IMG/VR virus record: IMGVR_UViG_3300045457_000120
Coordinates: 1-24,024 of that record
DNA: 24,024 nucleotides
Source: a virus
Lineage: Duplodnaviria > Caudoviricetes
Reading direction: 5' to 3' (one strand)
This document shows, one piece after another, positions 1 through 24,024 of the stretch (position 1 is the stretch's first letter; each line of letters begins with the position of its first letter). The notes beneath the pieces were generated by a model, which ran no database searches, had not been told where the DNA came from, and saw nothing but the letters and a program-made list of their open reading frames with translations. The translations under genes and the position numbers were made by a program.

Positions 1-42
1 GTGGGCGAGTGGGCCAGCGTGGGCGAGGGGGCCAGCGTGGGC
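1..42 (+). repeat. 18-bp tandem coding repeat
   Basis: gtgggcgagtgggccagc / gtgggcgagggggccagc / gtgggc; encodes the hexapeptide units and is probably cut by the window edge. Confidence 0.8.
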
Positions 43-291
43 AACGGTAAGTTCATGCAGTTCACTTCGGTTGGAAAGAAAGGCCGCACCGTCGTGCTCT
101 ATTGGCACGAACAACAAGTGGTAGTGTCGGTTGGGTGTCAAACCGGGATCCCGTTTGCGGATTTCGTCGACCGAGTCACCCACGCTACGGGCACTACCGA
201 AGACAGCGCCCAGATGTACCGCGACATGATGCCGCTGTTCGAGATGGCGCGGGACTTCGTAGCCAATGCGAGCCGGGACGGTGCGGAATGA
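1..291 (+). CDS. 5'-truncated hexapeptide-repeat (left-handed beta-helix-like) phage protein
   Basis: Opens with VGEWAS-VGEGAS-VGNG repeats followed by a C-terminal 'VVVSVGCQTG..F' segment. The stop overlaps the next start (ATGA, 288-291). The true start probably lies upstream of the window. Confidence 0.6.
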   Translation: MGEWASVGEGASVGNGKFMQFTSVGKKGRTVVLYWHEQQVVVSVGCQTGIPFADFVDRVTHATGTTEDSAQMYRDMMPLFEMARDFVANASRDGAE

Positions 292-542
292 CAGAACTCG
301 AACAACTACGCAAGGTGGCCCGCGAGGCCGAACGATATCTGAACGGCGACGGGTCGCGCGCCGACCTAGCAAAGGCCCTTCGCCAACGGCCACAAGACCG
401 GTGGACGTACGCCAGCCTGAGCAGCGGCCGGTACGGGCGCCGTGTCGGTGAAGAGGGGCAAAACGTGCGCATCGTCGATGAGAACGGCAGCGAGCACTTG
501 GTGCCGAAAGCCAGCCTGCACCTCTCATGGGCGCCGGTATGA
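288..542 (+). CDS. hypothetical protein (84 aa, MTELEQLRK...)
   Basis: 3' part of ORF 102..542. ATG at 288 overlaps the upstream stop (ATGA), and its own stop overlaps the next ATG at 539. Confidence 0.7.
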   Translation: MTELEQLRKVAREAERYLNGDGSRADLAKALRQRPQDRWTYASLSSGRYGRRVGEEGQNVRIVDENGSEHLVPKASLHLSWAPV

Positions 543-879
543 ACCGGGAGGCTATGGTATTATCTGGCGCGGCACGATATGAGCAGGTTCTTGACGCGGC
601 TATCGCGCTGGGCGGCTGGCAGTTCATTAAGCCGAGGGACCGCTGGTCCATCTATCTAATGGCGTCCTACTGCTACTACGAGCTGGACCGTGGGTTGATG
701 CCCGACGCGTTGTTCGACGATCTATGCCGAACGCTACTCGCCGGGGGCCTGGGTGGCGATTGGTGGTTCACGGACCTATGGGACGCCTCGGCGCTCGCTG
801 CAGGAGTGGGTACCACACATTCAGGCGCATTGACCCGACGTTGCAAAGTATCGCGCTGGCTATCCGGCCGGCTGAATGA
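539..879 (+). pseudogene. small protein resembling domain Ia of NAD-dependent DNA ligase; apparent 1-nt frameshift near 803-805 (mutation or sequencing error)
   Basis: YLMASYCYYELDRGLMPDALFDDLCR resembles the LigA Ia motif YY..D...SD..YD.L. The listed frame runs through the terminator to 961. The -1 frame from 805 reads SGYHTFRRIDPTLQSIALAIRPAE and stops at 877-879, immediately before the terminator. Confidence 0.55.
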
Positions 880-906
880 GGGCACCAGTAGGTGCCCTTT
901 TTTTTT
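879..906 (+). terminator. rho-independent terminator
   Basis: AGGGCACC-agta-GGTGCCCT stem-loop with a T9 run at 898-906, between convergent genes. Confidence 0.85.
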
Positions 907-1115
907 CATTCCGCCTCTTCGAGCTTGCGCAGCAGGATGCGGACCTCGAGAACTACCTTGACCGCCGTCAGCACCGCGAGCACAAGACCCGCAACCGCCG
1001 ACAATGTGCCGATATTCTCTGGTAGCCACTTTGACAGGTTAGCGATCCCGATCCCGATTGCGCTGAAGGCGATCGCGAACGCGGTCTTTACCTCGGTTAT
1101 CAAGCTGGGCGTCAT
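906..1115 (-). CDS. small two-TM membrane protein, candidate holin/pinholin (69 aa)
   Basis: Two hydrophobic segments (AFAIAFSAIGIGIANL; IGTLSAVAGLVLAVLTAVKVVL) and a charged C-terminus (RILLRKLEEAE). ATGA overlap with the upstream gene at 1112-1115. Confidence 0.6.
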   Translation of the reverse strand: MTPSLITEVKTAFAIAFSAIGIGIANLSKWLPENIGTLSAVAGLVLAVLTAVKVVLEVRILLRKLEEAE

Positions 1116-1582
1116 GTTCTTGTACCTTCGTTTCCAAAACCCAATACACGGCGCGCAGCCCGATAGCTATCAGCACAAAAATAAATGTGGCCAGCTGTAT
1201 CCATTCGGTCGCGCTCACGCTCTGGATCTCTTGTCATTATGGAAAGGAGGAGTGCGGCATAGAGCCCCGTGCATACCCAATTGTAAACCGTAGGCGGGAA
1301 GTATTGCACCCAGATTATCAGACCTGCCACCTGAACCGGGATGAACCACAGGGCCACGAGTTGAACCAGTCGTACTCGGCGTGGCACCGGGCTAGACACC
1401 CTGGCTGCGTAAACCACGAGGGCGTCAGCGAGTACCGCACCCCCGTAATACCCGAACGCCGAAAGATACGGGTCCGCCACCCAGTGCGCCGCAAACACCA
1501 TGCAAGTAAACAGGGCAAAACGTGACCCTGTCAGCAATGCCGCCGCGCCTGCGGCCACTAGCATGATGTCGTTTATGCTCAT
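1112..1582 (-). CDS. multi-pass membrane protein of unknown function (156 aa, about 4-5 TM)
   Basis: Hydrophobic stretches across residues about 5-116, a GLIIWVQYFPPTVYN segment, and a charged tail. ATGA overlaps at both ends. Confidence 0.75.
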   Translation of the reverse strand: MSINDIMLVAAGAAALLTGSRFALFTCMVFAAHWVADPYLSAFGYYGGAVLADALVVYAARVSSPVPRRVRLVQLVALWFIPVQVAGLIIWVQYFPPTVYNWVCTGLYAALLLSIMTRDPERERDRMDTAGHIYFCADSYRAARRVLGFGNEGTRT

Positions 1583-1698
1583 TTCTTTTCGCGTTGCTTA
1601 CCGTTACCGCCCGCGCTACCCGGCTTTTTGGCCTGGTCGGGCTTGGGCTGAGGTTTGGGGGCCACTGCTTTACGTTGACGACCGTTACCGCCTGCCAT
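1579..1698 (-). CDS. 39-aa basic peptide MAGGNGRQRKAVAPKPQPKPDQAKKPGSAGGNGKQREKK (not in ORF track)
   Basis: Translated by hand. Strong RBS (TAAGGAG-ctcagt-ATG). TGA overlaps the ATG of the membrane-protein gene. Internal duplication of AGGNG[RK]QR. Confidence 0.75.
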   Translation of the reverse strand: MAGGNGRQRKAVAPKPQPKPDQAKKPGSAGGNGKQREKK

Positions 1699-1726
1699 AC
1701 TGAGCTCCTTAGTTGTGGTTATTTGG

Positions 1727-1735
1727 TGTTAAACT
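1727..1735 (+). promoter_or_regulatory. putative extended -10 promoter for the lysis cassette
   Basis: TGtTAAACT (TGn plus -10 hexamer) 33 nt upstream of the endolysin ATG; no clear -35. Confidence 0.35.
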
Positions 1736-1745
1736 GTGCAGGTCA

Positions 1746-1774
1746 ATAGTACAACTGGAGCAGGGCTTATGCAA
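1746..1774 (-). promoter_or_regulatory. putative sigma70 promoter for the peptide/membrane-protein cassette
   Basis: Minus strand TTGCAT-N17-TACTAT. The -35 coincides with the endolysin start codon and the spacer covers its RBS. Confidence 0.5.
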
Positions 1775-2317
1775 AAGAGAACAACTGCCGGAGCGGTGTG
1801 CTCCGTCGGGGCGATTATCGCGTTGGTACTGTCGATGGGCTTGGGCGTCCGCACCAATAAAGATGGACTCGAGCTGATCGGCAACGCCGAAGGGTGCTAC
1901 CGTGATCCGTACCGTTGCCCGGCTGACGTGTGGACAGACGGGCTCGGCAACACCCACGGCGTCAAGCCCGGCGTTCGCAAGACGGACGAGCAGATCGCCA
2001 AAGATTGGGCGGCCAATATCCGCGAGGCTGAACGCTGCATCAATGAAAACTTTCGCGGATCTGAAATGAACGACAACCAATTCAGCGCCATGACGTCGGC
2101 AGCGTTCAACCTGGGGTGCCGAGGGGTGATGACCTACGTCAACGGCCAGGGCAAACGGGTCCCGACCACTATCTGGCGGCACGCCGCTGCGGCACGCTGG
2201 CCGGAAATGTGTGATCGGTTAACCGACTTTACCCGCGCCGGCGGAAGGGTACTGCCAGGACTGGTGACTCGCGGCGTCAAGCAGCGGGCGCTGTGCTTCA
2301 AGCCGGTGGAGGGCTAA
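1769..2317 (+). CDS. SAR endolysin (GH24 lysozyme, phage P1 Lyz type), 182 aa
   Basis: GGAG RBS before ATG 1769. N-terminal Gly/Ala-rich SAR helix containing Cys11. GLELIGNAEGC..DPY.CPA.VWT.G.GNTHG gives the triad E41-x8-C50-x5-T56, as in P1 Lyz. Confidence 0.93.
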   Translation: MQKRTTAGAVCSVGAIIALVLSMGLGVRTNKDGLELIGNAEGCYRDPYRCPADVWTDGLGNTHGVKPGVRKTDEQIAKDWAANIREAERCINENFRGSEMNDNQFSAMTSAAFNLGCRGVMTYVNGQGKRVPTTIWRHAAAARWPEMCDRLTDFTRAGGRVLPGLVTRGVKQRALCFKPVEG

Positions 2318-2319
2318 CC

Positions 2320-2442
2320 ATGGAGGCCGTCTTGTACCTACTCGCCTGCATCGTTGCGGCGATAATTTTCATGGTGTTTATCTGCCTAGCGGGAGGCAGA
2401 CCACGCACTAAACCAACCGCACCACCGGAGCCAAAGCCATGA
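2320..2442 (+). CDS. 40-aa single-TM protein MEAVLYLLACIVAAIIFMVFICLAGGRPRTKPTAPPEPKP (not in ORF track)
   Basis: Translated by hand. GGAGG RBS at the end of the endolysin gene, exactly fills the gap, and the stop overlaps the next ATG (ATGA, 2439-2442). Confidence 0.75.
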   Translation: MEAVLYLLACIVAAIIFMVFICLAGGRPRTKPTAPPEPKP

Positions 2443-2651
2443 TCCGACTCATTGATAACTGGCGCGAGGCACACCGCTTTTCGTCCATGCGGTTGCATGC
2501 GTTCGCTGGGGCTTGCGACATAGTGCTCGCAGGCGTAGTCATAGTCGACCAACGGTTCCCATTCGACCCGCTGTGGTACGCGCTGGCACGCCTGGCGCTG
2601 ACCGCCGCAGGTATGGGCGCTCGTCTGATTGCCAAGCAGGTGAAGCCATGA
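2439..2651 (+). CDS. putative holin (70 aa)
   Basis: M.RLIDNWR.A.RFSSM N-terminus typical of small phage holin-like proteins, two hydrophobic segments, basic C-terminus. Lies between endolysin and spanins with ATGA overlaps. Confidence 0.65.
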   Translation: MIRLIDNWREAHRFSSMRLHAFAGACDIVLAGVVIVDQRFPFDPLWYALARLALTAAGMGARLIAKQVKP

Positions 2652-3040
2652 TCGCCTTGCCGTGGTGGGCCAAGACGGCCGTTCTGACGGCAGCCATGGC
2701 CGGGTCGTACTGGTGGGGCGCGTCGAACGCGGAAGCCGAGTACGCACTGGCGGCGGCTCAGCGCGACGTCGAGGCGTACGGCGCCCAAGTGTCTACGCAG
2801 GCCCGCATTGACGCAGTTGACGCCGCTCTGGCCGAAACACAGGCGGTCATCCTCCAGGGGGTGGCAGTTGAAACTATCAAATACAAGGTGGTGTATCGTG
2901 ACCGGATCCAGAACCCTGCTCTTGCTCGCTGTATTGCTGATAGCGGGCTGCTCGACCTCTACCGATCGGCCTACGGGTTTACCGTCAGTGGCGACGGAAC
3001 TGCTGACACCCAGGGGGGCGCTGCTCGACCCGGGCAGTGA
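2648..3040 (+). CDS. Rz: inner-membrane spanin (Rz-like), 130 aa
   Basis: ATG 2648 in an ATGA overlap. N-terminal TM (WWAKTAVLTAAMAGSYWWG), Ala/Gln-rich helical region and a C-terminal Cys; overlaps a lipoprotein gene. Confidence 0.8.
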   Translation: MIALPWWAKTAVLTAAMAGSYWWGASNAEAEYALAAAQRDVEAYGAQVSTQARIDAVDAALAETQAVILQGVAVETIKYKVVYRDRIQNPALARCIADSGLLDLYRSAYGFTVSGDGTADTQGGAARPGQ

Positions 3041-3149
3041 TCCAGTAATGCTCGGCGAGGCCGTAGAGTGGAACGCCGCCCAGTGTCTGTCTGACCGGGC
3101 GGCGCTGGAGAGGTGGCAAAAATGGTACAGAAAAGCAAAGGGCCCGTGA
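2898..3149 (+). CDS. Rz1: outer-membrane lipoprotein spanin (Rz1-like), overlapped architecture
   Basis: Signal peptide and lipobox (SRTLLLLAVLLIAG-C) in the +1 frame inside Rz, Pro-rich mature part, extends past the Rz stop. GTG 2898 preferred as start; TTG 2868 is possible. Confidence 0.8.
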   Translation: MTGSRTLLLLAVLLIAGCSTSTDRPTGLPSVATELLTPRGALLDPGSDPVMLGEAVEWNAAQCLSDRAALERWQKWYRKAKGP

Positions 3150-3162
3150 GGGCCCTTTTTTT
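3131..3162. terminator. bidirectional rho-independent terminator
   Basis: AAAAGC-AAAGGGCCC-gtga-GGGCCCTTT-TTTT between the convergent Rz1 and tailspike genes. Confidence 0.85.
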
Positions 3163-4768
3163 ATGCCAAAACCGTAACGATCCCGCTATTTACCCCAACC
3201 AAATCAAAACCTCCAGATCCTATTGATATCGCTTTCGCCCCAGCGCCTGACGCAGTACCTTGAGCTAAATTGGTTAATCCAACATCGCGCGTCAGATCCC
3301 CACCAATGAACGTTACGTTCAAGGTGCCGACGTCGCCGTTGTCTATCTCTATGAATTTTGTTCCTGCCGTTTTCGGGTTTATCTGCCCAATGGCAATATA
3401 ATTCTGCACAACTAACGAGGATTTATACGACACCGGGCTCCCGTTGGTAACGCTAATCTGCGTCCCCTTTACCAATTCCGTTGCACAAGCGTCCATCGTT
3501 ATTGAGTATGGATTGACGAATTTAAACGCAATTGCGTTTGCTTCCCCTGCCAGTGGCTCGCACTCTTCCACCGTGCAGCAGGTCATAGATGTGTACTGCT
3601 GGCCGATCATTTCAAAACCAATTTGATAACCACGCACCCCTGCCACGCGCATATCCAGCGACGTGCCAGATGTTTTGTAACCGACAGGTGCCGCTGTAAA
3701 CGCCTGTAGACTAAAGCCGGTGAAGCCCTTGCCGGGAAAGGTGTTGCCAAAAATGCGCTCAAGAGTGGTCAGGTAGCATGTCCATCCTTGGAAGGCGTTG
3801 TAGCCGCCCTCTACAACCACATCGCTAATCAGCCCACCAGCAAGGCTGCCAAGGAACATCCCGACATCTGGCCGAGTTGTTGCATAGTTCGCCTCGGTTA
3901 GCCCCTCGCGCCGGAACATGCATTTTGACAGGTGGGGGCGGACAGTGTGTGTTTCGCCATCCACCATACTCCCGCCCGCAATGGACTTCTTAGGCACAAA
4001 TCCTACAAGGGCATCCATGGTGAACGCGGTGACCCCGTTGGCTTTATAAGGGAAGGCGTTGTTAGTGGTCTTGTAGAAAACCGTTTGCTCGGCGGATCCG
4101 TGTCCAGTAATGCCCATGTTGTTGTACACAGGAACCATCTCTGACGTGTAGATGTTACCAACGGGTGCATGCAAAAGAACTTTTCGAGCCTTTGCAAAGT
4201 TAGTAGCTAAAGTGATCGCGGGTGCATTATCGAAAGAGGCTAAACCCTCGATCATCCCCCAGAACCGCATATCGTATTCAGTAAAATTGATGCGCTGCCA
4301 GTCCAAAGTCAGGTGTGGCGAATTGATAAACACGCCACCGTCATCGGTATTAGCCTGAGTATTGTCGTATGCGATGAAGGTCCCACCCCCAAAGTAACCT
4401 GACAACCCTACGGGAGTGGGGTACGCGGCGCGAACAAAGACGACCTCCCCCACGCCTTTCGGCATGCGGGTTCGCAAAGCCGCAATGTCGTCGACCACCT
4501 GCTCCCTCTCGGCGCGTCCGATGATGTACGTCTTCATCGCGTCCCAGACCTGGCAGGCCCCGACGGCGTCCGGCACTCCGGATGGGGTTACCGCCATCTC
4601 GGATAAGATGGATTGCTGCAGGCCGAACCAATCATTTACCCATGCCGCCCGCAACGGGGTGCCTGTTCCGTCGCCTGGCGCGGACACGTCGCGGGCCTTG
4701 CCGTACGGGTACTCAGGGCTCACCCCCGCAGTTTTACCGGGGAACGCCACGTCCGGATTAATAGCCAT
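3161..4768 (-). CDS. tail fibre/tailspike, probable beta-helical receptor-binding protein (535 aa)
   Basis: Last gene after the baseplate. N-terminal attachment region (YPYG.A.....GDGTGTP..A.WVND..G), then IAALR...GGGTF...DDGG...WQR and a pectate-lyase-3-like start (FWG...DNAPAI), followed by beta-rich sequence. GAGGA RBS. Confidence 0.8.
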   Translation of the reverse strand: MAINPDVAFPGKTAGVSPEYPYGKARDVSAPGDGTGTPLRAAWVNDWFGLQQSILSEMAVTPSGVPDAVGACQVWDAMKTYIIGRAEREQVVDDIAALRTRMPKGVGEVVFVRAAYPTPVGLSGYFGGGTFIAYDNTQANTDDGGVFINSPHLTLDWQRINFTEYDMRFWGMIEGLASFDNAPAITLATNFAKARKVLLHAPVGNIYTSEMVPVYNNMGITGHGSAEQTVFYKTTNNAFPYKANGVTAFTMDALVGFVPKKSIAGGSMVDGETHTVRPHLSKCMFRREGLTEANYATTRPDVGMFLGSLAGGLISDVVVEGGYNAFQGWTCYLTTLERIFGNTFPGKGFTGFSLQAFTAAPVGYKTSGTSLDMRVAGVRGYQIGFEMIGQQYTSMTCCTVEECEPLAGEANAIAFKFVNPYSITMDACATELVKGTQISVTNGSPVSYKSSLVVQNYIAIGQINPKTAGTKFIEIDNGDVGTLNVTFIGGDLTRDVGLTNLAQGTASGAGAKAISIGSGGFDLVGVNSGIVTVLA

Positions 4769-4777
4769 GTGAAATCC

Positions 4778-5590
4778 TCAACTGTAGTTTACCATTACGC
4801 CGATCCACTGGTGCAGCGGGCCTATCTTGAGGCACAGCGCCTCGAACTCATCTCTGCGGGGCGCAGGTACCGTGGCTTGCTGCCCAAATACCTGGCCGCC
4901 GACATACCAAAAAAACGGCCACTTAGCCGGGTCTGTTGGCACAGTATACCTCCGCAAAAGAATTTCGTATTCAAGGAAGTTGCCGCATTCCGCGTCAGCT
5001 TCGCCACATTCAGCGAACGGCTCCCCACAGCGCACAATAGGATCAGGAGATGAATACTCCACTTTATTAACCAGCGGATACCCTATGGGGACGATAGCGT
5101 TACCGCACTCCGCAAATGGTTCTCCGCACTCCGCAAATGGTTCTCCACAGTCGACCACTGGGTAGCTCGGCAGGTTGTCACGGCGTAGATATAGAAGCGG
5201 GTTGCGTGGCACCGCGCATGCGTGCGATCCGATAGCGGGTTCGGTGCCAGGCGCCCACCACTCGTGAACGTATACGTCGAACCCCGCCCCGCGCAAGGTG
5301 TCTTGCAGGTACCGAGGCGACTGGCCGCCGACGGCTCTCCATGCCGCATCAAGGCGAGACCGGCGGCCGGCATCAGCGGTCAGTGACGGCGGCAGCCCAA
5401 ACTGATCCTCCCACTTGTCCAGCGCCCCCGTCGTAGCGGGCATCAGGTCTTCATAGTCAGTGTCGAGCGCCCCCTTTACATCACCGCCCCATGCCGACAC
5501 GCCTTTCAGTAACTTTGTCAGCTGCTTATTGACGGCTGTCGTGCGCCATGCCCTGCCATTCGGGAGAAGGTGCTGCAGAGTCTTAAACAT
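4778..5590 (-). CDS. baseplate wedge protein (Mu gp48/YmfQ-like) with Cys heptad repeats
   Basis: LQHLLPNGRAW, LDKWEDQFGLP and GGQSPRYLQ motifs; located between baseplate J and the fibre. Confidence 0.7.
   Translation of the reverse strand: MFKTLQHLLPNGRAWRTTAVNKQLTKLLKGVSAWGGDVKGALDTDYEDLMPATTGALDKWEDQFGLPPSLTADAGRRSRLDAAWRAVGGQSPRYLQDTLRGAGFDVYVHEWWAPGTEPAIGSHACAVPRNPLLYLRRDNLPSYPVVDCGEPFAECGEPFAECGNAIVPIGYPLVNKVEYSSPDPIVRCGEPFAECGEADAECGNFLEYEILLRRYTVPTDPAKWPFFWYVGGQVFGQQATVPAPRRDEFEALCLKIGPLHQWIGVMVNYS
5103..5146. repeat. perfect 21-bp tandem repeat
   Basis: ccgcactccgcaaatggttct x2 (5103-5123, 5124-5144), encoding CGEPFAE units. A degenerate second cluster lies at about 4981-5030. Confidence 0.9.
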
Positions 5591-6773
5591 AGGTCAGTGC
5601 CCCAAGCTTGGCTTTTTCCCCGACGCCCAGGATATAGACCGATGCGTCCACACCGTTCCGTTTTACCTGCAGCGTAGTGAACACCCCCCCGGCCGCCCCG
5701 ACCACCTGATCGACTACCCCGCCAACGCCGGTGGCGGTTATGCGGTCAGACCTGGCCCCCACCGACAGGCCGACGATGTACGGCTCGCGAGAAAGGAAGT
5801 AGTCGATAAGCGCTGCCTCGATCTGGTCCCGAACCGTTGCCAAATCGCCCGGCACCGACAAGCCGAGCACCCGAACATCGAACGCCAAACGGGTGATCGG
5901 GAACCCATTCACAAGCGCCCCAATGGGCCTGCGTGAGGCAAGACCGTTCTGGTCCAGCTCAATTAGGTCAAGCGCGGCCTGGATCTGCGCGTTGGTTGGT
6001 ATGCCATCCTGTTCTGTCGCTGACTCGACATAAATGTCCACTTGGCCGGGGCACTCGCTGGTGTAGGGGTAGACAGTGAGCACCCCGGCGGCCTCTTCGC
6101 CCCACTGTTCATAGTCCGCGTATGCTCCGCCCTGTGGCCGCTTCTGAAAGCGGTCGAGGATCCGCTGACGGTACACCTCAACGTCCTCAGCGTCGGCCCC
6201 TGTGACAACTTGGCCTGTTACCGTCGCCACACGGCCTATGTTCGGTAGGGGGTTGACAAATTGCAGCTGCGCCCCGTTCGGGAGGTTGCCGATCGTCCCC
6301 GCCCCGTCTCCGCCTTGCTGATCGCCTGACGCCCGCACTACCGCCGACACCGTTGGCGCGTTCAGCGCGATGTCACCTGTCACCAGATACGTCACGCCGG
6401 TCGATGGGTAGATCAGCTGTGACCCGGTTCGCAGGAAACCGGTTTGGTTCGTCACGGACACGTTGATGGTCAGCTCCGCCTGACTGGCGGGCTTCGGCTC
6501 GTCTATCCCGACCAGGGCGCCCCATTCGCGCAGCGGGCGGACGATGCGTCCGTTGATCGTCGTCTCCGCGTCACTGGCGGTGCGCACGAACAGTTGCAAC
6601 CAGATGAACCCCGCGTACTTGTAGAGCACGACGATAAGCCCCGCCAGCGCTTGCGCCATGACGCGGATAAACGACTTGGGGAAAAACGGGACGGTCTGGG
6701 CCAGCTGAGCGCTGACCTGGGCGATGATGTTATCGCTAACCTGTTTGGTGGTGGGGGTCTGCGGGGCGCTCAT
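5583..6773 (-). CDS. baseplate J / Mu gp47-like wedge protein (396 aa)
   Basis: GADAEDVEVYRQRILDRFQKRPQGGAYADYEQW and G.IGNL motifs. Start moved to ATG 6773 (ATGA overlap, AGGAG RBS). Confidence 0.9.
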   Translation of the reverse strand: MSAPQTPTTKQVSDNIIAQVSAQLAQTVPFFPKSFIRVMAQALAGLIVVLYKYAGFIWLQLFVRTASDAETTINGRIVRPLREWGALVGIDEPKPASQAELTINVSVTNQTGFLRTGSQLIYPSTGVTYLVTGDIALNAPTVSAVVRASGDQQGGDGAGTIGNLPNGAQLQFVNPLPNIGRVATVTGQVVTGADAEDVEVYRQRILDRFQKRPQGGAYADYEQWGEEAAGVLTVYPYTSECPGQVDIYVESATEQDGIPTNAQIQAALDLIELDQNGLASRRPIGALVNGFPITRLAFDVRVLGLSVPGDLATVRDQIEAALIDYFLSREPYIVGLSVGARSDRITATGVGGVVDQVVGAAGGVFTTLQVKRNGVDASVYILGVGEKAKLGALTYV

Positions 6774-7144
6774 GCCGTCCACTCCTGGGTGAATTGGTAC
6801 GCGGTACCGTTGATGTCGACCACCAGTGTAACGCGGTTCAGCGCGGGGATGAATGCCGAAGTGGCAACCGTCCAGCCGTAGGGGGCGGCGGTCATCCATG
6901 CCAAGTCGGTCGACATCGCGTCGGACAGCCGCAGCAGGTTGCCGCTGGTGGGCGGGAGCTCGTCAAGCAATTGCTGCGTTCGGCTCGTCATGCTCTCGTC
7001 TGCCCACCACGTAGCCCCCTCCTGGTTGCCGCCAAACAGGGAGATGTACGCAGCGCTGCCAGGCAGGTCGGTGAGGGTAACCACTCCATTAACTGCCTCG
7101 ACTTCGCCGTCATCAGGCGTCTGGAAAAGTAGAACATCGCTCAT
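6770..7144 (-). CDS. baseplate protein (Mu gp46-like)
   Basis: AYISLFGGN...WWAD and DLAWM motifs; lies between spike and J. Confidence 0.7.
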   Translation of the reverse strand: MSDVLLFQTPDDGEVEAVNGVVTLTDLPGSAAYISLFGGNQEGATWWADESMTSRTQQLLDELPPTSGNLLRLSDAMSTDLAWMTAAPYGWTVATSAFIPALNRVTLVVDINGTAYQFTQEWTA

Positions 7145-7638
7145 ATCGTAGGTGACTCCGTCTCTTGTTCGGCGTTGTTGTCGCTGTCATTGCCTTGGGC
7201 GTGCGTGTGCCCACGCAAACTGACCCCGTCGGACGTAACGACATCCCCATCGGTAGTCATGCGGGCGCCATTCCCAACGACATCGCCACCAGCATCCAAC
7301 TCGAAATAGCCTGCAGCATTCGACAGCCTTGCTGACCCGTCCGACTTAAGCCACAGCTCGACTACCTGCGACCCATCCGCGGTGCGCGCATAGATCCGAC
7401 GCTCACCGGGTCCGGCTGTCTGGGCGTTTAGTGGGTCGACATACCCTACTGCCGCGAACCCGCCGGATTGTGGCATCTCGACCAGCACGGCGTAGTCCCC
7501 CGGCAGCGGATGGGCGTCGTCACCGGGCTGCTGGGCGTGCGGAGCCTGCCGGATCGCACCCCCGCCTGGGTCGCACTTTGTGTCACTCTTACCGCCCACG
7601 CCGCGGATAAACTCGAGAACCTTTGCTATTCGTCCCAC
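7141..7638 (-). CDS. baseplate central spike (Mu gp45/P2 gpV-like)
   Basis: PLPGD, GPGERRIYAR and C-terminal VSLRGHTH (HxH iron-binding apex); follows the hub gene. Confidence 0.8.
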   Translation of the reverse strand: MGRIAKVLEFIRGVGGKSDTKCDPGGGAIRQAPHAQQPGDDAHPLPGDYAVLVEMPQSGGFAAVGYVDPLNAQTAGPGERRIYARTADGSQVVELWLKSDGSARLSNAAGYFELDAGGDVVGNGARMTTDGDVVTSDGVSLRGHTHAQGNDSDNNAEQETESPTI

Positions 7639-8861
7639 GGCATTTGCTCCGGCAGCTTACCGGACAGGGTGCCCGGCAGGATCACAGTCAGGGTGGCCGT
7701 CTCCGAGCTGTCGCTTTTGTTGAGGCGAGCAGACCTGATCAGCATTGTAAACGCCGAGTATACCATGGCCCCCGGGGCGAATAGAGAGATGTAGCTACCG
7801 GGCCACCACAGGTCCCCATTCTGATCGCGCCACGTGGCCACCTCGAGCTCGTAGGATACCGCGTTCGCCGCCATGCGCCCTGCCTTGGTCTGTACCGTCT
7901 GCTCGATCGTGTTGTCCACAGTGTCGCCAGCTTCGAACACATAGGGGCGCAGGCTGTCGGCCAAGCGTGCGTTCTTTACGGTGAACTGGGTCCCCGCCAA
8001 GCCGATGACCACAGGCGCGATCCCGGTCACGTGGCTGTAATAGTCCTGGGGACTGAACTGCGGAGTCACCGAGATAAGCGGCGACAAACCCTCGGCCAAC
8101 TTGGCAACCACCTGTCTGGCGTTGCCCTCACGGGTGAACCGCAAGCGGCCATCCGGAGAGGCCCCAATCACAAAATTCCGCTGGGCCGCCAGGTCAGACA
8201 GAAAGTCCAGGGCCATTGTTCCCGGTGATAGCGCCGCACGTTCGAACACAGGGCCTGGGTCTGCAGTGAACTCGACGGACAGGCCGAACAAACCCGCTAC
8301 CGCCGCTGCGATCGTCTGCAGCGTTGCGCCAGACCATTCTAGGGGGTATGCCGACGCGGGGGCGGTACAGTCCCCCATAACGCCTGCCGTGGAGTAACAC
8401 GCCACCGACACCGTGCGCCCATCTGGACCTGTTTTCGGCGTTGGCGCGACCATCGTTCCGGTGAACAGCCTAGCGCCGCCAACGTCGACAGAAACCGGCG
8501 AGTAGGAGAAGGGCTTAAACAGCGACCGCTGGTCCGCCATATTCGGCTCGAATGGGGCTTCAAACTCTACGGCTGATTGCGTATCGAGCGAGAGGGTGAT
8601 CGACACTGACGTCCAGAACCGGAAGCGGGTGCCCCCTACCGTCAGCGCGACCTCATTCGGCGAGCTGGCCTTGCGGTTCACGTCCGCGTCTACAAAATAG
8701 TCCGGGTCGTCCGGCACGACCAGGCTTGACCCTGCGGCCAGCGGTTCATCGGCCCCGGGGTTCCCTTTCCGGAGGAGGGACGCTTTCTGGTCATCCCCGT
8801 ATACCTTGCGGGCGATCTGCTCGTAGGTGTCCCCCGGCTGGACGCGGTAACTACTCGCCAT
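7626..8861 (-). CDS. baseplate hub (Mu gp44/P-like) with N-terminal LysM domain (411 aa)
   Basis: YRVQPGDTYEQIARKVYG...NP LysM, then hub-like FRFWTSVSIT and TWRDQNGDLWWPG. ATG 8861 has a GAGAGG RBS. Confidence 0.85.
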   Translation of the reverse strand: MASSYRVQPGDTYEQIARKVYGDDQKASLLRKGNPGADEPLAAGSSLVVPDDPDYFVDADVNRKASSPNEVALTVGGTRFRFWTSVSITLSLDTQSAVEFEAPFEPNMADQRSLFKPFSYSPVSVDVGGARLFTGTMVAPTPKTGPDGRTVSVACYSTAGVMGDCTAPASAYPLEWSGATLQTIAAAVAGLFGLSVEFTADPGPVFERAALSPGTMALDFLSDLAAQRNFVIGASPDGRLRFTREGNARQVVAKLAEGLSPLISVTPQFSPQDYYSHVTGIAPVVIGLAGTQFTVKNARLADSLRPYVFEAGDTVDNTIEQTVQTKAGRMAANAVSYELEVATWRDQNGDLWWPGSYISLFAPGAMVYSAFTMLIRSARLNKSDSSETATLTVILPGTLSGKLPEQMPWDE

Positions 8862-9033
8862 CGTATGCCTCTCGGTCAGATTGGGTCGGTTCGGTGGCGG
8901 ACCCGTGTGATAGGTATCCCGCCAGACCGGCCACGTCGTCCGCCACAAGCAACGCGGCCCCCAGTCTTATCGAGGGGAGTTGGGTAGCAGTGAATAGCGC
9001 CGATTGCTCGTCGCGGGCCTCTATCTTACGCAT
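8851..9033 (-). CDS. hypothetical protein (60 aa, MRKIEARDEQ...)
   Basis: AGGAGG RBS upstream of ATG 9033; fills the gap between gp43-like and hub genes and overlaps both. Confidence 0.6.
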   Translation of the reverse strand: MRKIEARDEQSALFTATQLPSIRLGAALLVADDVAGLAGYLSHGSATEPTQSDREAYDGE

Positions 9034-10246
9034 AGTAGACAACCCTCCTACCTCTGGGCAGCTCGATAATCTCATCTCCGGACAAGTCGTTGTCAGCCAT
9101 CAGCACGTCGAGCTTGTCGTCCACTGAGCCGTACACTTCAAAGCACACATCGATAATCGACCGGTCGCTGGTCAGCACCAGCACGCGCTCGGCGGCCAAG
9201 TCGAACGACTGGTCCACCAGAGCGCCGGCCACTGTGGCCAGCAGGTCCTGAGTCGCCTGCCAGCTCGACCCGTCGTCTACCTCGCCAAGTGCGGCGAACT
9301 GCTCGTCACGCCATGCCGCCAGCTCATCAAGCCGGGTGAGTAGCTGCTCGGCGGCCAGCACCGCCTCGGGGCGACGGGTGTAGGTCGTATTAAACGCGGC
9401 TTGTGCGGCTGCGGTGGCGGCAGTTGAGGCGAACAGGTCACGGTTATAGAGCGCCGTCCGGTTCTCCGCGGGCCGGCCGACGTACTGCTGAAACAGGTTG
9501 CTGTACGCGTCAAGCCTGGCGCCGACCTGCTGAGAAACGTGGGCTGGCGTCTTGATGAGCTGAATCGTCTGGTAAGCCAGCGTCAGCGGCTGCCCGATCA
9601 GCACATCGAGCCCACGGTTAATTGACGCCTGGATCTGGTCAAAGGCGCGCTGAGTGCCTGTAACCGTATCAGCTATGGGGCGAAGAATATCGTTGGCGGT
9701 GTTGAGGGCGGCGTTATACCGAGAACGCAGGTCCGCGAGCACCGTGGCCGTCGATTCGACGAAAGCCGCCCCGAACCATTGCGCCTGGGCCTCTTCGGCT
9801 GCGGCGACTTGATCGGCGACTGCGCCAGCCGTGTCCGCTACTGGTGACGGGTAAATAAGCCCATTGGTCTGGAAGAAGGTTACTTCAAGGACTGCCTGGT
9901 TCGCGGCGCTGACCAGGTCGTCACGCCGTGATATGTCGCCGAACGGCACGACGAGAACCGACCCGTAAACCGGATGTTCCAGCGTGCCCTGTCCGCGTTC
10001 GTTCAAGGCGTCCTCGAAAGCGGTGGCCTGCAGGTCACAGTCCGGGCCGGAAAAGAACATCCGCAGCGGGTACCGGCGACCGGTGCGCCCCAGGTCCTGA
10101 ACAAACGTCCCGTCCGCGTCTGTGAACTCGAAGGTGGCGCCTTTGACCGATACCGTGCGGCCGACGTCTTCATACTGGAATGTCAGGCGGGTGCCGCTTG
10201 GGCTGGTATACGCCGCCTCTCTAAGCCTGTTTTCCCAAGTCATCAA
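9026..10246 (-). CDS. Mu gp43/N-like 'DNA circularization' tail-initiator protein
   Basis: W..RLREA, VQDLGR.GRRYP, GTLEHPVYG N-terminal motifs and a LysM-like C-terminus; directly after the tape measure. Confidence 0.85.
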   Translation of the reverse strand: MMTWENRLREAAYTSPSGTRLTFQYEDVGRTVSVKGATFEFTDADGTFVQDLGRTGRRYPLRMFFSGPDCDLQATAFEDALNERGQGTLEHPVYGSVLVVPFGDISRRDDLVSAANQAVLEVTFFQTNGLIYPSPVADTAGAVADQVAAAEEAQAQWFGAAFVESTATVLADLRSRYNAALNTANDILRPIADTVTGTQRAFDQIQASINRGLDVLIGQPLTLAYQTIQLIKTPAHVSQQVGARLDAYSNLFQQYVGRPAENRTALYNRDLFASTAATAAAQAAFNTTYTRRPEAVLAAEQLLTRLDELAAWRDEQFAALGEVDDGSSWQATQDLLATVAGALVDQSFDLAAERVLVLTSDRSIIDVCFEVYGSVDDKLDVLMADNDLSGDEIIELPRGRRVVYYA

Positions 10247-12057
10247 AAGCCACCTGTTGGTTTGAGTACGAGGCCGGGGGTCTCTCCTCCGGTCTGGGTA
10301 ACACTGGAGTGCGTGGTCTCGTCGCGGATCACCACTTCGGTCGTGTTGGTGGTTCGGGTCTCGCTGAGTGACTGAGCGGTGCGTTGCTGCGGCGTAACCA
10401 TCTCGAATGCCGGCACGTCGCCGTTTACGAGGCCAGTAGGCCGCTGCTCAGGCACTGGCCCGCGTAACGCTATCGGGTCAAAGCCGAACATGCCCGTGAC
10501 ATTGTTGATGCGGTTAATCCAGCGGTTCAAGAAGCCGTCCCACTCTCGGCTAATCCACGTCATGGCGTCGGTGCCGATAGACTTGATGCCATCCCACATG
10601 TTGCCGAACCCCGCGGTGGTGTCTGCCCACAGCTCGGAGAAGTATTCGGAGATTGGGTCCCAATAGGTATAGACCGCCACCGCTGCCGCCGCGAGACCCA
10701 TAGCGAGCAGCACCAGCGGGTTTACCGCAGCGAGGGCGTTTGAGACGGTCAACGCCGCATTGAGCGCCCAGACCGCGCCGACAAGAAGTCCGACGCCCTT
10801 CGCGGCCATCACCAGGGTGTCGATATTGTCAGCCAGCTTGAGCACCCACTCGCCGATCCCGCTGGCTACGACGTCGCCATTGGCTCGCACCCAGTCCGTC
10901 ATCCGGTCAATGACTTCTTTGATCGGGCCCCCAGTCATACTGAACAGGGAGATCGACACGCCTTCGATGGCGGAATTCAGGTTGTTCAGGCTGCCACGGG
11001 TAGTGTCCCGCATGGTTGCTGCCATCTTCGACGTGGACCCGGTTGCCCCCTCCAGTTGCTTGCGGTATTTGCGTAGCGCGTCACCGCCGGCTTGCAGCAC
11101 CGCCACGTTACCGGCCAGCCCCTCGCGGCCAAATAGCGCCTCGATGGCGGCCTGACGTTGGGTCTTGGTCAGCTTGGCGGTCTTGGCGTTGACCTCGTCG
11201 ATCAAGTCCGGCAAGTCTTTCAATGACCCGTTGGCTTGCTTGAGGCGGATCCCGAGACGCTGCACCACCTTTGCCGCGGCGCCGGTGGGGTTGGAGAGAT
11301 TCAGGAAGGAGTTGGCGATTGCGGTACCGGCGATCTCCGCCTTGATGCCTGCGTTCGCCATGATGCCCGCCTGGGCCGCCACCGTCTCGAAGGAAGCACC
11401 GGCCAGCGTGGCCACGGGGCCGCCCTTCTTGAGCGTTTCGAACAGCATTTCCATATTCGTGTTCGACGTGTTGGCAGTCATTGCCATGACGTCCGACACT
11501 CTGGACAGATTCGCCGACGCCTCTGCCGCCGTCTTGGCCTGCATGTTGAAGGCGCCCATGGTATCGGTGGCGATGTCCGTAGCGGTGGCCAGGTCCGTCT
11601 GTGATGCGGTGGCCAGGTCGATAAGGCCGGGAAGCGAAGCGATCGAGGTCTGAACGTCCATCCCGACCATTGCCAGATAGTTCAAAGCCTCGGCGGCTTT
11701 GGTCGCCGTGAACTCGGTAGTGGCCCCCGCCTCCATCGCTGCCGCTTGCAGCTGTGCGAACTGCTCAGTCCCCTTTTTCACATCGCCAGAGAACTTGGCC
11801 GCGGCGTTAACCAGCGTCTGTTCGAAGTCGATACCGGCGAATGTCGCCGTCTTTAGACCGGCGGTGAGCCCCGCCAGCGATATTAAACCGGCAATACCTA
11901 GTTTTTTTGTGAAACCTTCGACAGTACGTGTCACGCCGCGGAAACCAGTCTGAGCAGACCGCGTAAACGTGCCGAGTTTAGACTGCATGCGGGAGATGGG
12001 GGCGGTCATCTTGTCCACCGCCTTGAAGATTGTGGCAATCTCGAACTTGTTGGCCAC
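10243..12057 (-). CDS. tail tape measure protein (604 aa)
   Basis: TIFKAVDKMTAPI start, TP901-type core (GATTEFTATKAAEALNYLAMVG; GIKAEIAGTA), hydrophobic stretch and Trp-spaced C-terminal repeats. Confidence 0.92.
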   Translation of the reverse strand: MANKFEIATIFKAVDKMTAPISRMQSKLGTFTRSAQTGFRGVTRTVEGFTKKLGIAGLISLAGLTAGLKTATFAGIDFEQTLVNAAAKFSGDVKKGTEQFAQLQAAAMEAGATTEFTATKAAEALNYLAMVGMDVQTSIASLPGLIDLATASQTDLATATDIATDTMGAFNMQAKTAAEASANLSRVSDVMAMTANTSNTNMEMLFETLKKGGPVATLAGASFETVAAQAGIMANAGIKAEIAGTAIANSFLNLSNPTGAAAKVVQRLGIRLKQANGSLKDLPDLIDEVNAKTAKLTKTQRQAAIEALFGREGLAGNVAVLQAGGDALRKYRKQLEGATGSTSKMAATMRDTTRGSLNNLNSAIEGVSISLFSMTGGPIKEVIDRMTDWVRANGDVVASGIGEWVLKLADNIDTLVMAAKGVGLLVGAVWALNAALTVSNALAAVNPLVLLAMGLAAAAVAVYTYWDPISEYFSELWADTTAGFGNMWDGIKSIGTDAMTWISREWDGFLNRWINRINNVTGMFGFDPIALRGPVPEQRPTGLVNGDVPAFEMVTPQQRTAQSLSETRTTNTTEVVIRDETTHSSVTQTGGETPGLVLKPTGGF

Positions 12058-12059
12058 GA

Positions 12060-12655
12060 TTAGCCCCCTTTGGTCGCCTTGAGCAGCTCGGGGACGAGCG
12101 CCCGGTAGAATGTATCTATTTCATCAAGAGTTAGCGTTCTGACGTCGGGGATCCCCGCGTAGTCCCTCGCGCCCTGGAGCATTTGAAACAACGGGGCCCC
12201 GTAGCCCCGCTGTCTCGTCAATGCACCACCGGTCACGATCTCCGCCGTCACATGGCCAAAAAAAGTGACACCAACGCGAACAACACGCGGATGTCCTTCG
12301 GCTTGAGCTGGGATGGCGGTACGCCGCCACCGGTCAGCTCCTTGATGACGGTGAACATCTTGGCGGTGTTCTCGCCCGACTTCACGCGATCCATCGACAT
12401 GAGCGTGGCGCCGGTCATCTCCTTGAACTCCATGGCCTCGCCGCCAGTGGTCGTGTAAACCGGACGCCCGTCGTCGGTCAGGACCAGCTCGCCGCTGGTA
12501 ATGGCGCGGCAAACCTTACGCTTGAGGTCGTCAAACCCTTTCACGGTGTCTTCGTCCTCGCCGGACATATCGATTTCGACGCCCATCGTAGCGCACATCC
12601 GCTCGAATTCCTGCTCCGCCATCTCCGGCGGCATGACCGCTTGTTTATCGCTCAT
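12060..12655 (-). CDS. tail assembly chaperone, -1 frameshift-extended form (about 198 aa; lambda G-T / P2 E+E' equivalent)
   Basis: Slippery T TTT TTG at 12263-12257. The -1 frame stays open for 65 codons (GHVTAE...KATKGG) and ends 2 nt before the tape-measure start. Confidence 0.8.
12248..12655 (-). CDS. tail assembly chaperone, short form (135 aa)
   Basis: Between tube and tape measure; acidic; ends ...VSLFLAM across the slippery site. Start reassigned to ATG 12655. Confidence 0.8.
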   Translation of the reverse strand: MSDKQAVMPPEMAEQEFERMCATMGVEIDMSGEDEDTVKGFDDLKRKVCRAITSGELVLTDDGRPVYTTTGGEAMEFKEMTGATLMSMDRVKSGENTAKMFTVIKELTGGGVPPSQLKPKDIRVLFALVSLFLAM

Positions 12656-12660
12656 CTTCT

Positions 12661-12742
12661 TAGCCCTGTAGATTAGGTCGGGGGCGCCCGCTTTCACGGA
12701 AAGGCGCAGGGCTAGTACACCGCGCCCCCGATAGAACCCTGC
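12661..12742 (-). promoter_or_regulatory. structured (pseudoknot-capable) 5' leader of the chaperone gene
   Basis: Interleaved perfect inverted repeats 12722-12731/12678-12687 (10 bp) and 12707-12714/12661-12668 (8 bp), plus an internal hairpin at 12689-12706. Confidence 0.55.
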
Positions 12743-12768
12743 CCACGTAGTATGCACTGAACGGCCAT

Positions 12769-12798
12769 AAAGAAAAAGGCCACCGGTTAAGGTGGCCT
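12769..12798 (-). terminator. rho-independent terminator after the tail tube gene
   Basis: Minus strand AGGCCACC-ttaacc-GGTGGCCT followed by TTTTCTTT. Confidence 0.8.
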
Positions 12799-12814
12799 AT
12801 CGCTGCCGCGTGGC

Positions 12815-13192
12815 TTACTGCCGCGTCAACTTACCCGGTCCTGACAGCGTCAGCGCCGAAGTGGTCGACATGCTGCTGGTCTGTTCCTCGCCGGACACCT
12901 GGCCGAGCCCAGAATACACCGCGCCTGATGCGTAGGTGATGTCGATGGGGTAGAAGTCTTTGCGGTCCTTGAGGTCCTGAATGTACTCTTGGTCGCCACG
13001 CAAATCATCAACCGACAGCGTTAGCCCATCAATGAGCCAGCCAACTCTGGTTTTGATGCTGCGGCCGGTCCCGTCGCCATTCATCTGTAGCTCGTTCTCC
13101 CAGCCGCCCAGCTTGCGGTTGCTGTCCGCGTCTGCGGCCACTGAAAAGGTGCGGCCAGCGAGGCCAACACTCTCGATAGATCCACCTGCCAT
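12815..13192 (-). CDS. tail tube protein (125 aa)
   Basis: Size, beta-rich sequence and position directly after the sheath. Confidence 0.8.
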   Translation of the reverse strand: MAGGSIESVGLAGRTFSVAADADSNRKLGGWENELQMNGDGTGRSIKTRVGWLIDGLTLSVDDLRGDQEYIQDLKDRKDFYPIDITYASGAVYSGLGQVSGEEQTSSMSTTSALTLSGPGKLTRQ

Positions 13193-13204
13193 GACGGCCC
13201 CCTG

Positions 13205-14701
13205 TTACGCGATGATGGTCGACGTACCGAAATAGAACCCGAAGTTCAGATCGATACTGTGGATGTTGCTGTTGCCTGACAGCTTGACCGGGAACACCGA
13301 GTTCAGGCGCTTCGGATTCTGACTGTCGATCTCCGACTGGGTGTTCGCCTTGGTGTACGCAGGGTCAGAGATCAGCGCGTTCAGAGCCAAGTTGTCCGCC
13401 ATAACCCCCAGAACCGCTTTGGCGTTCTTGGGTTTCTTGGCTTCCGGATTGACGGTCGGCTGCTCGTCGGGGATCAGCGGCGCGCCGTCCCATTCGGCGG
13501 TGTTGAACTGCAGGTCCACGTTGAAGATGATGTTCTGCAGCTTCACGATGTCGCACACGAAACGGTATGCCGGCGGCTCCTCGCCCGTCGGGTGGTACAT
13601 GGTCACGACGTCCGAGATATTCACCTCGCCGTCGCGCACCTCAACCGTGGACGACCCGCCTTTGACGGCCTGGTCGCGCTGGGCGAAATCCCATTGCACG
13701 CCGTCCGCCCCGGGCAGCACGTAGCTGGCGACCTGGCGGCCATAGTCCCTGGCTGGGTTGTTGTTAGCGACCTTGATGATTCTGGCCAGCTGACCTGCTG
13801 CCGATACGAACGGCAGATTCACTGAGCCAGGGTTCACCAGCTGCACATTGACCCGATCCGTTTTGCGCGCGTCAGTGATAGTAGTGGCATCGTTCGGAGT
13901 TGCCGCCGCGGATCCGGTCATGACGACCAGCGGCTTGCGCACCAATGCACCCCAGCGGCCCTCGCCGAAAGTCTGATACGCGTCAAGAGCGGTAGTGTCA
14001 CCGATATCCAGACAGTTCAACACCATCGTTTCCCACACGTTGCCTACCTGGTCCAGTGCGTCTTGAACGTCAGGGTTCGCAGCACCGCCGGTCGGCTTGG
14101 TGATCGCAAAAGTCACGCCGGTGTCAGTCGGCCCGGACAGTTCGACGATCAGGTCGTTGCCCGATGCGCCTTTCCACTTCGCGGTCAGGTTGACTTTGGT
14201 CGTCCCGTTCGCCGCGACCACAGGCATCTGGAGCACACCGTTTACCGCCGCGATGATTTTGGCGATAACGGCGGTCGGGTTGTCACCGACGGCGATTGTG
14301 AACTGAGCGGACTGGATGCCGCTGACAACGGCACGGAAGGTACCTGCTTTGGTAGCGGTGCCGGTGGGTGTGATGTCTCCAGCCGCGGCGACACCCGCCC
14401 CGTCATCGACAAGCGGATAAAAAGTCACCGGGATGGACCCGACGCCGTCTCCGTTTGCCGGCAGCAGCTGCAGCGCCGCCAGGTGGAGCGGCGACCCGAA
14501 GCCTACAGCCTGGCCCACCTGCGCGGCGGTAGTGGCACGGAATTTGGTGGTCGGGTACGTCGACGCGGTGGCGCCTTGCCCCATCACGGCAACACGCTGC
14601 GGCAGGAAGACGACCCCGCCCACATTCGTATTGAAAAACTCGGTTTTAATGCCGACGACACGCGCTACTGCGCTTGCGTCTACGGCGGTGCTGATAGCCA
14701 T
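13205..14701 (-). CDS. contractile tail sheath protein (Mu gpL-like, 498 aa)
   Basis: GFGSPLH, LTAKWKGASGN, TGGAANPDV..AL and NPKRLN motifs; AGGAGG RBS. Confidence 0.9.
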   Translation of the reverse strand: MAISTAVDASAVARVVGIKTEFFNTNVGGVVFLPQRVAVMGQGATASTYPTTKFRATTAAQVGQAVGFGSPLHLAALQLLPANGDGVGSIPVTFYPLVDDGAGVAAAGDITPTGTATKAGTFRAVVSGIQSAQFTIAVGDNPTAVIAKIIAAVNGVLQMPVVAANGTTKVNLTAKWKGASGNDLIVELSGPTDTGVTFAITKPTGGAANPDVQDALDQVGNVWETMVLNCLDIGDTTALDAYQTFGEGRWGALVRKPLVVMTGSAAATPNDATTITDARKTDRVNVQLVNPGSVNLPFVSAAGQLARIIKVANNNPARDYGRQVASYVLPGADGVQWDFAQRDQAVKGGSSTVEVRDGEVNISDVVTMYHPTGEEPPAYRFVCDIVKLQNIIFNVDLQFNTAEWDGAPLIPDEQPTVNPEAKKPKNAKAVLGVMADNLALNALISDPAYTKANTQSEIDSQNPKRLNSVFPVKLSGNSNIHSIDLNFGFYFGTSTIIA

Positions 14702-14712
14702 GGGCCGGCCTC

Positions 14713-15372
14713 CTACTGGGTGAAGTCAAAATCGACCTGAACAAGCAGTCGCCCGTCAGGGGCCCGCGTGATCCGGTTCGTCATGTATTCTAACTGAACA
14801 GGCGGGTATTGTGGCGAGAATTCATCGTATCGCACAGACATCGTCAGCCGTGCACCCACGCTTTGCATCAGCTCTCTGCTGGCGGCCTGCGGTTGGAAGC
14901 TCGTCACGTTCGATACCCACCGCTGCCCAACTGTGCCGCGCAGGTCTGCGCCAAGATAGGTGTAGTAGCTCGACATCAAGATGTTACGTACAAGACGCAG
15001 CCCTCTGGCCGCAGCCCTCGCCGCGGCTTCGTCACCCGGCTCGTGGCCAGTCAACGTGTCGCGCGAGGCCCCGAAGCCGACCACGTCAATATTGAATTGG
15101 CCGATCATCGTCTGGCGCTCTACAGTATTCGATGACCGGTCATCCGGCGCGGCCGACTCGAACCACACATTGACGATGACCTCATCGTTCACGCCCTCGT
15201 CGTCCCAGGGGTTTGACCGCTCTGTGTAGACCGCGAGGGCCCATTGCTGCGGGTCTTTACCTGCGGTCATCGCGAGTGTCTGCTGCCCCGCGGACTCGGT
15301 GGCGATGATGGCCGCAAGTCGGTCCCGGACAATCTCGAAGGTGTCCTGTTTGTCAATCAGCTCGGTGATCAT
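14713..15372 (-). CDS. probable tail terminator/neck protein (219 aa)
   Basis: Position just before the sheath; ATG 15372 with GGAGG RBS and ATGA overlap. Function inferred from synteny only. Confidence 0.55.
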   Translation of the reverse strand: MITELIDKQDTFEIVRDRLAAIIATESAGQQTLAMTAGKDPQQWALAVYTERSNPWDDEGVNDEVIVNVWFESAAPDDRSSNTVERQTMIGQFNIDVVGFGASRDTLTGHEPGDEAAARAAARGLRLVRNILMSSYYTYLGADLRGTVGQRWVSNVTSFQPQAASRELMQSVGARLTMSVRYDEFSPQYPPVQLEYMTNRITRAPDGRLLVQVDFDFTQ

Positions 15373-15755
15373 GCCTGCCACGCCTCCAGCAAAAGGACGA
15401 TGACGCCCAGTGCTCTGTCTGGCTCGCCGTTGACTACCTTGAACGTAAACGACTGCCCGTTTATATCATTAAACTGAGCGAGCCACGGCTTTGCCCCGCG
15501 TCTGGGCTCACCGAACGGCAGCGCAGAAACGCCTTGAGCGTAAAGAGTTGAGATCCGTACGGTGGCGGATGCTTGCCTGCCGGACACTAATACCCCGGTT
15601 TGCGGGTCCACCATTAAGCTGATGTCGTTTGATTGCGCCGTTACGTTAACCTGCACGCCAGCTGGGGTGGTTAACGTAACGGGCCAGCCGAAGCCGGTCA
15701 GACCGTCCTCGAGAGTAATGGCTAGGTCGGCCTCGGCTAGCTCGCGTAAATTCAT
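15369..15755 (-). CDS. probable head-closure/head-tail joining protein (128 aa)
   Basis: Beta-rich protein of typical size in the neck region with ATGA overlaps. Function inferred from synteny. Confidence 0.55.
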   Translation of the reverse strand: MNLRELAEADLAITLEDGLTGFGWPVTLTTPAGVQVNVTAQSNDISLMVDPQTGVLVSGRQASATVRISTLYAQGVSALPFGEPRRGAKPWLAQFNDINGQSFTFKVVNGEPDRALGVIVLLLEAWQA

Positions 15756-15949
15756 ACCAGGTAGCCCTTTTCCTTGAGCTCCGCCAAGGTTTTCTCGCCG
15801 CCGGATACATGTTTCTCTTCGACCACTTCACCGGGGCCTTTGATGCCAGCCATGGTGTTGATCGACTTGCCTTCCGCCACGCGGTAGCCAGCTTGCTCAG
15901 CGGCTGCTTGCTCAGCGGCTGCTTGCTCTTGCGCGTTATTCTTCGCCAT
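15752..15949 (-). CDS. small protein downstream of capsid (65 aa; position of lambda FI-type genes)
   Basis: GGAG RBS before ATG 15949; EQAAA repeats; ends LKEKGYLV. Confidence 0.6.
   Translation of the reverse strand: MAKNNAQEQAAAEQAAAEQAGYRVAEGKSINTMAGIKGPGEVVEEKHVSGGEKTLAELKEKGYLV
15891..15928. repeat. 15-bp tandem coding repeat (2.5 copies)
   Basis: gcttgctcagcggct x2 plus gcttgctc, encoding EQAAA-EQAAA-EQA. Confidence 0.85.
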
Positions 15950-15962
15950 CTCGTCTGTCTCC

Positions 15963-15990
15963 AAATAGAAGCGGGCCGCCGGAGCGGCCC
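15963..15990 (-). terminator. hairpin/weak terminator after the major capsid gene
   Basis: Minus strand GGGCCGC-TCCG-GCGGCCC (UNCG tetraloop) followed by GCTTCTATTT, an imperfect U-tract. Confidence 0.55.
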
Positions 15991-15997
15991 ACGCGTC

Positions 15998-17077
15998 TTA
16001 CGGGTTGGTGTCGAGGCAGCCGAAGCCGTCGATCTGCACAGGGACCAGCAGCGGGCGAGATTCGATCTCGGCCATTAGCTCTTTGCCGTTCGGGGTGCAC
16101 CACAGGTTCGGCATGACATCCAGGTCCATAGCGTCGCTCACCAGGCGGCCTGGCATCAGGCCAGCAACACGCGGATCCGGGCCGAGCGGGAGCGGGACAA
16201 GTGCCGAAACTCGGTCGAAACGGGTCTGGGTGGAGGTCATGATCACTTTGTCGTCAGCCACGTACTGCGTGAACGCGCCGCTGACCGGGTCCTTGTACCC
16301 TTCCGGGTAGGTCCACATCATGAACTCATAAGACCCGATCCAGATGCTGCCGATGAAAGTTGCACCACCCTGCGCTTGGCGCGGTGAGACCTCGCCGATG
16401 TTGATCCGGCGTTTGTCCAGCGCATCTTGCACTTTTGCATCCGCCAAGAAATGACGGAAGGCAGTGGCGCCAAAAATCAAAGTATCCGGGTTTACCTGCC
16501 CATCCGCACGAATCACTTTGGCCAGGTTTTCCAAGTCCAACAGTTTGTCGCTGGCGGTGTTAGACCACGCGGTCGAAACGGTCGGGAAGTGGGTCGCCTT
16601 GGGCTTATAGTCGATCTCGTATACCGTACCGCCAGAATCTACGAGGGTAAGTTTACCCGTCTGCAGGATCTGCGATGCCTGGAGCTCTACCGCCCGAGAG
16701 ATCTTGTCCATACCCAACTGGAAGTAGCGCATCAGCTTACGGACCAACTTGGCCGCATAGCCGTTATACGCGTCGGTGTACGGGTCGACACCCGCAGTGC
16801 GCGACACCAGGTCAGCCACGTTCGCCGGGAACGCTTCGCCGTACTTAGGCGGGGTGAACTCTTTGGTAGTGACGGTGTCAGCGTCGTTAAGGTTCGGGCC
16901 TTTACCCTGGCGCAGCGCAACGGCTACGTCCTCGCCAAAACGTTGGATGTCAATCTCAACCGTCTCGCCGTTGTAGACATTCCCCGGCTTGATGGTGAAA
17001 AAGGACTGCAGGAATTTGGTCGGACGACGCGCCTGTTCGAACAGCGTCATCCAGCCGGTTGCAAACGGATTTGCCAT
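15998..17077 (-). CDS. major capsid protein (lambda gpE family, 359 aa)
   Basis: FLQSFF, ETVEIDI, RAVELQASQILQTGK and IESRPLLVP motifs; follows the decoration gene. Confidence 0.9.
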   Translation of the reverse strand: MANPFATGWMTLFEQARRPTKFLQSFFTIKPGNVYNGETVEIDIQRFGEDVAVALRQGKGPNLNDADTVTTKEFTPPKYGEAFPANVADLVSRTAGVDPYTDAYNGYAAKLVRKLMRYFQLGMDKISRAVELQASQILQTGKLTLVDSGGTVYEIDYKPKATHFPTVSTAWSNTASDKLLDLENLAKVIRADGQVNPDTLIFGATAFRHFLADAKVQDALDKRRINIGEVSPRQAQGGATFIGSIWIGSYEFMMWTYPEGYKDPVSGAFTQYVADDKVIMTSTQTRFDRVSALVPLPLGPDPRVAGLMPGRLVSDAMDLDVMPNLWCTPNGKELMAEIESRPLLVPVQIDGFGCLDTNP

Positions 17078-17089
17078 GATGGCCCCCTC

Positions 17090-17479
17090 TTACTGGTTAT
17101 CTTGGATCGACAGCTGGGTGACCGGCTGGGCGATAATGGTGTAGTCCCGCAGCTGATCCACCGCAACCGCGGTCAGCGCAGTGCCGGCGGTATCAACCAG
17201 CTTTCCGAGGCGGACGCGGCCGCTGATCAAGGGGCGGATCGGTTTGTCGCCGGAGCCAGTAAACACCAACTCGGCGGCCAAAATGGCTTTCGGGATTTCT
17301 GCTCCGCCAGACCCGGCCGGGTCAAAACGGACATATTTGCCAGACGCGGCGACTTTGGCCAGAACTGCACCTACGGGCCACGTGGCCGCACCTGTAGCGG
17401 TAGCAGTAGCGTCAGCATAGAGGTCGTCGGCGATAACCAGTCCGTTCATAGTACGGTTGGCGATATTGAGAGTACCCAT
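17090..17479 (-). CDS. head decoration protein (lambda gpD-like, 129 aa)
   Basis: GAVLAKVAASGKYV.FDP...GAEIPKAIL; between protease and capsid. Confidence 0.8.
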   Translation of the reverse strand: MGTLNIANRTMNGLVIADDLYADATATATGAATWPVGAVLAKVAASGKYVRFDPAGSGGAEIPKAILAAELVFTGSGDKPIRPLISGRVRLGKLVDTAGTALTAVAVDQLRDYTIIAQPVTQLSIQDNQ

Positions 17480-17820
17480 TACACACCCCCGAAGATGGCT
17501 TTAGCTGCAGCGGCCTTGCGGGATTCTTCGCCCTGCGCGTTCGGCTGATTGCCGTCGAGCTGTTGCTCGTCCTGCTGGCGGTCGGAGAGGTTCGACCGGT
17601 TTGCGCCGGCCGCGACGTACTCCGCCATCAGCTCGCCATCGTCTTTGCCTTTCCCCTCGAGACACGCCTCGATGGCCAGGGCCTCTGCGCCGACTTTCTT
17701 GCCCAGCGTGAGGTGATACTTGACGCGGTCGAGCTCCTGGGCCGCGCCTGCTTCTTTGCCTGCAGCAAAAACCGAAGCGTACAGCCCCGGGTGCTCGGCC
17801 TTCAGTTTCTCAAGATCCAT
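17479..17820 (-). CDS. nested in-frame scaffolding protein (lambda Nu3-like, 113 aa)
   Basis: Internal ACAGGAG RBS 8 nt before ATG of MDLEKLKAEHP, following a low-complexity linker (SATPKATSTPSKT). Confidence 0.7.
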   Translation of the reverse strand: MDLEKLKAEHPGLYASVFAAGKEAGAAQELDRVKYHLTLGKKVGAEALAIEACLEGKGKDDGELMAEYVAAGANRSNLSDRQQDEQQLDGNQPNAQGEESRKAAAAKAIFGGV

Positions 17821-18606
17821 CGTCTTGACTCCTGTTTTACTGGGGGTTGAGGTTGCCTTCGGGGTGGCGCTGCCGATCGCGTCGATCATGCCTGCGTCAA
17901 GGGCCTGCTGCGCGAGCATCATGCCCCCCCGACCGAAATCATTATTAACCTTTTCCACGGTGGTGTCACGCCCGACCGCAACAGCCGTAGAGAACAGGTC
18001 CTCTATCTGGTCAAGCATTACGCGGATCGCCGCGCGGCCCTCTTCGGTCTCTGGGTCCGGACGCTTGTTCGGTGCATTGGTGCTTGTCACCTCGACAAAC
18101 GCAGATTCGCTCGGTTTGCGGGCGGATACTACCGCGCCGATAGAACCAACCATCGCCGCCCTGTTGTCCGCCACCACCGCGTTCGACTGGCTCGCCAGCC
18201 AATAGCCAGCAGATGCCGCCAGCACTACGCGGGCGGTATTAGGCTTTTTCATAGCCGCGATCTGGTCCGCCAGCGCGGTAACCGGCATAGCCTCACCGCC
18301 TGGTGTGCGATACATGAACTCGATTGATTTTACGTCCGGATCCGTCTCGGCAGACAGGATGGCAGCGGAGATATCGCCGTAGGTAGTGTTGCCGCCACCG
18401 AACCATGTAGCGAACCAGTCTGGGGTCTCGGTCAGCACGCCAGATATGTTGATCCGGGCTACGTCCCCCGCGCGCTCCATCACCTTACTGGCGTCGCCGG
18501 ATTGGGTCCGTGCTGCTGCCATAAAGCGCTCCAGTTGTTCGGCTGACGGCATCGGTGCCGCGTCCATCGCAGCCATCACGCTCGGTTCAAGTAACCAAAT
18601 TTTCAT
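17479..18606 (-). CDS. S49-family capsid maturation protease with C-terminal scaffold (lambda gpC-like)
   Basis: TPGG, AASAGYWLASQ and VGSIG motifs. Confidence 0.9.
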   Translation of the reverse strand: MKIWLLEPSVMAAMDAAPMPSAEQLERFMAAARTQSGDASKVMERAGDVARINISGVLTETPDWFATWFGGGNTTYGDISAAILSAETDPDVKSIEFMYRTPGGEAMPVTALADQIAAMKKPNTARVVLAASAGYWLASQSNAVVADNRAAMVGSIGAVVSARKPSESAFVEVTSTNAPNKRPDPETEEGRAAIRVMLDQIEDLFSTAVAVGRDTTVEKVNNDFGRGGMMLAQQALDAGMIDAIGSATPKATSTPSKTGVKTMDLEKLKAEHPGLYASVFAAGKEAGAAQELDRVKYHLTLGKKVGAEALAIEACLEGKGKDDGELMAEYVAAGANRSNLSDRQQDEQQLDGNQPNAQGEESRKAAAAKAIFGGV

Positions 18607-18616
18607 AAAAGCCCCT

Positions 18617-19138
18617 TTATACCGGCGTTATTGCCGTTTCTTTTGTCACCTGCTCGGCGATCAGCAGGATGGCGGTAACGGTATAGGTACCGCCGTTCGA
18701 CCGGATCGTGAGCGGGGCGCCATTCGTGACGATGTTACCGTTCTTATCGATGGATAGAAATGTCGCCAAAGTGATTACATCAGATGTAACTGCGACATCT
18801 CGGCTAGCTACGAGACGGTTACCATTCGTCCCCACGAAGTCCAGTTGCATAGAGCGGTTAGAGCTCCCCGTCGTCCAGCTTCCGACCAGATTGATCTTGA
18901 ACGCGAGAGACGAGTTATCGTTATAGGCGTTAAGTTTATTGCTGGTGGTGTTGAAAAATGGGGCCAGCGTGCCGGACGTCGGGGCGGGCAGGCCTTTCAA
19001 AAACGTGACAAGGTCGACGTTAGTGTCTGCGGCGAGTGTACGACCAGTTAGGCCCGACCAATAAACCTCGCTTTTCTTGCGAGTTGGCAACACCGTAGCC
19101 GGTGCGGCCGGCGCATTGCTTTCAGGTTCCCAGCTCAT
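18617..19138 (-). CDS. stand-alone tail-needle knob-like protein (Sf6 gp9/HS1 knob family), 173 aa
   Basis: Ordered motifs TRKKSEV, SGTLAPFF, FK....G.W..G..NRSMQL.F, LATF.S.DK.G...TNG..LTI.SNG and IAEQ match the Sf6/HS1 needle knob as I recall it. Confidence 0.75.
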   Translation of the reverse strand: MSWEPESNAPAAPATVLPTRKKSEVYWSGLTGRTLAADTNVDLVTFLKGLPAPTSGTLAPFFNTTSNKLNAYNDNSSLAFKINLVGSWTTGSSNRSMQLDFVGTNGNRLVASRDVAVTSDVITLATFLSIDKNGNIVTNGAPLTIRSNGGTYTVTAILLIAEQVTKETAITPV

Positions 19139-19140
19139 AG

Positions 19141-19425
19141 TCAGCCCGCCTTCGCCACGTTTACCTGTACGTCCTGTGTTGCCGTTACCCAGGCGCCGGT
19201 GTCCCCGTCCTGGTTGGCCCAAACGTCTCCTGGAGCACACTGCCGGTATCCAGACACCCCCGTCGGGGAGCTCGCACCGGAAAACAGCTTGAGCGGCACA
19301 GCGCCCAAGTTCTGAACGCTGATTTTGTCACCAGCAACGATACCTGCAGCGAGGACTGCTGGGGCGGTATAGAGATTCACCGGCGTTCCGGCAGGTATAG
19401 TGATGTTTTCAATCGTATTAGCCAT
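19141..19425 (-). CDS. hypothetical beta-rich, probably virion-associated protein (94 aa)
   Basis: GGAG RBS within the portal 3' end, 8-nt overlap with portal, 2-nt gap to the knob gene. Confidence 0.7.
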   Translation of the reverse strand: MANTIENITIPAGTPVNLYTAPAVLAAGIVAGDKISVQNLGAVPLKLFSGASSPTGVSGYRQCAPGDVWANQDGDTGAWVTATQDVQVNVAKAG

Positions 19426-21046
19426 CTATGTCACTCCCCGCGACGAGTTGCAGCCCTGCTTGTGCCTTGACGGTTTCCACCGCCTGATCACCGAACTCGC
19501 GCCGCAGCTCCAGCTCGGGGCGCAGACTCTCAGCGATTTTGGCGTTTTCACGCGCCACTTTGCGAATGTTACTCTCGAAGCGGCTCCCCGTCATCTGCCG
19601 TGCGGCGTTGGCGTTCGTGCTCCAGCCGTTGGCGATCATCCCCTCTTGGCCTTTCACCTCTTTCGGCAGGTCGACCGCTTCTTTGACGATCCCCCACCAG
19701 TTCGAGTGCGTCCATGCGGAGAACTGCTCGTAGCCCTTCGGGTCGCGCCATGCGTCCAGCAACCCGCGCGCCTGGATCTGGCCGAGCAGCACCTTGGCCA
19801 CGAGCCATGAGCGGTAAATCGGGCGCGTGAACTGGTCGGCAAAGTCCGTGCGTTTCATGTTCATCACGAGGTTGAATTCCTTCACCTCGCCGCGGCTAGC
19901 GGAGTAGCTCGACCCGAACACCATCCGCACGATTGAAGGCGGGATCTCAAGCGCCCAGCTGATCCCTTCCAGCATGGCCGCTTCGAATTCGCGGAACTTC
20001 TCGTCCGTAGCATCTGCCCCGAACCCTTTCGGTTCCACCCCCGGAGGTAGTTGCTCGTAGACGATACCCGGGTTTTGGCTGGCGATATCAAATTTATAGT
20101 CAGTGCCGTCCACCATCTGACCGCTGCCGGTTACGCGGCGCTGGGCGCCAGCGCTGATCGGCTTGGTGCTCACCCCTTTTGCATCCTGGTGCTGGTAGAA
20201 AAACACTGAATAGAGCGACCCGACAGACGCTTTGCGCTGGGTGCTGTCCCTATAGCGGTCAACTTCGCTGACGCCCTGCATGACCAGGGATATCAGCGGC
20301 TCCCCGCGCACTTCGCAGTGCCTGCGGTCGGTAGCGTAGAGCAGCCACGCCAGCCGGCGCCCGTTACGCCCCCGGGCGGGGATCCGTTTATGCGTCAGGT
20401 CTGCTTGCGCGACGTAGTAGGCCACGTGCTCACCGCTCGGAGTGACCTCGACGCCGTGCTCGATCCGGTTGCCTGTGGTCAGCGCCTCCATGGCGCCGAG
20501 GGGCGTAGTGACTGTAGCCCCGTCCACGAGCTCGATGCTCGGTAGTTGGGTCGCTGAGTTGTGGTGCTCGATCACCAGAACGTCGCCGCTGACCAGCGCC
20601 TCGCGGTACGCCGATGCCTGGAGCTGGCCGAACGTCACCCGGCGCGTGTAGTCGCAAGCATCCGGCAAGGTGACCCATGCCTCCCACTTGTTCTCGACCT
20701 CAATCCCCCAGTCCTCGGCCTGCTGCTCTGTCAGTTGCGGCAGCAGCGCCTCCAGCGGGTCCGCCTCCAGCGTCAGCCCGGTGTTGATGATGTTGGTCAC
20801 CATTCGGCGAACGATACCGCGGCCGTATTGGTTGGTCTTAAAGAACGACGCGGAGCGGGCGCGCAAAGCCCAGTAGTCTGTCCAGGTGACCGGCACGGGG
20901 CCGAGCCCCCCGTCGAACTTCTCGCCGTCGTGCACCTGCATCCGCCAATCAGCGAACCGCTCGCCGAAAGGAGCGGCGGCCTGCATCACCAACGAGGACC
21001 GCTCGGCCCGCTCGGCGATTATCGCCTTAGCAACGAGGTCTCTCAT
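19418..21046 (-). CDS. portal protein, lambda family (542 aa)
   Basis: LRARS, IEHGVEV...GEHVAYYV, EVRGEP and SSYSASRG motifs; ATG 21046 in ATGA overlap with the gpW-like gene. Confidence 0.92.
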   Translation of the reverse strand: MRDLVAKAIIAERAERSSLVMQAAAPFGERFADWRMQVHDGEKFDGGLGPVPVTWTDYWALRARSASFFKTNQYGRGIVRRMVTNIINTGLTLEADPLEALLPQLTEQQAEDWGIEVENKWEAWVTLPDACDYTRRVTFGQLQASAYREALVSGDVLVIEHHNSATQLPSIELVDGATVTTPLGAMEALTTGNRIEHGVEVTPSGEHVAYYVAQADLTHKRIPARGRNGRRLAWLLYATDRRHCEVRGEPLISLVMQGVSEVDRYRDSTQRKASVGSLYSVFFYQHQDAKGVSTKPISAGAQRRVTGSGQMVDGTDYKFDIASQNPGIVYEQLPPGVEPKGFGADATDEKFREFEAAMLEGISWALEIPPSIVRMVFGSSYSASRGEVKEFNLVMNMKRTDFADQFTRPIYRSWLVAKVLLGQIQARGLLDAWRDPKGYEQFSAWTHSNWWGIVKEAVDLPKEVKGQEGMIANGWSTNANAARQMTGSRFESNIRKVARENAKIAESLRPELELRREFGDQAVETVKAQAGLQLVAGSDIDG

Positions 21047-21306
21047 GGCAGCGCCCCCGGGATGACTTGAATCGCTCCGCCGTTGCTCAGGCGGGCGCAA
21101 AGTGCGTCGTATTGGGTGAACAGGTCCGATCGCATATCGACCAGGCGAGGCACGTCTTGACGGGTTACCCGCTGCTTGCTCTGCCCGGTGTCGAGGTGGT
21201 ACTCAAGGATCGCCGTCGTACTGAGTTGCAAAATAGCGTCGTCCAAAGCATCAATTATCGCCTTGGTTTTTGCCAGTTTTTCCCGCTCCCATTCCAGATC
21301 ACACAT
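21043..21306 (-). CDS. head completion/head-tail joining protein (lambda gpW-like position, 87 aa)
   Basis: Helix-hairpin-helix pattern (AILQL...EYHLDTGQSKQRVTR.D...L) between terL and portal. Confidence 0.7.
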   Translation of the reverse strand: MCDLEWEREKLAKTKAIIDALDDAILQLSTTAILEYHLDTGQSKQRVTRQDVPRLVDMRSDLFTQYDALCARLSNGGAIQVIPGALP

Positions 21307-21338
21307 GCTTTCGGCCCCTCAGTCAGTTATGCGCCAGT

Positions 21339-23339
21339 TTAACCCTCCGTGGCTGGGTCTGTCCAATAGCGCCCGTCCTCGATGGCCGCCCAGAACTCCG
21401 ACCAGATCATCGCCTCAAGGCCGAGCTCGTTTGCGCAAACGTCGTAGGCCAGCACTTCAAGGCACGCAGTGTTGTACGTCAGCAGGTCCCACAGTTCCTG
21501 ACGGGCGTTGCCTGGCCGGTGCCAGTACGTCCCGAGCAACTTGCCAGATGACGGGTCCCGCTTCTCCCGCACATACTCGACGGTCAGCTCGTTGATCGCC
21601 TTGTCCGGTGTGTCTCCCGGCATGCTCAAGAAGTTACGCGGCATCTTGTCCACGCCGTTCCACTGGCGTTTGAGCGCCGCGCTCCAGCGGTCCTTGTAGA
21701 GGTCCACGGTGATCGCGATGTACCTGGTGCCGATCGCAGACTCGAGAATATCGAACTCCCGCAAGCGGCTGCCGCGCACCGGTTTGTCACGGCCTCTCAG
21801 CGGATAGACCCCCGTATCCCACTGGGCGCAGAACGAATAAACCGTGTCGGTACGGAAACCGGCGTCGATGGCTGTCACGGCGATCGGAAACTCGCGGCCG
21901 TCGTGAGCCGTGTACCTGCGGTGATCGATAATATCGGCCAGCTGGCCCCACACCGGGGCGTCATCGCGTTCGGTGTCGCCATCGAGGCGCAGGTAGTCGA
22001 TCAGATATGCCGCGTACCCTGCTCGGTCGTCGCTGGGGGACCATGCGAACACCGCCACCGCCAGCCAGTCTTTCTGCACGTCGACGGTCATGGTCAGCAG
22101 CATCAGCTGGCCACCGGTGTGCGTCACAGCGTGGTTGTTCGGCAGCTCACCCATCCGGTATTCCGAACGGCGGTGTGGGCTGACCTGATAGTGCTTGATC
22201 TTGTCCGCCTTGACCTCGTATGCCTCGCCCAGGTCGTTGTTGTAGAAAACCTGCAGCTTCTCGCTGTCCTTGGCGATGTTGTGCTCGTCATCCCATGCCT
22301 CGACCCACGCATGGGCAATCGACTCCCAGGTCCGGGCGAACACCGGCGCGTAAAGCGCACTCAAGTGATATGAACGGAAGTTCGGACGACTGGGTTTCGC
22401 CGTAGGGTGCCAGGCGCCGGCGCCCATGATCCGCACCTTGTCCTCGTTGACCATCTCGCCACTACAGAACCGACAGACGTAGCGAACCGACCCCTGGACG
22501 ACCAGACCGTCTTCGGTGTCCCAGCGCAGGCCATAGAACAGGCCGTCATCAGTGCGCCCACGGAAACGGAGCGTCTGCATCTCGCCACAGTGCTTGCACG
22601 GGACCTTGTAAACGCGCTGGTCCCCCAGCAGATGCCGTTTCGAGATGGCGCACGTGGCGGCCACGTTAGGAGTCGACAGGTCTAGAACCCGGCGCGTCAG
22701 GTCATATGCGTTGGTCCGCGTTTCGGTCAGCTGCAGCGGGTCCGCATCTCGGCCGACGGTCAGCGGCCAGCCGGAGATCTCGTCGCGTAGCAGGATCGGC
22801 GCCGACAGCGAGCGCTGCTTGTTGGCATTGACCGCCCCTAGCGGCAGCAGGTACCCGCCACCTGCCCATTCGATTTTCTTGTCGGTCATGCCGCGCTTGT
22901 TGGCGCGCATCTCGTCGTTGTTCTGGATCAGGTGTGACAGCCCCGACGCCTGGATCATCGGCACTATGGCTGTGTCCACCCGCAGTTTTGCCAGCTCGGC
23001 ATCTGCGGTGAAGAACAACACCGGGCTGGTGCGTATGTAATCGATCGTAAACCCGATCACGTTCTCGAGGATGCCGACCGTCGCCGCGACCTGGGCGCCC
23101 TTCTTGACGGCCACGAACTGCACGTCGCTATTCGGGTCGAAGCAATCCACTACCTCGCGCCAGTAGGGGGTGTCGTCAAAGCTGAAAGGCCCCGGCTTCG
23201 GCGTAGTGGCCCGGGTCAAATACCGCACGTTCTCGGCCCATTCGCTCGGGCGCAGTTCGCGAAACTCATCGGTGATCGTGGCAACCCTCTCGGCCAGCCA
23301 TTGCGCCTCGGCGGAGTATTGGGTGCGGGGGTCAAACAT
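21339..23339 (-). CDS. terL: terminase large subunit (lambda GpA family, 666 aa)
   Basis: PGPFSFDDTPY, Walker A-like KKGAQVAAT, Walker B ILLRDE, LSTP coupling motif, CxxC...CxxC, nuclease TVDVQ and IDAG, C-terminal ELWDL. Confidence 0.95.
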   Translation of the reverse strand: MFDPRTQYSAEAQWLAERVATITDEFRELRPSEWAENVRYLTRATTPKPGPFSFDDTPYWREVVDCFDPNSDVQFVAVKKGAQVAATVGILENVIGFTIDYIRTSPVLFFTADAELAKLRVDTAIVPMIQASGLSHLIQNNDEMRANKRGMTDKKIEWAGGGYLLPLGAVNANKQRSLSAPILLRDEISGWPLTVGRDADPLQLTETRTNAYDLTRRVLDLSTPNVAATCAISKRHLLGDQRVYKVPCKHCGEMQTLRFRGRTDDGLFYGLRWDTEDGLVVQGSVRYVCRFCSGEMVNEDKVRIMGAGAWHPTAKPSRPNFRSYHLSALYAPVFARTWESIAHAWVEAWDDEHNIAKDSEKLQVFYNNDLGEAYEVKADKIKHYQVSPHRRSEYRMGELPNNHAVTHTGGQLMLLTMTVDVQKDWLAVAVFAWSPSDDRAGYAAYLIDYLRLDGDTERDDAPVWGQLADIIDHRRYTAHDGREFPIAVTAIDAGFRTDTVYSFCAQWDTGVYPLRGRDKPVRGSRLREFDILESAIGTRYIAITVDLYKDRWSAALKRQWNGVDKMPRNFLSMPGDTPDKAINELTVEYVREKRDPSSGKLLGTYWHRPGNARQELWDLLTYNTACLEVLAYDVCANELGLEAMIWSEFWAAIEDGRYWTDPATEG

Positions 23340-23970
23340 CTCGGATCGCCCTCTCGGCTTGTGACTTCACGGATTTGATAGTGCGGGAGATCACGTCGCG
23401 GACAGCGCGCTCAACCTCTTGCCGTTCTGCCCCCGACTTCACGAGGTTGGTGGCGGTATTGACCATGTTCGCCGTTGCATCAGTGAGCAGGGCCTTGGCC
23501 AGGCCGTCGATCATGGCCACCAGCCGATCGGCGTGCGTCCGGTGGATATATTCCCCGCGCGCTCTGGCTTGCGACTCCTCCATCCCCATGATCTGGACGA
23601 TTTTGTACTGGGCTGCCAGGTAGTCCTTGAAGCGGGGCCCCGTGCCGAAGCGCTGCACTACCTCGCGCAGCGGCATGTCCAGCCACGCCGACGTTTCGAC
23701 GTCCTCGTCGTCCTCAGGCACTGGGGTCGGCGCCGTGGGCTGCGGCTTCTTGGTGGGCGCCTTCTTGACCTTCGGGTCTGGGGTGGGGGCGTTCGGGTCG
23801 ACGTAGCCATGGCGGCCCATGAACTCCCGGGCCAGTGGGTGGTCGATGTTGACCATGTCGTCCACCAGCGCGGGGGCCAGCTCGCCATCGCAGTAGCGGT
23901 AGACGCTGGAGCGCCCCAAGCCCTGGATGCGCGCAGCGAACTGGCCGCGTGTCAGTAGGTTTTTTGCCAT
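23332..23970 (-). CDS. terS: terminase small subunit (212 aa)
   Basis: Upstream of and overlapping terL. N-terminal HTH-like LTRGQFAARI.G..RSSV and an RGEYI.R motif followed by helical sequence. Start reassigned to ATG 23970. Confidence 0.75.
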   Translation of the reverse strand: MAKNLLTRGQFAARIQGLGRSSVYRYCDGELAPALVDDMVNIDHPLAREFMGRHGYVDPNAPTPDPKVKKAPTKKPQPTAPTPVPEDDEDVETSAWLDMPLREVVQRFGTGPRFKDYLAAQYKIVQIMGMEESQARARGEYIHRTHADRLVAMIDGLAKALLTDATANMVNTATNLVKSGAERQEVERAVRDVISRTIKSVKSQAERAIRDV

Positions 23971-23997
23971 GTTGTAACCCTGTCGTTGTCCCAAGGC

Positions 23998-24006
23998 ATG
24001 GTAGCA
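23998..24006 (-). promoter_or_regulatory. putative extended -10 promoter for the morphogenesis operon
   Basis: Minus strand TGcTACCAT about 27 nt upstream of the terS ATG; upstream context is cut by the window end. Confidence 0.35.
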
Positions 24007-24024
24007 CTGTGCACGGTGGGACAC

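Follow-up and report, generated by a model that had tools for sequence, protein, structure and literature searches.

The locus described here lies in a 24,024-nucleotide stretch of viral DNA (hereafter the window), and the source record, IMG/VR IMGVR_UViG_3300045457_000120, comprises this same 24-kb stretch. The window represents part of a myophage near Aeromonas phage AeroV_348, which matches 80% of bases 1-8000 with 81% identity, and its structural genes run on the minus strand as far as the tail spike. As read from the sequence, the locus is a unit of four minus-strand genes encoding a short basic peptide, a predicted five-helix membrane protein, a hidden overlapping frame that we call ORF4, and a holin-like protein, gene 3. 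The lysis genes of the window (1769-3149, plus strand) diverge from this unit. The features are:

878-899, no strand assigned: terminator-like hairpin directly past gene 3, called on the plus strand only (terminator scan)
906-1115, minus: gene 3, 69 aa, phrog_13707, with a weakly hydrophobic first segment, a strong second transmembrane (TM) segment and a charged tail (PHROG and alignment)
1039-1218, minus: ORF4, 59 aa, GTG start, one TM helix followed by a basic/charged tail (ORF and profile analysis)
1112-1582, minus: 156-aa membrane protein, phrog_15451, helices at residues 3-18, 21-39, 42-62, 68-92 and 98-116 (PHROG and structure model)
1579-1698, minus: 39-aa Lys/Arg/Pro-rich peptide with two G-G-x-G-x-x-R copies and no signal peptide (ORF and motif analysis)
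1591-1611, minus: motif copy 2, GGNGKQR (sequence)
1672-1692, minus: motif copy 1, GGNGRQR, directly after Met-Ala (sequence)
1705-1710, minus: AAGGAG ribosome-binding site of the peptide gene (sequence)
1727-1753, no strand assigned: two face-to-face -10-like hexamers between the peptide and endolysin genes, a candidate shared divergent promoter (read by eye)
1769-2317, plus: GH24 endolysin, P1 lyz-like, with an N-terminal hydrophobic (SAR-like) segment (Pfam/PHROG matches)
2439-2651, plus: holin candidate of the lysis cassette, phrog_1356/DUF7940 (Pfam/PHROG matches)
2648-3149, plus: Rz/Rz1-like spanin pair (PHROG matches)

The original prediction had described three of these genes, joined by ATGA overlaps, and both the reading frames (39, 156 and 69 aa) and the overlaps (1579-1582 and 1112-1115) are present in the sequence, as is the strong ribosome-binding site claimed for the peptide gene; the fourth gene was overlooked. 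The 39-aa frame is already annotated in the close relative AeroV_348 and does hold the repeat ascribed to it, in the form of the two motif copies. The proposed head-to-head lysis cassette with a holin candidate of its own is likewise present, complete with GH24 endolysin and two spanins. The unit had also been credited with its own promoter, for which a sigma-70 scan of positions 1-4200 returned no promoter-like site. Read by eye, the 70-base gap between the peptide and endolysin genes contains a minus-strand -10-like hexamer, TACTAT, at 1746-1751 and, 10 bases away, a plus-strand hexamer at 1730-1735 (extended -10-like, 1727-1735). Comparable pairs, 6-10 bases apart and again read by eye, occur in the divergent loci of 4_4512, KpV52, PEAT2, KsaM-C1 and L198, and it is plausible that the unit and the endolysin share a promoter region.

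At its other end the unit meets the early genes, which converge on it at the hairpin. One frame converging there (539-874, plus) encodes a stand-alone 112-aa protein that matches the NAD+-binding N-terminal domain of DNA ligase (PF22745, E 1e-6). Within the lysis cassette, a 40-aa frame between endolysin and holin (2320-2442, plus) has one hydrophobic segment and a Pro-rich tail, and finds no match in Pfam or PHROG; it is absent from AeroV_348, since the lysozyme and holin genes there overlap directly.

The 156-aa protein, for which four to five TM segments had been claimed, falls at the upper end of that range: an AlphaFold2 model built with 100 sequences has five helices, a mean pLDDT of 87 and a low-confidence tail. 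Across these 100 sequences the mean count of Lys plus Arg is 0.17 at the N-terminus, then 1.6, 0.15, 2.1 and 0.14 in the successive loops and 2.7 in the tail, a pattern from which an N-out/C-in five-helix bundle is predicted. The two loops free of Lys and Arg are acidic and aromatic and hold Y45 (96%), Y46, G87 (100%), W91, Y94, P97 and Y100 (100%), so that the invariant Tyr, Trp, Gly and Pro residues are predicted to face the periplasm, and the cytoplasmic loops and C-terminal tail are variable. Such an aromatic, acidic surface would suit a Lys/Arg-rich peptide, although interfacial Tyr and Trp can be conserved for structural reasons. None of the 100 sequences' Cys, His, Ser, Asp or Glu positions is invariant (best Cys 55%, His 59%, Ser 48%, Asp 73%, Glu 14%), which makes an AgrB-like enzyme unlikely, and we favor the peptide as a ligand of the membrane protein over the peptide as its substrate.

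Both phrog_15451 and phrog_13707 are annotated as families of unknown function. The 156-aa protein has no Pfam match, and the 100 members together gave just nine weak hits, each from a single member; none matched AgrB or CAAX/CPBP models at E 0.01, and one matched an exosortase model (6e-5). Structure searches against the PDB returned generic helical bundles only, both with Foldseek (best E 0.74) and with VIA (best Z 9.3, rmsd 3.6, 118 residues aligned). BFVD returned unnamed phage proteins only, four of them at E<=0.001, plus weaker matches, among them K4JPZ4 of phiCbK, A0A385EER3 of CcrBL9 and several unnamed proteins (TM 0.5-0.6, E>0.07); these suggest a wider superfamily of five-helix phage proteins. 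A search for fused or longer forms of the family found none, which is weak evidence.

Read in the +1 frame, ORF4 overlaps the tail end of the 156-aa gene and the beginning of gene 3. A comparable +1-frame ORF is present in 38 of the 39 loci placed by script, 28 of them above the hydrophobicity cut-off, and the +2 frame of the same loci yields gene 3 or nothing; locus L045 has no ORF4. Over the last 35 codons of the membrane gene the +1 frame is open in 29 of 45 loci and the +2 frame in 1 of 45, with the +1 frame in mid-gene open in 2 of 44. A profile built from 36 other loci scores the ORF4 of the window at 33 bits, a value that none of 289 shuffles reached (best 5.0), whereas the frame-0 tail scores 2.2 bits, a value reached by 62 of 300 shuffles; shuffling is a lenient control for a TM segment, and it is the contrast between frames that holds. 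ORF4 is listed in none of the annotated records examined. We regard ORF4 as a candidate transducer or antiholin; its match to holin phrog_920 is only weak (E 0.0024). The string DVGG in the tail of the membrane protein, at one point considered a further motif copy, is in fact the ribosome-binding site and start of ORF4.

In an alignment of 21 members, gene 3 begins with a segment rich in Gly, Ala and Thr, continues through a W-x-P turn into a strong TM helix and ends in a charged tail. This is the build of a class II holin or pinholin of the HP1 or 21 S type, with two hydrophobic segments and a charged C-terminal tail within 60-100 aa, and the two-segment, holin-like protein originally predicted thus stands as to its architecture. 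Its assignment as a holin is weaker. Holin phrog_4237 is matched by 7 of the 21 members (best E 3e-4, weak), no curated Pfam holin cut-off is reached and no Pfam holin appears among the 25 families listed. Profile alignment with hhalign gave a probability of 71% (E 3.8e-5) against the HP1 holin and only 18% against essD. HP1 reportedly has a pinholin/SAR endolysin system; gene 3, though similar to its holin by profile, forms its own family, phrog_13707. Look-alikes of gene 3 in the Atlas include a "Holin family protein" cluster at 0.90, and the annotation of KsaM-C1 names the homologue a holin. Taken together, these matches point weakly to a class II holin or pinholin-like protein. Almost every locus long enough downstream has gene 3 after the membrane gene, one exception being L030/L185, which are one contig. 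Moreover, the unit faces a SAR-like endolysin and spanins in KpV52, PEAT2, KsaM-C1, L198, G003 and G004, and in these six gene 3 and ORF4 are the sole holin candidates within the stretch examined.

The association between the peptide and the membrane protein was assessed from the membrane side, by scanning IMG/VR with a membrane-protein pattern so that the peptide was not selected on. The family is encoded in 35 of the 51 loci recovered, 34 of them with upstream DNA, and a short basic ORF carrying one to three copies of GGxGxxR lies directly upstream of the membrane gene in 32 of these 34 viral loci. The remaining two have a near-variant motif (L166) and a motif ORF behind an inserted gene (L170). 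Fourteen of the 35 family loci belong to one near-identical lineage. For comparison, a broader motif set is present in 471 of 20,000 random windows. Starting instead from the motif, the family follows 26 of 48 short-ORF hits as opposed to 0 of 88 long-ORF hits. The expectation that homologues of the membrane protein would have a motif peptide upstream and a small holin-like gene downstream is therefore nearly always borne out. The link extends to phage 4_4512, which has another type of genome and a membrane protein only 28% identical, where an unannotated 19-aa peptide with one copy lies upstream; 4_L372X and phiA005 have two-copy peptides.

Across loci all six Arg and all four Gly codons are in use in the motif, and the constraint thus acts on the peptide. 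The third position is variable (N, R, Q, K, H, S or Y), and peptides carry one to three copies, in L198 three in tandem. In many of the free peptides Asp-Ala/Val or Met-Ala precedes the motif, and the distance from motif to stop ranges from 2 to 30 residues, being 2-6 in many loci. The peptides are basic and hydrophilic, with the exception of L158, which has a possible hydrophobic extension. The 39-aa peptide has no Pfam match, and its relatives show a weak link to phrog_36947.

Several loci depart from the common arrangement. In phiPLPE (L145:3350-3470) two motif copies lie in different frames around an A-run. Its five-helix gene is annotated from 3624 but begins at 3471, and L178, a close relative, has one single 39-aa peptide ORF. 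Phages of the 4_L372X type (L011:1535-1969, L015:690-1334, L061:639-1451) have differing inserted genes beside the peptide gene, in L011 a 127-aa gene between the peptide and membrane genes. The complete genome G002 (L156) has the membrane genes and no match to the GGxG DNA pattern; upstream of its diverged five-helix gene (L156:2770-2890) lies a basic peptide with another repeat, PMKGR, present twice, which is possibly a second code.

A scan for the related string AGNGKQR gave 62 loci, and the membrane gene was present in 0 of them. Most of its short-ORF hits are the tail of an unrelated 94-aa two-TM protein, and the family is encoded in 0 of 3 incomplete control genomes. This 92-94-aa protein, found upstream of a cell-wall-enzyme-like gene (L087:2282-2557, L090, L091, L098, L106, L107, L124, L125, L128, L129, L132, L133 and L141), ends in AGNGKQR right after its second helix; it has no Pfam match, and G005 (82% complete) does not contain the five-helix family, which suggests chance or an unrelated use of the motif.

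Loci without an adjacent peptide gene proved informative about where the motif resides. Of 21 loci that had been found earlier from the membrane side and that include upstream DNA, three have diverged peptides (KpV52, PEAT2, L156) and three have no adjacent peptide (CP-T1, KsaM-C1, L154). L154 has its peptide gene behind the endolysin and holin genes, on the opposite strand. In CP-T1 and KsaM-C1 the motif instead lies about 40 residues before the end of the DUF2213 head protease/scaffold, a placement that the original prediction had not foreseen. Two further genomes picked through the scaffold motif alone, G003 and G004, both encode the membrane family and both lack a peptide gene. In all four (KsaM-C1, CP-T1, G003, G004) the motif occupies one aligned position in the DUF2213 tail, where the scaffold alignment shows it as an insertion after an acidic run and between Asp residues; the alignment shows no motif in the scaffolds of KpV52, phiPLPE and G009, all of which have a peptide gene. 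PEAT2 carries the same variant, AGGANVKPR, in scaffold and free peptide. In a backwards control genomes held 0-3 motif matches each, so a single match per genome is within chance, and KsaM-C1, G003 and G004 are one lineage; the case for the scaffold placement accordingly depends on about three lineages together with the position they share. In the scaffold halves Ala is the residue most common after Asp (5-8 of 18-23). The head protease of the window itself is of the S49 type and carries no motif. Two loci whose scaffold has the motif (L150:3455-3500; L226, minus strand, 1465-1506) have a 13-codon ORF upstream of the five-helix gene, itself motif-less. On this placement we conclude that the motif works in trans and is tied to the head. 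Its presence in the scaffold gene of some phages that have no peptide gene makes a virion-borne signal likely, through which an infected cell would detect a further infection and change its time of bursting.

By the searches made here, the unit is widespread and carried by many unrelated phages of Gram-negative bacteria. A single-sequence search of a 50%-identity library with the 156-aa protein gave 125 hits, about 85 of them short family members; we set aside some 40 long, multi-stretch hits (308-2,926 aa) as repeat artefacts, having inspected one of them, P0040. A scan based on P0133 found no locus. Cultured phages of Klebsiella, Pectobacterium, Erwinia, Aeromonas, Vibrio and Iodobacter have the unit, and one family member matches 72 records, of which 64 are Klebsiella phages. 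In GTDB scans, 0 of 4 and 1 of 6 loci (L220) encode it and, under these narrow patterns, it therefore looks rare in bacterial genomes. The L220 contig is binned in a Nitrospinota MAG, and directly upstream of its peptide gene a GTA_holin_3TM domain is fused to a CHAP domain in one 302-aa protein (L220:1764-2669). VP16T and VP16C are said to differ in their plaques; the unit is intact in both, so it does not obviously explain that difference.

An endolysin lies within 2.5 kb of the unit in 9 of 18 representative loci, with none in 8 and 1 not assignable; by our own estimate, a 5-kb stretch in a genome of 45 kb would contain one by chance in about 1 case in 9. The neighboring endolysins are of six unrelated kinds (GH24, GH108, M15 peptidase, amidase_3, CHAP and Chi-like), which points to a repeated association with lysis genes. 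Where no endolysin is close, the unit follows the tail genes, precedes the terminase or lies within the head gene block; the last is the case in 4_L372X, phiA005 and L195, and in the first two of these the endolysin is about 18-20 kb away. The window and many of its relatives have, besides gene 3, a separate holin candidate (DUF7940 or GTA_holin_3TM).

These observations enabled us to propose a model of a late phage unit in which a virion-borne, or lysis-freed, peptide is sensed by the membrane receptor and acts through ORF4 on gene 3, tuning lysis much as T4 lysis inhibition does without being homologous to it. We rank it first among the readings considered, at slightly below even odds. In this model, the motif peptide would be loaded into the head, either as a fragment of the scaffold or as a basic peptide co-packaged with DNA. 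A short core would be freed by removal of Met, or through cleavage by the head protease at an Asp frequently found before the motif, and would ride in the virion or escape at lysis. The peptide has no export signal, and the periplasm could thus be reached only through virion delivery or lysis, both being inferred routes. The five-helix protein would then recognize the core on its periplasmic side, ORF4, acting as a transducer or an antiholin, would relay this to gene 3, and gene 3, as a pinholin, would change its activity; the most likely outcome would be delayed lysis when the cell is infected again.

The lack of an export signal would also suit an assembly-coupled timer within one cell, in which the motif is freed in the cytoplasm at prohead maturation (or the peptide builds up late) and acts from the cytoplasmic side to license holin triggering. 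Such a timer would draw further support from the scaffold-tail motif lying between Asp residues and from the divergent region common to unit and endolysin. Nonetheless it is unlikely, as the conserved residues are on the predicted periplasmic side while the cytoplasmic loops and tail vary, and as the free peptide gene, which is more common than the scaffold form, could signal head maturation only if the head protease cuts the peptide.

A periplasmic conserved surface, a virion link and lineage-specific motif variants are also compatible with kin-specific superinfection exclusion, whereby the membrane proteins would recognize the motif carried in virions of related phages and stop or abort the entry of their DNA, the holin look of gene 3 being incidental or serving local depolarization. 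The frequent distance of the unit from the endolysin fits this too. Exclusion genes are, as a rule, early or lysogenic, and the unit sits at the end of late gene blocks and repeatedly within lysis cassettes, or head-to-head with them, across six kinds of endolysin, so that we find exclusion rather unlikely.

A role outside lysis, such as counter-defense or an aid to morphogenesis (a prohead tether or shield acting via the motif, or a peptide decoy of a host sensor of head proteins), would account for the head-block placement in 4_L372X, phiA005 and L195 and for a motif within the scaffold. It would leave unexplained the holin-like gene 3 after the membrane gene in nearly every locus with room, as well as its standing as the only holin candidate beside several SAR-like endolysins within the stretches examined, and we judge it improbable.

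Two readings can be dismissed briefly. AgrB is a membrane peptidase with an invariant catalytic Cys-His pair, and although the order of a small peptide gene and a multi-TM gene, together with the multi-copy cores, recalls AgrB/AgrD, a membrane protein that processes and exports the peptide is very improbable for a family with no invariant catalytic residue, no conserved Cys/His dyad and no AgrB match in Pfam. It is similarly hard to credit the peptide ORF as a cis-acting leader of the membrane genes (an arrest peptide or translational coupler), despite the ATGA coupling and the motif copy 2-6 residues before the stop in many loci, because the motif-to-stop distance varies so widely and the peptide gene can be inverted (L154), displaced (L011/L170) or replaced by a scaffold copy many kb away.

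Returning to the proposed tuning of lysis by a sensed peptide, its closest functional parallel is T4 lysis inhibition, which involves the holin T, with its periplasmic C-terminal domain, and the antiholins RI and RIII; RI is Sec-targeted and periplasmic, and the suggested signal, in the available part of that account, is DNA (PMC11413866). The proposed likeness is that a superinfecting virion delivers something to the periplasm and the holin is restrained via an antiholin. The systems nevertheless differ: there is no homology, none of the four unit proteins having a T-, RI- or RIII-type match in PHROG or Pfam, and the unit comprises a motif in a gene-encoded peptide together with the five-helix protein and the single-helix ORF4, none of its four proteins having a periplasmic domain by length and topology. 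BSPM4 ORF52 (PMC11657625) and CSP1_021 (PMC13577005) are described as small single-TM antiholins that bind and restrain a holin. ORF4, at 59 aa with one N-terminal TM helix, shares this build, a likeness drawn by description only; unlike the unit, neither is associated with a peptide motif, five-helix partner or overlapping gene in the available portions of those papers. Phage N4 has a SAR endolysin with two holin-like proteins and, according to the accessible part of the report, a trigger that is unknown (10.1101/2025.11.12.688109). The window likewise combines a SAR-like endolysin with two holin-like proteins, but gene 3 forms a separate family, and that part mentions no peptide for N4.

The Arbitrium system relies on a secreted pro-peptide with a signal sequence, read by a receptor that is a cytoplasmic TPR/HTH transcription factor. 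As in the unit, a short phage peptide with lineage-specific variants is encoded beside a (putative) receptor gene; in contrast, the peptide of the unit has no export signal and is paired with a membrane protein, and the named phages infect Gram-negative hosts. AimP/AimR governs lysis versus lysogeny in temperate phages of Gram-positive hosts, the setting for which phage peptide signaling is described in the available part of the source (PMC13389391). A broader proposal, which we hold only tentatively, is of peptide-coded communication among Gram-negative phages: a short, basic, lineage-specific code peptide in the virion, free and multi-copy or cut from the scaffold by the head protease, would be read in the periplasm of already infected cells by the five-helix receptor, and lysis timing would be set through the hidden antiholin and the pinholin.

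As far as searched, the unit is undescribed; neither a description nor an experimental study of a member was found in the open-access literature, and subscription papers or the supplements of genome papers could mention one. The analysis brings to light a gene, ORF4, missing from every annotation examined, and a putative signal motif that has shifted between a stand-alone gene and a structural one. Phages recorded with endolysin and spanins only also gain a holin candidate. In the parts of the literature available, the lysis-inhibition signal proposed so far is periplasmic DNA in T4 (PMC11413866), with the N4 trigger open (10.1101/2025.11.12.688109); the unit offers a candidate signal that is gene-encoded, seven residues long and synthesisable, together with a candidate receptor and a candidate effector. 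Its presence in cultured phages makes the model directly testable. If lysis is indeed tuned at high phage density, the burst size, production and dosing of Jedunavirus-type phages would be affected.
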